DNA from: Candidatus Latescibacterota bacterium
GTDB taxonomy: Bacteria > Latescibacterota > UBA2968 > GCA-2709665
Assembly: GCA_965222075.1 (NCBI GenBank)
Contig: OZ244937.1
Location: 4,544,001-4,608,000 of the forward strand
Length of the DNA: 64,000 bases
Direction: 5' to 3'
A program made the position numbers and the translations under genes. Numbering within the stretch: the first letter of the stretch is position 1; every line of letters begins with the position of its first letter. The notes beneath the pieces are model-generated. The model worked only from the letters and a program-made list of their open reading frames with translations, was not told where the DNA came from and searched no databases. Positions 1-64,000 of this stretch are shown here, one piece after another.

Positions 1-426
1 TCCGTTCTGGCCGATCTGCCGGCAGACCTTTCGGTCCTCCGCGAATATCGCGTGGGCCTCCCGCAGGAGGCATTCCCGGATCGCTTTGGGGAGACTTCCG
101 GCAGAACCGTCCAGGACGTTCTCCATCCGGGTGAGGGCCCAGAAGAGATTGACGGCCGTGGGACGCGTGTGGGAGAGCCGGTTGATGGCTGCCCTTACCC
201 CGGCGTCGGTATCCTCCCCTGCGGCGATGGCTTGCTGAGCGCCGACGACAACGCCGTAGGCGGCCGCAACGCCAATAGCAGGCGCGCCCCGGACCCTGAG
301 GCTTTCGATAGCCTCGGCAACGGTTTCCACGTCTTTGCATTCGATGTAGACCAGCCTCTCCGGGAGTTGGGTCTGGTCGATGAGCCGGAGGGCGTTGTTT
401 TCCCAGGTGAGGGTTGTAACGGGCAT
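1..426 (-). CDS. mtnA: S-methyl-5-thioribose-1-phosphate isomerase (partial, runs off the window start)
   Basis: Manual translation from ATG at 426: MPVTTLTWENNALRLIDQTQLP...LRVRGAPAIGVAAAYG...TRPTAVNLFWAL. These are the MtnA/eIF2B-family motifs. Not in the ORF track because it is truncated. Confidence 0.92.
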   Translation of the reverse strand, partial: MPVTTLTWENNALRLIDQTQLPERLVYIECKDVETVAEAIESLRVRGAPAIGVAAAYGVVVGAQQAIAAGEDTDAGVRAAINRLSHTRPTAVNLFWALTRMENVLDGSAGSLPKAIRECLLREAHAIFAEDRKVCRQIGQNG

Positions 427-480
427 GGGACCTCAACAGATTTCGGATTTAAACGCTTCATTCCGAAATCCGAAATGGAC

Positions 481-855
481 TCAGAGGGTTTCTACCAGAG
501 GGGCGTTCTCTTCGATCTGTTCTGCAGGGGCGTCTCCCCAGAGGCGTTCGAGGCCATAAAAGACCCGTGCCTCGGGTTGGAAGATGTGTACGACCACGTC
601 AACGAAGTCAAACAGAATCCACGACCAAGCCTCGTAGCCTTCGATGTGCCAGGGGCGGTGGCCCACCTCTTTGGTCCCTTCCAGGACCGCATCGGCAAGG
701 GCCTTGACATGGATATCGGAAGTTCCTGTACAGATGAGGAAGTAGTCCGTGAAATCGGCGATATCATGGAGGTCGAGTACCAGAATATCCTCCGCTTTTT
801 TGGACTGGAGAAGCTCAATACAGCGGTCGAGGAGCTGGCGGGTCTCGTCGGACAC
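481..855 (-). CDS. rsfS: Ribosome silencing factor
   Basis: KKAEDILVLDL, TDYFLICTGTS, WILFDFVDVVVHIF, FYGLERLWGDA; 124 aa. Confidence 0.95.
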   Translation of the reverse strand: MSDETRQLLDRCIELLQSKKAEDILVLDLHDIADFTDYFLICTGTSDIHVKALADAVLEGTKEVGHRPWHIEGYEAWSWILFDFVDVVVHIFQPEARVFYGLERLWGDAPAEQIEENAPLVETL

Positions 856-921
856 TGGGAAACTCCTTCTGGGCGATTGCGGATTGCGGAGTAGAAGATT
901 TTAAATCCGAAATCTCAACGT

Positions 922-1341
922 TTACCGGGGCAGTGGGAGGTCCAGGCGGGTGTGGTCACGGCCGATGATCACGGTGACTTCTTCGATGCGAAAGGGGTCG
1001 GGGGCGATCTGCTGAATCTGGTTTGGAGTGCCCAGGGCCCTGGCCACTTTTCGGGCATATTCGGGCTTGCCCACGCGGTCGATGACGATGGATTCGGGGT
1101 AATTGAAGCTCTTGGCGTTGTCGAGGGTCATCACGTCGAACCCGAGGGTACGGAGGTGGCGGCCAACACGACGTGCGATGCCGTGTGTGCCACACCCGTT
1201 GAGGACCTCCACATGGATTTCTTTGAACGTTTCGGTTTTCGGGAGAGAGGGCGCAGGGTTTTGGCGCCAGCGACCCGCCAGGCCGATAAACAATGCCAGG
1301 GCGATGAGTGGGCCGAGCAGCCACCAGATCCATCGGGTCAT
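922..1341 (-). CDS. LytR C-terminal domain membrane-anchored protein
   Basis: N-terminal TM segment, then VEVLNGCGTHGIA and VTVIIGRD, typical of LytR_C. ATG at 1341 preferred over GTG at 1377. Confidence 0.8.
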   Translation of the reverse strand: MTRWIWWLLGPLIALALFIGLAGRWRQNPAPSLPKTETFKEIHVEVLNGCGTHGIARRVGRHLRTLGFDVMTLDNAKSFNYPESIVIDRVGKPEYARKVARALGTPNQIQQIAPDPFRIEEVTVIIGRDHTRLDLPLPR

Positions 1342-1435
1342 CGAGGGTACCGAAAAAAACAGAACGGGACACCACACGGTTGAACCGCGTACGTGTCCCG
1401 TTTCGTTTAAAGCGTTTGTCGATCAGACGCCAGGG

Positions 1436-1915
1436 TCAATACGGGTAGCCCCCCCAATAGCCGTAATAAGACGGGGTGTTGCTGAACTGGATTTCAATCT
1501 GGATGTTGGGCTTGGGCCGGTAGAGCGCCCTCAGGTAGGGTACAACGATTTTCACGTTGCCTCCTCTGCCGGATGGTCCGATGGCCGTAGAGCCGTAGAG
1601 GTTGTGCTGAATCCCGACCTGAGCCTGGATGATCAGGGGGTTGGCGGCCTTGTAGGTGATGGTGTTGAGGTAGTACTGATTGAGGCCTCCACGGGCGCCG
1701 GAAGTAAAACTGACGCCCACCCTGTTCTGGAAGGAGAACCGGCTGGGATCGAGCAGGCCCTTGAATTTGGACGTTTGTTTAAGGCCCAAGGGGTTCTCTC
1801 TTACGGACATCAAGCTGGAGGAGTCCACCATTTTGGGGGTAACGCCTACGCCCGCTTCTGCCAGCGCAACCGACAGAAAAACCGCTGTCAGCGCAAGAAT
1901 GGAGGATTTGAACAT
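1436..1915 (-). CDS. Hypothetical secreted, beta-rich protein
   Basis: Signal peptide MFKSSILALTAVFLSVALAEA; has its own sigma70-like promoter upstream. Confidence 0.7.
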   Translation of the reverse strand: MFKSSILALTAVFLSVALAEAGVGVTPKMVDSSSLMSVRENPLGLKQTSKFKGLLDPSRFSFQNRVGVSFTSGARGGLNQYYLNTITYKAANPLIIQAQVGIQHNLYGSTAIGPSGRGGNVKIVVPYLRALYRPKPNIQIEIQFSNTPSYYGYWGGYPY

Positions 1916-1969
1916 TGTTGAACCCTTTCTTCCGGCTGAGAGGTTCGAGTCGAGTAGATGCTAAAATAT

Positions 1970-1998
1970 AAAATACAACAATTTGGATGCGTTGTCAA
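1970..1998 (-). promoter_or_regulatory. Sigma70-type promoter (TTGACA-17-TATTTT)
   Basis: On the minus strand, TTGACA at 1998-1993, a 17-nt spacer, and TATTTT at 1975-1970. Confidence 0.55.
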
Positions 1999-2152
1999 GG
2001 GGCTTCACACTTTAAAGTTATACCAAAGTAAGGACCAATACGATATTTGACAACCCGAACTTTAATTTTGACGCTTGAAGGGGGGCGGGGGTTCCAGGCG
2101 GGGAAATGAAAAATGGGAAAAAACCGTAGAGGCAATCCTTGTGATCGCCCGA

Positions 2153-3280
2153 CTACTCTGCATTTTCCATCATTTTGATGAATTTCTCAAAGAGGTACTC
2201 CGCATCGTGGGGACCGGCGGAGGCTTCGGGGTGGTACTGTACGCCGAAGGCGGGGAGTTCCCGGTGGCGCAAGCCCTCAAGGGTGTTGTCGTTCAGGTTG
2301 ATGTGGGTTGTTTCCACGATATCCGGGTCGAGCGTCTCCAGGTCTAAGGCGAACCCGTGGTTCTGGGTCGTGATCTCCACTTTCCCGGTTGAAAGCTGCT
2401 TCACGGGCTGGTTGGCGCCCCGGTGGCCGAATTTCAGCTTGTAGATTTGGCCCCCCAGGGCCAGGCCAAGGAACTCGTAGCCCAGGCAGATGCCGAAGGT
2501 GGGGCGCTGCTGGATCAGTTTGCGGGTATTCTGGATTGCATAGGTCACAGGGTCTGGATCGCCGGGGCCGTTGGAGAGGAAGATGCCGTGGGGGTCGATT
2601 TCCAGGAGTTGTTCGGGGGGCGCATCGGCTGGGAAGACGGTAACGTCACACCCCTGCTGGACGAGGTGGCGCAGGATGTTCTGTTTGATGCCGAAATCGT
2701 ATGCGGCCACCCGAAACCGGGCCTTTCCCTGGAGGCGGTAGGGCTCCCCTTTCGCCAGGTCGTAAAGCCCTTCCGTCCAGTGGTAGGGTTCCTGGCAGGT
2801 GACTTCACGGACGAGGTCCAGGCCGACGAGACCGGGCGAGGCCTGGGCCTTTTTCACCAAGCTGCCGGGGTCGAGGTCTTCGGTGGAGAGGACGCTTTTC
2901 ATCGCGCCCTGGGTGCGGATATGCCGGGTGAGCGCCCGGGTGTCTACGCCTTCGATGCCGGGGATGTTGTGGCGCTTGAGGTAGTCTCCGAGGGATTCGC
3001 CGGAGCGCCAGTTGCTGGGCAGCGGGCAGTATTCTTTGACGACGAAGCCCTCGACCTGAGGGCCTTTGGACTCCACATCGGCGGGGTTGATGCCGTAGTT
3101 GCCGATGAGGGGGTAGGTCATGGTGACGATCTGGCCCTTGTAGGAGGGGTCGGTGAGGATTTCCTGGTAGCCGGTGATGCTGGTGTTGAAGACGATTTCG
3201 CCGGTGCGTTCTCCGGGGGCGCCGAAAGACTCGCCTGCGAAGATGGTACCGTCTTCCAGAGCGAGTAGGGCTTTTATCAC
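2153..3280 (-). CDS. carA: Carbamoyl-phosphate synthase small subunit
   Basis: [47 protein letters not shown]. Confidence 0.97.
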
Positions 3281-3303
3281 GCGAATTACTCCTTAGAAGC
3301 TTC

Positions 3304-4596
3304 TTACAATCGGTGGGTGATACGTCCTTCCAGGACCGTGAGGCCCGCCCTGCCCTTCAGGGTCCAGCCGTGAAAGGGGGTGTTTCGGGACCTGGAGTGG
3401 AAGGCCTGCGCGTTTACCGTCCAGGCCTGCGACGGGTTGATGACGGTGACGTCCGCACGGGCGCCGGGGGAGAGGGTGCCGCCCTTGATGCCCAGGATGC
3501 GGGCCGGGACGGTTGTGAGTTTGGCAATAGCGCCGGAGACGGAGAGGACGCCGGGTTCGACCAGGCGCGTGAAGATGAGTCCGACGGCGGTTTCAAGGCC
3601 AAGAATGCCGTTGGGGGCCTGGGTAAAGGTCCGGAGTTTTTCCTGCGTGGTGTGGGGCGCATGGTCGGTGGCCAGGGCGTCGATTGTGCCATCGGCCAGG
3701 CCCTCCAGCACGGCTTCCCGGTCGTTGGCCGAGCGCAGGGGAGGGCTCATTTTGCCGGCGGCGCCGTAGACGGACACATCCTCGTCGGTGAGGGTGAAGT
3801 GGTGGGGAGAGGCCTCGCAGGTGACGGCGAGACCCTCGGCCTTGGCCTTCCGGACGAGGTCGATTGCGCGGCGGACGCTGGTGTGGAGGATGTGGAGGCA
3901 GCCGCCGACTTCGCGGACGAGGTTGATATCCCGTTCGACCATGGCCGCTTCGCCTTCGGCGGGCATGCCTTTGATGCCGAGTTTTCGGGAGATGGCGCCC
4001 TCGTGCATGTGACCACCGCGGGTGAGGTCGAAGACTTCAGAATGGGGGCAGACGGGGAATCCGTGTTTTTCCGACCGCCGGAGGAGTTCGCGCATGATGT
4101 CTTCGGATTCTATGGGGAGGCCATCGTCGGAGAAGCCCACGGCACCGGCGTTGAGGAGGGCCTGAGTGTCGGCGATCTCCCGGCCTGCCATCTTTACGGT
4201 GGCGCAGGCGATGGGGTAGACCCGGGCGTCGGCGTCGGCGGCTCTGTCGAGGATGTACCGGACAACCTCGGGCGCGTCGGTGGGTGGATGGGTGTTGGGC
4301 AGGCAGGCCACGGCTGTGAACCCGCCGGCCGCGGCGGCCTGACAGCCGGTTTGAACGGTTTCTTTCTCGGGGAACCCCGGGTCCCGGAAGTGGACGTGCA
4401 TGTCGATGAGGCCGGGGACGACGAGGTTGCCCGCGACGCGGATGGTCTCTGTACCTGGAGGTGGATCAATTCGGCTTTCGATTTGGGCGATACGGCCGTC
4501 CCGGATCAGCAGATCGGCCGGTCTGTCCAGGGCGTTGGCCGGGTCGATGACGCGGCCGTTCTGGAGGAGGAGCATGGAGGTGGAGGGCGCGGTCAT
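3304..4596 (-). CDS. pyrC: Dihydroorotase (type I)
   Basis: PGLIDMHVHFRDPG, AAAAGGFT, KMSPPLRS, ATDHAPH. Start is ATG 4596 or 4575; the ORF-track extension to 5505 is spurious. Confidence 0.95.
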   Translation of the reverse strand: MTAPSTSMLLLQNGRVIDPANALDRPADLLIRDGRIAQIESRIDPPPGTETIRVAGNLVVPGLIDMHVHFRDPGFPEKETVQTGCQAAAAGGFTAVACLPNTHPPTDAPEVVRYILDRAADADARVYPIACATVKMAGREIADTQALLNAGAVGFSDDGLPIESEDIMRELLRRSEKHGFPVCPHSEVFDLTRGGHMHEGAISRKLGIKGMPAEGEAAMVERDINLVREVGGCLHILHTSVRRAIDLVRKAKAEGLAVTCEASPHHFTLTDEDVSVYGAAGKMSPPLRSANDREAVLEGLADGTIDALATDHAPHTTQEKLRTFTQAPNGILGLETAVGLIFTRLVEPGVLSVSGAIAKLTTVPARILGIKGGTLSPGARADVTVINPSQAWTVNAQAFHSRSRNTPFHGWTLKGRAGLTVLEGRITHRL

Positions 4597-4639
4597 TGAG
4601 ATATTTGAGGTGCAAGGTGGGTGTAAAAGATCGGGGAGA

Positions 4640-4668
4640 AAGTTACCGATGGAGGGGGGGGCTGTCAA
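4640..4668 (-). promoter_or_regulatory. Sigma70-type promoter for pyrC-carA (TTGACA-17-TAACTT)
   Basis: TTGACA at 4668-4663, a 17-nt spacer, and TAACTT at 4645-4640. Confidence 0.5.
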
Positions 4669-4779
4669 GGGGATTCCATTGGAAAAGGCAGGATCGGATG
4701 TAAGTGACTTGCTCTTTTGTTGGATCGGCTGTATCTTTGCAGAGATTGTGCGCCCAAAACCAGATACAGGGGGGTTATC

Positions 4780-5910
4780 ATGTTGGAATTTCCGATGATG
4801 CTGGTTCTTGTTGCGGGTTTGCTCTGTTCCTCCGGTTGGGCTGTTGCATCGGAGAGGGCCGATCCAAACGCATTTTATCGTCAGTTGCCCGGAGCGGAGG
4901 AGCTGAAAGTGTCTGTCGAGGAGGATGAGGTGTTTCTGGAGGAGGTGCTGCGGAGCATTTTCCCTGACGGAACCGAGGGGTTGACGGATGAGCAGAAGGG
5001 GATTGCGATTTTGCGGTATGCGTCCACGGCGATGAAGCTGAAGAATAACGGGGGGACCGCAACAAAGATTATCAAGGAGGGGTATGCGATCTGCGGCGGG
5101 CTCTCGCATGTACATCGGACTCTTTGCCGGAAGGTCGGGCTGCCCGCCCGGTATATCGGCGCGTTTAACCTGCGCCCGCTGATGGGCAGCCATGCGATCA
5201 GTGAGGTGTATTACGATGGAAAGTGGCATTTGCTGGATCCGACGTTTGGTCTCTTTTTTTATTCCAAGGGGCAATACGATGGCACAGGAGAGATCGCGTC
5301 CTTTCACGATCTGGTACTGGCGCCGGAGAAGTGGACGGCGTTCAAGGTGGTGGAGAAGCCCTGGATTGGCCGGTACGACGATGCGGTGCGAGCGCTGGGG
5401 GTACAGGTGGTGGAGGCGGATTATTTGAAGGATGTGTACGGCACGCCAATTTTGGATCTGTATCGGAAGTATGCGGCGGAGACATTTCCGATTGCTTTTG
5501 GACACCGGGATCCGGTCTCGTATCCGGTGGATGCGGATCTGAGGGAACAGGTAGAGATGTGGGTTGGTGAGGTGGATGAGAATTCAAGAGATGTGTTGAC
5601 GAAGGTGTCGAACGGGTCGGTTTATGTGGGAAGCCACTATCTGGGCGGGTCGTATCCACCGGGATTTCATACGTGGTCGATCAAGACGCCAGGGCAGTGT
5701 CGTTTGCAGATTGTCTATCATAGTACGACGGACGATCCGCCCGAGCTGACGCCGGCCCCGTTGAAGGCGCTGCGAATCGTGGCGATTCGCAGCGAGGGCA
5801 GGCAGGTCGTTCTCGACCTTCAGGCGATCGGGCCGGAGGCGATTGTGTCCGTTTATTGCCCGAAGGGCACGTTTGCTGTGGATGCGCTTCGGGTGGTGCG
5901 GTTACCATAA
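4780..5910 (+). CDS. Secreted transglutaminase-like domain protein
   Basis: Signal peptide. Cys-His-Asp triad motifs ICGGLS...GLPARY...SHAISEVYYDGKWHLLDPT. Confidence 0.8.
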   Translation: MLEFPMMLVLVAGLLCSSGWAVASERADPNAFYRQLPGAEELKVSVEEDEVFLEEVLRSIFPDGTEGLTDEQKGIAILRYASTAMKLKNNGGTATKIIKEGYAICGGLSHVHRTLCRKVGLPARYIGAFNLRPLMGSHAISEVYYDGKWHLLDPTFGLFFYSKGQYDGTGEIASFHDLVLAPEKWTAFKVVEKPWIGRYDDAVRALGVQVVEADYLKDVYGTPILDLYRKYAAETFPIAFGHRDPVSYPVDADLREQVEMWVGEVDENSRDVLTKVSNGSVYVGSHYLGGSYPPGFHTWSIKTPGQCRLQIVYHSTTDDPPELTPAPLKALRIVAIRSEGRQVVLDLQAIGPEAIVSVYCPKGTFAVDALRVVRLP

Positions 5911-5994
5911 ATGGATTTAACCGGGGAGGTGCGACGTGCCGGAGTATGAACGCAGGCGATATCTAAATTGGCGATCCCCAACTATTGGAGTTCG

Positions 5995-8493
5995 ATGATG
6001 TTTCAAATCTTACGGGAAGCACATCCCCGGCTGTATCATCCGGCCGACGATCCGGACTACCGATTTGCGCCGCCGAAGGATGCGGTGCGTCAACGAATTT
6101 TGAAGAATGTGCTCGCGGATTGCGAGATTTTTTATTCCCAGCGACCGTGGAAACGGATTCCCGAGCGGCCGGACAGCCCGCACCCGTACCACCAGCTTTA
6201 CCTGACGTTTTATACAGGGATGCAGGCCACGGCGCTGATCGAACACTACGCGTTCGCCTGGCGCATCACCGGGGATGCGCGCTGGCTGAGGCGGGCAAAG
6301 GCCTGGCTGCTGGCGGCCTCGGGGTGGGAACACAGCGACCGGGTTGAAGAACATTTTTATACGGCGAACCGGTACATGCAGGCGTTCGCCGTAGGACTGG
6401 ACCTGATGGCGGGGGAACTTTCTGCGTCTGAAGAGGATCGTGTAACGGATTGCCTGATCGGGCTGATGAAGCGGTGGTGGCCCGATGTGGAGGCAAACCG
6501 GCACTCCCCGGATGGACGCCACCACGCGGTAGTGGACAACGGGCACTTCGGGGTGGCGGCGCTCCACCTGCTGGGCAAGTGTTCGGACGCACCGGCCTGG
6601 GTCGAGGCGGTGATCGACCGGTTTCGGAGCGGGGTGATGCCCAACGGCTGCGGGAAGGACGGGGAACCGGGAGACGGGCCGACGTTTTGGCCGTGGGAGA
6701 ACCTGTGGATGCTGCAGTTTGCGGATGCGCTGCGGAATGTGACGGGGGTGGATCTCTATAAGGAATTCCCGAAACGGCTGGAGCGGCCGCTGAAGTGGTT
6801 GCGCTACCACCTTGCGGCCCCGGAGGTGATCGAGGATTGCCTGTATTATCCGGACAACGCGAACCTGCTTTCAGGCAGCCAGCTTGATGCGTGTTCGCCA
6901 ACGCTGCTGAGGCTGTCGCAGGAGGCTGGCGACGGAGACCTGCGGGACACGGCATTGAAAGACCCCAGGCTGGGCCGATTCTACCGGTTCGGGATGGGTG
7001 TAAAGGGTTCGACCGCGGAGTGCATGATCGCTTACGGGCCGTATGTTTACTGCTATTATGACCTGGATTTTGAACCGTCCGGCCCCCGGGTTTCGCTGCC
7101 GCTGTCCCGGAAGTTCACGAAGGCGTATTACGGGGAAACGGCGCTTCTGCGCAGTTCCTGGGATGCCCGCTCGGTGATTGTCTGTATTAGCGGGTATAAA
7201 GGGGGAGGCGCGCACGGGTTCAGCAATTTGCACGTGCAGTGGGAAGGACAGCCGGTGCTGAAGACCATTTCGGCGGAAGAGGCGCAGCCGGTGGCGTGCG
7301 GCAGCCTGCCGTGCGTGGGAGGACAAAACGAGGTCGTGGCGTTTACGGGACGGCTGGAGGCCGGGGACGGGTTCGACCGGCTGGATGTGCGTTCGGTCCG
7401 GACCGAGCATGAGTACTGGCTGTTGCACGGGGAGCCGCCGGTGCTGCTGGTGGCGCTGAGGCGAAGGCCCCGGGGTGTGAAGGCGCTGCGGGAGGACGGA
7501 ACGCCGTTTGTCCGGCTGAACGGGCGGGATTGTTTGCAGTACGAGCGGAAGCCGTATTTCAACCCGCGCGCGGGCGAGCTTCGGATGCGTTTCCGGTTGA
7601 ATGCGGAGATCGACAGGAACCGACCGCAGGTGCTATTTAATACAGGAATCGGGGGCGCGGGGGGGATGGGTACCCGGGTGAACACGTTCAATCTGGGGTT
7701 CCTGAAGGACGGCGTGCTGGCGTTTTGTGTACACAGCCAGCGTAACACGGCGGTTCAGGTGGAGGCGCTGCCGGTGGTGATCAAGCCGGGGATGTGGCAC
7801 GATGTGGCGGTGCGGTGGGGCGGGTTCAATCGGCCCGGGGACTGGCCGTTTATCGAGATTGAGCTGGACGGGCGCCGGGAACGGTGTGACAACCGGGCAG
7901 CTTTCGGCGAACTGGGTCTGGACTCCCAGAATCTGAAATCGCGTACGACACCCCGGACGTTTTATGTCAAATCGAATACGCTGCTGGCGTTTGGGGGCGG
8001 GATTCAGATGGTGGACACGGGGACGAGATGCGATATTTCCCACATCGACCTGAAATGCCCGGGGCGCAGGCGGCTGGCGCTTGATTTTGAAGACGGCCTC
8101 GGGGATGAAACGGGAAACGGGCCGCTGGCCTGGAAGCTCAATCCGGTTGATCTCAAGGAAATTAAACGCACACATGCGGTGTTCGGCGCGGGGTGCCGGA
8201 GGGTGGAGGCGCTGCCCGTCTACCCGGACGATATCCGATTTGAGACCGAGGTTGTCCCGTTTGCCCCTTCAGGACTGGCCGCTGCCAGCCTGAAGCGCTT
8301 TATACCGGATGCCGGTAAACCTTCGCCCCGGGTGTTGGCGTCCACGGAAGGGGACGTGCTCATACTGGCCTTTTCGGACCGGCGGGCAAAGGCGAAGGTT
8401 GTTCGTAATGCAGAAGGTTTTTGCATCCAAACCGCAAATTCCCGGTATGAATTCGGGATAAAGGCAAGGTCGAAATCCATTCTCACCTTCTGA
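5995..8493 (+). CDS. Heparinase II/III or alginate-lyase-like alpha/alpha-toroid protein with LamG-like domain
   Basis: AFAWRITGDARWLRRAKAWLLA toroid pattern, ALLRSSWD, and PGMWHDVAVRW (LamG-like). No signal peptide seen. Confidence 0.6.
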   Translation: MMFQILREAHPRLYHPADDPDYRFAPPKDAVRQRILKNVLADCEIFYSQRPWKRIPERPDSPHPYHQLYLTFYTGMQATALIEHYAFAWRITGDARWLRRAKAWLLAASGWEHSDRVEEHFYTANRYMQAFAVGLDLMAGELSASEEDRVTDCLIGLMKRWWPDVEANRHSPDGRHHAVVDNGHFGVAALHLLGKCSDAPAWVEAVIDRFRSGVMPNGCGKDGEPGDGPTFWPWENLWMLQFADALRNVTGVDLYKEFPKRLERPLKWLRYHLAAPEVIEDCLYYPDNANLLSGSQLDACSPTLLRLSQEAGDGDLRDTALKDPRLGRFYRFGMGVKGSTAECMIAYGPYVYCYYDLDFEPSGPRVSLPLSRKFTKAYYGETALLRSSWDARSVIVCISGYKGGGAHGFSNLHVQWEGQPVLKTISAEEAQPVACGSLPCVGGQNEVVAFTGRLEAGDGFDRLDVRSVRTEHEYWLLHGEPPVLLVALRRRPRGVKALREDGTPFVRLNGRDCLQYERKPYFNPRAGELRMRFRLNAEIDRNRPQVLFNTGIGGAGGMGTRVNTFNLGFLKDGVLAFCVHSQRNTAVQVEALPVVIKPGMWHDVAVRWGGFNRPGDWPFIEIELDGRRERCDNRAAFGELGLDSQNLKSRTTPRTFYVKSNTLLAFGGGIQMVDTGTRCDISHIDLKCPGRRRLALDFEDGLGDETGNGPLAWKLNPVDLKEIKRTHAVFGAGCRRVEALPVYPDDIRFETEVVPFAPSGLAAASLKRFIPDAGKPSPRVLASTEGDVLILAFSDRRAKAKVVRNAEGFCIQTANSRYEFGIKARSKSILTF

Positions 8494-9790
8494 TTCCAGC
8501 AGCGACCTTTTTCCCGACCCCTTTGCCGAAGACCTCGAACGGGGGGAGATTGCCGTCGGCTTCGACCCTCAGGGGACGGAGGTCGGTGAGGATCTCCAGG
8601 TCATCCCGCATTTCGGCCATGTCCAGGTAGGCGGCGGAGGCTTCGACTTCGCCCAGGTCGAGGGTGTTTGGAATCCAGAGTACCCTGGCATCGGGCATCT
8701 GGATGAGGCCGATGGATTCAAGGGCGATGTCGAGCACCTCCCGGTCGGTGGGGAAGTGCATGGGCACGGCGGCTACCGAGACGTGCTGGCCGGTAATGCC
8801 GTTGATGTACATGGCGTGGTAGTCGATCTTTTCGACGAGGCGGTCGGTGGTGAATTCGGCAAAGCCGATGCCGATGGCATTGCCGTGGGTCTTTTCGGTG
8901 AGGTCGCGCACGAAGATGCGCAGCACCCGGGGGGTCTCACCGTCCATAGCCCGCCGGTCATTTCGCTTGCGGCCGATGACGTTGGTGTCCAGGCCCGCTC
9001 CGCTGATGTCTTTGCCCATTTCGTCCACGATGAGGAGGTCAACGTCGTCGAAGGGAAGTCTGGGGCACCATGCTTTGGCTTTTATCAGGAGTTCCTTTTC
9101 GGCCGCTTCGAAGTCGGACGCGGGGACCGCCGCGATCTGAGCGGTTTCGTCATAGCCGTTTTCCAGGGTGGCCACGCCAAAAGCAACCGGCATTTTCTCG
9201 CGGACCATTTTGCCCACAATCCGCACGATTTTGTCGAAGGAGTGGTGGATGATGGCCCGGTGGTAGATGGAGGCGCCCTTGTGTTTGCCCAGGCCGATGA
9301 GCATCATTTTCATCAGGCCGCTTTCGATCTCCCCGGTGAAGCCGGTGTGGGGCTTGATCCGGTTGACGACGATGACGTGGTCGGCCTGGGAGGCGTTCTT
9401 GTCGAAGTAGACAGGCATGCCAAAGTCGGTGGCGCCGATCTGAACCACCTCCATGGAAGAGCGCACCGGGGCGCCCATGCTCTCTTGGGTGATGCCGTAA
9501 CCGGCCAGGATGGCCGCCTGCCCCTCGGCGGTGCCCCCCCCGTGGCTGCCCATGGCAGGGACGATGTAGGGCGTAGCGCCGAGGGCCTGCATCTCCTCCA
9601 CGACGGTTTTGACGATGCGGTCCAGGTTGGCCACACCCCGGCTACCGACCGAAATGGCCACGGTGTGGCCGGATTTGATGGTTTCACCGGGATTGAGTTT
9701 CCCGATTTCGCTGCGTACGGCGGCGGGGATGTCCTCTATGCGGGGCGCATCGAAGTGCTGGCGGATGCGGAACATGGTCGGGTATTCCAT
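8483..9790 (-). CDS. LarA-like (lactate racemase domain) protein
   Basis: VAISVGSRGVAN, PAMGSHGGGTAEGQ, NRIKPHT, ESGLMKMMLIGLGK, GKDISGAGLDTNVIGR. Confidence 0.8.
   Translation of the reverse strand: MEYPTMFRIRQHFDAPRIEDIPAAVRSEIGKLNPGETIKSGHTVAISVGSRGVANLDRIVKTVVEEMQALGATPYIVPAMGSHGGGTAEGQAAILAGYGITQESMGAPVRSSMEVVQIGATDFGMPVYFDKNASQADHVIVVNRIKPHTGFTGEIESGLMKMMLIGLGKHKGASIYHRAIIHHSFDKIVRIVGKMVREKMPVAFGVATLENGYDETAQIAAVPASDFEAAEKELLIKAKAWCPRLPFDDVDLLIVDEMGKDISGAGLDTNVIGRKRNDRRAMDGETPRVLRIFVRDLTEKTHGNAIGIGFAEFTTDRLVEKIDYHAMYINGITGQHVSVAAVPMHFPTDREVLDIALESIGLIQMPDARVLWIPNTLDLGEVEASAAYLDMAEMRDDLEILTDLRPLRVEADGNLPPFEVFGKGVGKKVAAGIRR
9666..9725. repeat. 60-bp direct repeat, copy 1 (inside the 5' part of the LarA-like gene)
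   Basis: 57/60 identical to 11863-11922 by manual alignment. Confidence 0.9.
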
Positions 9791-9821
9791 AGAGAGCCTC
9801 CAGAGGCGTGTGATCTATTTA

Positions 9822-9847
9822 CGGCGGACCGACCGGTCCGCCCCTAC
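9822..9847 (-). repeat. GTAG-type REP-like palindrome
   Basis: Minus strand GTAGG-GGCGGACC-ggtc-GGTCCGCC with a perfect 8-bp stem. Its TAG is the stop codon of the ADH gene. Confidence 0.6.
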
Positions 9848-11001
9848 ATGGACGCTTCGTAAAGGGCGGTGACGTCTTTTAAGGTGGTTTTACGCGGGTT
9901 GACCTGGATATTTCCGCTTTTCATAGCGTCTTCGGCCATCACCGGGATGCCTCCGGGCTTTGCTCCGGCCTCGGTGAGGGTTTTGGGAATGCCCAGGTCG
10001 CGGCCCAGGTCCTCCACCGCCTCTACGGCGCAGGTTGCGGCCTCCATGTCGTCCAGTCCCTCAACGTCGGTGTCCAGGGCTGCGGCAATGTCGGCGAATT
10101 TCTCCGGACAGGCGATCCGGTTGAAGTCCATAATGTGGGGGAGGAGAATCGCGTTGGCCACGCCGTGGGCCGTGCCGTAGTGTCCGCTGACGGGATGCGA
10201 CATGGCATGGATGTTGCCCAGGCGGGACTGTGAGAAGGCCATGCCGGCCATGTTGCTGGCGATCAACATCCGCTCGGTGGCGTCGTGGTTGTGATCGCTG
10301 GCAGCGGCCTGCCGCAGGTTTTCCGAGGTGAGACGGATCGCGTGAAGGGCCAGGCCCTCAGAAATCGGGCTGGTGGCCAGCGAGGTGTAAGACTCGATTG
10401 CATGCGTGAGAGCGTCCATGCCGGTGGCCCCTGCGATGGGGAGGGGCAGCGCAACGGCCATGTCGGCGTCCAGGATGCCGATGTCGGAGATGATTTCGGG
10501 GCCGATGACGGCGGCCTTGTAGGCGTTGTTGTCGGTGACGACCGCAAAGGGGGTGACTTCGCTGGCGGTGCCGTAAGTGGTGGGCACGCAGAGGAGAAAG
10601 GGGACACGGGTTTTGACTTTTCCCGGGCCGAAGTAGTCTTCGATTTTTCCACCGTTTGTAACGAGAACACCCGCGGTTTTGGCCACGTCCATCGAACTGC
10701 CGCCGCCCACGGCGAGCAGCCAGTCGCAGTCGTTGTCCCGGTAACAGTCCGCACAGGCGTGGACCACATGGACGGGAGGGTTGGCTTCTACGCCATCGTA
10801 GACCGCGCAGGCCAGGCCCGCACCGTCCAGTACGGAGATGACCCGGTCGACCAGGCCGGCCCGGACCAGGCCGGCGTCGGTGACGACCAGGGCCTTTTTT
10901 TTATCTCGTGCGGCGACCAGGTCCGGGATTTCGCTTATTGCGCCCCGGCCCACAACCAACCGGGTGGGCGAGAAATAGGTGAAGCGATCCTGGAATGCCA
11001 C
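9844..11001 (-). CDS. Iron-containing alcohol dehydrogenase
   Basis: VGGGSSMDVAK, VPTTYGTASEVT, GMDALTHAIES, HAMSH, HGVANA. Confidence 0.95.
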   Translation of the reverse strand: MAFQDRFTYFSPTRLVVGRGAISEIPDLVAARDKKKALVVTDAGLVRAGLVDRVISVLDGAGLACAVYDGVEANPPVHVVHACADCYRDNDCDWLLAVGGGSSMDVAKTAGVLVTNGGKIEDYFGPGKVKTRVPFLLCVPTTYGTASEVTPFAVVTDNNAYKAAVIGPEIISDIGILDADMAVALPLPIAGATGMDALTHAIESYTSLATSPISEGLALHAIRLTSENLRQAAASDHNHDATERMLIASNMAGMAFSQSRLGNIHAMSHPVSGHYGTAHGVANAILLPHIMDFNRIACPEKFADIAAALDTDVEGLDDMEAATCAVEAVEDLGRDLGIPKTLTEAGAKPGGIPVMAEDAMKSGNIQVNPRKTTLKDVTALYEASM

Positions 11002-11033
11002 GCCTGGGTTTCCTTGCAGAGGGTCAATGGATT

Positions 11034-11831
11034 CTAGTCGCGGAATGGCGCGATGAGGGCCGCTGCCGCTTCCCTCAGTACGTCGAATTCACTGCGCCTG
11101 GTGGGGCCGAAGATCTGGATGCCGCGTTCTCGCTGGCGATCGAAGGTTTCGCGGTCCTGCGGGAAAATAGCCGGCTCTACCGCGATGCCCCTGGCGAGCG
11201 CAAGCTCGATCACCCCCTCCATCGCTCCAAGCACATCCGGATGCTCCCATTGTCCGTGAAGGCCCATGTCCGCCGCGAGGTCTCCCGGACCGAAGATGAT
11301 GACGTCCACCCACTCGTTGGACATCAGGGCTTCCGCGTTCTCGATCCCTTTGCGGGACTCGATCTTGAGCGTCAGCAGTGTCGAATCGTTGGCCTCGGCA
11401 CAGTAGCGCGCCACATCGTGGATGGCTTGATAGTCCACGTTGGGGCCGGGAGCCAGCGCTCTTTCGCCTACCGGGGGATACTTCATCCAGCGCACCATGT
11501 CGGAAACCTGCTCGGGCGTCTCTGAGTGGCAGAGGCCCAGGCCGAGGGCGCCCGCGTCCAGCAAACGCGATACGAAGGCCCGGGAAGCTGCCTGAATGGT
11601 CACGGCCGGACAGAGTCCGGTGTCCCGGGCGATCACCAGAAAGTTGGTCAGCGTTTCCTCATTGTGCAGCACATGCTCGTTCTCGACCATTAACATGTCG
11701 TATCCGGCCTGGGCGACGATCTTGACGATCGACGGACGGAGGGACTCAAAAACGTTGAACGCGAACAGCGGGCCTCCCTCTTTCAGGGTTCGCTTGGCCG
11801 TGTTGGAGATCCATGGCTGGCCGGATGACAT
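11034..11831 (-). CDS. HpcH/HpaI aldolase family protein
   Basis: AGYDMLMVENEH, RLLDAGALG, KYPPVGER, KIESRKGIENAE, FGPGDLAADMG. Start is ATG 11831 or GTG 11843. Confidence 0.88.
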   Translation of the reverse strand: MSSGQPWISNTAKRTLKEGGPLFAFNVFESLRPSIVKIVAQAGYDMLMVENEHVLHNEETLTNFLVIARDTGLCPAVTIQAASRAFVSRLLDAGALGLGLCHSETPEQVSDMVRWMKYPPVGERALAPGPNVDYQAIHDVARYCAEANDSTLLTLKIESRKGIENAEALMSNEWVDVIIFGPGDLAADMGLHGQWEHPDVLGAMEGVIELALARGIAVEPAIFPQDRETFDRQRERGIQIFGPTRRSEFDVLREAAAALIAPFRD

Positions 11832-11862
11832 CTGGCAAAACACTCCCTGGCGTTGTCCCGGT

Positions 11863-11922
11863 TGGCCGGGCTTGATGGTTTCGCCGGGATTGAGTTTCCC
11901 GATTTCGCTGCGTACGGCGGCG
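11863..11922. repeat. 60-bp direct repeat, copy 2 (intergenic)
   Basis: 57/60 identical to 9666-9725. Followed directly by two related palindromes, ctggattgtcaaatccag and ccggatttggcaatccgg. Confidence 0.9.
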
Positions 11923-12097
11923 CTGGATTGTCAAATCCAGGCCATCCTCGCCGGATTTGGCAATCCGGCCAGAGCAATAGAGAGAATTATCCTTCCAGAT
12001 TAGCCGAATGATGACCGTCCCTCAGTTAATCATAATCATTTTTGAGCTTCTGTGCAAGGTTCTCTTGGGAGGATGGTCATTTGAGATTTCTCGACAT

Positions 12098-12676
12098 TTA
12101 TTCAGGAAAACCGTCAGACGCTACCAGCGCTGCGACCTCTTTCAGCGTCTCCACCGAGGGGGTGTGTTCAAAGGCAGGTTGGCCGTGGGTGAGGTAGATG
12201 CAGCGGATGCCGACGCGTCGGGAGGCCTGGATGTCGTAGCGGCCGTCTCCAATGACGATGGCCTCATCTGCCGATAGCCCCAGTCCGTCCAACGCCTTTT
12301 CGATCAGGTCGCCGGAGGGTTTGATGTCGCCGTCTTCCCGGCTGAGGGTGACGTCGAAGCGGAGGCCGTAGCGCTTCAGGACGGTCTGCATCGCTTCCCG
12401 GTGGTTGTTGGTAACAACCGCCAGCCGTATGCCTTTCGACCGGAGGTGATCGACCAAGTCCACGATGCCGTCGTTCGCATCGGCATTCTCCGCTGCCGCC
12501 ATTTCCGCCCGAAGCAGCTCATCGTTGGCCCAGGCGGAGCGGTCAGGCGGCAGGCTGTCGATGTATTCTAAGAGGGTCTGCCCCGGTGTGGCCCCGATCT
12601 TTTCCCGGAGCGTTTTCCAGTCGATGTAAGGGACGGTGATGGTGCCGTCCATGTCGAAGATGACGCCTTTGAGCAT
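12098..12676 (-). CDS. HAD family hydrolase
   Basis: IFDMDGTI, VVTNN, KPSG, IGDGRYDI. Confidence 0.92.
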   Translation of the reverse strand: MLKGVIFDMDGTITVPYIDWKTLREKIGATPGQTLLEYIDSLPPDRSAWANDELLRAEMAAAENADANDGIVDLVDHLRSKGIRLAVVTNNHREAMQTVLKRYGLRFDVTLSREDGDIKPSGDLIEKALDGLGLSADEAIVIGDGRYDIQASRRVGIRCIYLTHGQPAFEHTPSVETLKEVAALVASDGFPE

Positions 12677-12687
12677 GGTGGTTTTAA

Positions 12688-12772
12688 AAAATGCGTAAAT
12701 TTGGCTTTATGACAATTCTGTACGCCGTGCTCCGGGTACGCCAGGGGACTTCGAGCAGGCTTTTGTGCCCCT
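12688..12772 (+). repeat. Dispersed repeat family A, degenerate copy
   Basis: Core acgccgtgctccgggtacg matches 17/19 to the copy at 62182-62271, with atttgg at the same upstream spacing and gtgcccct downstream. Confidence 0.55.
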
Positions 12773-12843
12773 ATCCTCTTCTGTTGCGGGCGTAGCGTGG
12801 GTAGATCTCGGAAAGGCGGAGCCAATCCGGAAACACACCCACT

Positions 12844-13877
12844 TCACGATTCAAATATCTTCCCGATTTCATCCCGGTCGAAGGCGGGGAGGTCGGTCCA
12901 AACGTCGTTTTTACGGAGTTTGAGGCCGAAGCTCCGGTCTTCTACGCGGCCGATGATTTCGCACCGGATGCCGGCTTCCTGAATGGCATCCCGCACTCGC
13001 CCTGCATCACTTGCTGCGACGCCGATGAGGAGAGCGCCGGAGGAGATGATGCCGAGGGGATCGAGGTTAAAGGCAACACAGAGCCGGCGCGTTTCATCGG
13101 AAGCGAATAGGGCCTTCCCTTCCAGGGCGAGGCCGGTGTCGGCGGCTATGGCGAGTTCTCTGAGGGCCGTGGCCACGCCGCCTTCTGTAGGGTCGTGCAT
13201 GGCGTGCACGCGGGCGGTACGGCAGGCGATCCGGGCCTCTTTGAGGATGCTGATGCCGGGGTCGTGAAGGTAGTTTTGGGCGCTGGAGAGAAGGTCGGGG
13301 GTGAAGCCCCGGCCGGCCAGTTCGGTCTGCTTCTCCCGGGCGAGGATGGCGGTGGCTTCCACGCCCAGGCCCTTGGTCATCAAGATGGCGTCGCCCACCT
13401 GGAGGTCGGCGGATTGCACGAGGTCTTCGCGCTGCACTTCCCCCAGCATCTGGCCGACCACGATGGGGCGGTCCAGGCCGACGGTGATTTCGGTGTGCCC
13501 GCCGCAGAGGGAGACATCGATTTCCTGCGCGGCATGGTGGATGGACGCAAAGATCGCTTCAACCAGGGCGGCATCGGTGCGACCCTCGGGCAGCAGGAGG
13601 GTGGCCAGGAACCATCGAGGCAGGGCACCCATGGTGGCGATGTCGTTGGCGTTGACGTGGACCGCGTAGTGGCCGATTTCGTCGGTGGCGAAGGTGATGG
13701 GATCGGTTTTGACGACCAGGCAGGTTTCTTCAAACTCGATGACGGTGGCGTCTTCGCCCACGCGGGGCCCGACCAGGACGCGCTCGTTCGGGCCGGTGTA
13801 ACCGTCCAGGAGACGGGAGAGGAGGTCGAAGGGGAGTTTGCCGGGAGGGAAGACAGCGCTGTTTACGTCGGATGTGC

Positions 13878-13881
<4 letters not shown>
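12844..13881 (-). CDS. AIR synthase / HypE-like (PurM superfamily) protein
   Basis: PGKLP, GEDATVI, KTDPITFATD, NANDIATMGA, GGHTEIT, MHDPTEGG. ATG at 13881 overlaps the cupin stop. Confidence 0.85.
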
Positions 13882-14767
<886 letters not shown>

Positions 14768-14769
14768 CG

Positions 14770-17700
14770 ATGGTATTATTCGATCTGGACCGTCCTGCTC
14801 TGTTTTTCGCACAGGATCTTCTGTCGGAGCCAGAGGTGGCCCGGGGGGAGTTGCGCCGGCTCGGGTTTCGAGATCCCGACCGCACGCTGCGGAACCTCCA
14901 GGGACTGGTTGAGCCAGGGGGGGCGCCGCCCCTTCCGGCTGATCTTTTTCGGGAGCTGGTGGCGGCGCCGGATCCGGACAGGGCGCTGAATAATTTCGAA
15001 CGCCTGACGCAAGCGGTGTTCAGCCGGTCTGCGTTTTACCGTGCGCTCGAAGATTATCCGGATACCTGCCGGTTCCTCGTGCATCTCTTAGGCAGCAGCC
15101 AGTTTCTTTCGGATACGCTGGTGCGGGATCCGGAGTATTTCTACTGGCTGGTCGAGACGCCGGAGAGGCTGTCACAGCCGCGTACAAAGGCGGACCTCTC
15201 GGCGGAGTTCGCCGCAGAGTCGGCGGTGTTTCAAACGCCCGAAGCCCGCCTGAACGCCCTGCGCCGTCTGGTTCGGCGGGAGCAACTGCGCATTGGTGCC
15301 GGCGATTTGACGGGGCGGCCCATGCAGGAGGTGGCGGCCGAGCTTTCGGATCTGGCGTCCGTGTGTTTGCAGCGGCTTCTGGATCTGCTGGTTCCGGAGT
15401 TGGACACGCGTCACGGCCCTCCGCAAAACAGGGACGGCAGCCGGGCCGAGTTCACAGTTATCGGTCTGGGCAAGCTGGGCGGGCGGGAGCTCAACTTCAG
15501 TTCGGATATCGATTTGATGTTTGTCTACTCCGAGGAGGGGAACACAGGGGGAGGCGGGTCCGAGGGCGGTCCGATTTCAAATCAGGTTTATTTCTCCAGG
15601 CTGGCCGAGCGAATCTTGAAGGCGGCGACCGAGCCGACGGAGGAAGGGTTTCTCTATCGGATCGATATGCGCCTTCGGCCCGACGGGGCTTCGGGCGCAC
15701 TGACGATGCCGCTGTCGGCTTACGAGAGTTACTACGTGCGGCGGGGGGAACTCTGGGAACGACAGATGCTGATCAAGGCGCGCCCGTGCGCCGGATCGGA
15801 CCGTTTGGGCGCGCGGTTTTTAGAGACGATTCTGCCGTTTGTTTATCCACGGCATTTCGAGGTCAGCCCGGTGGAGGAGATCCGCCGGATCAAGCGCCGG
15901 ATCGAAGACCATATCGGCGAGAAGGGAGAGGCGGAAACCCACCTGAAGCTCCGGTCCGGAGGCATTCGGGATATCGAATTTGTCGTTCAGTGCCTGCAGC
16001 TGCTCGTGGGACGTGTGCACGCCGAGGCCCGCTCGGGCAACACGCTGGAGGCGATTGGCCAACTGCAGCGGATTTCTGCGCTGGCCGAGGCGGAGGCACA
16101 GGCGCTTCGGGCGGCCTATCTCTTTTTCAGGCGGGTGGAGCACCGGCTGCAGATGATGCACGGGCTGAGCGATTACACGCTGCCCGCATCCGAGGAGGCG
16201 CAAAGGCCTCTGGCGCTGGGTCTGGATTTCCCCTCACCAGGCGCATATCGAAGGACGATTGTCCGCCACGTGGGCGCGGTTCAGACGATCTATCGGGACG
16301 TTTTTTCGGAAGAAAGCGAGGGGGAAGGGCGGTCTATCGGTGCGCTGTGTAAGATGGAGGTGGGGGATGCTGAAGCGACTGCTCTGCTGCGCGAGTTGGG
16401 GTTTGCCCGGCCGGAAGAGGCCCACCGCAACCTGATTTACTTAGCTTACGGCCACGTGCCCAGAATCCGGGAAACACGGGTACGCCAGAGCTTTATGGCG
16501 TTGACGCCGGCGTTGATGCCCGCCTTACAGGCCTCTGCCGATGCGGACCGGGCGTTGAGCAATCTGGAGCGCTTGATTTCCGCCTACGGCGCAATGGATA
16601 CGCTGTTCCGGATGCTCAGCACGCATCCAGGCCTTCGGGATCTGCTCCTTTCGCTGTGCGCCGGCAGCCAGTACCTCGTCAATCTGATCGTGCGAAACCC
16701 GGCGCTGCTGGACTGGCTGATCCTGCCCGATGTGCTTTACCCCGACCGGAGCAGGGAGGAACTGGAGGCCGAGGTCGATTCGATGATTGGACAAGCAGCG
16801 TCAGACGATGCGGTGGCCGCTGCTTTGAATGCCTTCAAGAATCGGGAACTGCTCCGGATCGGCACCCGGGATCTGGTGGCGCTGACCGATACGTTTGAGA
16901 CGTTTGAAGCGCTTACTCTGCTGGCGGAGACGATTCTGAAGGTGGTTTACAGGGCCGTTTACGACCGCCTGGCCGCCCGCCGGGGCGTTCCGAGAGGGGA
17001 TGGTGGAGAACCGGCTGCGTTTGCGATTCTGGGACTGGGCAAGCTGGGAGGAAGGGAGTTCAATTTCGGTTCGGACTTGGATCTGGTGTTTGTATACTCG
17101 GATGATGGGTTGACCGACGGCCCCGAATCGGTAGGCAACCTCCAGTTTTACATCGATCTGGCCCAGCGGATTTTGAACATGCTGGGGCAGTCCACGCCCT
17201 ATGGGATGCTCTACCCAGTGGACGCCCGGCTGCGTCCCGAGGGTGGCAGCGCCCTGCTGGCGCTTTCCTACGACGCCTACGACACTTACCTGCAGGTGCG
17301 GGCCTCGACGTGGGAACGGCTGGCGCTTTCACGGAGCCGGGTGGTGGCAGGGGATGTGGGGTTCGGACAGAAGGTGCTGGACCGGATCGAGCGGTTTGTT
17401 CTGGACGACGGCCTTTCTGAATCTGAGGTTGGGGCGCTCGTTGATATCCGGCGGCGGATGGAAGCGCCGGGGGGCCGAGGGTCGACAAAAAGTATCAAGA
17501 CCGGGCCGGGGGGGATTGTGGATGTCGAGTTTATGGTGCAGGCCCTGCAGATCCGGTATGCCCATCGTGTCCCTCACCTGCGGAGTCCCAATACCCTGAA
17601 GGGGCTGGACCGCCTGGTGGAAGGGGGATATCTCCCGGAGGATGACGCGGCGCACCTGAGGTCGGCCTTCTATTTCCTGCGCACGGTTGAAAAGGTGCTG

Positions 17701-17868
17701 CGCCGACAGGAAGAACAGGCCAGGACCCGTCTGCCGACCGACGCACGGGCTCTGACCGCGCTTGCCCGTGCGGTGGGGTATGCCGACGGCCCGGCTTTTC
17801 TGGCCGCACTTGAGGAAAAGATGGGGACCACACGGCGGATTTTCCAGGCGTATCTGGGGGAAGTATAA
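14770..17868 (+). CDS. glnE: Bifunctional glutamine synthetase adenylyltransferase/adenylyl-removing enzyme
   Basis: Two repeats of GLGKLGGRE(L/F)NF.SD(I/L)DL, DMRLRPDG/DARLRPEG and GGIRDIEF/GGIVDVEF. Confidence 0.96.
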   Translation: MVLFDLDRPALFFAQDLLSEPEVARGELRRLGFRDPDRTLRNLQGLVEPGGAPPLPADLFRELVAAPDPDRALNNFERLTQAVFSRSAFYRALEDYPDTCRFLVHLLGSSQFLSDTLVRDPEYFYWLVETPERLSQPRTKADLSAEFAAESAVFQTPEARLNALRRLVRREQLRIGAGDLTGRPMQEVAAELSDLASVCLQRLLDLLVPELDTRHGPPQNRDGSRAEFTVIGLGKLGGRELNFSSDIDLMFVYSEEGNTGGGGSEGGPISNQVYFSRLAERILKAATEPTEEGFLYRIDMRLRPDGASGALTMPLSAYESYYVRRGELWERQMLIKARPCAGSDRLGARFLETILPFVYPRHFEVSPVEEIRRIKRRIEDHIGEKGEAETHLKLRSGGIRDIEFVVQCLQLLVGRVHAEARSGNTLEAIGQLQRISALAEAEAQALRAAYLFFRRVEHRLQMMHGLSDYTLPASEEAQRPLALGLDFPSPGAYRRTIVRHVGAVQTIYRDVFSEESEGEGRSIGALCKMEVGDAEATALLRELGFARPEEAHRNLIYLAYGHVPRIRETRVRQSFMALTPALMPALQASADADRALSNLERLISAYGAMDTLFRMLSTHPGLRDLLLSLCAGSQYLVNLIVRNPALLDWLILPDVLYPDRSREELEAEVDSMIGQAASDDAVAAALNAFKNRELLRIGTRDLVALTDTFETFEALTLLAETILKVVYRAVYDRLAARRGVPRGDGGEPAAFAILGLGKLGGREFNFGSDLDLVFVYSDDGLTDGPESVGNLQFYIDLAQRILNMLGQSTPYGMLYPVDARLRPEGGSALLALSYDAYDTYLQVRASTWERLALSRSRVVAGDVGFGQKVLDRIERFVLDDGLSESEVGALVDIRRRMEAPGGRGSTKSIKTGPGGIVDVEFMVQALQIRYAHRVPHLRSPNTLKGLDRLVEGGYLPEDDAAHLRSAFYFLRTVEKVLRRQEEQARTRLPTDARALTALARAVGYADGPAFLAALEEKMGTTRRIFQAYLGEV

Positions 17869-17983
17869 AACGCTACGGAAGGACACGGAAGGGGGCCTCC
17901 CGCACAGGTTTTGGAGGCAGAGCCTGGCTGAGATGCGCCAGCCTGGGCGATGCAAATGTGACATCTGGTGCTGCCGGTTTCCT

Positions 17984-19036
17984 TCATGTGGGTGTGAAGA
18001 AGGTTCTCAGTTCGGTTGTGAGAGGGTTCTCGCTGAGAGGGGATGCGAGGATGAACCGGAGCTGGTGGAGGCGGGCTTTGGGGTTTTGCCAGGCTTGCCG
18101 GAGGGGGAGGTTGTGTGAGGAGGTTGAGTGGGCGTTTTGCAGGAGGGATGCGGCGAGAAGGTGGAAGACGAGGTGGTGGCCGTCCAGGAGGCGGGCGGTC
18201 TGCTGAGGGTCGGGTGTACGGGCGGCGTAGCGGGCGGTTGTGTGTTTAGAAAGCAGGGTGTGGAATCCGCCGTCGGGACGGCCAGCGCCCAGGGCCGTGG
18301 TATACTGCACCAGGCGGCGTTCGGGCCAGTCCCAGCCGAGTTTGGAGAATTCGATGAAGTGGAGGGTTTGCGCTTCGGGGTTGATGACGATGTTTCGGGC
18401 GTTGTAGTCGGTGGGTCCAAGCAGGGGGGGGGCAGCGCCGAGGGTGTTGAGGAGGTCTGAGAGGAGCTGGTTGGCACGGGCGGCGGTCCGGGTTGCGAGG
18501 GCGGGGAGGTGTGTGTGGAGGGTGGCGGTGGCCTGTTGCCAGGAGGCCCGGAGGCCGGCGGGATCGCAGCCGGGAAAGGTCCGGCGGGAGAGCGCGGATG
18601 AGTGTTCGTGGAGGGTGGTCTGGATCGCGGAAAACCCCTCGATGGTCCGTTGGGCATAAAACGATCGGGTCGAGGGGTCTGCGTTCTGGCAGATGTCGTC
18701 TAAGGTGTGATCGCCACACCACTCGGTGAAGATGAGGGATTGGGCGGTGTCGACGCCGTAGACTTTTGGGACCGGGCATTCGGCTGTGCGCAGGAGCCGG
18801 ATGGCGGTTTCTTCGACTTCGAGGAGGTCGTAGGGTTTCCCACGGGTGAGGGGACCGAACATCTGGTGTTTGGCAATGAGCTTGCAGCCGTCTTGGGCGA
18901 TGACCCGCCAGACGCCGGGGTGATTCGAGACCGGGTTGATGCGTGCGACTGCGGGGCGGCCCGTCAGGAGGGTGGGGACGGCGCGGTGGATGGCGGCGAA
19001 GGTCGGAGAAAGGGAGGGAAGCAAAGCGGCCCTCAT
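17984..19036 (-). CDS. Aminoglycoside phosphotransferase/kinase-like fold protein
   Basis: LIAK, PVPKVYG, IFTEWCG, PTDYNARNI, FIEF. ATGA overlap with the upstream gene. Confidence 0.65.
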   Translation of the reverse strand: MRAALLPSLSPTFAAIHRAVPTLLTGRPAVARINPVSNHPGVWRVIAQDGCKLIAKHQMFGPLTRGKPYDLLEVEETAIRLLRTAECPVPKVYGVDTAQSLIFTEWCGDHTLDDICQNADPSTRSFYAQRTIEGFSAIQTTLHEHSSALSRRTFPGCDPAGLRASWQQATATLHTHLPALATRTAARANQLLSDLLNTLGAAPPLLGPTDYNARNIVINPEAQTLHFIEFSKLGWDWPERRLVQYTTALGAGRPDGGFHTLLSKHTTARYAARTPDPQQTARLLDGHHLVFHLLAASLLQNAHSTSSHNLPLRQAWQNPKARLHQLRFILASPLSENPLTTELRTFFTPT

Positions 19037-20313
19037 GCCTGGTGGACGATCTGCCGCTTCCGCAGGGTGAGGAATTCGGGGGCTTCGCGGATGCAGGTGC
19101 CCAGGATGCCCAGGGAGCGCCAGAATGCCCTCAGGCCGGTTTGCCGGATTTCGGCCGCATCCTCGCCCACGGCCGCAAAGCCCTGGCCGTGGGGGGTAAG
19201 GGCTTCCCAGTTTTGGAAGAGGCGGCCCCAGTTGCTTTTCAAGACGTCCTGCATTTTCTTCTTGGCGAGGAAGGGGTACCAGAAGCTGTCGTGGTAGATC
19301 ACGCTGGCCATGTAGGCCCAGGGCGCAAGGACGGTTTTGAGCGACCATTCGATCGGTTTTTTGAGCGGTCCCCAGTAGATTTTGTGCTGCATGCGGGAGG
19401 CGAAGGTCATTTTTTTGAAGGGGCCGACGAAGTTCCAGTTTTCAGCGGCGGCCTCCGGGTCTCCCACGATTTCGATCTGGCGGGGATCGCCGCATCCCAA
19501 CCCCCGGTCGTGGGCGAGCCGGATATACTTGATGGAGAGGGGATCAAAGCCCATCATTTTGGCCGCAATCGCGTCGATGGCGACCTGATCCGCGCTGGCG
19601 AGGAGGACGTTTTTGAGGTGGGGCACCATGCAGCGGGGGCCGGGGCCGTCGCCGGCGAAGGTGCCGTCCATGACGGCAAAGACGCCCGGGTGGATCTTTT
19701 TCTGGATCATCAGGAGGTCCACCAGGGTTTCGTGAATGACCGGGTGGGTCCAGTGGCGGCGTTCGTTGAGCAGCCCTCCGAAGGCGTTTTTCATGGCTCC
19801 GGTGGTGGTGGTAAAGACGTGGGTTTTGACCGTGGGAAGGTGAATGATGTTCTTCCCGATAAATCGTCTGGGGATGTGGAATCCGTCGGGGTAGACCTGG
19901 TTGAGGCAGAGAAATCCGTCGACGAGGTCGCCCACGGCGTCACGGACGTGGACCCATTCCTCCCCACCGTCGTAGAGGTGGATGTTGCGCAGGCCGTGGG
20001 CTTCCACGACGTTGATCTGCTTGTTCTCCCTCTCGCCCAGGCGAGCGTCAATGACGACCGTGCGGTTGTGACAGGCGTGCATCAGGCCGGGATCGTAGCC
20101 ATCCTTTCGCATGGCCCGGATGACGCCTTCCAGCTGCCAGGGCGTGGTGGAGCTGCCGGGGTAAAAGAAGTGCCAGGAGATGTTGACCTTCAAGGCCGTA
20201 TCCGTATCCCTGGCGATGACATCCTGGTAGCCGGCCAGGTTCATGAGGCGGTGGTAATCCGCCAGGATGGTTTGCGGATGGGTGCGTAAGACCGCGACTT
20301 TGCTCTGGCTCAT
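19033..20313 (-). CDS. DUF362 domain protein
   Basis: LKVNISW, TTPWQLEGVI, LPTVKTH, TTGAMKNAFG, VMDG, SADQVAIDA. Confidence 0.85.
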   Translation of the reverse strand: MSQSKVAVLRTHPQTILADYHRLMNLAGYQDVIARDTDTALKVNISWHFFYPGSSTTPWQLEGVIRAMRKDGYDPGLMHACHNRTVVIDARLGERENKQINVVEAHGLRNIHLYDGGEEWVHVRDAVGDLVDGFLCLNQVYPDGFHIPRRFIGKNIIHLPTVKTHVFTTTTGAMKNAFGGLLNERRHWTHPVIHETLVDLLMIQKKIHPGVFAVMDGTFAGDGPGPRCMVPHLKNVLLASADQVAIDAIAAKMMGFDPLSIKYIRLAHDRGLGCGDPRQIEIVGDPEAAAENWNFVGPFKKMTFASRMQHKIYWGPLKKPIEWSLKTVLAPWAYMASVIYHDSFWYPFLAKKKMQDVLKSNWGRLFQNWEALTPHGQGFAAVGEDAAEIRQTGLRAFWRSLGILGTCIREAPEFLTLRKRQIVHQA

Positions 20314-20395
20314 GGGTTGTCCTTAAAAGAAGGCAGAGGGAAAAATCTAAGTCAAAAGCGATAAACCGAACGGTCTCACCTTTGCCCTTTGCCGC

Positions 20396-21268
20396 TTATA
20401 ACTTATAATAGAGCACAGCGACCAGGGTCAGCAGCCAGAGGCCTCCGTTGATCACAAGCGAGGGATCGCCAAGGATCGTGGAGGAGGGGTTGCCGCCCTG
20501 GCCTTTTTTGTAGACCAGGTAGAGGTAGCGCAAAAGTCCGTAAATAACGAAAGGGACGGTGAGGTTAAGGTACTCCGTCCCCAGTTTCTGCATGACATCC
20601 GGGGACATGGTGTAGAGGGCATAGGAGACCAGGGCGCCTGAGGTAACGATGGCGATCATCTGGTCGAGAAACCGGGGGCTGTACTCTTTGAGGATGCAGC
20701 GGTGGTTGGCGGCGCCATCCTCTAAGAGGAGGAGTTCCTGCCGGCGTTTGACAAACCCGAGAAAGAGCGCAAGCAGCATGGTACAGAGAATAAACCAGGA
20801 CGAGATTTCCACGTTGATGACGAACGCCCCGCCGATGGCACGGAGGAGGAACCCGGCTGCGATGATCATCACATCTAAGATCACAACGTGTTTCAGGGAG
20901 ATGGAGTATACGAGGTTCAGCAGGGCGTAGGTCAGCGCGACCCAGCCGAACCGGGTGTCCAGCCAGAAGGCCCCCCCCAATGCGGCCAGGCCAACGATGC
21001 ACGCGGCTGCGGATGCGCCGGGAATGCTCAACTGCCCCGAAGCGATCGGACGGTGGCGCTTTTCCGGGTGCTGACGGTCGTTTTCCAGGTCCCGGATGTC
21101 GTTGAAAATGTAGACTGCGCCCGACAGGAAGCAGAAGAGGCCAAAGGTGATGCTGCTTCGGAAGACGTAGGCCGGGTCGAAGAGATGCCTGGAAAAGATC
21201 AGTGCGGCCATCACAAAGAGGTTTTTGGCCCACTGGTGGGGCCGCATGGCCAGAAGAAGCTGAAACAC
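20396..21268 (-). CDS. UbiA-family decaprenyl-phosphate phosphoribosyltransferase-like protein
   Basis: MRPHQWAKN, YIFNDIRDLENDRQHPEKRHRPIASG, LKHVVILDV, KRRQEL; multiple TM segments. Confidence 0.9.
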   Translation of the reverse strand: MFQLLLAMRPHQWAKNLFVMAALIFSRHLFDPAYVFRSSITFGLFCFLSGAVYIFNDIRDLENDRQHPEKRHRPIASGQLSIPGASAAACIVGLAALGGAFWLDTRFGWVALTYALLNLVYSISLKHVVILDVMIIAAGFLLRAIGGAFVINVEISSWFILCTMLLALFLGFVKRRQELLLLEDGAANHRCILKEYSPRFLDQMIAIVTSGALVSYALYTMSPDVMQKLGTEYLNLTVPFVIYGLLRYLYLVYKKGQGGNPSSTILGDPSLVINGGLWLLTLVAVLYYKL

Positions 21269-21331
21269 CGGGGAAATCCCCCCTGAGCTCCCCTTTGGAA
21301 GGGGGTGTATGGGTTCTCTTTTAAAGGAGGA

Positions 21332-24300
21332 CTAAATGGAGAACCCGAAGTAGATCCGCCGGTCGTCTACGGATATCGGGAGGGTGGGGTCGGTCCGATC
21401 CGGGATCACCTTGCGGGTGGGAAATGCGATTTGGAAATATCCAAATATGGGGAAGGCATAGTTGGAGAACATCTGCATCCGCAGTTCGAGCCCCCAGTCG
21501 GTGAGAAAAGCGGATCGCTTGAACTTGTTGTCGGAATCCAGAAGCGTTCGCAGGCTTTTAAAGTCTCCGGCCGCCCCAGTCTCGACGAAGAGGGTGCCGT
21601 AGATTTTGTCGAAGAAAAAGGGAGGCAGTTCCTTGTCGACCTTCTGAAAGATGGGGAACGTGAAGCTTGCCCGGCCGAAGAAGGCCTTGCCGCCCGAAAT
21701 CGAGAAGTAGGGATAGCCCCTGAGCGTTCCGAACCCGCCCAGATAGTAGCGCAGGGGGTAATAGAACGCCCCTTCGAATGTGCCGCCGTCCAGCTGCACT
21801 CTTTTGATGGGTTTGTCTTTGTATCCCATAAACGCCTGGAGAGCGAGGGTGGTACGCCCGGGGAGGGCGATGAACTCGTTCCAGGAGGCGATGTATTCAT
21901 TGATTCCCAGCTTCGCATTGTCTGCACGGTAGATGGTGGGGGACGGATCGGTATCGGTGGGATCGGGGATGTTGTCCTGGTTCAGGTCCTGAGAGAGCGC
22001 CAGGGAGTCGGTGATCGTGGCGTTAATCCGGCGGTACCTGAGCGTAATGGCGCGCCCGCCTGTGGGGTTGAGATAGTTGTCCTTTGCCGGTTTGAAGGTG
22101 TAGTAACGCCAGACGATCCCCAGATTGTTGCTCTTGAAGAAGGTGAGGTCCCGGTAGAGGAAATCGTCCATCACAACCCGGTCCTCCCCGGTGCCGGGGA
22201 TCTGATCGGTGATGTCCTTCAGGGCTCCGGTTTCTGCATCTGCCTGGAGGTAGCGGGTGCTATCCTGGAGCACCCGCGTGAGGTGAAGGTTCTCCGAATA
22301 GCGGCGGTGACCGAAGGAGAGGGTAACGGACTGGTTTCGGCCCACGCCGATATCGACTCCAACGCTGAAATCGGTGAATAGATGTTTGTAATCGTCTTCT
22401 TCGGTCAGGGAGAGGTTGGTGTGCTGCGTGGTACGCGGGATAATGACCTGCTGGGAGTCGATTACGGTGATGAGGGTGCCGCTGGTGGTATCCCGCTGGG
22501 TGGCGATCACGCCCCGGTCGATCAGGCTGTTGATGGTCTGCCGGCTGGTGCCGATAAAGAGCTGCGGACGATAGGATTTCAGTTCGGTATTGACGGACCC
22601 CAGACTTTTCTGGTAGGAGACAAATAGGTCGGAATTGAGGTCGGTCCTCCGTTTGAGGTTTTTGCCCAGGGTAAGACCGGTTACAAAGGTATCGCTTCCC
22701 AGCATATCCCCCCAGGCCATTTGCGCGCCGAAGCTGGCCTGATTCAGGCCGAATCGGTTGCCGACGAAGGTGGGGCCTAAGACCAGAATGGGCAGGACGC
22801 CGTAGGAGGTCAGGCGGGTGGAGTAGCGCCCCGTGTTGTAGAGTTTGCTCAGGTCCTCTCCGGTGTAGATGCTCCCGTAGTCCCGCGACAGGGTGTCCAC
22901 GGCAGCCACGGTGACGGCTGCGGACCGCCCGATGCGGTAGATGCTGTAGTTGGCATGGTGATACCCGGCGTAGAGGATGTCCTTCCCATCGGGGGAGACC
23001 GAGGGCGCAAAGGCCCCGCCGATTACGTTTGTGATCTGCTCCTGTCTGCCGGTTGTCAGGTCGTGGGTATAGAGGTTGAAGATGCCCGTCTGGTTGGAAC
23101 TGAAGAGGATACCGCTGCCGTCGGGCAGCCAGACCGGGTCCCGTTCGTCGGCCCCAGAACGGATGAGGGCTTCAAACCCGGCGTTGTTGGCATAGGCCAG
23201 GCTGTCGGGGAACGCTTTGAGGCTGTCTTCTAAGGCTTTCTGCCTTTGGGCGATGCGGATGCTGTCGGAGACGGCGCCCGTGCTGTCGGAGGCGGTCCTG
23301 GCGCTGTCCGCCGCCGATTGTTTGGATTTCTTTATTTTGTCCGATTTTGGTCTGATGTTTTTGGTCGCTTTTGCCCGCAGGGTGGCGGCGTCGGCGTTGA
23401 TGACCGCGATGTCCCGATCTTCTCCGCGGAAGACGCTGAAGAGAATCTTCTTACCGTCTGGAGACCACCGGGGGCCGTAGTACTGGGTGCCGTCATTGTG
23501 ATGGGTCAAAAAACGTCTGTTCGTTCCGTCGATGTTGACGAGGCCGAGGCTGTTGGTGCCGTCCCTATTGTAGACGTACGCGATCTGTTTCCCATCGGGA
23601 GATACGGCCGGGTCTCTGCCCCTCAGCCCGACGGTGAAACGCCGCTCTTTTTTCGTGTTCAGGTCGTAGGTAAAGATGTCCCACCGCCCCCCGGGCGTTT
23701 TGTTGTAGACCAGTTTGCCTCCGTCGGGCGTCCAGGAGAAGCGGTTGTCCGCATATTTGCCGTACTTCCTCCCCTGTGCGACCTTCTTCACCTTCCGTGT
23801 GGCCAGGTCCATGACCATCAGCTTGGTCAGCGAGTTGTAGTCGCTGCCGTCGTTGCTGAGGAAGGCCATTTTCGTGCCGTCGGGGGAGTAAACCGGGTGG
23901 TATTCCATGGAGCCCCCGTCGTAGATGCGTTCTCCTTCCCGTTCGCCCGCCGCGCGGATCGAATCGGCCAGGGCGCCGTAGGTCGCGTTGAGGTGTTCGG
24001 ACCACTCCCGGTAGAGCTGGTTGGCCGAAATGCCCAGGCTCTTTTTGACGGCCGATTTGAAATTGACGATCGGCTGCTTTTCGACCATGGCCCGCACGGC
24101 CGCTTCCCCATACGTTTCTTCTACATAGTTTAGAAGGGCGAAGCCCTGGTTGTAGACCATCTCGGCGTGGAAGCTGTCTTTGCCGCGTAAGTAGCCCATG
24201 TTGGTATAAGAGTGCCTGTCGTCTTCCAGCGTTGCCATACGCAGCAGCATGTCCCGGTGGGTGTCCCAGAAGTCGCCCCCGTTTTTTCGGGACTCGTACT

Positions 24301-24964
24301 GCGCGATGCCTTCCGAAAACCAGTTCGGGACGGCCATGTGGTAGATGGGAAACGAGAAAATGAAGTCGGGGTTCTGGTTGGACCGGCTGGTACTGATAAT
24401 TCCGAACATAAAAGGCAGGCTGGTATGGGCCGCCTTGAGCGTGATATGGTGCGTCAGTTCGTGGGTAAACACGTCCCGGATCCAGTCTTTCGTTCCCCGC
24501 GTATCGAAGGCCGCTGGCGTGGACCAGAACACGATAAAGTTATACCAATATGCCGAGTAGGCATTGCCCAGGTAATCGACGCTGTCGTCTACATAGACGT
24601 GAACGGGGGCGAAGCGATCAATTGAGGTGGGATAATGTTTGGAAATCTCTTCGAAGACCTCATCGCCGATTTCGGCGATCCGCCGGGCGGTGTGTTCGGC
24701 GCTTGTGAAGTAGATCGCGAAGTACTTGGTGCGGATGGTCCGGGCGTACGGGCCTGTCAACCCAAGCAGGGTGGGGAAGAAGGTGTTTTTCTCCGGTTCC
24801 CATTTGTACTTGGGCTCGGGGCGGTTGAAGGGGATATCGGCCAGGTCGGTGACGGGCTTGATTTTGTTGACGAGGAACTGGGCTGCGGCCCGGCCCGGCA
24901 GTCCGGCCGTATGGAGCGTGCTGAGGAGCAACGCCAACACTGCAAAAAATTTTAGACGGTTCAC
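21332..24964 (-). CDS. Omp85/BamA-TamA family outer membrane protein with N-terminal zinc-peptidase-like domain and PD40/TolB propeller
   Basis: Signal peptide; HELTH...WFSEGIAQY; repeated (W/Y)SPDG motifs; C-terminal YYLGGFGTLRGY and RIYFGFSI. Confidence 0.8.
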   Translation of the reverse strand: MNRLKFFAVLALLLSTLHTAGLPGRAAAQFLVNKIKPVTDLADIPFNRPEPKYKWEPEKNTFFPTLLGLTGPYARTIRTKYFAIYFTSAEHTARRIAEIGDEVFEEISKHYPTSIDRFAPVHVYVDDSVDYLGNAYSAYWYNFIVFWSTPAAFDTRGTKDWIRDVFTHELTHHITLKAAHTSLPFMFGIISTSRSNQNPDFIFSFPIYHMAVPNWFSEGIAQYESRKNGGDFWDTHRDMLLRMATLEDDRHSYTNMGYLRGKDSFHAEMVYNQGFALLNYVEETYGEAAVRAMVEKQPIVNFKSAVKKSLGISANQLYREWSEHLNATYGALADSIRAAGEREGERIYDGGSMEYHPVYSPDGTKMAFLSNDGSDYNSLTKLMVMDLATRKVKKVAQGRKYGKYADNRFSWTPDGGKLVYNKTPGGRWDIFTYDLNTKKERRFTVGLRGRDPAVSPDGKQIAYVYNRDGTNSLGLVNIDGTNRRFLTHHNDGTQYYGPRWSPDGKKILFSVFRGEDRDIAVINADAATLRAKATKNIRPKSDKIKKSKQSAADSARTASDSTGAVSDSIRIAQRQKALEDSLKAFPDSLAYANNAGFEALIRSGADERDPVWLPDGSGILFSSNQTGIFNLYTHDLTTGRQEQITNVIGGAFAPSVSPDGKDILYAGYHHANYSIYRIGRSAAVTVAAVDTLSRDYGSIYTGEDLSKLYNTGRYSTRLTSYGVLPILVLGPTFVGNRFGLNQASFGAQMAWGDMLGSDTFVTGLTLGKNLKRRTDLNSDLFVSYQKSLGSVNTELKSYRPQLFIGTSRQTINSLIDRGVIATQRDTTSGTLITVIDSQQVIIPRTTQHTNLSLTEEDDYKHLFTDFSVGVDIGVGRNQSVTLSFGHRRYSENLHLTRVLQDSTRYLQADAETGALKDITDQIPGTGEDRVVMDDFLYRDLTFFKSNNLGIVWRYYTFKPAKDNYLNPTGGRAITLRYRRINATITDSLALSQDLNQDNIPDPTDTDPSPTIYRADNAKLGINEYIASWNEFIALPGRTTLALQAFMGYKDKPIKRVQLDGGTFEGAFYYPLRYYLGGFGTLRGYPYFSISGGKAFFGRASFTFPIFQKVDKELPPFFFDKIYGTLFVETGAAGDFKSLRTLLDSDNKFKRSAFLTDWGLELRMQMFSNYAFPIFGYFQIAFPTRKVIPDRTDPTLPISVDDRRIYFGFSI

Positions 24965-25058
24965 TGCGCTTCCCTCATTTTATGGGTTTCACGTTTCCGG
25001 CTTCTACGATGAAAAATATACCATAGGTTCACCAAAAATTCAAGGTCAGGTGAACGGT

Positions 25059-26051
25059 CTATTCCATAACCGGCTCTTTCTGCCTCGTTCTGAGGATGCA
25101 GGCAACGCTGTGTCTTCCACCGATGTCGAGGAGGTCGGGGACGACGCGGGTGCAGGCCTCCTCCCGTTCGGGACAGCGGGGATGAAAGGGGCATCCGGGC
25201 GGTACGTTGGCGGGACTGGGGACGTCGCCCGGAAGCACGGTCCGCTGCCTTTTGACCCGGGGATCGGGAATGGGCACCGCAGAGAGCAGCGCCCGGGTGT
25301 AGGGGTGCTGCGGGTTTGCGTACAGGGCCTGGCTGTCTGCGATTTCGACAATGCGCCCCAGGTACATGACGGCCACCCGGTTAGAGATGTGCTCCACCAC
25401 GCTTAGGTCGTGGGCCACAAAGAGGTAGGTGAGCCCGAACCGGGCCTGGAGGTCCTGAAGCAGGTTGATGATCTGGGCCTGGATGGAGACATCGAGCGCC
25501 GAGACGGGTTCATCGGCTACGATAAACCGGGGGTTGACCGCGAGCGCCCGGGCGATGCCGATGCGCTGGCGCTGTCCGCCGGAAAATTCGTGCGGGTAGC
25601 GGCGGGCGTAGTCCGGCCTGAGGCCCACGGTTTCCAAGAGGTCGGCCACGCGGTTGTGGAGGTCATTCCCGTTTGCCAGCTTGTGGATTTTTAACGCTTC
25701 TGTGAGCATTCCTCCTACGGTCATCCGGGGGTTGAGGGAACTGTAGGGGTCCTGGAAGATGATCTGTATCTGGCGCCGCATGGCCCGGAGGTCCTTCCGT
25801 TTAAGCGTAAGCACATCAACGCCGTTAAAGCGGACCTGGCCTTCTGTGGCTTCGATCAGGCGGAGGATGGTTCTGCCCGCGGTGGTTTTCCCACACCCGG
25901 ACTCGCCCACCAGGCCGAGGGTTTCCCCCTCCTGGATGGTCAGGGAGACGCCGTCTACGGCTTTGACCTGCCCCACGGTCCGGGAAAAAATGCCCCGGGT
26001 GATGGGGAAGTATTTCTTGAGGTTGCGGACTTCCAGAAGCGGTTGGGACAT
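25059..26051 (-). CDS. oppF: Oligopeptide/dipeptide ABC ATP-binding protein (OppF type)
   Basis: [35 protein letters not shown]-terminal Cys cluster. Confidence 0.92.
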
Positions 26052-26053
26052 GC

Positions 26054-27055
26054 TCAGGTCGATTCGGCAACGGGTGAAGCGGGATATCCTTCCGCCATCC
26101 AGCATGCCACGGCGTGTCCCCCGTTGATTTGCAGCAAGGCCGGTTCCTGTTCCCGACAGATGGCCCCGGCATTTGGGCAGCGGGGGGAAAAGCGACAGGC
26201 TTCCGGGAAGTGGACGGCGTCGGGCACGGTGCCGGGGATGACCGAGAGGCGTTCTTTCTGTTCGTTCAGTTTGGGCACCGAGGCCAGAAGCCCCCGGGTG
26301 TAAGGATGCCTGGGATCGGTAAAGATTTCCTCCACGCCTCCGGTTTCCACGATTTTTCCGGCGTACATGACCGCCACCCGGTCTGCGACTTCGGCGATGA
26401 TGCCCAGGTCGTGGGTGATCATCAGGACGGCCATCCCGAAATCCTGCTGGAGCTGTTCTAAGAGTTCCAGGATCTGGGCCTGGATGGTTACGTCCAAGGC
26501 GGTGGTCGGCTCGTCGGCGATGAGGATGTCGGGGGTGCAGGAGAGGGCCATGGCGATCATGACCCGCTGGCGCATGCCGCCCGAGAGATGGTGGGGGTAC
26601 TCATTCGCCCGCCGGGCCGGGTCGGGAATGCCTACCTTCTGGAGCATGTCCACGGTTTTTTCCCGGGCGGCCGCTCTGCCGAGGCCCTGGTGGCGCACGA
26701 CAGCCTCGTCAATCTGGCTTCCGCAGGTGAAAACCGGGTTGAGGCTGGTCATGGGCTCCTGGAAGATCATGGCGATGTCGTTGCCCCGCACATCGCGCAT
26801 GTCGTTCTCGCTCAGGCTTAAGAGGTCGCGCCCTTCGAAGCGGATTGCGCCCGATACGATTTTGCCCGGGGGCTGGGGGACGAGGCGCATCATGGAGAGG
26901 GAAGTGACGCTTTTTCCACATCCCGACTCTCCCACCAATCCCAGGGTTTCCCCTTTTTGAAGGGTGAACGACACGCCGTCCACCGCCTGGGCCACGCCGA
27001 CGTGAGTATAGAAGTAAGTTTTTAATTTTTGGACTTTTAGAAGAAATTCCGACAT
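26054..27055 (-). CDS. oppD: Oligopeptide/dipeptide ABC ATP-binding protein (OppD type)
   Basis: [37 protein letters not shown]. Confidence 0.92.
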
Positions 27056-27185
27056 AGATCTCCGTCGAATTTTTCACCGGACTCTACGACATTGTTAGTT
27101 GGACTCCCGGCACCCCTGTTGCGTTCCCTTTTTGATCCTTCAAACGTGTTCTCGCTTCCCACTTCACGTTTCTCGTTTCACAGTT

Positions 27186-27920
27186 TTAGAAGAAGGGCAG
27201 GTTGAGGTTCAGCCAGTCTTCTAAGAGAAAGCCGACCCGGCCGATGAGGAGGGAGAGACGGGCCATAATCGTATATCCGAACGATGCGCCGAAGGAGACC
27301 ATCAGGAACCAGATGCCGACTCTGGAGGCGGCCCCGATGGCACCGGTGTGTTCGACTGAGAAGAAGAAGTAGATCAGGACTGTTACCACACCGATGAGGA
27401 TGATCAGCAGGTTCAGGCCCTCCAGGCTCCAGCTCAAGGGCTTGAGGGTCGGCTCGATCTGGGCCAGGAGGGCGGCGGAGATGATCCTGGGAATGCTGAA
27501 GCCGGCCCCCAGCCCCACGAAGAAGGCGAACGCGGTCCGGCTGGGCCACCCGAACCTCCGGGAGAATCGGGTAAGCATCAGGATGCCCAGCAGGGTAGGG
27601 ACGATCAGCCACCAGTCGATTGTTCCGGAGGCATCCACGCTGAGGCCGAAAAACGTGGCGATAATTTCGCCATACAGCGTTGGGTACCATACCTGACCGA
27701 AGGTGTAGCCCGCTGCAATGCCCACGTAGACGTGTTCGGCAAATTTGAACAGCGGGTTGTCCCTGTAAAGGAAGCTGTAGAGGGCCAGCGTGAGTCCTGC
27801 AGCCACAATAACGCCGAGGCCCTCCCAGTTCGCCGTGAGGGCGCCGGTGATCAGCAGGAGACCGTTGACGAGGACCAGGAAGAGGATAAAGCCCAGGAAG
27901 AGGACGGTGTCGCGGTTCAT
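27186..27920 (-). CDS. Hypothetical polytopic membrane protein
   Basis: About 7 hydrophobic segments; YSFLYRDNPLFKFAEH and FLMVSFGASFGYTIMARLSLLIGR; overlaps the upstream gene. Confidence 0.85.
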   Translation of the reverse strand: MNRDTVLFLGFILFLVLVNGLLLITGALTANWEGLGVIVAAGLTLALYSFLYRDNPLFKFAEHVYVGIAAGYTFGQVWYPTLYGEIIATFFGLSVDASGTIDWWLIVPTLLGILMLTRFSRRFGWPSRTAFAFFVGLGAGFSIPRIISAALLAQIEPTLKPLSWSLEGLNLLIILIGVVTVLIYFFFSVEHTGAIGAASRVGIWFLMVSFGASFGYTIMARLSLLIGRVGFLLEDWLNLNLPFF

Positions 27921-28768
27921 GGCCGGGCCCTCCCGGATGGATTGCCGGACCTGGAGGACCGGCGTTGGAGAAAGTACATGAGGTTGCCCAGTATAATAAA
28001 GAGAATGATGACAAGATGGGTGACCGACTGCGGCCGCATCCCGGTGGTGGCCGTTCCAGTCCGTTTGACCAGCGCTTCATACTCGGCCGCGCCGGCCAGG
28101 CCGCCAACGAGGCCCACAAGCTGCTTTGACTGGAGGTAGGGGAAGAGGTCGGGTGCGATGACTGCGGTGCATCCGGCGCCCAGCGGGAATTTGTACTTTT
28201 CCTGGCCGTAGGGAATCCAGATGCCGTCGATCGTGGCTCCGGCCGCGAAGTCGAACACAAAGCCGAAGTCCTTCAGCGTGCGCAGGTTCCGGGTGACCGC
28301 CAGGCTGTCCGTGCGGGCACCTGTGAAATCCCGGGGGAAGGCGCTGTGGAGGTCCTGGCCCATATTGATCACGACGCTGGCTCCCCCCGGTTTGTATCCC
28401 ATAAAAGCGTAGTCAACGCCGGAAGTCTTGCCGAACTCTTTTGCGGCCGTTTCCAGGGCCTTCTGTGCCAGGCCGGGGGCGTCGGGCCAGAGGCAGACGG
28501 CCACGACTTTGACGTTGCGGCTGAAGCAGTGGCGCAGCAACGCGAGGGCCATCGGCTGGAGCTCGGGTTCGGACCCCGGGCCGTAGTCGAAAGCGAGGAG
28601 CGCAGTGCCGCCATCATCGGCCGTTCGCTCGATTTCCCGGTAGACCGCCCGGACGGTGGAGGTCGGCTTGATGGGGAACGTGAATTCGGCCAGCAGGGGG
28701 ATGAGAACCCCCAGAAAGACGAAGACAAAGATGATGCGACGGTCCAGGTTCATCAGACGTTCGGTCAT
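27917..28768 (-). CDS. Hypothetical membrane-anchored protein (TM, alpha/beta domain, TM)
   Basis: N- and C-terminal TM helices; DYGPGSEPEL and GLVGGLAGAAEYE; ATGA-coupled on both sides. Confidence 0.85.
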   Translation of the reverse strand: MTERLMNLDRRIIFVFVFLGVLIPLLAEFTFPIKPTSTVRAVYREIERTADDGGTALLAFDYGPGSEPELQPMALALLRHCFSRNVKVVAVCLWPDAPGLAQKALETAAKEFGKTSGVDYAFMGYKPGGASVVINMGQDLHSAFPRDFTGARTDSLAVTRNLRTLKDFGFVFDFAAGATIDGIWIPYGQEKYKFPLGAGCTAVIAPDLFPYLQSKQLVGLVGGLAGAAEYEALVKRTGTATTGMRPQSVTHLVIILFIILGNLMYFLQRRSSRSGNPSGRARP

Positions 28769-29421
28769 TCCTCACCTCCTCCGATATAGGCACGCTCGAT
28801 GCCTAAAATGATCCGCAGGGAGGTGGCGATGGCCCCCAGGCTCACGCCCAGGAGAATGCCCCGCTTGGCGGCCAGGTTGGGAACAGCCATCAGCCACTGG
28901 GATGCCTGGGGGATGAGATCGGAGATAAAGGCCCCGATGGGCACGCGCCCCAGCATAACTACCACGGCCGCGACCAGGAGGATAGCCGCCTCGGGGGTGC
29001 GCGCCCGGAAGGTCCGGTAGGCCGCCGAGGCGATGAAGAAGGCCAGGATGGAGAACATGGTGGCGCCGGCGGGCACCTGCACGTGGAGGAAAAGCCACTG
29101 ATAGCCCCCTGTTTTCGCCTGGGCGCTGAAGGGGCCGTGTCCGTCGTTGTAGAGGACAAAGAAGAACATCAGGGCGAAGCTGATGTAGACGATGAGGCTG
29201 TAGCCCCACCCGGCCTGACGGCGGCGGATATGCCCCCAGTGGAGGTTGAGCAGGCTGAAGAGGCCCAGAAAAAAGGCGAAGGCAAATACGATCCGCAGCC
29301 AGAGGGAGAGTGTTTTCTCCAGGTTTTGGGCATCGGCGTGGGGGATGTAGTAGATGGCAATGCCGATGATTCCAAAAACAAAGGCGATGATCAGCGGAAG
29401 GGTGCGTCTTAAGAAGAGCAT
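28765..29421 (-). CDS. Hypothetical polytopic membrane protein
   Basis: About 6 TM segments; ATMFSILAFFIASAAYRTFRART and AKRGILLGVSLG. Confidence 0.85.
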   Translation of the reverse strand: MLFLRRTLPLIIAFVFGIIGIAIYYIPHADAQNLEKTLSLWLRIVFAFAFFLGLFSLLNLHWGHIRRRQAGWGYSLIVYISFALMFFFVLYNDGHGPFSAQAKTGGYQWLFLHVQVPAGATMFSILAFFIASAAYRTFRARTPEAAILLVAAVVVMLGRVPIGAFISDLIPQASQWLMAVPNLAAKRGILLGVSLGAIATSLRIILGIERAYIGGGEE

Positions 29422-29431
29422 AGGCCCCTCC

Positions 29432-30649
29432 TTATGATGGTGTGAACATATAGGTTAGAATGGGGTATCCAAACGTGGCCGCCAGCGTGCCCACGATCAA
29501 TACGAAAAGCAGAATGGTCTTGCCAACATCCTGTCCTTTGAGGCTTCCCAGCAGCTTGGGCTCGCGCGCCAGGTAGGCGCTGGCCGCGTAGAGTTCCTCT
29601 CCCATCAGGGTGTAGTCGCAGGTGGTGACAAAGAAGGGAAGTTGGGTGTAGGAGTCGGTGCCGGCGATCTGGATGGCCCCAATGGAGGCTCCGGTTTCGG
29701 CCAGGAGCAGGGACTCGGCGTAGAAGTAGCCCATCATGATGTTCGTCGCAGGACGCTCACGGACCATCATGCCCTCCACAGCGGCCGCATAGCTGAACTG
29801 GTCTGTGGCGGCTAAGAAGACGCTGTCGGGGTTGAAGGCGTCCGGTCGGCCTGCATCCAGATAGGCCTCTTTGACCACCTCCTGGCTTACGGCCATCACC
29901 ACAGGATCGTAGTTGGCCACCCGCAGGACGGTGTCGTATTCGGCGGTTCTGTGGGCGACCTGTCCCAGGATGTTTACGGCCGCGATGGTCGAGACGCTAT
30001 CCATGCCGGCCAGGCCGTGGGCAAAGAGCACGGGTTTGCCCATTTCGGTGGCCCGGCCCAGGGCCTCGTCCAGGGCTTCTAAGCCGGCGATACGACGGAT
30101 GTAGAGATCCCTGCGCCTGGCCAGGGCGATATAGACCAGGATGATGATGGAGAAGACAGTACCCAGGATAAAGTTGTTCAGTTTCGCCCAGTTGAAGAGG
30201 TTGCCGTAGGCCTGGGCCTGGACGACCGTTGTGCCCTCGGCGACCGCCTCTGCTATCTGTACGTCAATTCGGGCGTAGTAGGACTTTTTGTCTTTAAGGG
30301 AGACCTTCCGGGGTTCTTCTCCCGGAATCGTATACCCGCCGAAGTGTACGAAGTGATAGTTGCTGTTTTCCGCCTTATGGCCGAAGGTGGCCGGATCGTC
30401 GGACATCAGGTTGCCCGCTGCATCGACCTCGGCCGCGGGATAGAACAGGCCTTCCCGGGACTCGGCGACCAGAATCCGGTAGACCGTCCCCGGAGGTGCC
30501 GAGCCGGACCGGGGCCAGGTGAGGGTGATGCTTTTGCCCGCATCGTTGGGGGTGTCGAAGGCCCTGACTTCAGCAGGGGAAGACACCTGCTGGGCGGCGG
30601 CTTCGACGGTTCCCACAAGGAGCGCCAGGGAGAGGGTGAGGTATTTCAT
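29432..30649 (-). CDS. DUF6754-like membrane protein with N-terminal FnIII-like exported domain
   Basis: Signal peptide after an AGGAGG-like RBS; DTPNDAGKSITLTW; TM; IRRIAGLEALDEALGRATEMGKP...CDYTLMGEELYAASAYL; terminal TM. Confidence 0.8.
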   Translation of the reverse strand: MKYLTLSLALLVGTVEAAAQQVSSPAEVRAFDTPNDAGKSITLTWPRSGSAPPGTVYRILVAESREGLFYPAAEVDAAGNLMSDDPATFGHKAENSNYHFVHFGGYTIPGEEPRKVSLKDKKSYYARIDVQIAEAVAEGTTVVQAQAYGNLFNWAKLNNFILGTVFSIIILVYIALARRRDLYIRRIAGLEALDEALGRATEMGKPVLFAHGLAGMDSVSTIAAVNILGQVAHRTAEYDTVLRVANYDPVVMAVSQEVVKEAYLDAGRPDAFNPDSVFLAATDQFSYAAAVEGMMVRERPATNIMMGYFYAESLLLAETGASIGAIQIAGTDSYTQLPFFVTTCDYTLMGEELYAASAYLAREPKLLGSLKGQDVGKTILLFVLIVGTLAATFGYPILTYMFTPS

Positions 30650-30663
30650 TTTATGCCTCCAGA

Positions 30664-30751
30664 CCCCTCTCCGATGCGGAGAGGGGAGAAAACGGGGCTT
30701 CCAAAAAGCAAGGTGGAGAGCCCTGCTCCCCCTTCCCTGCAGGGAAGGGGG
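30664..30751. repeat. Pair of GC-rich REP-like hairpins
   Basis: cccctctccg-atg-cggagagggg (30664-30686) and cccccttccct-gc-agggaaggggg (30728-30751), both with perfect stems. Confidence 0.7.
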
Positions 30752-30764
30752 CCGGGGGGGTAGG

Positions 30765-31892
30765 TCATTCTTCGATGCGTTCCACATTCGCCCGGGGGAC
30801 GATCGCCCGGACGCCGTCTTCAAACTCGACTTCCAGCACACGTACCAGGGTTTCCGAGTCTACTTTTCGAAGCTTGGCAGGCAGCGCGGTGACCCGGCCG
30901 ATTTTTCCGAAATAGGGGGCCCGAATCGCCCGCAGCAGCGCACCTGGGGCGAGTCCTTCCCGGGCTGCTGCGATGTCTGCGGGAGGGCGTGCCAATCCGT
31001 CCGGGTCCGGGATGATGATTTCGGGGCGCAAGACACCCGCCCGGATCTGGGTGGCACCCGAGATCGAGGCCTCCTGTCCGACGCGCTCTTTGAGGATCTC
31101 GAAGGTTTTGCGGGCGATGGCGATTTCGCCGAATCCTTCGGTTACGATAACGGTGAGCCCGGTCTCCTCCGTGCCTGTGATCGCGACCCCCAGGTCGTAG
31201 CCGAGCAGGTCGCGCAGGTCCCGGTCGCGTATGCCCCCGCCGATGAGGCCGATGGCGCCTGTTTCCTGCGCCCGGCGAACGGCTTCGAGGGTGATCAGGC
31301 TCCCTCCGACGACGATTTTTCCCTCACAGGCGTCGTCGATCTGCTGTGCCCTCAGGATCTGGTCGGGCGCATCCACCACGGGGTGGAGCGTGCCCCAGCG
31401 CTCGCCTCCCACCCCGAAGATGCCCTGGAGAAACGCGCCGCTTGTTTCTATGACCACGCCTTCGCCGGGGATGATTTCCGAAACGGTTCCGTCGACATAG
31501 GCCCGGACCTGGACCGGGCGGGGCGATTCGCGGAGCATGACCTGGCCCGTGACGGGCGAGATGCTTTCCACGGTTCCGGAAACGGGGGACTCGACCGTTG
31601 TTTTGAACCATTTGACGAAGGGGTGGGTCTCGGCAAGGGGTTCCCCGGCCTCCACCGGGTCGCCCTCTTTTTTGAGCATATAGGACGAGAGTTCGTCGGG
31701 GGTGACGCCGAGCCGGTTGACCAGGTTCAGGGTGGTCACGTTTCCGGGCAGGTCGGTCCGGGCCACGACCTGGTCCCGCCGGACGGTTTCCCCCTGGGCA
31801 ACCAGCACATCGCCCGCAAGGGGGAGCTGCCGGCGTTTTCGGACGGTGGCCTGCCGGGTTACGCGCAGGCCGGGGGTGTATGCGTGGGCCAT
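30765..31892 (-). CDS. Conserved hypothetical soluble protein with barrel-sandwich-hybrid-like repeats and a KOW-like C-terminus
   Basis: MAHAYTPGLRV; GDVLVAQGETV, KKEGDPVEAGEPLA, ESPVSGTV, TEGFG, PYFGKIGRV, VPRANVE. Start at 31892. Confidence 0.85.
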   Translation of the reverse strand: MAHAYTPGLRVTRQATVRKRRQLPLAGDVLVAQGETVRRDQVVARTDLPGNVTTLNLVNRLGVTPDELSSYMLKKEGDPVEAGEPLAETHPFVKWFKTTVESPVSGTVESISPVTGQVMLRESPRPVQVRAYVDGTVSEIIPGEGVVIETSGAFLQGIFGVGGERWGTLHPVVDAPDQILRAQQIDDACEGKIVVGGSLITLEAVRRAQETGAIGLIGGGIRDRDLRDLLGYDLGVAITGTEETGLTVIVTEGFGEIAIARKTFEILKERVGQEASISGATQIRAGVLRPEIIIPDPDGLARPPADIAAAREGLAPGALLRAIRAPYFGKIGRVTALPAKLRKVDSETLVRVLEVEFEDGVRAIVPRANVERIEE

Positions 31893-32001
31893 AGTAGAAA
31901 ATGTGAAACGTGAAACCGTAGACGTGAAGGTTTGTTTTTGTAGGGATGAGCCCCCGTGTCCGTCCTGGTGGGGTGCGAGGGGCCGTTTGCCGTTTGCCGT
32001 T

Positions 32002-34053
32002 TCACTTTTCACATCCAGTATGTCGGTAGAGGTAACACCGGCAAGCGTGGGTATCCGAAAAGGCGTATTCCGGCGGATACTGCCGGTCGCATTCGTCCAT
32101 GCGGTCCGGACAGCGGGGGTGAAAATGACAGCCGACCGGGGGGTGGATCGGGGAGGGTACATCGCCGGTGAGCTGGATTTTTTCCACGCCTGTGTCGGGA
32201 TCAATCTGAGGGACGGCGGAGAGCAGGGCGCGCGTATAGGGATGTTTGGGGTTGTTGAAGATTTCGTCTTTGGCACCCCATTCCACGATGCGCCCCAGGT
32301 ACATGACGGCGACCTCATCCGCAAGGTAGGCCACCACTGAGAGGTCGTGTGTGATGAGCAGGTAGGTCAGGTCCAGGTCCGCCTGGAGCTTTTCCAGGAG
32401 GTTGATGATTTGCGCCTGTACCGAGACGTCCAGGGCGCTGGTGAGTTCGTCGCAGACGATGAACTCGGGATCAACGGCCAGGCACCGGGCGATGCCGATG
32501 CGCTGCCGCTGGCCCCCGGAGAATTCGTGAGGATAGCGGTGGACCATTTCGGGCGACAGTCCGACCTGTTCCATTAAGATCCGGGCCTTGTCCAGCCGGT
32601 CCTTCCGATTTTCACCGATGCCATGCGCTTCCATGCCTTCCATGAGGGTCTCGCCGACCATCATGCGGGGGTTCAGGGAGCTGAAGGGGTCTTGAAAGAC
32701 GATCTGGAGTTTCCGCCGGTAGGGTTTGAGGGCCGCGTGGGACAGTGTTGTGAGGTCCACGCCTCCGTATTCGACCGTGCCTCCGGTGGGCCTGAGGAGC
32801 TGGATGAGCGCTTTTCCCAGGGTGGTTTTGCCGCATCCGGATTCCCCTACCAGCGCCAGGGTGCGGCCTCTGCGAACCGTGAGATCCACGCTGTCTACCG
32901 CGCGGACATATCCGACGGTTCTCTTAAACAGTCCGCGTTTGATGGGGAACCAGAGTCTGACCCCGTGCGCGGCAACCAGGGGAGATGTTTCAGCATTCCG
33001 CTGTGCCCGCGCCCTTTTCGGGGGGGCTTCGCGGACTTCAGCCGGAGACACCGGCCGGCCCATGATCTGTTCGTCGTACAACAGGCAGGCCGCGTGGTGG
33101 CCGTTTTCCCGGGAGATGAGCTGGGGTTCCTGCATTTTGCAGATGTCCATCGTCCGGTGACACCGGTCCGCAAAACGGCAGCCAGGGGGGAACCGGGTGG
33201 CCCCGGGCACACGGCCCTCTATGGTCTGGAGGGCTTCGCCCTGTTTCTGGCGCGTGGGCAGCGATTGGAGCAGTTTAATGGTGTAGGGATGGGCGGGGTC
33301 GTGGAAGAGGGTTTTCCTGTCCGCTTCTTCCACGATTTTGCCGCCGTACATGACCGCGACGCGGTCCGCGTTTTCGGCCACGACGCCCAGGTCGTGGGTG
33401 ATGAGCAGAACGGCGGTTCCGAATTCATCCCGGAGGTCTCTGATCAGGGCCAGGATCTGTTCCTGGATGGTTACGTCTAAGGCGGTTGTGGGTTCGTCCG
33501 CGATGAGGAGGCCCGGGCGGCAGGCGAGGGCCATGGCGATCAGGACGCGCTGTTTCATGCCACCGGAGAGCTGGTGGGGGTATTCTCTGAACCGGAGGGC
33601 GGGTTCGGGGATTTTGACCATGTCCAGCATCCGAATGGTTCTGTCGCGCGCTTCGGCGCTGTCCACGCCCTGGTGCCGTTTTATGACTTCGACGATCTGG
33701 TTGCCCATGGTGAACACCGGGTTGAGGCTGGTCATGGGCTCCTGGAAGATCATGGAGATTTCGTTGCCACGCAGCTTGCGCTTCTCGATTTCGGGGATGC
33801 GGACGATGTCTTTGCCTTTGTATTCGATGGCGCCCCCTGCGATGAAGCCCGCGGGTTTCTGGATGAGCTGGATGGTGGAGAGCGCGGTGACGGTTTTGCC
33901 GCATCCAGACTCTCCCACCAGCGCAAGGATCTCGCCCCGGTGGATGTCAAACGACACGCCGTCCACCGCTTTTGCGATGCCTTCGGCCGTACGGAAATAG
34001 GTCTTGAGGTCTCGCACCCTGAGGAGCACGCCGTTGGAGGTTGTTTGCGCCAT
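32002..34053 (-). CDS. Fused double ABC ATPase (OppD-OppF type)
   Basis: Two GESGCGKT Walker A motifs, two signature motifs ([16 protein letters not shown]), and two Cys-rich HPY domains. Confidence 0.92.
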   Translation of the reverse strand: MAQTTSNGVLLRVRDLKTYFRTAEGIAKAVDGVSFDIHRGEILALVGESGCGKTVTALSTIQLIQKPAGFIAGGAIEYKGKDIVRIPEIEKRKLRGNEISMIFQEPMTSLNPVFTMGNQIVEVIKRHQGVDSAEARDRTIRMLDMVKIPEPALRFREYPHQLSGGMKQRVLIAMALACRPGLLIADEPTTALDVTIQEQILALIRDLRDEFGTAVLLITHDLGVVAENADRVAVMYGGKIVEEADRKTLFHDPAHPYTIKLLQSLPTRQKQGEALQTIEGRVPGATRFPPGCRFADRCHRTMDICKMQEPQLISRENGHHAACLLYDEQIMGRPVSPAEVREAPPKRARAQRNAETSPLVAAHGVRLWFPIKRGLFKRTVGYVRAVDSVDLTVRRGRTLALVGESGCGKTTLGKALIQLLRPTGGTVEYGGVDLTTLSHAALKPYRRKLQIVFQDPFSSLNPRMMVGETLMEGMEAHGIGENRKDRLDKARILMEQVGLSPEMVHRYPHEFSGGQRQRIGIARCLAVDPEFIVCDELTSALDVSVQAQIINLLEKLQADLDLTYLLITHDLSVVAYLADEVAVMYLGRIVEWGAKDEIFNNPKHPYTRALLSAVPQIDPDTGVEKIQLTGDVPSPIHPPVGCHFHPRCPDRMDECDRQYPPEYAFSDTHACRCYLYRHTGCEK

Positions 34054-34060
34054 ATGCCGA

Positions 34061-35482
34061 TTATTCCGTTCGCAGTCTGGGGTCCAGGGCATCCCGGACC
34101 GCGTCGCCGAAGATGTTGGCAGGCAGGACCAGCCCGAACATGAACACAAAGGCCGCAAGCAGGTTCCACCAGACGATAGGATCTCGCGATATTTCCAGGC
34201 GGGCAGCGTTGATCATGTTCCCCCAGCTTTCCATGGAAGGGTCCACGCCGATGCCGACATAGGCTAAGACCGCTTCGGCCAGGACCAGCCCGCTAAAACG
34301 CAGAATCACCGAGATCAGTACGATGTGCATGACATTGGGGAGGATGTGCCGGAACATGATTTTAAGGTGGCTCACGCCGAAGGCTTCCGAGGCCTGAATG
34401 TATTCGTTCTCCCGCACCTTGAGCGTTTCGCCCCGGATCAGGCGGCACAGCCCGGTCCAGCTTCCGATGCCGAGCACGGCGCAAAGCCAGGCCAGCCGGA
34501 TGTCGGAGGCATAGACCGTGTGCATCTGCTGGATTTTTGTGGTGACGATCAACATGGCCGCTGCGATGAGCAGGATGCCTGGAATCGAACTCAGGGTGGT
34601 GTAGATGTACTGGATCAGATCGTCCACCCGGCCTCCGAAATAGCCTGCCATGATCCCGAAGAGGATGGCCACCGGCGTGGCGATAAGCGTTGTCAGTGTG
34701 CCCACAACCAGGCCGACCCGACAGCCTTTGATCGCTCGAAAGAGGACGTCCCGTCCGACCTGGTCTGTACCCAGGAAGTGGTATTTGGCGGAGAGCACTG
34801 CCACGACCGAGACGACCAGCGCGGCGGCCCCCAGAAAGGCACCTGCCTTAAGGCCGGTCCGGAGGGCGGAAGAGAGGGATAGGCTTCCCTCCGGAGCAAC
34901 CCATCCGAGGTGAACATATCCTGCGTATACGCCTGCGGTCAGACCGGCCAGCAGAATGCCGATTCCCAGGCCGGCCAGGATGCCTCTCAGGGTCAGCCCC
35001 AGGATGTCCCGGGTCTTTTCGTCCGGGTTTTGCAGGTGGCTGCCGCCATAGGCTAAGGGCGGGTAATCTCTTATCCGGGAGCCGTCTTTCCGCTCGATCA
35101 GTTCTTTGGTAAACTGCCGGGTTGCGAACGGAGCGGAGAAGGTTTTTTCCGTGCGACCTCTCAGGCCGGTGCAGAAGAGGTCGAGGAGGGAGAGGATTTC
35201 CGCCCGGTAAGCCGGGCACCCGCCCGCCGTTACCTGCGCCTCACCGCCTTCCGCATAGGCCCGCTGCTGAAAATGGACGGAGTCGAGTAGTGCGACCAAG
35301 GTATAGAGCAGCACGATTCCCATGCAGACCATAGGCAGCCGCCTGGATCTGATCTGCCGCCAGGCCGTTTTGTAGTACTCCCGCCTACGGGCAAAGGACA
35401 GAAATCCGATTCCGCTCAGGACGAGCAGGAAGACCAGAATGTCTGTGGTGAGGAAGACGAGTTTGAATTTGCTGAAGGTCAT
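34061..35482 (-). CDS. oppC: Peptide ABC transporter permease (OppC type)
   Basis: HFLGTDQVGRDV, EYIQASEAFG, RHILPN, GDAVRDALDPR. Confidence 0.9.
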   Translation of the reverse strand: MTFSKFKLVFLTTDILVFLLVLSGIGFLSFARRREYYKTAWRQIRSRRLPMVCMGIVLLYTLVALLDSVHFQQRAYAEGGEAQVTAGGCPAYRAEILSLLDLFCTGLRGRTEKTFSAPFATRQFTKELIERKDGSRIRDYPPLAYGGSHLQNPDEKTRDILGLTLRGILAGLGIGILLAGLTAGVYAGYVHLGWVAPEGSLSLSSALRTGLKAGAFLGAAALVVSVVAVLSAKYHFLGTDQVGRDVLFRAIKGCRVGLVVGTLTTLIATPVAILFGIMAGYFGGRVDDLIQYIYTTLSSIPGILLIAAAMLIVTTKIQQMHTVYASDIRLAWLCAVLGIGSWTGLCRLIRGETLKVRENEYIQASEAFGVSHLKIMFRHILPNVMHIVLISVILRFSGLVLAEAVLAYVGIGVDPSMESWGNMINAARLEISRDPIVWWNLLAAFVFMFGLVLPANIFGDAVRDALDPRLRTE

Positions 35483-35494
35483 GGTTTAAAAAAT

Positions 35495-35562
35495 GTGAAA
35501 CGTCCCCACACATCACCTCCCGGAAGCCGAACCCAGGGTTTTGGGGTAGGGTGGATGGGTCG
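35495..35562 (+). repeat. Dispersed repeat family B, copy 1
   Basis: 59/68 identical to the reverse complement of 45005-45072. Confidence 0.85.
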
Positions 35563-35586
35563 TTTGCGGTTTGCGGTTTCTCGTTT

Positions 35587-36906
35587 TCACTCAAATCGAA
35601 TCCTGGGATCGACCAGGGTGTAGGATATGTCCGTCAGGATCAGGCCCAGGATGTAGAGGCCGGAGCCGAGGAAGACCATGGCCTGGACAATGGTGAAATC
35701 CTGCCGCTGGATCGCCTCCAAGGTAAAACTACCCATGCCGGGAATGGAGAAGAACGATTCCAGGACCAGGCTGCCGATGAAGAGGAACGGGATCATCACG
35801 ACGACTCCCGTCAGGACGGGGATCATCGCGTTTTTGAGCGCGTGCTTGAACAGGACCAGGGATTCGGGCAGTCCTTTGGCGCGGGCGGTGCGGATGTAGT
35901 CCTGGCCGATCTCTTCCAGGAAGATGGTGCGATACCACCGCACGCCCCCTCCTATGCCGCCAAGGATGCCGATGACCACGGGCAGGGCGACGAATTTGGC
36001 CGCGTAGATGCCGGTATCGTAGCCGGACACCGGGACGAGGCGCAGCATTTTGCCAAATAGCCACTGGCCGCCGATGACGTAGAACAGAACCGAAACCGAC
36101 ATCATGACCACGCACGCGAATACGCCCCAGAAGTCGAGGTACGTGCCCCGATAGAAGGCGATGATCATTGCAGCGGTGATGTTGATCAGGATACCGATTA
36201 GAAAGGTGGGCGTCGTGATGGCCAGGCTGGGTCCGATGCGTTTGAGAATTTCGTCTCCGATGTTGCGGCCATCGTCGGACTTGCCAAACTGGAATGTAAG
36301 AAATTTGATCGATTTTTTCCAGAAGACGGTTTCCGTAATCCGGGAGATAAGCGAGAGATTCTCTTTGTAGAAGATGTGCACAACGGCCATCGGCGCGCCT
36401 TCCGACGGGGTTGCGGTGAGGCTCAAGAGGTGGTATTGCCGGTCTGCCTGGAGGCGCTCCAGCTGGAATTGCAGCTCACCGCGTGTGGTGCTGTGCAGAT
36501 CGAACCGCAGGGTTTTCTTATCCCCGAACGACGGAGGGAGCGCCAGGGCGGCGGTCGAGTCGGTGGCGATGGTCAGGTCCAGGGCGCCATCGGCGGGTTT
36601 GGGGATGTCGATTCGGATCGTATAAGCGCCCGCCAGTTGCGCAGGGAGGCTCAGTTCGACGGGCGCGCCGCTGACCTGACGAACGACGACTTCCGACCAG
36701 CCGGTGTTGTAGAAATAGGGTAGATGATAATCGCGCTCACGTTTCCACTTTGCGATCTGCTCTTCGGTCACCCGTTTGACGCCCAGGTGGATGCGTGCCA
36801 TGTCGTCGGGGGTATTGACGAAGAAGAAGAGGATAAAGGTGACGAGGTTGACACCGATCAGGATCGGAATCGCGTAGAGGATCCGGCGTATGATGTAGGT
36901 TGTCAT
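35587..36906 (-). CDS. oppB: Peptide ABC transporter permease (OppB type) with periplasmic insertion
   Basis: YIIRRIL, DYIRTARAKGL, KHALKNA, DISYTLVDPRI. Confidence 0.9.
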   Translation of the reverse strand: MTTYIIRRILYAIPILIGVNLVTFILFFFVNTPDDMARIHLGVKRVTEEQIAKWKRERDYHLPYFYNTGWSEVVVRQVSGAPVELSLPAQLAGAYTIRIDIPKPADGALDLTIATDSTAALALPPSFGDKKTLRFDLHSTTRGELQFQLERLQADRQYHLLSLTATPSEGAPMAVVHIFYKENLSLISRITETVFWKKSIKFLTFQFGKSDDGRNIGDEILKRIGPSLAITTPTFLIGILINITAAMIIAFYRGTYLDFWGVFACVVMMSVSVLFYVIGGQWLFGKMLRLVPVSGYDTGIYAAKFVALPVVIGILGGIGGGVRWYRTIFLEEIGQDYIRTARAKGLPESLVLFKHALKNAMIPVLTGVVVMIPFLFIGSLVLESFFSIPGMGSFTLEAIQRQDFTIVQAMVFLGSGLYILGLILTDISYTLVDPRIRFE

Positions 36907-39110
36907 AGGCCTTCGACTCCTCTTTCACGCTTCCAGACCGCGACGACGGCGGGGACCGCTCCCACGGCCAGAAGGGCGAAGGTCAGGACGACCGGCCACC
37001 AGATGGGTTTGTTCCACTCCCGGCGCCGCTTTTCCCTCAGTTCAGGATCCAGCTTTTTGTATTTGAGGGTGTTCATTCCCATCGTCATCGGTTTGGTATT
37101 GGTATACCATTCGTGGTAGAGGCCGAAGGAGACGGGATGATAGCCCCAGAGCCAAGGCGCATCCTGCCGCGCGATCTCCAGCATCCTGTCGAGAAGCTCC
37201 ATCCGCTCCGGACCGTTTTGCATCGACTCTACCTGCTCGAAGAGGCGGTTGAACTCCGGGTTGTCGTAGTTGTTGTGGTTTGCGCCTCCGTATTTTACCT
37301 GCCCGTTGGGACCATAGAGCAGAAAGAGGAAGTTTTCCGGATCGGGATAGTCCGCGTGCCAGCCCCAGAAAATGATCTGAAAGTTTCCGTTTTTGACTTT
37401 GTCCCGGAAACGGTTGTAGTCAGTTTGGCGGATTTGAAGGTCCACGTTCAACTTGCTGAATTGCTTGCGCAGCCAGTCCAGCCTGGGTTTTGCCGCAGCT
37501 CCGGTCCATGCGGTGTCAAAATAGAGCACCAGAGAGTTGGCGTTCCTGTCCTTTCCGTCCGGATAGCCCGCTTCCGCCAGCAATTTCCTGGCAAATTCAA
37601 TCGATTTGCGAGACGGCCTGTTCTTGACCTCGTCCCATTCATAGACGAATCGGTTGGTCCCGTCCTTTCCGGTCCGGTAGCCGAATATCCCCGGCGGCAG
37701 CAGGTCCTGGGCCGGAAGGCCCCGGCCGTTGAGGAAAATCTGGATCCATTCTTCTATGTCCAGGGCGATGGAGAGGGCCTGCCGGAGTTTTTGCCTGTTT
37801 TCCGTATACCCGCCGACAACATCGTCCAGCATGTTGAAGGCGAAGTAAAATGTGGTCGGGTACGCGGCCCTTGCCAGACGCACTCCCCGCGCCTGCAGCC
37901 TGTCGGACAGTTCCAGTCCTGCCTCATCCATCTGGACCGCCTGGTCGAACACTTCTGTCATGATTCCGGAGGATTCATAATAGCCCTGGAGGAATTTGCT
38001 CCAACGGGGAATCGCCTCTTTCTCCAGCTTGTAGATTGCCTTTTCAATAAACGGGAGCGGCCGGCCGGCGTCTGCCAGGAGGCCGAGTTCACGGTCTTCC
38101 GGTTCTCCATCATCGGGATAGTGTTCCCGGCGGAAGTTGGCGTTTTTGACCATAACGATCTCTTTGTTGGGAAGGAATCGGTCCATTCTGTACGGTCCGG
38201 TTCCCAGCGGGCGGTTGTCGAGGCTCAGGTTTAGCTTGACGAGGGGTGCCTGGGTGAAAAAGCGGTCCGCCTCTCTGGGAAGGGGCGAAAAGAAGGGCAT
38301 GGCCATCCATAAGATAAACTGCGGGTACTTTCGCTTGAGCATGACCTGATAGGTGTGTCTGTCAATGGCGCGCACCCCCTTCAGATCGAAACGATCCAGG
38401 TCCAGCCAGATGGGATTTTCCCGCTCGTCGTTCTCCTGGTTGTAGAGCGCGCCTTTGGCTTTTTTCCGTTCGGAGCGGATGCGAGACAGTTCGCCTCCCA
38501 ACGCCTGGGCGAGTTCATCCAGGCCCAGGATGTACTTGGCCATTGTGCTGAAGATAGGGGATTGGACTCTGGGGTGAGCCAGACGCTTGATCTGGTAGAC
38601 ATAATCGGCCGCCGTCAGTTCCTGCGTTCCCTTTAAAGGGAAGTCACCGATGTCGGTGATTCCCAGCATCTCCCCCTCGGTCAGGTTGTGGTAGGCATAC
38701 TGTCCGGCTTCGGTTCTGGCAAAGCAGGGATGATCCTGGTAGAAGATGGACGGCCTGATGCGCACCGTGTATACCGTCCGGTCGACCTTTTCCGGAGGGG
38801 GATCTCCGGGAAGCGCTTTTCCCTCCTTATCGTAGTAGGTCGGGTGAGGAATCTCTTCTGACGTTAGAGGGATCAGTTCATACGGCCGTTTTAAGTAGTG
38901 GTACTGGAGCGGCGGTTCATAGATTTGCTGGATGAAGTGGTATTCGCCGGATGAATACGATACGGCCGGGTCCAGGTGTTTGGGCGGCTCGGAGAATGTG
39001 CTGTAAAGGTAGTTCTTGCCGGCCTCTTCCCGGCGGTAGGGGTTGTTGGTACACGATGGAGAGGACAGCAGCAGGACCAATAGCCAGATGAGATAAGAGG
39101 CCGATTTCAC
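36903..39110 (-). CDS. oppA: Family 5 (peptide) ABC substrate-binding lipoprotein with C-terminal TM
   Basis: Lipobox-like SPSC; PKHLDPA, GTGPYRM, GWHADYPDPENFL; hydrophobic C-terminal helix. GTG at 39110 is the likely start. Confidence 0.88.
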   Translation of the reverse strand: MKSASYLIWLLVLLLSSPSCTNNPYRREEAGKNYLYSTFSEPPKHLDPAVSYSSGEYHFIQQIYEPPLQYHYLKRPYELIPLTSEEIPHPTYYDKEGKALPGDPPPEKVDRTVYTVRIRPSIFYQDHPCFARTEAGQYAYHNLTEGEMLGITDIGDFPLKGTQELTAADYVYQIKRLAHPRVQSPIFSTMAKYILGLDELAQALGGELSRIRSERKKAKGALYNQENDERENPIWLDLDRFDLKGVRAIDRHTYQVMLKRKYPQFILWMAMPFFSPLPREADRFFTQAPLVKLNLSLDNRPLGTGPYRMDRFLPNKEIVMVKNANFRREHYPDDGEPEDRELGLLADAGRPLPFIEKAIYKLEKEAIPRWSKFLQGYYESSGIMTEVFDQAVQMDEAGLELSDRLQARGVRLARAAYPTTFYFAFNMLDDVVGGYTENRQKLRQALSIALDIEEWIQIFLNGRGLPAQDLLPPGIFGYRTGKDGTNRFVYEWDEVKNRPSRKSIEFARKLLAEAGYPDGKDRNANSLVLYFDTAWTGAAAKPRLDWLRKQFSKLNVDLQIRQTDYNRFRDKVKNGNFQIIFWGWHADYPDPENFLFLLYGPNGQVKYGGANHNNYDNPEFNRLFEQVESMQNGPERMELLDRMLEIARQDAPWLWGYHPVSFGLYHEWYTNTKPMTMGMNTLKYKKLDPELREKRRREWNKPIWWPVVLTFALLAVGAVPAVVAVWKRERGVEGL

Positions 39111-39112
39111 GG

Positions 39113-40906
39113 TTACGCTCCGTACGGATACAAGTCCAGCGCTCTGTTCCACTCGATCATTCGCTCCACCCGCTCCTCTGTGTCCTCAGGGAAGGCGATG
39201 GGCCGGCCCCGGCCGTCCAGAATCAGGCCCGCCACGCCGCCTTTCACGGTTGTACGCAGTTCCTGTCCCTGTCCTGCGCCCGCATCCCACCGCCGGGCAG
39301 GCTGGAGACTTATTTCGGCATCGGCGCTGTCGGGCAGGGGGAAGAGGCGCAGGTCGCCTACGTTCAGGTCTCCCGATTGGGTCCCGTCGGGCAGGGTGAT
39401 TTCGTAGGTTGTACAGACTTCTCCCGGTTTTCCCTGGCCAACCGGGGCGACGCAGGTTCCAAGGGTGATGAGGCAGTCCCGGTCGAAGACTTCAGCGGCG
39501 GCCTGTTCGTTTACGGTGGAGAGGACGCCGAGGTGGGGCATCATGAAGATGCTGTCCACGGCTAAGCGGGTGACGCCTTCGGGCTGGAAGGCGTCGACGA
39601 GCATGGCGGCGGCCTGCACCCGGCGGGGGGCGTGGGAGAGCACGCCGCCGCTGCCGACGAGCACATCGAGGTCGCGCATTTGAATGAGGCTCTCGCCGGT
39701 TTCGGTCTGGTCGAAGACATCGGAGAGGGTGCGTTCGGTCTGCACGCCTTTCAATCCGACGGCCAGGGCGCAGTGCTGGGCGAAGGCGAGGCGGAGGGCC
39801 TCCCGGGCGATGGCCTGTTCCATCTGGAGTTCCTCCAGAGTCTGGGGGACCGTGGTGGGGCGGATCATTTTGTTTTTGATGCGGTCCCTCAGGTCGGCCT
39901 CGTGGATGCGGAAGGGCACCCAGCGCATGATGGTTTCCAGTCCGGCTTCGGCCAGGACGTTGGAGATGCTGTAGGACATGCCCAGATTGGCGCTGACGGT
40001 CCGGTTGAAGACCTCGTCGAAGACGCTGAAGACATCGGTGGTGGCCCCGCCGATGTCAACGCCGATGAGGTTGATGTTCTGCTGCCGGGCGACGGTTTGC
40101 ATGATAAGCCCGACCGCGCCGGGAGTGGGCATGATGGGAGCGCCGGCCCATTCCATGAGCTTTCGATAGCCGGGTGCCTGCGCCATGACGTGTTCGAGAA
40201 AGAGGTCGTGGATGACCTGCCGCGCCGGGCCCAGGGTTTCCTGTTCGAGCCGGGGGCGGATGTTATCGGTGAGGGTGAGCGCGGTTTTACTTCCCAATAC
40301 CTTTTGAATGCTTTCACGGGCGTCTTTGTTCCCTGCGTAGATCACGGGGAGTTGAAATCCGGTCCCGAACCTGGGCTTGGGGTCGGCGGCGGCGATGAAT
40401 TCAGCGAGTTCGACGACGTGGCTGACCGTTCCCCCGTCGGTTCCACCCGAGAGGAGGACCATGTCGGGCCTCAGGTGGCGGATGCGCTCGATTTTCTGGT
40501 GGGGCTGGCGGCCGTCGTTGGAGGCCAGGACGTCCATGACAATGGCCCCGGCGCCCAGGGCCGCGCGCTGTGCGCTTGCTCCGGTCATGGATTGGACCAC
40601 GCCGGCGACCATCATCTGGAGGCCCCCCCCGGCGCTGCTGGTGGAGATATAGATATCGACGCCGCAGTCGCCCCCGGCGGGGGTGAAGATGCGCTCGCCA
40701 TCCAAGATCTTGCGCCCCGAGAGTTCCTCTACTTCCTGGATAGCGTTGAGCACTCCCCGGGTGACGTCCTCGAAGGGGGCTTCCACGGTGGTAGGGGCCT
40801 CCCCTCGGCAGGTCTGGCGGTAGACGTCTCCGACTTTCTCGATGAGGATGGCCTTGGTGGTGGTGCTGCCGCAGTCGGTGGCGATAACGACGTTCAGGTT
40901 ATCCAT
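39113..40906 (-). CDS. glmL: GlmL (glutamate mutase L)-family ASKHA ATPase
   Basis: TDCGSTTTK, TSSAGGGL, LSGGTDGG, MPTPGAV, VDIGGATTDVFS, RTVSANLGM, GSGGVLSH. Confidence 0.85.
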   Translation of the reverse strand: MDNLNVVIATDCGSTTTKAILIEKVGDVYRQTCRGEAPTTVEAPFEDVTRGVLNAIQEVEELSGRKILDGERIFTPAGGDCGVDIYISTSSAGGGLQMMVAGVVQSMTGASAQRAALGAGAIVMDVLASNDGRQPHQKIERIRHLRPDMVLLSGGTDGGTVSHVVELAEFIAAADPKPRFGTGFQLPVIYAGNKDARESIQKVLGSKTALTLTDNIRPRLEQETLGPARQVIHDLFLEHVMAQAPGYRKLMEWAGAPIMPTPGAVGLIMQTVARQQNINLIGVDIGGATTDVFSVFDEVFNRTVSANLGMSYSISNVLAEAGLETIMRWVPFRIHEADLRDRIKNKMIRPTTVPQTLEELQMEQAIAREALRLAFAQHCALAVGLKGVQTERTLSDVFDQTETGESLIQMRDLDVLVGSGGVLSHAPRRVQAAAMLVDAFQPEGVTRLAVDSIFMMPHLGVLSTVNEQAAAEVFDRDCLITLGTCVAPVGQGKPGEVCTTYEITLPDGTQSGDLNVGDLRLFPLPDSADAEISLQPARRWDAGAGQGQELRTTVKGGVAGLILDGRGRPIAFPEDTEERVERMIEWNRALDLYPYGA

Positions 40907-41246
40907 TCCGTTCGTTTTCCAGTTCCAGGATTTTGTCGATCATCACCTCGATGCTCCGGCGTTTTTCCAGGAACCGGACAAAGCGCTCGTATTCTGCAGG
41001 TGAAAAGACCAGGGTTAGAAAGGGCGAGAGAAAGGTGAGAAACTGGCTGCCGATGAAGTTGAACGGGCGGCTTGTTTCCAGGATCATCAGTGCGGGCGTG
41101 GCCATGCGCCGCCCGACCACAAATTTCGCCATTTTCGCAGCCAGCGCCTCTTCTTCCGCATCGAACCGGTCTTCTGGAGGATCGACGGCAAAGGCGTGGG
41201 CGCACCAGGTTTTAAGGCGATGGATGGGGGATGTGGGACTGGACAA
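40899..41246 (-). CDS. Small conserved hypothetical protein
   Basis: HAFAVDPP...PALMILETSRPFNFIGSQ...FLEKRRSIE. TTG at 41246 has GAGG upstream. Overlaps the glmL start. Confidence 0.75.
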   Translation of the reverse strand: MSSPTSPIHRLKTWCAHAFAVDPPEDRFDAEEEALAAKMAKFVVGRRMATPALMILETSRPFNFIGSQFLTFLSPFLTLVFSPAEYERFVRFLEKRRSIEVMIDKILELENERNG

Positions 41247-41682
41247 ACTGTATGACCTCGTCACGGTTTTCTGCGAACCGAAGGAAGCATCCCCGGAACG
41301 AATCGAGCCGATTGGGCCGGTTGAAGGGGCTGAGGAAGATTCCATCGGGATAGATGCGACGCCTGCGGATCTGTGTCCAGGGGATTTTCCGCCGCATACT
41401 CAGATGAGAAATCTGCACGCCTGACGCATCCAATGCATAGCGTGTAAAAAAGAAGTAGCGAGACAGGGAGGCGGTAAGCAGACCAAAGGTTAGAAAGCCG
41501 TAGCCCCCGCTTTCAAAGCTGAGGGTAACAGCAACCGAGAGCCCCAGAATAATGGTGAAGAGCAGGGTCGATTTTGCCGGTGATTCATCCAGGAGGGGGT
41601 GGGCAGACCAGCGGATTTCCGGTGGACATTTCGCCTGAATATCGTTTTTGGAGAACCTGTCTGATTCGATTTCGATGGCCAC
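41212..41682 (-). CDS. Hypothetical membrane protein with PH-like C-terminal domain
   Basis: Two TM segments, then TRYALDASGV...IPW...GIFLSPF...LDSFRG. Confidence 0.7.
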   Translation of the reverse strand: MAIEIESDRFSKNDIQAKCPPEIRWSAHPLLDESPAKSTLLFTIILGLSVAVTLSFESGGYGFLTFGLLTASLSRYFFFTRYALDASGVQISHLSMRRKIPWTQIRRRRIYPDGIFLSPFNRPNRLDSFRGCFLRFAENRDEVIQFVQSHIPHPSP

Positions 41683-41723
41683 CCGTTTTTATCCCCTGGG
41701 ACCCGGTTCGGTGTACGCCAAGG

Positions 41724-42602
41724 TTATGAAATAATCCTGCGGGTAACCCGCAGGTCTTTTTCCCGATCTTTGAAGTTCCAGGCGTCTGTACCGTATTTCT
41801 CGCAGATCAGGCGTTCGGCTTCTGATGCTTCACCCGACGACAGAGGCGCTTCGATGAGGGGGACACCGAGCGTTTCCTGGAATCCGAGGCGGAGCGCACC
41901 GGCGACCTCTTCAAAAGAGATGGGGCAATTCAGGGCCTCCTGCAGGGAGATGGTGTGCCGGTCGAGTTCCCGGCGGAAGCGGGCCTGCAGGGCCTCCTGG
42001 TGTTCGGGAAGCAGGTCGACGATGCGTTTGTGCTCCGGGCCGATGAGGAGGGAGCCGTGCTGGAGCAGCATGTCGCCGAGACGCCGCTGGGCGCTGCCGA
42101 TCAGCTTTTTCCCCTGGAGGGTGACCTCGTATTGCGTGGTGCTCGAAAAACAGGGGGAGGTGAGGTGTTCGCTTCTGGGAGACGGGACGGGCTGCCGGCG
42201 GGGCTCCAGCGCAGCCTCGGCGCCCAGGCGCTGTATTCCCGCCACCAGGCAGGCGCTGATTTTTCGGTAGGCCTCCAGGATCGTGCCCCCCAGCAGGGGA
42301 TTGTTGCCGGGACAGACTACGCTGTAGGTCAGCTCGTTCCAGTGGAGGACGGCCCGTCCCCCACTGGGGCGGCGCACGATGTCGATCCCCTGCGCCCGGC
42401 ACCGGTCGAGGTCGACTTCGCGAGCGACCCGCTGGGCGTAGCCGAAGGAGACGGCAGGGGGCGTCCAACCAAACACCCGGACGGTCGGGAGGGCAACCCC
42501 CCCCTCAACGGCCCGAACCACGGCTTCGTCTACGGCCATATTAAAAAAGGCGTTTCCGAAGTGGGTGTTAAGGAAACGCCACTGATTCGGCTTCTGTTCC
42601 AT
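41724..42602 (-). CDS. Lipoate-protein ligase / octanoyltransferase (LplA/LipM family)
   Basis: NMAVDEA, SFGYAQ, VRRPSGGRAVLH, KKLIGSAQRR, LQHGS. Confidence 0.92.
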   Translation of the reverse strand: MEQKPNQWRFLNTHFGNAFFNMAVDEAVVRAVEGGVALPTVRVFGWTPPAVSFGYAQRVAREVDLDRCRAQGIDIVRRPSGGRAVLHWNELTYSVVCPGNNPLLGGTILEAYRKISACLVAGIQRLGAEAALEPRRQPVPSPRSEHLTSPCFSSTTQYEVTLQGKKLIGSAQRRLGDMLLQHGSLLIGPEHKRIVDLLPEHQEALQARFRRELDRHTISLQEALNCPISFEEVAGALRLGFQETLGVPLIEAPLSSGEASEAERLICEKYGTDAWNFKDREKDLRVTRRIIS

Positions 42603-42608
42603 TACCGT

Positions 42609-43361
42609 CTACGAGATCCCCAACTCTTTCAAGGCCTCTTTGGCCGCCATCTGCTGGGCCTCTTTCTTGCTACGTCCTCGCCCAAGCCCCATCCGATCTC
42701 CTCCGATGACCACCTCGACGGTGAAGACCTTGCGGTGGTCCGGCCCTTCCTCCGAATTCACCAGATACCGGGGGTGACCCTGTCCCTCGCTCTGGGTGTG
42801 TTCTAAAAGGAGGCTTTTAAAGTTCAGATATTCTCCATTGGAGATAATTTCTTTGGCATTGAAGAGGAGGGTGCGCTGTATAAACCTTTCCGCCGCCTTC
42901 AGCCCTCCGTCCATATAAATCGCCCCCAGCAAGGCTTCGAATGCATCTCCAATAATGGAGGTCCGGTCCCGGCCTCCGGCAAGGTCCTCTTCGTTGCTTA
43001 AGTAGAGGTAGTCTCCCAGCCCGAGGTCGCGGCCCTTCTGGGCCAATATCACTTTGCTGACCAGCAGCGATTTGATCTGGGTGAGGTCTCCTTCTCTCTT
43101 CTTCTGGAATCTCCGGTAGAGGTTTTCCGTCACGACCAGGTCGAGGACGGCGTCTCCCAGGAACTCCAGGCGCTCGTTGGATTCGATGCTTTCTTCATCG
43201 ATCGTGTAGACATAGGAACGGTGCTTGAGCGCCTGGGTCAGTAGCGCCGGGTCGGAAAAGATGTATCCCAACTTCTCGTGAAGTTCATCCAGCGGTTTTT
43301 CGTCTTCGCTTGCCGTGGTAAGCCAATGCCCGAGCTTATGGAGTGCTTTTCTTAACCGGAT
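42609..43361 (-). CDS. rnc: Ribonuclease III (start uncertain: ATC at 43361 or TTG at 43271)
   Basis: NERLEFLGDAVL, DAFEALLGAIYMD, dsRBD GPDH...GRSKKEAQQMAA. Confidence 0.93.
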   Translation of the reverse strand: MRLRKALHKLGHWLTTASEDEKPLDELHEKLGYIFSDPALLTQALKHRSYVYTIDEESIESNERLEFLGDAVLDLVVTENLYRRFQKKREGDLTQIKSLLVSKVILAQKGRDLGLGDYLYLSNEEDLAGGRDRTSIIGDAFEALLGAIYMDGGLKAAERFIQRTLLFNAKEIISNGEYLNFKSLLLEHTQSEGQGHPRYLVNSEEGPDHRKVFTVEVVIGGDRMGLGRGRSKKEAQQMAAKEALKELGIS

Positions 43362-43382
43362 GCCTGACTCCTCCTGTCATTT

Positions 43383-44636
43383 CTACGCCCGGTACTTGCG
43401 CATGACAAGGACGGCGTTGTGGCCCCCAAAACCGAAGGAGTTGTTCACGGCCACCTCAACGGGCATTTCCCGGGCCTTGTTGGGCACATAGTCGAGGTCG
43501 CATTCGGGATCGGGGGTTTCGTAATTGATGGTAGGGGGGACCCGGTCCTGGTAGATGGCCAGGATGCTGGCGATTGTCTCGATCGCACCCGAGGCTCCCA
43601 GCAGGTGGCCGGTCATCGACTTAGTGGAACTGACCGCCAGTTTTGCCGCATGCTTTCCAAATACGGTTTTGATGGCTGCGGTTTCGCTTTTGTCGCCAAT
43701 TGGGGTTGAGGTGCCGTGGGCGTTGATGTAGTCGACATCTTCGGGCTGGAGGCCGGCCTGTTTCAAGGCCCTGTGCGTGGCCCGCGCCCCCCCCTCGCCG
43801 CGGGGGGCCATGTCGGCCATGTGATAGGCGTCTCCCGTGTATCCTGCGCCGCCGATTTCCGCATAGATGCGAGCGCCCCGACCCCGTGCGTGTTCCAGTT
43901 CTTCCAGGACCAGCCCCCCCGCGCCCTCACCAAGCACGAAGCCGTCCCGCTGGGCATCGAACGGCCTGCTGGCGCGTTGGGGCTCGTCGTTTTGGGTGGA
44001 GAGCGCCTTCATGGACGCGAAGCCTCCCAGGGACATCGGGCTGACGGCCGCCTCGGCACCGCCAGCGATCATGATGTCGGCCTCATCGTCCCGAATTTCC
44101 CGAAAGGCGTTTCCGATGGCGTGGGCAGCCGAGGAACACGCAGATACGGTCGTGTAGTTGGGGCCTTTTGCGCCCAGTTGGATGGAGACCTGCCCCGAGG
44201 TCATATCGGCGATCATCATTGGAATGAAAAAGGGACTGATCCGGCGCGGCCCTTTCTGCATCAGGGCGGTATGCTGGTCCTCAAAAGTCCAGATCCCCCC
44301 GATGCCCGAGCCGTAGATCACCCCGACCCGATCCGGGTCTTCGGCGGAGAGATCCAGTTTGGCGTCTTCTACGGCCATTTTGGCCGTCACAACGGCGTAC
44401 TGGGTACAGAGGTCGCTTCGACGCGCTTCCCTACGGTCCATGCCGAACCGCTCCGGGTCGAAGCCCTTCAACTCCCCGCCGATTTGGACCCGAAAATCAG
44501 TTGTGTCGAAGCCCTTGATATAGTCGATGCCGCTCTCTCCATTGAGGAGCGCATTCCAATAGGTTTCTGTGGACAGGCCGTTGGGGGCCAGTATCCCCAG
44601 ACCTGTGACTACCACCCGTCGTTTTGCATTGTCCAC
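43383..44636 (-). CDS. fabF: 3-oxoacyl-ACP synthase II
   Basis: RRVVVTGLG, SACSS, NAHGTST, TGHLLGA, NSFGFGGHN. Confidence 0.97.
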   Translation of the reverse strand: MDNAKRRVVVTGLGILAPNGLSTETYWNALLNGESGIDYIKGFDTTDFRVQIGGELKGFDPERFGMDRREARRSDLCTQYAVVTAKMAVEDAKLDLSAEDPDRVGVIYGSGIGGIWTFEDQHTALMQKGPRRISPFFIPMMIADMTSGQVSIQLGAKGPNYTTVSACSSAAHAIGNAFREIRDDEADIMIAGGAEAAVSPMSLGGFASMKALSTQNDEPQRASRPFDAQRDGFVLGEGAGGLVLEELEHARGRGARIYAEIGGAGYTGDAYHMADMAPRGEGGARATHRALKQAGLQPEDVDYINAHGTSTPIGDKSETAAIKTVFGKHAAKLAVSSTKSMTGHLLGASGAIETIASILAIYQDRVPPTINYETPDPECDLDYVPNKAREMPVEVAVNNSFGFGGHNAVLVMRKYRA

Positions 44637-44670
44637 CGGAGATGCCCTCTTATTGGGGGCTCCAGTCCCC

Positions 44671-44913
44671 CTATTCGCCCAGCCGTTTCTTCAAGTAGCC
44701 GATGGCGTCATTGACGGTTTCGAGCTTCTCGGCGTCTTCGTCGGGAATCTCGATGTCGAATTCCTCTTCAAACGCCATCACCAGTTCAACGGTGTCTAAG
44801 GAATCGGCGCCCAGATCGTCGATAAAGTAGGCATCCGGGGTTACGCTATCTGCATCTACACCGAGCTGATCCACAATCAGATCGCTCACTTTCTGCTGAA
44901 TATTCTCGGCCAT
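44671..44913 (-). CDS. acpP: Acyl carrier protein
   Basis: [20 protein letters not shown]. Confidence 0.98.
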
Positions 44914-45004
44914 TTTTTCCTCCTTTAACTGCGGTCAAACGGCAAACGACACACGGCCCTTCTCCACCCCACGCACCACACCCGGCAAACATCAAACGGG
45001 GAAC

Positions 45005-45072
45005 CGACCCATCCACCCTACCCTGAAACCCTGGCTCTGGCTTCGGAGAGGTGATGTGGGGAGACGTTTCAC
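45005..45072 (-). repeat. Dispersed repeat family B, copy 2
   Basis: Reverse complement is 59/68 identical to 35495-35562. Confidence 0.85.
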
Positions 45073-45083
45073 CTTTCACCTGG

Positions 45084-45830
45084 TTACATGACCATGCCAC
45101 CGTCCACCACCAGGACCTGCCCGGTGATATAGGCCGCATCGTCCGATACCAGAAACGCTACTGCCGCTGCGATGTCCTCCGGCTTGCCCGGAATACCCAG
45201 CGGAATCTGTTCGAGGAGTTTGTCTTTGACGTCTTGAGAAAGGTCCTGGGTCATTTCCGTGGGGATGAATCCGGGGGCAACCACATTGGCCGTGATCCCA
45301 CGGCCCGCCAGCTCCCGGGCAACGGTTTTGGTGAGTCCGATGAGTCCGGACTTCGATGCCGTATAGTTGACCTGGCCGGGGTTGCCCATCAGGCCGGTTA
45401 TCGACGAGATGTTGACGATGCGCCCGGTGCGTGCACGCATCATAGCACGCGTGGCTGCTTTGACGCAGAGAAACGCGCCCTTGAGGTTGATATCCAAGAC
45501 CGCGTCCCAGTCTTCCTCTTTCATCCGCATCAACAGGCCATCGCGGACGATCCCTGCGTTGTTGACCAGGATGTCGATCTTTCCCCAGGCGTCCAGGACC
45601 GTTTTGAAGAGGGCCTCCACATCGGTGGGGGTCGAGACATCGGCCTTAAGCCCGAGCGCGCGGCACCCCATCCTCTCGATCTGCTCGGCCACCGACCTGG
45701 CGGCGTCCAGGCTGCGACTGGCACATACGGCCACATCGGCCCCCTCGGCGGCCAGACGGAGCGCAATGGCCTTGCCGATGCCCCGAGAACCACCGGTGAC
45801 AACGGCTGTTCTGTCTTTTAATACGCCCAT
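45084..45830 (-). CDS. fabG: 3-oxoacyl-ACP reductase
   Basis: TGGSRGIG, NNAGIVRD, NYTASK, PGFI, YITGQVLVVDGG; next to acpP. Confidence 0.96.
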   Translation of the reverse strand: MGVLKDRTAVVTGGSRGIGKAIALRLAAEGADVAVCASRSLDAARSVAEQIERMGCRALGLKADVSTPTDVEALFKTVLDAWGKIDILVNNAGIVRDGLLMRMKEEDWDAVLDINLKGAFLCVKAATRAMMRARTGRIVNISSITGLMGNPGQVNYTASKSGLIGLTKTVARELAGRGITANVVAPGFIPTEMTQDLSQDVKDKLLEQIPLGIPGKPEDIAAAVAFLVSDDAAYITGQVLVVDGGMVM

Positions 45831-46813
45831 TTCAGGAGAACGCTGCCCCAGGTATATCCGCCTCCTACGCTCGCCAGGAGAATGTTATCTCTCGGTTTGA
45901 TCCGCCCCTGCTCAACGGCCTCGGAGAGCCCGATGGGGATGGTGCCGGAAGTGGTGTTGGCGTATCGGTCAATGTTGATCAGCACCCTGTCTGCGGGCAA
46001 TTTGAGCCGGTTGACACTGGCGTCGATAATCCGCTTGTTGGCCTGATGGGGCACAAAGAGGGCGATGTCTTCTCCCGTAAGCCCGTTGCGTTCCAGGAGC
46101 TTGACGGATACACCTACCAGGCTGGGGACGGCAAACTTGAAGACCTCCCGCCCCTCCTGATAGATATAGTGCATCTTTTTGTCGACGGTTTCGTGGCTGG
46201 CAGGATGGAGACTTCCCCCCCCGGGTTGGCAGAGATGTTTGCCGCCTGAGCCGTCGATGTGGAAGATAAAATCCTGGATGCCCGATCCATCTTCGGCCGG
46301 TTCCAGGAGCACCGCGCCCGCTCCATCTCCAAACAGGACGCAGGTTTCCCGGTCGGTATAGTCGACGACGGCACTCATCTTATCCGCGCCGATGACGACA
46401 ACCCTTTTATGGGCTCCTGTCTCTACAAATTGACTGCCGACCACGAGGGCGTAGAGAAACCCGGAGCAGGCTGCTGAGAGGTCGAATCCCCAGGCATTTT
46501 TGGCACCCACACTGTCCTGTACCAGGCACGCCGTGGCCGGATACATCATATCGGGCGTTATGGTGGCCACAATAATCAGGTCGATGTCTTTGGCATTTAG
46601 CCCCTTCTGTTCAAGCAGGCTTTCCAGGGCCTGGGCGGCCATATAGGAGGTCCCCAGGCCCTTACCGAGGATGCGCCGTTCTCGGATGCCGGTTCGGGTC
46701 TGGATCCATTCGTCTGAGGTATCGACCATTTTTTCCAGGTCTGCATTGGTCAGCCGTTGCTTGGGAAGATAGCGGGATACTCCGGTAATTGAGACAGAAA
46801 AGGTTTTTTTCAT
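45818..46813 (-). CDS. fabH: 3-oxoacyl-ACP synthase III
   Basis: DTSDEWIQTRTGI, AACSGF, FGDGAGA, PHQANKRI, ANT. Confidence 0.96.
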   Translation of the reverse strand: MKKTFSVSITGVSRYLPKQRLTNADLEKMVDTSDEWIQTRTGIRERRILGKGLGTSYMAAQALESLLEQKGLNAKDIDLIIVATITPDMMYPATACLVQDSVGAKNAWGFDLSAACSGFLYALVVGSQFVETGAHKRVVVIGADKMSAVVDYTDRETCVLFGDGAGAVLLEPAEDGSGIQDFIFHIDGSGGKHLCQPGGGSLHPASHETVDKKMHYIYQEGREVFKFAVPSLVGVSVKLLERNGLTGEDIALFVPHQANKRIIDASVNRLKLPADRVLINIDRYANTTSGTIPIGLSEAVEQGRIKPRDNILLASVGGGYTWGSVLLKWAY

Positions 46814-46914
46814 ACATTACCTGGCGTTTGAAAGGCGCTCTGGGACGCCCACCCTGGTTTTGGGCACAAGCCCGTGTTGGAGCAGGCAGAATCGATGTTC
46901 CACAGATAGGCTCG

Positions 46915-47027
46915 TGGTCATTCTCGCAAGTTCATGTGAAGCTTTCCTGCCTAATTGTCCTTAAGTTGGAAAAAAGTATGTAAACTATAGACTGTGAAAG
47001 CTTCACACATATTTCTGAGAACGACCA
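46915..47027. repeat. Long imperfect inverted repeat between rpmF and fabH
   Basis: Arms 46915-46946 and 46996-47027. Inner 12 bp perfect (tgtgaagctttc/gaaagcttcaca); outer 11 bp with one G-U. Confidence 0.75.
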
Positions 47028-47210
47028 CTAAACGGCTTCGCCTTCCATGGCCTCCCGGCTGTTGTAATGGCCGCAGTTGATACAGACCCGATGCGGCCGA
47101 CGCGGCTGCCCGCAGTTGGGGCACTCGGCAAAAGCAGGCATCGAGAGTTTCCAGTGCGTTCGCCGTTTACCGGTCCTGGAATGGGAGCTTCTTCGTTTCG
47201 GGTTTGCCAT
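47028..47210 (-). CDS. rpmF: 50S ribosomal protein L32
   Basis: MANPKRRSSHSR...CPNCG...HRVCINCGHY. Confidence 0.97.
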   Translation of the reverse strand: MANPKRRSSHSRTGKRRTHWKLSMPAFAECPNCGQPRRPHRVCINCGHYNSREAMEGEAV

Positions 47211-47291
47211 GTTGTTCTCCGAATAGATGTAGCATGGCGCATAGCGTGAAAAACAAAAACCCTATGCGCTATGCTCTGTGCGTTTGACGTT

Positions 47292-47798
47292 TCACGCTTT
47301 CAACGCCCGCAGCGCTTCCCACCGCGGGTCGATGGTTTCGGCTTTACACGTGCACTGTTTGAGGTTCAGGTTTTCTCCGCAGGAAGGACAGAGCCCCGCG
47401 CACGATTCTTTACAAACGGGGCCGATCGGGACCTCGAGGAGAATATAGTCTTTGACCTCTTTTCCCAGATCGATTTTCCCACGTTCGTCATCCAGCCAGA
47501 TGAGCGTCTCGTCCTCATCGCCTCTTAGGGAGGAGGGGCGCCCCTTCTGGAAAATAAATTGGAAGTGAGACGTCAGGCGCAGGTCGAACGGTTCCAGGCA
47601 GCGGACACAGTCTAAGCGGAGGCGGAAGTTTGTATCTCCACTGGTCGAGAGCGAATCGCCCAGCTTAAAGACCGTCATCCGGGTCCTGATGGGGTGTACG
47701 AACCGCAGGTCCGGATCACCGATATGCAGGTCTTCGGGAGCCTCGGCCCATTCGTATTCGTTGGCCCCTTCTTGCAGTTCACGCAGATCGATTTCCAC
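47292..47798 (-). CDS. yceD: DUF177/YceD family protein
   Basis: CVRCL, CKESCAGLCPSCGENLN, DPRWEAL; upstream of rpmF. Confidence 0.93.
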   Translation of the reverse strand: MEIDLRELQEGANEYEWAEAPEDLHIGDPDLRFVHPIRTRMTVFKLGDSLSTSGDTNFRLRLDCVRCLEPFDLRLTSHFQFIFQKGRPSSLRGDEDETLIWLDDERGKIDLGKEVKDYILLEVPIGPVCKESCAGLCPSCGENLNLKQCTCKAETIDPRWEALRALKA

Positions 47799-47812
47799 TG
47801 TATTCGCACTCC

Positions 47813-48220
47813 TTAGAATTCGCCGAAGAAAAAGGCGGTTTCCACTGCTCCATTCTCGGGCGAGTCGGAGGCGTGTACCGCATTTTCCTGCACGTTGCTC
47901 CCAAACGCCTTTCGGATGGTCTCCTCCGCAGCTTCAGCCGGATTGGTGGCGCCTACGACTTCCCGGAGAAAGCGGACGGCGTCTTCCCGTTCGAGTACCA
48001 TAGGCACCGCCGGGCCGGATGTCATAAAATCGAGCAGATCGTTGTAAAAAGGCCGTTCCCGGTGGACCGCATAAAACGCTGCGGCCTGCGCCCGGGTGAG
48101 CCTCATCATCTGCATCTCGACGACTTTAAACCCTTTGTTTTCAACCTGTTTGATAATTTCACCGATAACGTTTCGAGAAACGGCATCCGGTTTGATAATC
48201 ATTAACGTACGTTCTGCCAT
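47813..48220 (-). CDS. ndk: Nucleoside diphosphate kinase
   Basis: ERTLMIIKPDAV, HRERPFY, GATNP, NAVHASDS. Confidence 0.97.
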   Translation of the reverse strand: MAERTLMIIKPDAVSRNVIGEIIKQVENKGFKVVEMQMMRLTRAQAAAFYAVHRERPFYNDLLDFMTSGPAVPMVLEREDAVRFLREVVGATNPAEAAEETIRKAFGSNVQENAVHASDSPENGAVETAFFFGEF

Positions 48221-48290
48221 TTATCCGACCCGGGAAGCAAAAAGATGCAAATGATCAACAGGATGTTGGGCTGTCAGCCTGAAGATGAAA

Positions 48291-48319
48291 AAAATAGAAT
48301 TTCTCAGGGAATTTGTCAA
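48291..48319 (-). promoter_or_regulatory. Sigma70-type promoter for the ndk-fab operon (TTGACA-17-TATTTT)
   Basis: TTGACA at 48319-48314 and TATTTT at 48296-48291. Confidence 0.5.
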
Positions 48320-48370
48320 TACCATTTTTCGACGTCCGTCGCCCCGGGGGAGCCCGTTTTAAGAAAACGG

Positions 48371-48399
48371 TTGACAGGAAGGCGGCCTCACCGTTTAAT
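48371..48399 (+). promoter_or_regulatory. Sigma70-type promoter for the putative ether-lipid operon (TTGACA-17-TTTAAT)
   Basis: TTGACA at 48371-48376, a 17-nt spacer, and TTTAAT at 48394-48399. Confidence 0.65.
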
Positions 48400-48520
48400 T
48401 ATATAGGCTTCGGCTTTGAAAATGTCAACAAAATTATGGAAAAGCAGGCAACGGTCAGCAAAAGTCAAAAAGCCGACGGCCGGCTGTCTGATTAAACTTC
48501 TCTTTCTTTTTCAGGTTCCA

Positions 48521-50119
48521 ATGAATTCCATTTCTCACTTCTTAGACGGCAAGGTCCTGCTTGTCACAGGATCGACCGGATTTGTAGCGAAGGGACTGGT
48601 GGAGAAGCTTCTGCGGTGTGTCCCTGATATACAACGGATTTATCTGCTGGTTCGACCCAGACGTCAGTCGAGCGGGACACCCGTTTCGGCGGAGCAGCGG
48701 TTGGCACGGGAGGTGTTCCCCAGCCGTGCTTTTGAGAAGCTGCGGAAACAGCGGGGACCGGCGTTCGACAGCGTCATCCGGCAGAAGGTTGTGGCTGTGG
48801 CCTATGATCTGGCAGTGGATCGGCTGGGCATCGATCCGGAGGTCTATGCGCGGCTTACCCAAGAGGTAGACATTGTGATCAGCGTTGCGGGCACTGTGGT
48901 TTTTGACGAGCGCCTCGACCTCGCCCTGGAAGTGAATACCCTCGGCCCCCAACGGCTGCTTGAGTTTGCAAAGGCCTGCCCAGATGCCATTTTCCTCCAC
49001 GTGTCGACCGCGTACGTCAACGGGCAGCTGACAGGGCGGATTCCCGAAGTGGTGCTCCCGCCGGATCGTACCATTGCAGAACTGATGGGTAATGGTCGGG
49101 CGTGTGTGTACGATCTGGATGCTGAGATTGCGTCAATCCGGCAGCTCACCCGGCAGGTGGAGGAGACGTCACAGCGCTCGGAGCTCCAGGACCGGTTCCA
49201 CCGAATGCTGGAGAAGCAGGACAGGGGCAAACGGGTTACGGCGTATAGGCGGACGCACCAGCTTGAGGCCCTGCGTATCCGGTGGATTAAGAAGCGGCTG
49301 GTGGAGGAGGGTATGGTCAGGGCGCGGCAGCTGGGCTGGCACGACTGTTACACCCTGACGAAGGCTATGGGCGAACAGGTGATCGTCAAGACCCGGGGGG
49401 ATTTGCCCACGGCCATTGTCCGGCCTTCGATTATCGAAAGCAGCCTGCTGGATCCCGAACCGGGGTGGCTGGAGGATTTGAAGGTGGCCGATCCGCTGAT
49501 CTCCTACTACAGCAAGGGGCGGCTGTCCGATTTTCCCGCGAATCCCGATGTTGTGGTCGATGTGATTCCCGTGGACTTTGTGGTCAATGCGATTATTGCG
49601 GCTCTTCCGAGGGTGCGGGAGGAGAAGGAGATCAAAGTTTACCAGGTGGCCACCGGGTCTGAGAACCCGATGCGACTGGGGGAGATGTTTGAGCTGGTTT
49701 ACGACTATTTTAAGCGGAACCCCATGCAGGATAAAGCCGGACGGCCCATTGAAGTGCACCAGTGGAATTTCCCCAGCCGGGAGACGTTTCGACGCAACTG
49801 CCGCTTAAAATACAAACTTCCCCTTCATACGCTGGGCTGGTTGATGGACCACATCCCACTGTCTTCGCGGTGGAGGCGAAAGGTCTCGATGCTGGAAGCG
49901 ACATTTGACCGGATATTCGCCCTGAGCGAGATTTACAGTTCCTATACCCACCTGAATTGCGAGTTCGAGACGGAGAATACCCGCCGGCTTTATGAAGAAC
50001 TAAATCCTGAAGACCAGGAGATCTTTAACTTCGACGTGACCCGAATCGAATGGCAGGACTACATCCAGAACATCCACATCCCGGGGTTACAGCGCCACGT
50101 GTTGAAAACCCACACTTGA
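48521..50119 (+). CDS. Alcohol-forming fatty acyl-CoA reductase (FAR; NAD_binding_4 plus Sterile domain)
   Basis: VTGSTGFVAKGLVEKLLR, HVSTAYVNG, GWHDCYTLTKAMGE (YxxxK), IVRPSIIES, DVIPVDFVVN, FNFDVTRIEWQDYIQNIHIPGL. Confidence 0.92.
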   Translation: MNSISHFLDGKVLLVTGSTGFVAKGLVEKLLRCVPDIQRIYLLVRPRRQSSGTPVSAEQRLAREVFPSRAFEKLRKQRGPAFDSVIRQKVVAVAYDLAVDRLGIDPEVYARLTQEVDIVISVAGTVVFDERLDLALEVNTLGPQRLLEFAKACPDAIFLHVSTAYVNGQLTGRIPEVVLPPDRTIAELMGNGRACVYDLDAEIASIRQLTRQVEETSQRSELQDRFHRMLEKQDRGKRVTAYRRTHQLEALRIRWIKKRLVEEGMVRARQLGWHDCYTLTKAMGEQVIVKTRGDLPTAIVRPSIIESSLLDPEPGWLEDLKVADPLISYYSKGRLSDFPANPDVVVDVIPVDFVVNAIIAALPRVREEKEIKVYQVATGSENPMRLGEMFELVYDYFKRNPMQDKAGRPIEVHQWNFPSRETFRRNCRLKYKLPLHTLGWLMDHIPLSSRWRRKVSMLEATFDRIFALSEIYSSYTHLNCEFETENTRRLYEELNPEDQEIFNFDVTRIEWQDYIQNIHIPGLQRHVLKTHT

Positions 50120-50201
50120 AACTGAGATTTGAGCGCTTGCAGGATCCCATGGGGCTGAAGCGTGGGAGATGTGGGTTTTTTTGTTTTTCAGGAACGTTTT
50201 G

Positions 50202-52190
50202 ATGGACCGTCGCTATTCTGGCTCCACACCTCTGCTTGACCTGCATATCAACGAACTGATCAACGATTCGGATCAGATGCTGGTTATCTACGACCAGATG
50301 GCGCAGGAGATTATTGAGTTGGGACGCCCAGAGGGGTATTTTGAGAGCTGGGACACCGAGGCGCTGAGGTGGCCGCAAAGCCGGACCGAGGCCGGACCGA
50401 TTGACCTGGAGGGTCTGCAGGCGCGGGTGGGGTTGGTGGATGCCTTTTACCAGGGTGTTCCCAGGCTTCGGGACGAGCGGTTGGCCGAGGCTTACGAGCA
50501 GTTCAGCCGTCTGGCAGCCGCCTACCAGAAAGGGAACCGGATCTACCGGCAGGTCAAGGCGCAGTTCACCGCGCGGGGCGCCGGGACAGAGCAAGATTTT
50601 CTCCAGCTTTATCAGACCCTCTACATCGAGGCGCTGGCAAAGGGGGACCTCTTTGCCCCGGATGTGGGGGAGGCGGCCCTGGCGCAGGCGAGGGTCTCCC
50701 GGGTACCTCTTTCACACGCACAGGTCGTGGCCGAGGCCCTCTCGACGGTTGTCTTAGACGACGATCTCAGGTGGGAGGTTCTCTATTCCTGTACGGTGGA
50801 CGGGGTCACGGTCGAGGCCTCTCTGCGCGATCTGCTTCGGGATGTGGCCCAGCGGACTTTAGACCACATTGCGGCCGGCGAACTTTTAGCGACCCGTTAC
50901 AATACGTACAACAACCTGGGCTGGTTCGGTAGTTCGGTCTGGAAGGTCGTTGTGGGTGCCGAGTTGTTGTTGCATCGGCTCGCCGCCCGGCCCAATGGAG
51001 ATGCGGGGGAACAGGAGGCCGTCCGGTCGGATATCCGGCTTGCGCAGGGCATGCTGATCGCGTTTTTCCAGGCCCACCGCGAAGACCCTGCCCGGTTGAA
51101 GCCAGAGAAGTACTGGTACGGACAGGATTACAGCTATTTGACCCGGGATATGATCGACCTGGGGGTTCGGCTGGTGGGCCGCGTCAACCGGCTGGTTCGG
51201 GATGCGAACCGCTTTGGTGGGGAGGGTGGATTGGAGGCGCTTGCGCTGCCCCCCCTCTTAGCCGGGGAGGCCCGCGGGCGGTTTGTGGAATATCCCCAAG
51301 TTGGCAGACGGGCAACACTCTCTCCCGGGCAGCGGGCGTTCAGGCTCGGACGCTGGGCGCTGGCCTCCTGGAAGACAGGCCGGCGCAGGGTGCGGTTGGC
51401 CAGATCGGTGCTGGAAGAGGATCGTCGGTTGGAGCGGGCGTGGCAGGAGTGGCTGAGGTGGGCCGAGGCCACGCTTCGAATTTTTGACATTCAGGTCAAG
51501 ATCTGTATCGATCCCCAGTTTTTCCGGATTGCCAGAGAGCTGGATCTGGACAGTGGAAAGCGGAAGGTCCTTTTTTTGCCGGCCCACCAGAGTCTGCTGG
51601 ACCATCCGATTATGTATCACGTGCTGGGCTCCTCCGAACTGATGGCTGCGATGGGCTGGGAAAAGCCGAGGCCCTGCGTGCTTCTGGGTCGCACCGGGCT
51701 GTCCAGGGCGGGCGTGAGGATCGGCCCCTGGGACTTTACGATGTTTGGCGTCTCTTCGGAGACCTTCGACTGGATGCTGGAAGAGGTGGATGGTTATGTG
51801 ACGCGCGAACGCGTCGGTGGGACAGGCTCTACGGCCATGAGGGTTGTGGCGGCGCTGGGAAAACGCCCGGGCATCATCTATCCTATGGGGACAACGCCCG
51901 CTTTCGGCATCCAACTCTTTCCACTCCAGCATGGTATGTTCGCCCAGCTGCCCCATGATGTGGTCATTGTGCCCATCGTTTTTCGAGGCGCCCACTCCCT
52001 CTGGCCCAAGTGTCCCAAGGGGAATCTGAACATCAATCCGGGCGTGGTCGAGGCCGTGGTTGCTCCCCCGATGCTGGGTGAGACCACGCTGCTGCCGAAG
52101 CGGCGGCGGCTGCGGATTCAGCTGGAGGCCGCAAATCTCTTTCAGGCGGTTCACATTTCTACGCTGTTGAATCCCGAGCCTTCGGGGTAA
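50202..52190 (+). CDS. Glycerolipid acyltransferase (HX4D family) with about 430 aa of unknown helical N-terminal domain; putative DHAP acyltransferase
   Basis: LFLPAHQSLLDH (motif I), IIYPMGT (variant of FPEGT), IVPIVFRG. Substrate is inferred from gene context only. Confidence 0.7.
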   Translation: MDRRYSGSTPLLDLHINELINDSDQMLVIYDQMAQEIIELGRPEGYFESWDTEALRWPQSRTEAGPIDLEGLQARVGLVDAFYQGVPRLRDERLAEAYEQFSRLAAAYQKGNRIYRQVKAQFTARGAGTEQDFLQLYQTLYIEALAKGDLFAPDVGEAALAQARVSRVPLSHAQVVAEALSTVVLDDDLRWEVLYSCTVDGVTVEASLRDLLRDVAQRTLDHIAAGELLATRYNTYNNLGWFGSSVWKVVVGAELLLHRLAARPNGDAGEQEAVRSDIRLAQGMLIAFFQAHREDPARLKPEKYWYGQDYSYLTRDMIDLGVRLVGRVNRLVRDANRFGGEGGLEALALPPLLAGEARGRFVEYPQVGRRATLSPGQRAFRLGRWALASWKTGRRRVRLARSVLEEDRRLERAWQEWLRWAEATLRIFDIQVKICIDPQFFRIARELDLDSGKRKVLFLPAHQSLLDHPIMYHVLGSSELMAAMGWEKPRPCVLLGRTGLSRAGVRIGPWDFTMFGVSSETFDWMLEEVDGYVTRERVGGTGSTAMRVVAALGKRPGIIYPMGTTPAFGIQLFPLQHGMFAQLPHDVVIVPIVFRGAHSLWPKCPKGNLNINPGVVEAVVAPPMLGETTLLPKRRRLRIQLEAANLFQAVHISTLLNPEPSG

Positions 52191-52296
52191 AACAGGGGCC
52201 AGGGGTCGGGTATCAGGAGTCAGTAAAGGCAAACACCGATGAACGGACGGAGGTCCATCCGGAGGGGATGATGGTTGATATCAGGGGAAATTTATC

Positions 52297-54156
52297 ATGG
52301 TAGAAGCAATAGCTTTGGCGATTGTTGTGGTAGCAGTTTTTGCAATATACCTGGTGAAGCGGCGGCGTTCCTATCGGGACTTAGACGCTTTTTACGACCT
52401 TTCTGAAGGAGAGCGATTTGCCCACAAATGGGGGTATACGGATACCCGGTTTGAGTTTGAGGACCCCAGGACCGTTAAGGTCACCGGGAGCAGATATCCA
52501 ATATCGGGTTACCGGATGCCGTATCTGGTTTCCTTCTTAGAGGATACGCTCGATATCTCTGTCCATCCGGACGATATGAATGTGGAGGTGGAAGACCAGG
52601 AGGTGCCCGAACCGAATACCAACGGTGGGTTTCTGGCTTCTGTTCAGGCCAAATTCAAAGCGGACCAATATTCACTCGATGCAAAGGAGCGCCTGATTCA
52701 CAGCCACGGACAGTTGAGCGTGGACGAAATTTATCGGGTGCTGTATTCGTCATCGCTGAAACGGATAGTCGATCTGGTCTTTTATCCTGAGGGAGAAGAT
52801 GATGTCAGGGCGGTTATCGAACTGGCGAACGAGCACAATGTGTGCTTAGTGCCCTATGGAGGCGGGACGAACGTAAGCGGCGCGCTGGCCTGTCCGGTTG
52901 GAGAACAGCGGATGATTGTGTCGGTGGATTTGAGGCGCATGAACCGAATTCTGTGGGTTGATAAGGAGAATTATCTGGCCTGCGCTGAAGCGGGCATCCT
53001 GGGCAAGCAGCTGGAGGTGGGGCTTGAGGCAAAGGGGTACACGTCGGGGCACGATCCGGACAGTGTTGAGCTTTCGACTCTGGGGGGATGGATTGCGACC
53101 AACGCCAGCGGGATGAAAAAGAACAGATACGGCAATATCGAAGAGATCGTGCTTGAGGCCACGCTGGTTACTCCTACGGGGGAGATTGAAACGAAGCATG
53201 TAACGCCGAGGAATTCAACCGGCATCCAGCCCAGGTCTTTTCTGTTCGGCAGCGAGGGCAATTTTGGCATTATTACCAAGGCGGTGATCAAGATCCATCT
53301 CCTGCCGGAGGCGCGCAAATACGGGTCGCTTGTGTTCCCCTCTTTTGAGAAGGGCGTCGGCTTCTTAAAGGCATTGCGTCAGACGGGCGGGTTGCCCGCA
53401 AGTATCCGTCTGGGGAGCAATAAGGAGCTTCGATTCGCGCAGGCTTTAAAACAGGAACCGACATTTTTGAAGAGGACTAAAGAGAAGGTGCAGGCATTCT
53501 TTATGCAGAAGATCCTGAGCTTCGATCCGATGCAGATGGTCGTCTGCACCATTGTGATGGAGGGTTCAAAGGAGGAGGTGCGCCAGCAGGATAAGACGAT
53601 CTTCAGTCTGGCTAAAAAGCACGGCGGCATGAGCGCCGGCGCGAGCATCGGAAAACGGGGGTATGCGCTGACGTTCGGGATTGCTTATATTCGGGACTTC
53701 GTCAACGAGCTTCAGATCCTCGGGGAGACGTTTGAGACGTCGGTGCCGTGGGATAAGATCCACCAGGTGTGCCAGGCCGTGCAGGAAGAATTAGATGAAC
53801 AGGCGGTAAGGTATCACATACCGGGCAAGCCTTATCTCCAGTACCGTGTTCCGCAGACTTACCACACAGGGGTTTGCATTTATTTTACGATGGGTTTTTG
53901 TGGGAAAGGGCTGGAAAGACCGGATGAGGTTTTTCACAATATCGAGCGGCGCCTGCGGCAGGTTATTCTCGACAACGGCGGCTCTTTGTCCCACCACCAC
54001 GGCGTAGGCAAGATCCGGCAAGGCTTCCTGCCCCAGGTTCAGACTGAAAACACCATCCATGTTTTGCGTCAGACTAAAAAGGCGATGGATCCCAACAACA
54101 TCTTTGGAATCAGAAACGGCGTTTTTAATGCGTTCCCTGATGATTTATTAATGTAA
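52297..54156 (+). CDS. agpS: Alkyl-dihydroxyacetonephosphate synthase (alkylglycerone-phosphate synthase), with N-terminal TM anchor
   Basis: WGYTD, PYGGGTNVS, GHDPDSVELSTLGGWIATNASGMKKNRYGNIE, GSEGNFGIIT, PASIRL, RGYALTFGIAYIRD, ETFETSVPWD, GVCIYF, SLSHHHGVGKIR, DPNNIFG. Confidence 0.92.
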   Translation: MVEAIALAIVVVAVFAIYLVKRRRSYRDLDAFYDLSEGERFAHKWGYTDTRFEFEDPRTVKVTGSRYPISGYRMPYLVSFLEDTLDISVHPDDMNVEVEDQEVPEPNTNGGFLASVQAKFKADQYSLDAKERLIHSHGQLSVDEIYRVLYSSSLKRIVDLVFYPEGEDDVRAVIELANEHNVCLVPYGGGTNVSGALACPVGEQRMIVSVDLRRMNRILWVDKENYLACAEAGILGKQLEVGLEAKGYTSGHDPDSVELSTLGGWIATNASGMKKNRYGNIEEIVLEATLVTPTGEIETKHVTPRNSTGIQPRSFLFGSEGNFGIITKAVIKIHLLPEARKYGSLVFPSFEKGVGFLKALRQTGGLPASIRLGSNKELRFAQALKQEPTFLKRTKEKVQAFFMQKILSFDPMQMVVCTIVMEGSKEEVRQQDKTIFSLAKKHGGMSAGASIGKRGYALTFGIAYIRDFVNELQILGETFETSVPWDKIHQVCQAVQEELDEQAVRYHIPGKPYLQYRVPQTYHTGVCIYFTMGFCGKGLERPDEVFHNIERRLRQVILDNGGSLSHHHGVGKIRQGFLPQVQTENTIHVLRQTKKAMDPNNIFGIRNGVFNAFPDDLLM

Positions 54157-54168
54157 GTAGGCCATAAA

Positions 54169-54975
54169 ATGCCTCAAGAAAAGACAGTGATCATAACAGG
54201 GGCTTCTTCGGGGCTTGGTGCATCGCTGGCCCTGGAATTCGCCAAGGCCGGAGCGAATCTTGGGCTGTTTGCGCTGGACGAGGAAGGGCTGATGGAAACC
54301 GCAGGTAAGTGTCGGGAGCGCGAGGCCCGCGTTCTTACGGCTGCCGGAGATGTGGGAAGGCCAGAAGACTGTGAACAGCTGGTTGAAGATACGGTTTCCC
54401 AATTTGGGGGGGTGGACTACCTGATTGCCTGCGCCGGTGTGAGTATGTGGGCGAAATTCGAAGAGATTGAGGACGTATCCATATTCCGCAAGCTTATGGA
54501 GACAAATTACCTTGGCATTGTCAACTGCGTATATTACGCCCTTCCGCATTTGAAGGTGCGCAGCGGGATGATTGTGGCCATCTCCTCGATCCAGGGCAAG
54601 ATAGGCGTTCCGTTCCATACAGGTTATGTCGCCTCTAAGCACGCTGTGCAGGGTTTTTTCGAGTCTCTGCGAGCCGAGCTCAGCGGGAGCGGCGTGAATG
54701 TCCTGACCGTATTGCCCCACTGGTTGAGGGGGACCAATTTGCGGAAGAGCGCTTTTGGGAAAGATGGGAGCTCTATGGGAGCGTCGGAGAAAGAACACAG
54801 CAAGGAGTCCATCTCTCTTGAGGAATGCTGTCAGGCCATCCTCAAAGCAATCGAAAAGAGGAAAAGGGAGTTGGTCATTCCTTCAAAGCTCAAGGTCCTT
54901 CCGTGGTTAAATCTGATCAATCCCAAGATTGTAGCGTTTTTCGTTAAGGGGGCGATGGAACAGCAGGACAGGTAG
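54169..54975 (+). CDS. SDR oxidoreductase, DHRS7/DHRS7B-like (putative acyl/alkyl-DHAP reductase)
   Basis: ITGASSGLG, METNYLG, IVAISSIQGK, YVASKHAVQGFFESLRAEL. Confidence 0.8.
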   Translation: MPQEKTVIITGASSGLGASLALEFAKAGANLGLFALDEEGLMETAGKCREREARVLTAAGDVGRPEDCEQLVEDTVSQFGGVDYLIACAGVSMWAKFEEIEDVSIFRKLMETNYLGIVNCVYYALPHLKVRSGMIVAISSIQGKIGVPFHTGYVASKHAVQGFFESLRAELSGSGVNVLTVLPHWLRGTNLRKSAFGKDGSSMGASEKEHSKESISLEECCQAILKAIEKRKRELVIPSKLKVLPWLNLINPKIVAFFVKGAMEQQDR

Positions 54976-55003
54976 AGCGTCGCCGCATGCATAGGGTCCC
55001 CCC

Positions 55004-57063
<2,060 letters not shown>

Positions 57064-57170
57064 AAAAGCAGGAATTGGGGTTCAGGGAAAAGCAACCACG
57101 GATGAACACAGAAAACCCCTGGTTCTCCTGGGTTTGCTATGTCTTTGCACACCGTTTTACCACACTTGTG

Positions 57171-57261
57171 ATCTCAAGGGCAGCAGGCGTCGGGGGCCTG
57201 CACCGAGGGTACCCGGGGCACAGCGTTTGGGACTTCCACAGGGCCAGATTTCAAAAATTTT
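57171..57261 (-). repeat. Dispersed repeat family A, copy at the 3' end of the acetamidase gene
   Basis: About 66/86 ungapped identity to the reverse complement of 62182-62271. Confidence 0.85.
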
Positions 57262-57264
57262 CGG

Positions 57265-58197
57265 TTACCGTCTCTTCGCACCGATGCTTTCCAGGGTTTG
57301 TTTGGACATTTTGCAGACCATCGTGTACGCGGGGTCGTAGATGTTGCCGATGTCGTATTCGACGGCCTGACCCATCAGAATGTGAATGGTTCGAGCGTCC
57401 AGGCCATAGTCGTCCCGCAGGAAGCGGATCATCTCGGTGGTGGCGTGTTGTGTGGCCTGGTCCAGGGGGCGGGCGTTGCCGACGGCCATGATGTGGGTTT
57501 CATTTATGGCTCGAGGCCAGTGGATATTTTTGCCTTTGATGAGGCGCAGGGTGAAGGTCACGTCGAAGGAGATTTCGATGCCGGTCCCGACGATTTCGCC
57601 GTCGCCCTGAACGGCATGGCCGTCGCCGAGCTGGAAGAGGCCGCCCTCTACGAAGACCGAAAAATAGACGGTAACACCCTGGACGAATTCCTTATAATCC
57701 ATGTTGCCGCCATGGGTATCGGAGGTGGCGGTGGAGATGGCCTGGCCTCGAGGCGGCGCCACGCCGAAGCAGCCGACCATGGGGCGAAGCGGGATTTTGA
57801 GGTTGCCTATGGGAAGATCGTCGAAGCCGATGGGCGTGGCGGTGTTGTTTTCAAAGTCGATTTCCCATTCCAGGCGGTTGCGGTTGTCGTTGAATTCGGG
57901 GGTGTAGCCGAAGTCCAGCACGTTGGGAGCGATTACACCGGATGTGAAGCCGGTCTTGCGGTTGGGTGCCAAGCTGTCAAAGGTCACGGCCAGGGTGTCA
58001 CCCGGTTCGGCACCTTCAAGATAAAAAGGGCCGGTCTGGGGATTGCCGCCTTCGGTGACCGGTTCATTGGTGGCGTCTTTCCCACCGGCATCCACGGTCG
58101 TAGTGGTAATCGTGTCGCCGCTGGCAACATGCAGTACGGGTTCGTGGGCACCGATGGCGGTGTGGTAGGTCTTGGGCGTGAATTGATGGTGGGCCAT
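57265..58197 (-). CDS. Acetamidase/formamidase family protein
   Basis: NPQTGPFYLEGAEPGDTL, PMVGCFGVAP, HGGNMD, GDGHAVQGDGEIVGTGIE. Confidence 0.92.
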   Translation of the reverse strand: MAHHQFTPKTYHTAIGAHEPVLHVASGDTITTTTVDAGGKDATNEPVTEGGNPQTGPFYLEGAEPGDTLAVTFDSLAPNRKTGFTSGVIAPNVLDFGYTPEFNDNRNRLEWEIDFENNTATPIGFDDLPIGNLKIPLRPMVGCFGVAPPRGQAISTATSDTHGGNMDYKEFVQGVTVYFSVFVEGGLFQLGDGHAVQGDGEIVGTGIEISFDVTFTLRLIKGKNIHWPRAINETHIMAVGNARPLDQATQHATTEMIRFLRDDYGLDARTIHILMGQAVEYDIGNIYDPAYTMVCKMSKQTLESIGAKRR

Positions 58198-58300
58198 AGG
58201 GGCTCCTTTTGTAAGGAAAAAGGAAAAAAGGTGACAGATGTGAGGGGGCAAAGGTAAAAATTGTCCAGGTTGTTTTTTCTGCCTTTTGCCCTTTGCCCTT

Positions 58301-59224
58301 TCACTTCTTGCAGGAGATCATGGTGATTGCTTCGGGAGCCTCCCAGGCGGTTTCCCAGGTCTGGCCGCGGTTGTCGCTGCAGTAGAGGGTTTTGTCCGAG
58401 ACGGCCCAGGCGCGGCCGTTGGAGGAAAAGGCGATGTGGAAGGTGTCGATGTTGCCCCGGGTGGTTTCGGGGAAGCCACCGGTGACGTGGGACCAGGTCA
58501 GGCCGGCGTCCTGGGTGCGGAAGAGGCGGCCCTCCGCGTTGCCTCCGGGGCCGTCGCTGACGGTTGCCAGGAGGCAGTCCCGGTCCTGGGGGTGGACGGC
58601 GATTGCACGGCCGTAGAGGACGGAGAAGCCGTTGGCGCGGTGCCCCCAGGTCTGCCCGCGGTCACCGCTGATGTACACGGCGCGGGCGGTGTTGGCGTAG
58701 ACACGCTCGTCCGTTTGGGGGGAGGTGGCCACCTGGTGGACGTCTTTGTTCAGGTGGGGTGTGACCGGCTCCCAGGACGCGCCCCGGTCTGGAGAACGCA
58801 TGATGCTGCCTACGTGGATGTCGGCATAGACCCAGCCGTCTGCGGTGTCGGCGAAGCTGCGCAGCGCGGCCGGACCGCCCCAGGGGGTGTACCACTCGTC
58901 TCGGCATTCGAGCTGATCGAAGGCTTCGACGCGCTCGACGGTGTCGCCCGAGAGCCGGTAGAGGTGAGGGCCCTCGGTGCCGATGAGGAGGAGGTCGCCG
59001 CTCAGGATGAGAAGGGATTCGATGGGGTCGGCAATGCCGGTGGAGACGGTGCGCGACCCGTCTTCGGTGAGGAGGACGATGTCTCCTCCACGGAGGGCGA
59101 CAGCGCTGCAAGACGGGCCTTCCGCCACACGTTCCACGCGCTCTCCCCTGCACTTTGGAAGCGGCGCGTCCTGGACGCCGCCGCCGTTTAAGGTATAGAC
59201 CTTCGTCTTTGTGGCGATTAGCAT
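58301..59224 (-). CDS. BNR/Asp-box repeat beta-propeller protein
   Basis: Repeated SxDxGxTW boxes: SPDRGASW, SGDRGQTW, TQDAGLTW, SDNRGQTW. Confidence 0.85.
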   Translation of the reverse strand: MLIATKTKVYTLNGGGVQDAPLPKCRGERVERVAEGPSCSAVALRGGDIVLLTEDGSRTVSTGIADPIESLLILSGDLLLIGTEGPHLYRLSGDTVERVEAFDQLECRDEWYTPWGGPAALRSFADTADGWVYADIHVGSIMRSPDRGASWEPVTPHLNKDVHQVATSPQTDERVYANTARAVYISGDRGQTWGHRANGFSVLYGRAIAVHPQDRDCLLATVSDGPGGNAEGRLFRTQDAGLTWSHVTGGFPETTRGNIDTFHIAFSSNGRAWAVSDKTLYCSDNRGQTWETAWEAPEAITMISCKK

Positions 59225-59384
59225 GGCGGTTCTCCTTCATGTATGCTGACCACACGGCCTGAGGTTCAGATCGGTTTATCTGTAATTTAATGGATCGAGA
59301 CCTTTCTGTAAATACAAAAGATGCCTGCTGCACACCGCGCCCGGTCGGTTTCGCCGGGATGTTTTTTTGCCCTCAGATAAGTGC

Positions 59385-59413
59385 TTGACAGCGGGATCGG
59401 AGCAGCCTATCCT
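59385..59413 (+). promoter_or_regulatory. Sigma70-type promoter (TTGACA-17-TATCCT)
   Basis: TTGACA at 59385-59390, a 17-nt spacer, and TATCCT at 59408-59413. Confidence 0.65.
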
Positions 59414-59423
59414 ATATCGTGGC

Positions 59424-59559
59424 CAGATGAGGGACGACGAACGATGGACAGCAGACGCGTTTCAGGTTCCAGGTTGGCACTTTTGATCTCCATTTTCCTG
59501 GCTTTTTCAACCTGGAACTGAATTTTCTCTGTGGTCTGTGGTCCGTCGTCCCTCATCTG
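59424..59559 (+). other. Long hairpin in the predicted 5' leader of the beta-CASP gene
   Basis: Perfect 16-bp outer stem (59424-59439/59544-59559) and a 15-bp inner stem with one bulge (59461-59476/59508-59522). Confidence 0.75.
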
Positions 59560-59636
59560 CGCTTCGAGAAACCGAAAAGGTATTTCTATACGGTCCTTGA
59601 ATCGCTGGAACAGGCGACGGCCGGTAGAGGGAGAAG

Positions 59637-62183
59637 ATGAAGCTTTATTTTCTGGGAGGCGCCGACGAGGTCGGCGCGTCGTGCACGCTGGTTGAGATCG
59701 AGGGGCGCCGCATCCTGGTGGATGCAGGCATCCGGATGGGGGCCGCGCCCGGGGCGCACCTGCCCAATTTCTCGGTGTTAGACGAGGTGGGCTCGCCCGA
59801 GGAGGTGCTTTTAACCCACGCGCATACGGACCACACCGGGGCGCTGCCGGTGCTGGTTCCCGGGCTGCCTGCGGGGGTGCGCATCCGGTGTACGCCGCCC
59901 ACGCAGGCGATTACACGGGTGCTGCTGACCGATGCGGTCAAGATTATGGAGCAGCGAGGGGAGGGAGACGGGGAGTTGCCGCTTTATCCGCCCGAAGCAG
60001 TCGATGTGAGCCTGGGTCGGATGGCCTACGTGCCCTTTCTGTCCACGGTGCCCATTTGCGACGGGGCGCTGAAGGCGACCTGGATTCCGGCCGGGCACAT
60101 CCTGGGGGCGGCGTCGATTTATATCGAGGGGCGGCGGGAGAGCCTGCTGATGACGGGGGATGTGTCGGTGGCCAACCAGCAGACGATTTCGGGGATGGCC
60201 GTGCCCCAGTGCCGTCCGGATGTGGTGGTGATGGAGTCGACCTACGGAAACCGGCAGCACGCAGACCGGGCGCAGCAGGAGACGGCATTGGCCCTGCGGG
60301 TGGCCGAGGCGATCCAGGCCGGGGGCAAGGTGCTGATCCCCGCCTTTGCCGTGGGCCGCGCACAGGAGGTGATCCTGGTTCTGTCCCGGGCGATGCGGAG
60401 GGGGCATGTGCCCGCCTTCCCGGTGTTTGTAGATGGCATGGTCCGGTCGGTGAATGCGGTTTACACGGCTTTTCCTGAGGATCTGGCCCCGCCGCTGCGC
60501 CGCCGGGTGTTGAAAGGGGAGGATGCGTTTTATTCGGAGTCTGTTTCGGCAGTGGCGGTTCCGGCAGATCGAGAGCAGGTACTGGAGGGCCCGCCCTGCT
60601 GTATTGTGGCGAGTTCGGGGATGCTGATTGGAGGGGCGTCGAGTTTTTACGCACAGCGGCTGGTGGGGGGTGCAGAAAACTTGATCGCGATTACAGGGTA
60701 TCAGGATGAGGAGTCGCCGGGACGGGCGTTGCTGGCGCTGGCTCAGGCGCCGGAGGGGGCGGGGAGGGCGCTGACGCTGAACGGGCAGCGGGTGGGGGTG
60801 GCATGCCAGGTGGAGACCTATTCCCTGTCTGCGCATGCAGACAGCGGAGAGCTGGCCTCGCTGGTGAGGCGGCTCTCGCCCCGGTCGGTTTACTTAGTGC
60901 ATGGGGACGGGGACGCGCGGGCTGCGCTGGCGTCGGTCCTGGACCTGCACCTGCCCGAGGGGGTGCACCTGCCGGAGAACGGCGGGGTTTACACGGTGGA
61001 GGAGGCGGTGTCGAGACAGAAGCGGCGCTACGGCCGCCTGGTGTCTGTGCAGGGGATTTCGGGAGGGCGGACGGCCGATGCGGAGGCGTTGGACGAGGTG
61101 CGGGCCTACCTGCTGGAGACGGGGATGAAAGGCGCGCTGCGGGCGCAGGAACTGGCCGAGATCTGGCACGGGACGGAGGGGGTGGGACCGGCCGAGGCGG
61201 AGGGCTTCAAGGCACTTTTGGACGAACCGCAGACGGCGTTTGTTGCAGACCATCGCCGGCCCTATCTCTATCACGTCGCTGAGGAAACGACGGAGGAGGC
61301 GGGCCTGATGGAGATGAACGAGGCCCGGGTGCGGATTCAGGGGGCTTTTCCGCCCGAGGCGGGGCTTTTCAAGTGCAGCGCGTATGTCGAAGAGGGGGTC
61401 TACGAACTGGCGTTTCACTTTCCGGATGTGATCGAGGCGCAGTACGGGGAGCAGATCCGGGCGCTGGAGGCAGAGACGGGGTGGACTCTCCGGTTGCGGG
61501 AGACGGCCCACCAGGGGCGGCTGTTTGAAGAGGCCCTGGCGGCCGTGCCGGAAGGGACTACACCGTTGAGGGCGCCGGCGCTCCGGCTGGAGAAGCGCGA
61601 GGTGGCGGTGGCGGTGGTGGTATCAGAGGCCTTAGGAGCGGACTGGGAAGGGCTGGCCGAGGCGGCCGGGCAGCGCTTTTGCGAGACGACGGGGTACAGG
61701 CTCCGGCTGGTCCAGCCGGGTGAGAAAGGGCCTCCACCCCCTGCCGAGGCCCCGGACGAAGCGTGGGAGATCAACCGCGCGTATGCAGAGATCCGGGGGG
61801 CTTTTCAAGGGGGACAGCACACGCCCTATAGGATCGGTCTCAAGTCGGACGCCGGAGGGTCGTATATCGAGACGGCGTTTATCTCGCCGGCGGTGGGGGG
61901 GCGCTACCGGGACCTGCTGGAGCGGCTGTCGGCGCGGATCGGGTGGTCGATCCGGGTGCGGGAGTCGGCCAACCAGGAGCAACTTGCGCAGGAGGCGCGG
62001 CGGATCACGTCGGAGGCGTGCACGGTGCGGTGCGCACCGAGGTTTTTCGCGGGCGAAGGGCGCGTGGTGATGCCGGTGGTACAGGCGCCCGATGAGGCAG
62101 AGCAGGAGACGCTTCGGGAGGCGTTTCGGGAAGCGACGGGGTTTGAGATCGAGTGGGAGGAGGCAAAGAGAGGCCGGGGGTAA
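59637..62183 (+). CDS. MBL-fold beta-CASP ribonuclease (CPSF73/aCPSF-like) with long C-terminal repeat region
   Basis: LGGADEVGASC, THAHTDH, AGHILGA, TGD, MESTYG, PAFAVGRAQE, ASSGML, GYQDEESPG, SAHAD, VHGD. Confidence 0.9.
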   Translation: MKLYFLGGADEVGASCTLVEIEGRRILVDAGIRMGAAPGAHLPNFSVLDEVGSPEEVLLTHAHTDHTGALPVLVPGLPAGVRIRCTPPTQAITRVLLTDAVKIMEQRGEGDGELPLYPPEAVDVSLGRMAYVPFLSTVPICDGALKATWIPAGHILGAASIYIEGRRESLLMTGDVSVANQQTISGMAVPQCRPDVVVMESTYGNRQHADRAQQETALALRVAEAIQAGGKVLIPAFAVGRAQEVILVLSRAMRRGHVPAFPVFVDGMVRSVNAVYTAFPEDLAPPLRRRVLKGEDAFYSESVSAVAVPADREQVLEGPPCCIVASSGMLIGGASSFYAQRLVGGAENLIAITGYQDEESPGRALLALAQAPEGAGRALTLNGQRVGVACQVETYSLSAHADSGELASLVRRLSPRSVYLVHGDGDARAALASVLDLHLPEGVHLPENGGVYTVEEAVSRQKRRYGRLVSVQGISGGRTADAEALDEVRAYLLETGMKGALRAQELAEIWHGTEGVGPAEAEGFKALLDEPQTAFVADHRRPYLYHVAEETTEEAGLMEMNEARVRIQGAFPPEAGLFKCSAYVEEGVYELAFHFPDVIEAQYGEQIRALEAETGWTLRLRETAHQGRLFEEALAAVPEGTTPLRAPALRLEKREVAVAVVVSEALGADWEGLAEAAGQRFCETTGYRLRLVQPGEKGPPPPAEAPDEAWEINRAYAEIRGAFQGGQHTPYRIGLKSDAGGSYIETAFISPAVGGRYRDLLERLSARIGWSIRVRESANQEQLAQEARRITSEACTVRCAPRFFAGEGRVVMPVVQAPDEAEQETLREAFREATGFEIEWEEAKRGRG

Positions 62184-62271
62184 AATTTCGTCATTTGGTC
62201 CTGTAGAAGGCCTGCACGCTGTGCTCAGGGTACGATCGTTGCAGGCCCTTGACGCATGGTGCCCCTGAGAT
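62182..62271 (+). repeat. Dispersed repeat family A, copy at the 3' end of the beta-CASP gene
   Basis: Inverted homolog of 57171-57261; contains the stem ggcctgca...tgcaggcc. Confidence 0.85.
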
Positions 62272-62338
62272 GGCGATTGTGGTCGACCACCCTCTCAAGG
62301 CCGTCAAGGTTGAATAAAAGGGTTTAAACGGGGCGATT

Positions 62339-63556
62339 ATGACCAGCGTAAACGACCGTGAGTACAGCCCCAAGGCTCGGCCTGTGGTCGGGGTTTGTAT
62401 CGATGGGAGCGACCAGGCCTACCTGAGTGCTGCAGCAGAGGGGATGCCCAACCTGCAGGCGATCTGTAAGAAGGGGCACCACGGGCTGGTTCATACGGTT
62501 ATTCCTTCGTTTACCAACCCAAACAATATCGCGATTGTCACCGGTACCACACCGGATGTGAACGGTATTCCGGGAAATTTTTACTATGACGCAGAGGCGG
62601 ATGAGGAAGTGATGATGAATGACCCGAAATACCTCCTTACGCCCACCATTCTTGAGGCCTTCAGCACGGCGGGCCGGTCTGTGGCTGCGGTGACGACGAA
62701 GGACAAGCTGCGTCGCTTTCTGGCCAAGGGGCTACGGGGCATCTGTTTTTCGGTGGAGCGGGCCTACGAAACAACGGTCGAGGAGCACGGGATCGAGGGG
62801 GTCCGGGACCTGATCGGGCGTGAGAATCCCGGAATCTACGATCCGGAGGCGAGTGTGTACTGCCTTGAGGCCGGCGTCCGGCTGCTGCAACAGTACCCGA
62901 TTGACCTGATGTACCTGTCCACCACGGATTATGTGCAGCATAAATACGCGCCGGGAAGCCCGGAGGCCAACCGATTCTACGCCCGCCTGGATTTCTTTCT
63001 GGGCGAACTGGATGCCCAGGATGTGATTCTGGGCGTCACGGCCGACCACGGCATGAATGCCAAGGTCAAACCGGACGGGACACCCAGGGTAGAGTTTATC
63101 GAAACGCGGCTGAAAGCGGAGGGTGTTGCGGACGTTCGAGTGATTCTGCCGATCACCGATCCGTACGTGGTGCACCACGGGGCGCTGGGTTCTTACGCCA
63201 CGATCTACGCCAACGCAGACCATGCCGCCTGCGCTGAAGAGATCCTCAAGGCGGTGCCGGGAGTTGAGATGGTGCTCACCCGTGAAGAGGCGGTGTCGCG
63301 TTTTTCTCTTCCGGGTGAACGCATTGGGGATCTGGTGGTCCTGGGCGACCGGGATACGGTTCTGGGACGCACGCCGGAATGGCACGATCTGTCGGTCGTT
63401 GAATCGGGCCTGCGGTCGCACGGCGGGTTGCACGAAGGCGTCGTTCCGATGGTCCTGAACCGGCCGCTGAAGCCGGAATACGCCGAGCGCCTAACTTCCG
63501 GCAGGGCGAGGAATTTCGATCTGTTTGATTTCCTGTGTAACGGGACGAAGGATTAA
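62339..63556 (+). CDS. phnA: Phosphonoacetate hydrolase
   Basis: VCIDG, PSFTNPNN, STTDYVQH, TADHGM, PITDPYVVHHGALGS, LRSHGG. Confidence 0.93.
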   Translation: MTSVNDREYSPKARPVVGVCIDGSDQAYLSAAAEGMPNLQAICKKGHHGLVHTVIPSFTNPNNIAIVTGTTPDVNGIPGNFYYDAEADEEVMMNDPKYLLTPTILEAFSTAGRSVAAVTTKDKLRRFLAKGLRGICFSVERAYETTVEEHGIEGVRDLIGRENPGIYDPEASVYCLEAGVRLLQQYPIDLMYLSTTDYVQHKYAPGSPEANRFYARLDFFLGELDAQDVILGVTADHGMNAKVKPDGTPRVEFIETRLKAEGVADVRVILPITDPYVVHHGALGSYATIYANADHAACAEEILKAVPGVEMVLTREEAVSRFSLPGERIGDLVVLGDRDTVLGRTPEWHDLSVVESGLRSHGGLHEGVVPMVLNRPLKPEYAERLTSGRARNFDLFDFLCNGTKD

Positions 63557-63622
63557 GCGGGCTCTCACCCCCGTGACCTACCAGGGTGAGGGCATTTTAC
63601 CAACAAGATAGAGGGGACGGTT

Positions 63623-64000
63623 ATGCGAAAGAGGATTCTGCTGTCGCGCACGTTTCGGAACCTGGAACTGAATTCGGATCCGCGACGAGAAGGACTGGCG
63701 GCGCTGGGAAAGCTGGCGGCGCTGGAGGGATACGAAGACGAACTGACCGGAGAGGATGCGGAAGGGGTGATTGCCGTGATCGCCAGTTCATCACTGATTC
63801 ATCCAGGCTTCTACGAGGAGGGGAAGGACCTGCGGATTATCTCCCGGTGGGGTGTAGGATACGAGAAGGTTAACCTTGACGTGGCGACGCAGCACGGGGT
63901 GATGGTGACGGTTGCCCCGGAACACATGGAGACGGTGGCGGAGTATACGATTGCGCAGTGGATGGCCACGCTCAAGCGGGTGTATACCCTCAACCGCGCC
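63623..64000 (+). CDS. D-isomer-specific 2-hydroxyacid dehydrogenase (partial, runs off the window end)
   Basis: Manual translation: ...DLRIISRWGVGYEKVNLDVATQHGVMVT...TVAEYTIA... Confidence 0.85.
   Translation, partial: MRKRILLSRTFRNLELNSDPRREGLAALGKLAALEGYEDELTGEDAEGVIAVIASSSLIHPGFYEEGKDLRIISRWGVGYEKVNLDVATQHGVMVTVAPEHMETVAEYTIAQWMATLKRVYTLNRA

What the first reader, a model, noticed from the sequence alone, without database searches (positions are those of the whole stretch)
48371..54975. Apparently complete eukaryote-type (peroxisomal) ether-lipid pathway as a four-gene bacterial operon
Seen: four co-oriented, closely spaced genes behind a TTGACA-17-TTTAAT promoter: fatty acyl-CoA reductase, HX4D acyltransferase, AGPS-type flavoprotein and SDR. 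Established: animal ether-lipid synthesis uses FAR1 (fatty alcohol), GNPAT (acyl-DHAP), AGPS (exchange of acyl for alkyl) and acyl/alkyl-DHAP reductase (DHRS7B/PexRAP) to make 1-O-alkyl-glycerol-3-phosphate. The bacterial routes I know are myxobacterial ElbD plus an AGPS homolog, anaerobic PlsAR, and Ger. Inference: this operon encodes all four steps as separate proteins in pathway order and makes alkyl ether lipids in a non-myxobacterial lineage. I do not know of this arrangement being described, but cannot verify that.
Basis: partly seen in the sequence, partly recalled or inferred. Interest (0 to 1): 0.95.

Follow-up and report, generated by a model that had tools for sequence, protein, structure and literature searches.

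The report
Ether-lipid operon in a Latescibacterota genome
A bacterium of the candidate phylum Latescibacterota carries four adjacent genes that most likely build ether-linked membrane lipids by the route animal peroxisomes use, one of them from a previously undescribed enzyme family, in a lineage that has lost the usual bacterial first steps of membrane-lipid synthesis.

Summary
The four genes are real, co-oriented and closely spaced. They are a fatty acyl reductase (FAR, 48521-50119), a 662-aa protein I call P2 (50202-52190), a true alkyl-DHAP synthase (AGPS, 52297-54156; E 1.7e-147 to mammalian AGPS, catalytic residues kept) and a classical SDR (54169-54975).

The same order recurs in 36 of 80 related species loci. 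AGPS and the SDR stay adjacent even where P2 has moved away.

P2 is the weak link. It has an HX4D motif and only sub-threshold likeness to acyltransferases, and profile searches find no GNPAT, PlsB or PlsC relative. No fold could be made.

New context supports the reading. All 131 genomes of the window's class lack PlsY and GpsA, and 130 lack PlsX. 129 of them carry P2. 42 of 52 close relatives have only one recognisable acyltransferase.

Best reading (0.6): a DHAP-based ether-lipid pathway with P2 as the acyl-DHAP-forming enzyme.

The idea is not wholly new. Myxococcus xanthus has a three-gene AGPS operon with FAR fused to the acyltransferase, and AGPS homologues in Latescibacterota were already reported in metagenome screens. 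New here: the split four-gene layout, the P2 family, and the loss of the canonical pathway. Verdict: new variant of a known kind.

The parts
48371..48399 (+). promoter-like element TTGACA-17 nt-TTTAAT upstream of the operon
   Evidence: Read directly. Both hexamers and the spacing are conserved in L003 and L006, while the leader downstream diverges in L006. Not listed by the consensus scan, because position 2 of the second hexamer is T. Function not shown.
48521..50119 (+). fatty acyl-CoA/ACP reductase (FAR), 532 aa; makes the fatty alcohol
   Evidence: PF07993 NAD_binding_4 4.3e-64 and PF03015 Sterile 3.3e-18. GSTGFVAKG and YTLTK motifs are seen in the translation. It is the only strong FAR in the genome. 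The closest long relatives are the FAR domains of ElbD-like proteins, up to 55% identity. The ORF starts at TTG 48416; ATG 48521 is the conserved start.
50202..52190 (+). P2, 662 aa: N-terminal ~440 aa of unknown fold plus a C-terminal divergent HX4D acyltransferase-like domain; proposed DHAP (glycerone-phosphate) acyltransferase
   Evidence: H462-x4-D467 (window 51585-51602). Four acyltransferase blocks align in register with the ElbD-type acyltransferase domain by hhalign (E 0.0031, probability 10%). The real score of 35.0 exceeds all 60 column shuffles (max 26.7). PF01553 is sub-threshold in 10 of 26 family members. There is no other relative among 1.84 billion representatives. Present in 132 of 168 phylum genomes.
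52297..54156 (+). alkyl-DHAP synthase (AGPS), 619 aa, with an N-terminal membrane anchor (residues 1-23)
   Evidence: E 1.7e-147, residues 44-607 aligned to 95-656 of guinea-pig AGPS 4bby; next family 7.9e-22. R371, Y529 and H566-568 are invariant in 26 bacterial homologues and align with R419, Y578 and H615-617 of the solved enzyme. Hydrophobic N-terminus with KD 2.81; 22 of 26 homologues have one.
54169..54975 (+). classical short-chain dehydrogenase/reductase, 268 aa; proposed acyl/alkyl-DHAP reductase
   Evidence: PF00106 8.4e-47. NF004825 scores 294 bits against a cut-off of 215, with no function named. TGASSGLG and YVASK motifs. Orthologues are present in 119 of 168 phylum genomes and sit next to AGPS even where P2 is elsewhere. 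The nearest solved structures are 11-beta-HSD1, 4.6e-26.

Best explanation
The four genes form an operon for AGPS-dependent synthesis of 1-O-alkyl-glycerol-3-phosphate, the precursor of alkyl ether membrane lipids, in a Latescibacterota bacterium.

Proposed steps:
1. FAR reduces an activated fatty acid to a fatty alcohol. Inferred from family membership; likely.
2. P2, a new and very divergent HX4D acyltransferase-like protein, acylates DHAP to 1-acyl-DHAP. Inferred; about even odds on its own.
3. The membrane-anchored AGPS swaps the acyl group for the alcohol and makes the ether bond. The family assignment is shown; the activity is inferred with high confidence.
4. The SDR reduces the keto group of alkyl-DHAP, and probably also of acyl-DHAP, to give 1-alkyl- or 1-acyl-glycerol-3-phosphate. 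Inferred from tight linkage to AGPS.
5. The single PlsC-like enzyme then acylates sn-2.

The whole class that holds this genome lacks GpsA, PlsX and PlsY. This DHAP route may therefore be the main entry to membrane glycerolipids there, not an accessory pathway.
For: AGPS identity:
- E 1.7e-147 to solved AGPS, against at best 7.9e-22 for lactate, glycolate and 2-hydroxyglutarate dehydrogenases.
- the residues aligned with R419, Y578 and H615-617 are invariant.

FAR and SDR domains.

Synteny:
- 36 of 80 species loci have FAR-P2-AGPS-SDR in this order and strand. 3 more are cut by contig ends after AGPS.
- L007 has a divergent AGPS followed by an SDR.

AGPS-SDR coupling:
- AGPS is in 124 and the SDR in 119 of 168 phylum genomes, with the same family pattern.
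- They are adjacent also in family f4, where P2 is far away. In G147, for example, AGPS is at 4553004-4554812, the SDR at 4552196-4552984 and P2 at 724638-726563.

P2 as an acyltransferase:
- HX4D with invariant His, a block II Arg, GTT in block III and Pro in block IV.
- These blocks are in register with the ElbD acyltransferase domain and score above 60 of 60 shuffles.
- Language-model features are nearest to PlsC-like clusters, 0.89. This is a lead only.

P2 in this pathway:
- Two genomes that keep PlsY still carry all four genes together: G039/L039, which also keeps GpsA and PlsX, and G173/L052.

Canonical route missing:
- PlsY 0 of 131, GpsA 0 of 131 and PlsX 1 of 131 in families f1-f4, against 26, 28 and 33 of the 35 genomes in families f5-f14 other than f8.
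- The closed own genome has no PlsY, PlsX or GpsA. plsX is missing from its usual slot between rpmF and fabH in the window.
- Only 1 of 137 P2-bearing genomes examined has GpsA.
- 42 of 52 genomes of f1+f2 have a single PF01553 acyltransferase.
- The other acyltransferases of the own genome are patchy: 19 of 168 and 9 of 168.

Weak expression evidence: contigs at least 99% identical, from four RNA-library runs of one study, lie within each of the four genes.
Against: P2 fails every significance test for membership in known acyltransferase families:
- Pfam is below the cut-off.
- An HMM profile finds no relative outside its own family in 1.84 billion proteins, and none in the PDB at E up to 10.
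- hhalign probability is only 10%. It is 1.4% against the own AMP-ACP-AT protein, and there is no domain match to the own 464-aa acyltransferase.
- 3 of 26 members weakly hit PF17042 instead.
- Block III lacks the Glu and Arg thought to bind glycerol phosphate (the role is recalled).
- No structure could be predicted.

P2 is not tied to AGPS and the SDR:
- 28 of 80 loci have P2 alone with room on both sides, and 5 have FAR-P2 only.
- At least 9 phylum genomes, plus G001 and G002, have P2 but no AGPS or SDR orthologue. There, acyl-DHAP would need another reductase, or P2 uses another acceptor.

G036 lacks P2 as well as PlsX, PlsY and GpsA, and has only an ElbD-like protein. P2 is therefore not the only way to live without the canonical route.

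The absences are family-model absences. Related genomes are not independent, so the pattern rests on a handful of evolutionary events.

The RNA contigs come from libraries that may hold DNA, and they cannot show one transcript.

No lipid data exist for this organism.
Confidence: 0.6

Rival explanations
1. FAR and P2 are the real functional pair, and P2 transfers acyl groups to another acceptor. That acceptor could be a fatty alcohol (giving wax esters), or a lyso-ether lipid or glycerol-3-phosphate. AGPS would get its acyl-DHAP from a different enzyme, and the adjacency to AGPS-SDR reflects shared use of the fatty alcohol.
For: - FAR-P2 adjacency is kept in genomes without AGPS or the SDR (G013, G042, G044, L047, L069). 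There it is followed by HAD hydrolase or other genes.
- P2 block III lacks the Glu and Arg of glycerol-phosphate acyltransferases.
- No WS/DGAT wax synthase was found in the own genome, so that role would be vacant (the control was silent, so this is weak).
Against: - P2 is kept as a solitary single-copy gene where FAR is fused into ElbD-like proteins (f4).
- 42 of 52 genomes in f1+f2 have only one recognisable acyltransferase and no PlsX, PlsY or GpsA. Some unrecognised enzyme must therefore start glycerolipid assembly, and P2 is the near-universal candidate.
- The block II Arg is retained.
- The four genes travel together into PlsY-bearing genomes.
Confidence: 0.2
2. P2 is not an acyltransferase at all. 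It could be a scaffold, regulator or enzyme of unknown kind, and its HX4D motif and weak profile matches are chance or relics. The operon would still make ether lipids through FAR, AGPS and the SDR, with acyl-DHAP from an unidentified source.
For: - There are no significant matches to any acyltransferase family or structure.
- The N-terminal 440 residues have no lead at all.
- hhalign probability is 10% or less.
Against: - All four acyltransferase blocks align in register.
- The real score exceeds 60 of 60 shuffles.
- PF01553 is the recurrent weak hit, in 10 of 26 members and also in the distant members P0247 and P0248.
- The catalytic His is invariant.
- The language-model neighbours are PlsC-like.
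Confidence: 0.1
3. The window's FAR mainly serves an Elb-type (ElbD-like) ether-lipid route. The own genome has an AMP-binding/ACP/acyltransferase gene with epimerase and HAD neighbours but no reductase domain. The AGPS branch would be minor, as reported for M. xanthus.
For: - The own genome's elb-like cluster at 3.169-3.176 Mb lacks a FAR domain.
- The window FAR is the only strong FAR in the genome and is most like ElbD FAR domains.
- In M. xanthus the AGPS route gives minor amounts (passage in 10.64898/2026.06.23.733905).
Against: - That elb-like acyltransferase gene is found in only 9 of 168 phylum genomes, while the four-gene operon is in nearly all of f1 and f2.
- The FAR is physically and syntenically tied to P2-AGPS-SDR.
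- This reading is compatible with the best explanation rather than exclusive of it.
Confidence: 0.05
4. The flavoprotein is a D-lactate, glycolate or 2-hydroxyglutarate dehydrogenase, and the cluster has nothing to do with ether bonds.
For: It shares the PF01565 and PF02913 domains with those enzymes. NCBIfam glcD matches at 153 bits, far under its cut-off of 568.
Against: - E 1.7e-147 over nearly the full length to solved AGPS, against 7.9e-22 or worse for the dehydrogenases.
- AGPS-specific catalytic residues are invariant.
- A separate GlcD-like paralogue exists elsewhere in the genome.
Confidence: 0.02

Closest known systems
[quoted passage not shown]
   Same: A bacterial operon joins AGPS with fatty acyl reductase, acyltransferase and a Rossmann-fold reductase-type function. 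The AGPS is about as similar to the animal enzyme. Source: passages of 10.1101/2025.10.10.681575 / PMC13012113 and PMC9131029.
   Different: - Here there are four genes, with FAR and the acyltransferase-like protein separate.
- The gene order follows the pathway.
- The acyltransferase-like protein is not detectably GNPAT/AGPAT-like and has a 440-aa unknown N-terminal domain.
- The last gene is a classical SDR, not an extended epimerase-type one.
- The host lacks GpsA, PlsX and PlsY.
- No CarF/PEDS1 was found, though the control was silent.
Mammalian peroxisomal ether-lipid pathway: FAR1/2, GNPAT, AGPS, acyl/alkyl-DHAP reductase (DHRS7B/PexRAP)
   Same: The same four chemical steps are proposed. 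AGPS is a true homologue (E 1.7e-147). The FAR has the same two Pfam domains, including the 'Sterile' domain. The reductase is a classical SDR whose nearest solved relatives are 11-beta-HSD1. By my recollection that enzyme lies near DHRS7/DHRS7B among human SDRs. The steps were read in PMC9131029.
   Different: - P2 is not a GNPAT homologue by any significant test.
- The AGPS carries an N-terminal membrane anchor instead of a peroxisomal targeting signal.
- The SDR has Asp after the second beta strand. By recalled rules this suggests NADH rather than NADPH.
- Orthology of the SDR to DHRS7B was not tested.
ElbD / elbB-elbE ether-lipid cluster of M. xanthus and ElbD-like proteins of Acidobacteriota, Poribacteria, Planctomycetota and Latescibacterota
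   Same: The window's FAR is most similar (up to 55% identity) to the N-terminal FAR domain of these ~1450-aa FAR/AMP-binding/ACP/acyltransferase proteins. P2's C-terminal domain aligns, weakly, with their acyltransferase domain. Relatives in family f4 carry such proteins.
   Different: The window has no AMP-binding or ACP domain and does have AGPS. The Elb route needs no AGPS, and its ether-forming step is unknown (passages).
FARAT of ciliates, kinetoplastids and amoebae (FAR fused to GNPAT)
   Same: FAR is immediately followed by an acyltransferase function, here as neighbouring genes 82 nt apart. FAR-P2 is the most conserved pair in the P2 family.
   Different: There is no fusion. The open frames around P2 are 648-807 aa in the 20 loci read, and there is no FAR-P2 fusion among the 120 longest FAR relatives listed. 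No detectable GNPAT homology.
Yeast acyl-DHAP pathway (Gat1/Gat2 dual G3P/DHAP acyltransferases plus Ayr1 acyl-DHAP reductase); recalled, not read here
   Same: It makes lysophosphatidate from DHAP by acylation followed by SDR reduction. That is what these GpsA-less genomes would need.
   Different: Yeast keeps G3P dehydrogenase and has no AGPS. No sequence comparison was possible.

Membership tests
AGPS (alkylglycerone-phosphate synthase, EC 2.5.1.26) | FAD_binding_4 plus FAD-oxidase_C domains of the VAO superfamily | tested here: met
   PF01565 4.4e-38 and PF02913 1.5e-34.
AGPS (alkylglycerone-phosphate synthase, EC 2.5.1.26) | Full-length similarity to experimentally solved AGPS, far above other flavoprotein dehydrogenases | tested here: met
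   E 1.7e-147 (4bby, residues 44-607 vs 95-656) and 1.2e-89 (2uuu). The next best is 7.9e-22.
AGPS (alkylglycerone-phosphate synthase, EC 2.5.1.26) | Catalytic Arg419, Tyr578 and the His615-617 loop (guinea-pig numbering; the roles are recalled from the structural literature) | tested here: met
   These align with R371, Y529 and H566-568, which are invariant in 26 of 26 bacterial homologues.
AGPS (alkylglycerone-phosphate synthase, EC 2.5.1.26) | Exchange of the acyl group of acyl-DHAP for a fatty alcohol | not testable with these tools
   Needs an enzyme assay or heterologous expression.
Alcohol-forming fatty acyl reductase (FAR1/MS2/ElbD-FAR type) | NAD_binding_4 Rossmann domain followed by the 'Sterile' C-terminal domain; GxxGxxG and YxxxK motifs | tested here: met
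   PF07993 4.3e-64 and PF03015 3.3e-18. The motifs are read.
GNPAT / GPAT-AGPAT acyltransferases (Pfam PF01553) | Block I HX4D | tested here: met
   H462 is invariant, with D (E in some members) at +5, in 26 sequences.
GNPAT / GPAT-AGPAT acyltransferases (Pfam PF01553) | Score above the family's curated threshold | tested here: not met
   13.3 bits against a cut-off of 23. 10 of 26 members match at E up to 1, with a best E of 0.014, and none is over the cut-off. The genome-wide PF01553 search does not pick it up.
GNPAT / GPAT-AGPAT acyltransferases (Pfam PF01553) | Detectable homology to GNPAT, PlsB, PlsC or any solved acyltransferase | tested here: not met
   The profile of 26 sequences found 64 hits in 1.84 billion representatives. 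All were own-family members or fragments, apart from one chance hit. The PDB profile search gave no acyltransferase at E up to 10.
GNPAT / GPAT-AGPAT acyltransferases (Pfam PF01553) | Profile-profile likeness of the whole catalytic domain (blocks I-IV in register) | tested here: inconclusive
   hhalign against the ElbD-like acyltransferase domain: E 0.0031, probability 10%, 146 columns. Score 35.0 against a maximum of 26.7 in 60 column shuffles. Against single own-genome acyltransferases: E 0.036 and 0.2.
GNPAT / GPAT-AGPAT acyltransferases (Pfam PF01553) | Block III (F/Y)-x-E-G-T-R | tested here: not met
   The consensus is IYPMGTT. Glu and Arg are replaced; Gly and Thr are kept.
GNPAT / GPAT-AGPAT acyltransferases (Pfam PF01553) | Acyltransferase alpha/beta fold | not testable with these tools
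The Atlas has no model.
GNPAT / GPAT-AGPAT acyltransferases (Pfam PF01553) | Specificity for DHAP as acceptor | not testable with these tools
   Only indirect support: operon context and the absence of GpsA.
Acyl/alkyl-DHAP reductase (DHRS7B/PexRAP, Ayr1) | Classical SDR with TGxxxGxG and S...YxxxK | tested here: met
   PF00106 8.4e-47. TGASSGLG and YVASK.
Acyl/alkyl-DHAP reductase (DHRS7B/PexRAP, Ayr1) | Orthology to DHRS7B or Ayr1 | not tested
   No DHRS7B or Ayr1 sequence was held. The nearest solved structures are 11-beta-HSD1 at 4.6e-26. NCBIfam names it only 'SDR family oxidoreductase'.
Acyl/alkyl-DHAP reductase (DHRS7B/PexRAP, Ayr1) | Functional coupling to AGPS | tested here: met
   It shares AGPS's family-level distribution (119 vs 124 of 168). 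It is adjacent to AGPS in the listed places, including in f4 where P2 is unlinked. It follows AGPS in 36 of 80 loci.
M. xanthus-type AGPS operon (MXAN_1676-1674) | FAR and acyltransferase fused in one protein; third gene of the NAD-dependent epimerase/dehydratase family | tested here: not met
   The genes are separate. The last gene is a classical SDR. The operon description was read in passages.
ElbD multidomain enzyme | FAR, AMP-binding, ACP and acyltransferase domains in one ~1450-aa protein | tested here: not met
   The window FAR has only PF07993 and PF03015. ElbD-like proteins exist in relatives.

The most novel reading that the evidence does not exclude
A whole class of Latescibacterota (131 genomes sampled) has given up the canonical bacterial start of phospholipid synthesis (GpsA, PlsX, PlsY; no PlsB). 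It builds its membrane glycerolipids from DHAP as peroxisomes do. A previously unrecognised acyltransferase family (P2) makes acyl-DHAP. AGPS converts it to alkyl-DHAP with FAR-derived alcohol. An SDR supplies 1-alkyl- or 1-acyl-glycerol-3-phosphate. Ether lipids would then be principal, not accessory, membrane lipids of these widespread and uncultured bacteria, some of them sponge-associated. P2 would be a third kind of bacterial 'first acyltransferase' beside PlsB and PlsY.
Probability: 0.35. Interest if true: 0.8.

Novelty: new variant of a known kind. Interest (0 to 1): 0.65.

Why it matters
- Source of environmental ether lipids. Bacterial ether lipids are used as environmental and palaeoclimate markers and are abundant in sponges, yet their makers and pathways are poorly known. 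A defined, portable four-gene module gives a directly testable route: express it and look for monoalkyl glycerol ethers.
- Bacterial lipid biochemistry. If P2 is the DHAP acyltransferase, it is a new enzyme family. It would fill the 'missing GNPAT' in bacteria that have AGPS and FAR but no recognisable GNPAT.
- A third way to start phospholipid synthesis. A large lineage would live without GpsA, PlsX, PlsY and PlsB, which touches the textbook view of how bacteria begin phospholipid synthesis.
- Origin of the eukaryotic pathway. Current work derives it from Myxococcota, using searches that P2-type proteins would escape.

Tried and rejected
**Structure.** No fold search was therefore possible, and the acyltransferase fold of P2 remains untested.

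**Atlas.** P0003 is not held. The stored homologue P0012 gave only leads under 0.9 to PlsC-like clusters and nothing for residues 1-430.

**PDB.**
- The P2 sequence gave no hit at E up to 10.
- The P2 profile gave two chance hits to a phage coat protein at E 0.6.

**FAR-P2 fusion.**
- The genome search reported open frames of 1265-1345 aa around P2 in four g11 genomes, and 1042-1098 aa in some g29/g31 genomes.
- My reading of 20 loci gave 648-807 aa, with L021, which is the G085 place, at 680 aa.
- No FAR-P2 fusion appeared among the 120 longest FAR relatives.
- Fusion rejected for the loci read; the discrepancy is unexplained.

**P0304.** The only non-family hit of the profile search, at 2.5e-4, is a DEAD/zinc-finger-type protein, so it is chance.

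**Neighbours of solitary P2.** They are varied and uninformative: M81 peptidase, NfeD/SPFH, helicase, histidine kinase, enolase-like, PIG-L.

**Absences with silent controls.** CarF/PEDS1 (PF10520) and WS/DGAT (PF03007) were not found in the own genome. The tool's controls rang nowhere, so these absences are not shown.

**Promoter.** I rely on conservation and claim no function.

**Terminators.** 8 found against 9.4 expected. None is useful.

**Rfam.** No family in the window.

**RNA.**
- Bins 52018-52271 had no cover in any of the four RNA-library runs, and several other bins were bare in single runs. This proves nothing.
- Contigs cannot show a transcript, a strand or a level.
- No silent stretch could be laid as a DNA control, because the cap is one call.

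**Complex prediction.** Not sent. I do not claim that P2 binds AGPS, and the two proteins exceed the size limit uncut.

**Trees against references.** No such reference sequence was obtainable: homologue searches returned only bacterial and metagenomic proteins and were capped.

**Maximum-likelihood tree.** The run did not finish in time. The FastTree result is used instead. Its root is a midpoint only, and L039 and L052 meet as long branches.

**Literature.**
- Seven searches found no description of this four-gene arrangement, of the P2 family, or of a bacterial lineage lacking gpsA/plsX/plsY in favour of a DHAP route.
- Subscription papers, for example Lorenzen et al. 2014, and all supplements were not seen.
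- The datasets of PMC13012113 may list Latescibacterota hits for single genes and name the five non-myxobacterial phyla.

Full report
**What is there.**

The window is bases 4544001-4608000 of a single-contig 5.36-Mb genome, 97.6% complete. Between 48.4 and 55.0 kb lie four + strand ORFs. Upstream, on the other strand, are ndk, yceD, rpmF, fabH, fabG and fabF. Downstream, convergent, are bioD- and bioA-like genes.

- **FAR.** The first ORF has both Pfam domains of alcohol-forming fatty acyl reductases. Its conserved start is ATG 48521.
- **AGPS.** The third ORF matches solved mammalian AGPS at E 1.7e-147 over almost its whole length. Lactate, glycolate and 2-hydroxyglutarate dehydrogenases reach only 1e-21 or worse. 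The residues aligned with Arg419, Tyr578 and His615-617 of the solved enzyme are invariant in 26 bacterial homologues. The roles of those residues are recalled. It begins with a hydrophobic segment followed by basic residues, as do 22 of 26 homologues. That suggests a membrane anchor.
- **SDR.** The fourth ORF is a classical SDR with both signature motifs. Curated models give it no function.
- **Promoter.** The hexamers are in the sequence. They are conserved in another genus, where the leader that follows is not. The consensus scan does not support or list them.

**The second gene (P2).**

This is the uncertain part.
- It carries H-x4-D with an invariant His.
- Pfam Acyltransferase is below threshold in the window protein and in the 10 of 26 relatives that match at all.
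- A profile of 26 sequences, run against 1.84 billion representative proteins, returned 64 hits. All were members or fragments of the same family, except one chance hit. The same profile found no solved acyltransferase.
- Profile-profile comparison with 12 ElbD-like proteins aligns P2 residues 446-622 with their acyltransferase domain, with blocks I to IV in register. E is 0.0031 and the probability only 10%.
- In my own run the score of the C-terminal part (35.0) exceeded all 60 column shuffles, whose maximum was 26.7.
- Comparisons with single acyltransferases of the own genome were weaker or failed.
- Language-model features point to PlsC-like clusters at 0.89, which is a lead only.
- The N-terminal 440 residues resemble nothing.
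- No structure could be predicted.

I therefore call P2 a probable, very divergent acyltransferase of a family of its own. It is not a member of the GNPAT/GPAT family.

**Where else it occurs.**

P2 relatives carry record titles such as Candidatus Latescibacterota, with some bins labelled Gemmatimonadota, Eisenbacteria, Handelsmanbacteria, Zixibacteria or Trueperaceae.

Of 165 species-level matches, 80 loci were kept. They sort as follows:

| Arrangement | Loci |
|---|---|
| FAR-P2-AGPS-SDR, same order and strand | 36 |
| FAR-P2-AGPS, cut at the contig end | 3 |
| L007: divergent AGPS followed by an SDR | 1 |
| FAR-P2 only, with room on both sides | 5 |
| FAR-P2, cut off | 4 |
| P2 alone, with room on both sides | 28 |
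| P2 alone, cut off | 3 |

On a FastTree of P2, the solitary genes form one side of a branch with support 98. The four-gene form lies on both sides of the midpoint root. This fits one unlinking event, though the root is not established.

**Counts in the phylum.**

The sample is 168 genomes including the window's own. The tool codes families f1-f14 without names, and f1-f4 form the window's class.

| Gene (threshold) | Genomes of 168 | f1 | f2 | f3 | f4 | Elsewhere |
|---|---|---|---|---|---|---|
| P2 | 132 | 21/21 | 31/31 | 3/3 | 74/76 | f8 1/1, f14 1/5, none in the rest |
| AGPS (E <= 1e-100) | 124 | 21/21 | 29/31 | 1/3 | 71/76 | f14 1/5 |
| SDR orthologue (E <= 1e-60) | 119 | 21/21 | 29/31 | 0/3 | 68/76 | none |
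| FAR (E <= 1e-80) | 130 | 21/21 | 31/31 | 3/3 | 71/76 | f8 1/1, f13 1/1, f14 1/5 |

- AGPS and the SDR are adjacent in the listed places even in f4, where P2 lies megabases away. This is the best evidence that the SDR works on the AGPS product.
- In f4 the FAR domain mostly sits in ~1400-aa ElbD-like frames.
- In two genomes outside this sample, G001 and G002, FAR is fused to AMP-binding and HAD domains. AGPS is absent there and P2 is solitary.

**The canonical pathway is missing.**

| Gene | Genomes of 168 | f1-f4 | f8 | f13 | Other families |
|---|---|---|---|---|---|
| PlsY | 29 | 0/131 | 0/1 | 0/1 | f5 3/3, f6 3/3, f7 1/1, f9 2/2, f10 10/13, f11 1/1, f12 4/6, f14 5/5 |
| GpsA N-terminal domain | 29 | 0/131 | 0/1 | 0/1 | 29 of the other 34 |
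| PlsX | 34 | 1/131 (G150) | 0/1 | 0/1 | 33 of the other 34 |

- The closed own genome has none of the three. plsX is also absent from its usual place between rpmF and fabH in the window.
- The controls rang in all or most bacterial control genomes.
- Of 137 P2-bearing genomes examined, one (G039) has GpsA. Four have PlsY: G039, G173, G174 and G175.
- PF01553 acyltransferases number exactly one in 42 of 52 genomes of f1+f2.
- The own genome's two extra acyltransferases are patchy: 19 of 168 and 9 of 168.
- Those genomes therefore need an unrecognised enzyme to put the first chain on a three-carbon backbone. They also lack the enzyme that turns DHAP into glycerol-3-phosphate.
- P2 acting on DHAP, followed by the SDR, would supply both needs.
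- G039 and G173 keep PlsY yet carry all four genes together. This suggests the module, P2 included, does something PlsY cannot.

**What speaks against.**

- P2 occurs without AGPS and without the SDR orthologue in at least nine phylum genomes and in G001 and G002. Either another reductase acts there, or P2 uses another acceptor. L036 has a different SDR next to P2. L008 and L069 have a HAD hydrolase.
- G036 lacks P2 and the canonical genes alike, and has only an ElbD-like protein.
- P2's block III lacks the Glu and Arg typical of glycerol-phosphate acyltransferases.
- Related genomes are not independent. The complementary pattern rests on perhaps five or six events.
- Absence of a Pfam match is not proof of absence of the function.

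**Expression.**

Four RNA-library runs of one study, labelled sponge metagenome, hold short contigs at least 99% identical to pieces of all four genes at low depth. The libraries may contain DNA, and contigs cannot show a single transcript. This is weak support only.

**Comparison with what is known.**

The closest described system is the M. xanthus operon MXAN_1676-1674: AGPS, a FAR-acyltransferase fusion and an epimerase-family protein. I read it in passages of 10.1101/2025.10.10.681575 (sections 11 and 12 and passages; also passages of its PNAS version PMC13012113) and of PMC9131029.
- That work found the full plasmalogen gene set in 73 bacterial genomes, 61 of them Myxococcota. Its main text does not name Latescibacterota. 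Its search for GNPAT used a family signature that P2 would not meet.
- Metagenome screens reported AGPS homologues in 67 of 92 and ElbD homologues in 50 of 92 Latescibacterota MAGs (passages of PMC11868695).
- Another screen noted agps and elbD in sponge-associated Latescibacterota (passages of 10.64898/2026.06.23.733905).
- None of the passages read describes gene order, P2 or the missing canonical genes. Supplements were closed.

**Verdict.**

It is a new variant of a known kind of system. Two parts, as far as my searches show, are new: the P2 family, and the class-wide loss of GpsA, PlsX and PlsY. Interest 0.65.

Noticed in passing
window 43383-47798 (- strand): The fatty-acid synthesis cluster runs yceD, rpmF (47028-47210), fabH, fabG, fabF. 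There is no plsX between rpmF and fabH, and no room for fabD between fabH and fabG. This matches the genome-wide absence of PlsX.
   Followed up: partly
G000:C1:3169163-3176490 (L112 7164-14490), outside the window: The own genome has an elb-like cluster: an AMP-binding/ACP/acyltransferase protein (845 aa), an epimerase-family protein, a HAD hydrolase, an unknown protein, an aldo-keto reductase and a Zn-ADH. It has no reductase (FAR) domain, and the only strong FAR of the genome is the one in the window. This looks like a 'split ElbD'. Its acyltransferase part is found in only 9 of 168 phylum genomes.
   Followed up: partly
L097 2383-7310 (G001) and L098 4247-8569 (G004): Relatives carry other FAR architectures. 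One is FAR-Sterile-AMP-binding-HAD (1231 aa) followed by a Zn-ADH. The other is an ElbD-like FAR-Sterile-AMP-binding-acyltransferase (1440 aa), next to lgt and about 19 kb from AGPS-SDR.
   Followed up: partly
G036 (family f13): This genome is 96% complete and lacks P2, AGPS, the SDR orthologue, PlsX, PlsY and GpsA. It has an ElbD-like protein and two PF01553 matches. How it starts glycerolipid synthesis is unexplained.
   Followed up: no
L039 (G039) and L052 (G173): Two genomes that keep PlsY carry the complete four-gene cluster. G039 also keeps PlsX and GpsA. Their P2 sequences sit on long branches that join each other in the tree. This is possible horizontal transfer of the module. L052's record is labelled Trueperaceae.
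   Followed up: partly
window 48291-48319 (- strand) and 48290-48330: A second promoter-like site (TTGACA-17-TATTTT) faces ndk. It lies in a block that is almost invariant between the window, L003 and L006. A conserved divergent control region lies between ndk and the operon.
   Followed up: no
window 55004-57063 (- strand): The bioD-like ORF (483 aa as listed) overlaps the bioA-like ORF by about 760 nt. Its AAA_26 domain covers only residues 258-459, so the true bioD start is probably internal.
   Followed up: no
rows G076, G085, G090, G094 (g11) and G160, G164, G169-G171: the genome search reports open frames of 1042-1345 aa around P2 in these genomes. My own reading of the G085 place (L021) gives 680 aa between stops. 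The discrepancy is unexplained.
   Followed up: partly
window 52297-52365 and alignment A3: Bacterial AGPS homologues from several labelled phyla mostly start with a hydrophobic helix followed by Arg/Lys (22 of 26). The labels include Poribacteria, Marinimicrobia, Gammaproteobacteria and Latescibacterota. The four without it are about 590 aa and may be mis-started gene calls.
   Followed up: partly
alignment A1: Three of 26 P2 family members weakly match Pfam PF17042 (NBD_C, best E 7.3e-4). I did not locate the matching region.
   Followed up: no
window 1-64000: No Rfam family reaches its gathering score anywhere in the window. GC skew is positive over nearly the whole window.
   Followed up: no

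Follow-up and report, generated by a model that had tools for sequence, protein, structure and literature searches.

How eukaryotes came by their ether lipids is a live question, and a 2026 PNAS paper argues that PEDS1 and FAR-GNPAT came from myxobacteria, but was unable to use AGPS for this purpose (PMC13012113, section 11). An apparently eukaryote-like alkyl-DHAP synthase (AGPS) gene in a Latescibacterota genome raises the same question from the bacterial side. The gene lies at 52297..54156 on the + strand of the window, the whole 64,000 nt stretch of DNA that was analysed, and is an open reading frame encoding a protein of 619 aa, P0001. The original prediction described it as strongly eukaryote-like, and proposed either horizontal acquisition or a bacterial sister group of the eukaryotic enzyme. 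The analysis described here points elsewhere: P0001 is very probably a functional, membrane-anchored bacterial AGPS, the product of the third gene in a vertically inherited four-gene operon for the early, peroxisomal-type chemistry of ether-lipid synthesis, and the locus appears neither eukaryote-derived nor a privileged sister of animal AGPS. The family assignment, conserved residues, operon and its conservation, phylogenetic position and acyltransferase fold are directly supported; substrates, topology and products we infer.

P0001 is a two-domain VAO/PCMH-type flavoprotein, matching the Pfam families FAD_binding_4 (4.4e-38) and FAD-oxidase_C (1.5e-34) well over their cut-offs. Guinea-pig AGPS (4bby) scores 495.8 bits, its residues 95-656 aligning with 44-607 of P0001 in HMMER, such that the AGPS-specific N-terminal domain is covered and the match to the solved enzyme is end to end. 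The search of PDB sequences also recovered the Dictyostelium discoideum AGPS (2uuu) at 304.8 bits, the best match other than AGPS reaching 80.8 bits. That P0001 might be another FAD-linked oxidase, of the glycolate oxidase GlcD or D-lactate dehydrogenase type, is suggested by its top NCBIfam model, glcD TIGR00387; however, the 153 bits obtained are far under the cut-off of 567.9, the D-lactate and glycolate enzymes in the PDB align over the FAD domain only with at most 81 bits, and the N-terminal domain and active-site residues typical of AGPS are all present, making this identity scarcely credible.

All six motif stretches that the original prediction had described as nearly identical to mammalian AGPS were found, with between 0 and 4 residue differences from 4bby in the HMMER alignment: ASGMKKNRYGNIE (270-282), PASIRL (367-372), RGYALTFGIAYIRD (454-467), GVCIYF (525-530), SLSHHHGVGKIR (563-574) and DPNNIFG (598-604). 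The catalytic tyrosine and HHH loop that it had named were likewise borne out, and were joined by an active-site arginine: Y529, H566-568 and R371 of P0001 align with guinea-pig Y578, H615-617 and R419, which we take to be the catalytic Tyr, the HHH loop and the active-site Arg, respectively. Of 82 family members sampled, those of the Dictyostelium type included, 79-81 keep these residues, and the sequence of 4bca differs from that of 4bby exactly at the Tyr aligned to Y529. The ORF is therefore identified, by its sequence, as a genuine bacterial alkyl-DHAP synthase (EC 2.5.1.26). P0001 itself has no entry in the Atlas, where a look-up with the representative P0021 returned only generic AGPS or FAD-oxidoreductase clusters, and an Rfam scan found no RNA family within the whole window.

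Before the catalytic part, P0001 carries an N-terminal membrane anchor (residues 1-24; 52297..52368, + strand), consisting of a hydrophobic helix at approximately residues 4-20 followed by KRRR. The mean Kyte-Doolittle hydropathy is 3.09 across the 17 aa from residue 4, and every 19-aa window exceeding 1.6 begins at residues 1-5, leaving this as the sole strongly hydrophobic segment. Under the positive-inside rule, the catalytic domain would be cytoplasmic. A relaxed PTS2 pattern, used to scan P0001 and 150 other representatives, did not match P0001; it matched six rows, of which P0133, P0152, P0158 and P0207 resemble leader signals and P0149 and P0211 look like chance occurrences. The proposal that a signal-anchor helix stands in place of the animal PTS2 leader is hence upheld. 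A comparable hydrophobic N-terminus is found in 99 of the 120 closest homologues, in 11 of 119 myxobacterial-type AGPS and in none of 119 of the Chloroflexota type, and this conserved AGPS membrane anchor appears to be new. In the remaining 21 close homologues, the hydrophobic N-terminus is missing or the start is miscalled.

The resemblance to eukaryotic AGPS holds as far as the 496 bits to 4bby, but is common to other bacterial AGPS clades. P0001 is 42-46% identical to animal-like AGPS representatives; compared with the PTS2-bearing representative P0133, the myxobacterial-type P0129 (46%, 521 bits) and the poribacterial P0021 (45%, 509 bits) are equally close, so the likeness to animal AGPS is, on these comparisons, not special to the Latescibacterota protein. 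An LG+C20 PMSF tree places all named bacterial types, together with the multi-domain forms, in one 62-row clade (SH-aLRT 99) with the animal-like lineages outside it, and the clade of the window's protein lies two further starred nodes within; its nesting among bacterial AGPS has SH-aLRT values of 99 and 96. The outgroup comprised proteins of 550-600 aa, the clade holding the dictyostelid representative P0219, and a FastTree tree served for picking rows only; rows were labelled eukaryotic solely from PTS2-like motifs and PDB similarity. In AU tests, which like the tree came from a quick search with groups set after the tree was seen, forcing the window's clade together with the animal-like rows was rejected (delta lnL 134.9, p-AU 0.0007), whereas uniting the myxobacterial-type and animal-like rows was not (delta lnL 3.5, p 0.44). 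In the data used, only the myxobacterial-type clade stays compatible with a link to animal AGPS. It is consequently very unlikely that the animal-type enzyme has its bacterial sister group or donor lineage in the Latescibacterota-type clade, even though P0021, which represents this clade, is second only to P0129 among the bacterial sequences nearest P0133, and although the published phylogenetic signal of AGPS is described as insufficient in the section cited above (PMC13012113, section 11).

A recent horizontal acquisition from a eukaryote, such as the sponge host of a symbiont, would account both for the resemblance to animal AGPS and for the reduced GC that the original prediction had noted in the agpS-SDR part of the locus. 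The dip is real: the GC of the AGPS gene is 0.527 and that of the following SDR gene 0.537, relative to 0.612 in the acyltransferase gene, 0.657 in bioA and 0.593 in the whole genome, with individual 60-nt lines of the AGPS gene ranging from 0.33 to 0.67. Ranked against 3150 crude ORFs no shorter than 200 aa, the AGPS and SDR genes fall at the 7th and 9th percentiles of GC, which, alongside the organism's presence in sponge-derived runs and the score against the mammalian enzyme, could be read as marks of such a transfer. Yet the dip is not extreme. AGPS GC3 stands at the 20th percentile, agreeing only loosely with the genome (0.642 against a median of 0.731), and its codon-usage deviation, proposed as a check for foreign origin, is an ordinary one at the 21st percentile. 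Comparable values are seen in ndk, a housekeeping neighbour (GC 0.539, GC3 0.61), and AGPS GC3 follows the genome of each relative. As AGPS has a lower GC than its surroundings at only 3 of 18 loci in relatives of around 50% GC, the dip is best explained as the composition of a conserved protein in a higher-GC genome.

The distribution of the gene argues in the same direction. AGPS is matched (E<=1e-100) in 124 of 168 Latescibacterota genomes, and is near-universal in the organism's own class, with all 21 genomes of its own family (f1), 29 of 31 in f2 and 71 of 76 in f4; the identity is graded by rank, at 95% within the genus, 68-72% within the family, 62-67% within the order and 57-67% for orthologous hits within the class. 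The locus is flanked by genes assigned through Pfam to fabG, fabH, yceD and ndk (45084..48220, - strand) and to bioD and bioA, with no mobile-element family among the neighbouring genes; ndk is directly upstream of FAR in 18 of 18 loci with the four-gene operon, and fab genes are usually there too. Given this presence across the phylum, the rank-graded identity, the conserved ndk flank and ordinary codon usage, AGPS is, as read from the sequences, vertically inherited from bacterial ancestors within a four-gene ether-lipid operon. With typical codon usage, housekeeping flanks and the gene in every genome of the family, nothing of a recently transferred island is seen, and acquisition from a eukaryote is, when the nesting in a bacterial clade and the identities shared with other bacterial types are also considered, extremely improbable. 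Neither origin put forward at the outset is therefore supported, and the nesting among bacterial AGPS is an outcome that the original prediction had itself named as counting against its reading.

Vertical descent may nevertheless be incomplete at depth. The operon may have moved between bacterial phyla, among them Latescibacterota, Poribacteria, Marinimicrobia, Gemmatimonadota and Gammaproteobacteria, so that the Latescibacterota copy, though old, would not strictly date back to the ancestor of the phylum. Named homologues in other phyla reach 67-69% identity, as close as those of other Latescibacterota families (57-72%); in the tree, named rows of Latescibacterota are mixed with those of Gemmatimonadota and Poribacteria; and none of the 31 genomes of families f5-f13 has an AGPS match at E<=1e-100. 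Conversely, the taxonomic labels of MAGs can err, the inner nodes of the window's clade have weak support (80-94), and absence from other classes may equally represent loss. Such movement, which would leave the function unaffected, is judged only a little less probable than its opposite.

The four genes lie in one direction, in the order FAR, acyltransferase, AGPS, SDR, separated by gaps of 49, 106 and 12 nt. The full set recurs at 18 of 23 related genome loci, the same number at which FAR lies upstream of AGPS, whilst AGPS is followed by the SDR gene at 22 of 23. Between ndk and the operon is a divergent intergenic region (48221..48415, unstranded) with two promoter-like sites, at 48271-48300 (+, 9/12) and 48319-48291 (-, 10/12), which are consensus matches only; a 7.4-kb scan found six such sites against 2.7 +/- 1.3 in shuffles. 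Terminator-like sites in the same scan were at chance level (8 versus 8.1 expected), with none at gene borders.

The first gene (48416..50119, + strand) encodes P0004, a fatty acyl-CoA (or acyl-ACP) reductase (FAR) with the Pfam domains NAD_binding_4 (4.3e-64) and Sterile (3.3e-18). Translation more probably begins at the ATG near 48521 (residue 36); tblastn matches to FAR in relatives start at this residue or before (23-36, and residue 2 in L001). The last gene (54169..54975, + strand), beginning 12 nt past the AGPS stop, encodes the classical SDR P0002 (adh_short in Pfam, 8.4e-47; PRK06181 in NCBIfam, 294 bits), in whose translation the cofactor-binding glycine motif TGASSGLG and the Tyr-x3-Lys motif YVASK can be read. 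Its best PDB relatives are 11-beta-HSD1 enzymes, and a natural AGPS-SDR fusion, P0481, has an SDR domain that shares 35% identity with it (E 7e-42). P0002 is thus a putative acyl/alkyl-DHAP reductase.

The second gene (50169..52190, + strand), probably starting at residue 12 (approximately 50202), encodes P0003, composed of a helical N-terminal part of around 440 aa and a C-terminal catalytic domain. P0003 matches PF01553 below the Pfam threshold (residues 464-605; E 0.072, 13.3 bits where the cut-off is 23), and 17 of 37 family members match this model at E<=0.1, the best at 8.8e-8; the HX4D motif residues H473 and D478 are invariant across the 37 homologues. An AF2 model had a pLDDT of 87.1 and a pTM of 0.90, an earlier one from 10 sequences (pLDDT 55.8) having been set aside. 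Nine of the best 10 PDB matches found by Foldseek with the later model were PlsC, GPAT or PatA acyltransferases, led by PlsC 5kym (E 7.8e-5, TM 0.62-0.65 on the target) and including squash GPAT 1k30 and human GPAT1 8e4y, so that the protein, as modelled, has a PlsC/GPAT fold, albeit a divergent one. In searches against PDB sequences, neither P0003 as a single query nor a 10-sequence profile gave anything meaningful, and a profile of the family recovered P0003 alone from the protein collection searched, with no AT domain of the FAR-AT-AGPS fusions, to which hhalign related the family weakly (P 7.6e-4, probability 10%). P0003 is not recognisably GNPAT by sequence. Its gene position between FAR and AGPS suggests a DHAP acyltransferase. 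Among 51 metagenome loci found via the acyltransferase, the four-gene set was seen again in 5; many relatives have no AGPS nearby, and at 7 of 10 examined loci of this kind they adjoin a GFO/IDH/MocA oxidoreductase, which indicates that the family is not dedicated to the ether-lipid pathway. The family is large, is missed by current domain libraries and appears to be new.

Together, the four products would form a pathway in which FAR turns an activated fatty acid into a fatty alcohol, and P0003 yields 1-acyl-DHAP. AGPS, tethered by its N-terminal helix to the cytoplasmic face of the inner membrane, would then exchange the acyl group for the alcohol, generating 1-O-alkyl-DHAP by a non-redox flavin mechanism involving Tyr529, His566-568 and Arg371. 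Finally, the SDR would reduce the keto group, and the resulting 1-O-alkyl-glycerol-3-phosphate would enter normal phospholipid synthesis. The PEDS1 profile PF10520 found no match in the organism's own genome, where, with 14 control genomes equally silent, absence is unproven; since PEDS1/CarF did not turn up, alkyl lipids (plasmanyl or monoalkyl glycerol ether) would be expected as products rather than plasmalogens.

The four steps proposed here are performed in mammals by FAR1, GNPAT, AGPS and PexRAP/DHRS7B, likewise separate proteins, and the mammalian peroxisomal AGPS (4bby) shares its domain organisation and its Tyr, HHH and Arg residues with P0001. The mammalian reductase is also an SDR, DHRS7B belonging to the 11-beta-HSD1 neighbourhood of this superfamily, in which the nearest solved relatives of P0002 are found. 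By contrast, the Latescibacterota genes are in one operon, their AGPS falls outside the animal-like part of the tree and has a signal-anchor helix instead of a PTS2 leader and peroxisome, and no PEDS1 was found in the genome (with the uninformative control noted above). The Dictyostelium enzyme (2uuu), of the same family and with the same catalytic residues, is far more distant at 305 bits, and P0219 is in a separate clade.

In Myxococcus xanthus, the operon MXAN_1676-1675-1674 is described as encoding an AGPS, approximately 42% identical to the human enzyme, a FAR-GNPAT fusion and an NAD-dependent epimerase-family reductase (PMC9131029), and disruption of MXAN_1676 is reported to lower ether lipids slightly (PMC9131029; PMC13012113). 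Both systems thus encode a bacterial AGPS with FAR, acyltransferase and reductase functions. They differ in that the Latescibacterota FAR and acyltransferase are separate genes, arranged in pathway order; in the acyltransferase, here of a family that stays below the Pfam threshold; in the reductase, here a classical SDR; in the bacterial subclade to which the AGPS belongs; and in the anchor, so frequent among the closest homologues (99/120) relative to the myxobacterial type (11/119). Myxobacteria also have an ElbD-dependent pathway (elbA-E) to alkyl ether lipids, described as containing FAR-like and acyltransferase modules (PMC9131029), which differs through relying on a multidomain enzyme, AGPS not being needed on this route. 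While agps hits in Latescibacterota have been published before, the unfused operon arrangement appears to be new.

Natural fusions link the same activities: 12 long relatives that were scanned include seven with the order FAR-AT-AGPS, three AT-AGPS and one AGPS-SDR. Giant single-chain ACBP-DegT-FAR-AT-AGPS proteins of 2100-2700 aa have the same domain order as the operon, and group in the tree with the bacterial AGPS types rather than the animal-like lineages. Low-complexity stretches and the ACBP domain in these giants hint at a eukaryotic source; if this is right, AGPS-based ether-lipid modules would have passed from bacteria to eukaryotes on more than one occasion. It is conceivable, though rather unlikely, that an unfused, pathway-ordered operon of this type was the kind of bacterial module that gave rise to these giants; were that true, the P0003 family would be a missed bacterial DHAP acyltransferase.

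The host bacterium is a sponge-associated member of the Latescibacterota. Sponges are rich in alkyl glycerol ethers, and which bacteria make them is unsettled according to a preprint (10.64898/2026.06.23.733905); with its four genes, the locus offers a candidate pathway to these lipids that is compact, conserved and, it appears, transcribed. All four genes are met by short contigs of at least 99% identity in two sponge metatranscriptome libraries, although contigs from RNA libraries may stem from contaminating DNA. These contigs leave parts of the genes uncovered, and with contigs such gaps are uninformative. The assembly is sound at the locus: a contig of 10,049 nt, from a run belonging to a different study, extends across 47800-55300 with four differences, and a contig of 8,770 nt from a third study covers 48245-55300.

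The open reading frame at 52297-54156 (+) encodes P0001, a 619 aa protein that can be identified from its sequence as a genuine alkyl-DHAP synthase (AGPS) of a common bacterial clade. It contains the Pfam domains FAD_binding_4 (residues 159-298) and FAD-oxidase_C (336-603), and of all PDB sequences it matches 4bby, the peroxisomal AGPS of guinea pig, best (495.8 bits; its residues 44-607 aligned with 95-656), followed by the Dictyostelium AGPS 2uuu (304.8 bits), with the highest-scoring non-AGPS flavoenzyme reaching only 80.8 bits. All six motifs quoted in the original prediction were recovered, at residues 270-282, 367-372, 454-467, 525-530, 563-574 and 598-604, each differing from the guinea-pig sequence at between zero and four positions. 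The catalytic tyrosine and HHH loop are likewise present: Y529, H566-568 and R371 align with guinea-pig Y578, H615-617 and R419, to which the structural literature gives catalytic roles. As equivalents of these residues are kept in 79-81 of the 82 family members sampled, they are markers of the AGPS family rather than of a eukaryotic flavour.

The strong likeness to animal AGPS proposed for this protein is real, as its score against 4bby attests, but not special. Identity to the PTS2-bearing P0133 is 46% for the myxobacterial-type P0129, 45% for the poribacterial P0021 and 42% for the window's protein, and a figure of ~42% is given for Myxococcus xanthus against human AGPS in PMC9131029; such similarity is therefore common to bacterial AGPS in general. 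In a 50%-clustered library this large family numbers 15,391 representatives at E<=1e-3, of which 932 reach E<=1e-30. Three big bacterial types could be told apart by the names of their members. The window's type is found in Latescibacterota, Poribacteria, Marinimicrobia, Gemmatimonadota and Gammaproteobacteria (63-95% identity), a second in Chloroflexota, Anaerolineae, Acidobacteriota, Eremiobacterota and Trueperaceae, and a third in Myxococcota, Deltaproteobacteria, Leptospirales and Sericytochromatia. Animal-like sequences were recognised through PTS2-like leaders (P0133, P0152, P0158), the animal-like fragment P0137 and similarity to PDB entries.

A tree of 82 rows and 569 columns (LG+C20+F+G4 PMSF, quick search, SH-aLRT) was built from rows picked among 511 stored proteins, leaving out fragments and multi-hit rows and cutting multi-domain proteins to the AGPS domain. 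In this tree, which has several flagged long branches and compositional outliers, no inferred root and taxon names for few rows, the window's protein falls in a 15-row clade (SH-aLRT 99) that is nested with the Chloroflexota type in a clade of 30 rows (96), itself inside a 62-row clade (99) of all named bacterial types and multi-domain forms. Rooting on the Dictyostelium-type clade leaves the animal-like lineages as an unresolved grade outside the 62 rows. AU tests, on groups named after the tree had been seen and with a quick search only, rejected a single clade joining the 15 rows around the window's protein to the 11 animal-like ones, at a cost of 134.9 lnL (p-AU 0.0007); uniting the myxobacterial type (12 rows) with the latter cost 3.5 lnL and was not rejected (p 0.44). 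The protein thus nests among common bacterial AGPS far from the animal-like rows, and the suggestion of a bacterial sister group of the eukaryotic enzyme is rejected on these data. A myxobacterial origin of the eukaryotic pathway is argued for in a 2026 PNAS paper that describes AGPS as lacking signal, the main text of which mentions neither Latescibacterota nor Poribacteria (PMC13012113).

The dictyostelid AGPS P0219 (1092 bits to 2uuu) lies in a separate clade with proteins of 550-600 aa (tree rows P0219, P0226, P0222-P0258), far from the animal-like rows, and a lead from the Atlas points to Actinomycetota as the main source of clusters of this size. Eukaryotic AGPS may thus be polyphyletic, in agreement with the published remark on the poor phylogenetic signal of this protein.

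The lower GC content noted for the gene was confirmed, at 0.527 against 0.593 for the genome (7th percentile of 3150 crude ORFs). Horizontal acquisition, one of the two explanations offered, is contradicted by the GC3 and codon-usage analyses: GC3 is 0.642 (20th percentile; genome median 0.731, sd 0.089), and the deviation of synonymous codon usage from the genome mean is at the 21st percentile, below that of four genes in five. The adjoining housekeeping gene ndk is similar (GC 0.539, GC3 0.61). Throughout 18 relatives AGPS GC remains at 0.51-0.58 and GC3 tracks the local genome; just three of the 18, with higher-GC loci (0.57-0.60), have an AGPS gene poorer in GC than the acyltransferase gene and the locus average alike. 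The dip is therefore attributable to a constrained amino acid composition in a GC-richer genome.

Synteny and distribution likewise count against acquisition. The complete four-gene set is present at 18 of 23 related loci, or 18 of the 20 from named Latescibacterota, always with ndk directly upstream (18/18), and AGPS is accompanied by the SDR gene in 22 of 23, the exception ending 270 nt past AGPS. Matches at E<=1e-100 occur in 124 of the phylum's 168 genomes (families f1, 21/21; f2, 29/31; f3, 1/3; f4, 71/76; f14, 1/5), with none in the 31 genomes of families f5-f13. AGPS identity is 95% within the genus and likewise 95% to the closest publicly available relative, a Latescibacterota MAG; it is 68-72% within the family, 62-67% within the order and, for the orthologous hits, 57-67% across the class. 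The worry of a chimeric assembly can also be set aside: the locus is within one 5.36-Mb contig, and contigs from two other studies, one of whose runs could be the source sample, span 47800-55300 (10,049 nt, four differences) and 48245-55300 (8,770 nt). Everything points to long vertical residence, rather than recent transfer or chimerism. Five additional short contigs in DNA run X3 align solely to 53083-53151, the stretch that codes for the ASGMKKNRYGNIE motif, and show 2-3 differences over 32-42 nt; probably several AGPS-bearing organisms besides this one, whether host or symbionts, were in that sample.

The predicted membrane anchor was borne out. The sole strongly hydrophobic segment of P0001 lies in residues 1-24 and is followed by KRRR, and a relaxed PTS2 pattern, scanned for alongside 150 other representatives, has no match in the protein. 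Comparable segments are found in 99 of its 120 closest homologues, against 0/119 Chloroflexota/Acidobacteriota-type and 11/119 myxobacterial-type AGPS, making this a conserved subclade trait; most of the 21 close homologues lacking it start just ahead of the conserved domain. The positive-inside rule would place its catalytic domain on the cytoplasmic side.

AGPS is the third gene of a co-directional run, P0004-P0003-P0001-P0002, comprising a fatty acyl reductase (FAR; NAD_binding_4 plus Sterile; 48416-50119, +), an acyltransferase lacking a Pfam match at the default threshold (50169-52190, +), AGPS and a classical SDR starting 12 nt past the AGPS stop (54169-54975, +). Upstream, on the opposite strand, are ndk, yceD, fabH and fabG; bioD and bioA are convergent downstream, and no mobile-element families were seen among these neighbours. 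The FAR TTG start (48416) and acyltransferase start (50169), both longest-ORF calls, are probably too far upstream: matches in most relatives begin around residue 36 and at residues 9-12 respectively, and most relatives' longest acyltransferase ORFs fall short of P0003 at the N-terminus by about as much. Similarly, the ORF at 55004-56455 (-) carries its dethiobiotin-synthase domain in residues 258-459 alone and overlaps, in the part upstream of that, the bioA-like aminotransferase ORF at 55696-57063 (-), the real bioD start probably being near 55780, with a short bioA-bioD overlap.

P0003 has a sub-threshold match to PF01553 (residues 464-605, E 0.072), a family matched at E<=0.1 by 17 of its 37 homologues (best 8.8e-8), which were drawn from genomes and metagenomes at 40-92% identity and in which the HX4D residues H473 and D478 are invariant. 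The AF2 model improved from a pLDDT of 55.8 with 10 sequences to 87.1 (pTM 0.90) in a later version, and nine of its ten best Foldseek matches in the PDB are PlsC (5kym, E 7.8e-5), GPATs including those of plants and human GPAT1, and PatA. P0003 is therefore assigned, partly on its modelled fold, as a divergent acyltransferase of the GPAT/PlsC fold, its N-terminal part long and helical. No relationship to GNPAT is recognisable from its sequence, and gene position suggests DHAP as the substrate. Many P0003 relatives are located away from the operon, for instance those 43-51% identical at metagenome loci L093, L098, L101, L103, L107, L113 and L116, which lack FAR or AGPS. A GFO/IDH/MocA oxidoreductase divergently adjoins such relatives in seven of ten loci examined, five of these seven having an MR_MLE (enolase-superfamily) gene downstream, and two further loci show a PhyH dioxygenase on the upstream side instead; a second role is probable for the family.

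In the proposed pathway, FAR would make fatty alcohol and P0003 acyl-DHAP, the anchored AGPS would exchange acyl for alkyl at the membrane, and the SDR would reduce alkyl-DHAP to alkyl-glycerol-3-phosphate. A search of the organism's own genome, with an uninformative control, gave no PEDS1, so alkyl rather than vinyl ethers would be expected. All four genes are hit by short contigs of at least 99% identity in two sponge metatranscriptome libraries, which fits expression of the operon without proving it. Published work already describes agps homologues in Latescibacterota, for 67 of the 92 MAGs from the Black Sea (PMC11868695), a preprint reports AGPS in MAGs of sponge symbionts belonging to Latescibacterota, Poribacteria and Acidobacteriota (10.64898/2026.06.23.733905), and an AGPS - FAR/GNPAT - reductase operon in M. 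xanthus provides functional precedent (PMC9131029). Descriptions of the unfused four-gene operon, the AGPS anchor or the P0003 family were not found in the main text of the literature searched. What was observed in the original prediction is borne out, and its interpretation holds only in part. The gene is a vertically inherited AGPS within an ether-lipid operon that varies on one already known from bacteria. Its interest is modest, both to the lipid biology of sponge symbionts and as a negative data point on how eukaryotic AGPS arose.

Natural fusions tie together the same activities as the operon. Among 12 long relatives scanned, seven are FAR-AT-AGPS in this order, three AT-AGPS, one AGPS-SDR (its SDR 35% identical to P0002) and one AGPS alone. 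The giant single-chain proteins P0139, P0147, P0175, P0187, P0200, P0143 and P0148 (1387-2727 aa) have FAR, acyltransferase and AGPS domains in operon order, preceded in four cases by an ACBP and/or DegT-like domain, and group in the tree with bacterial AGPS types, not the animal-like rows; the main text of PMC13012113 does not mention triple fusions. Fusions of other kinds, recognised in part through precomputed Pfam annotation, are P0126 (810 aa), P0481 (998 aa) and P0044 (1060 aa), in which AGPS is joined to an acyltransferase, an SDR or an aminotransferase-type domain.
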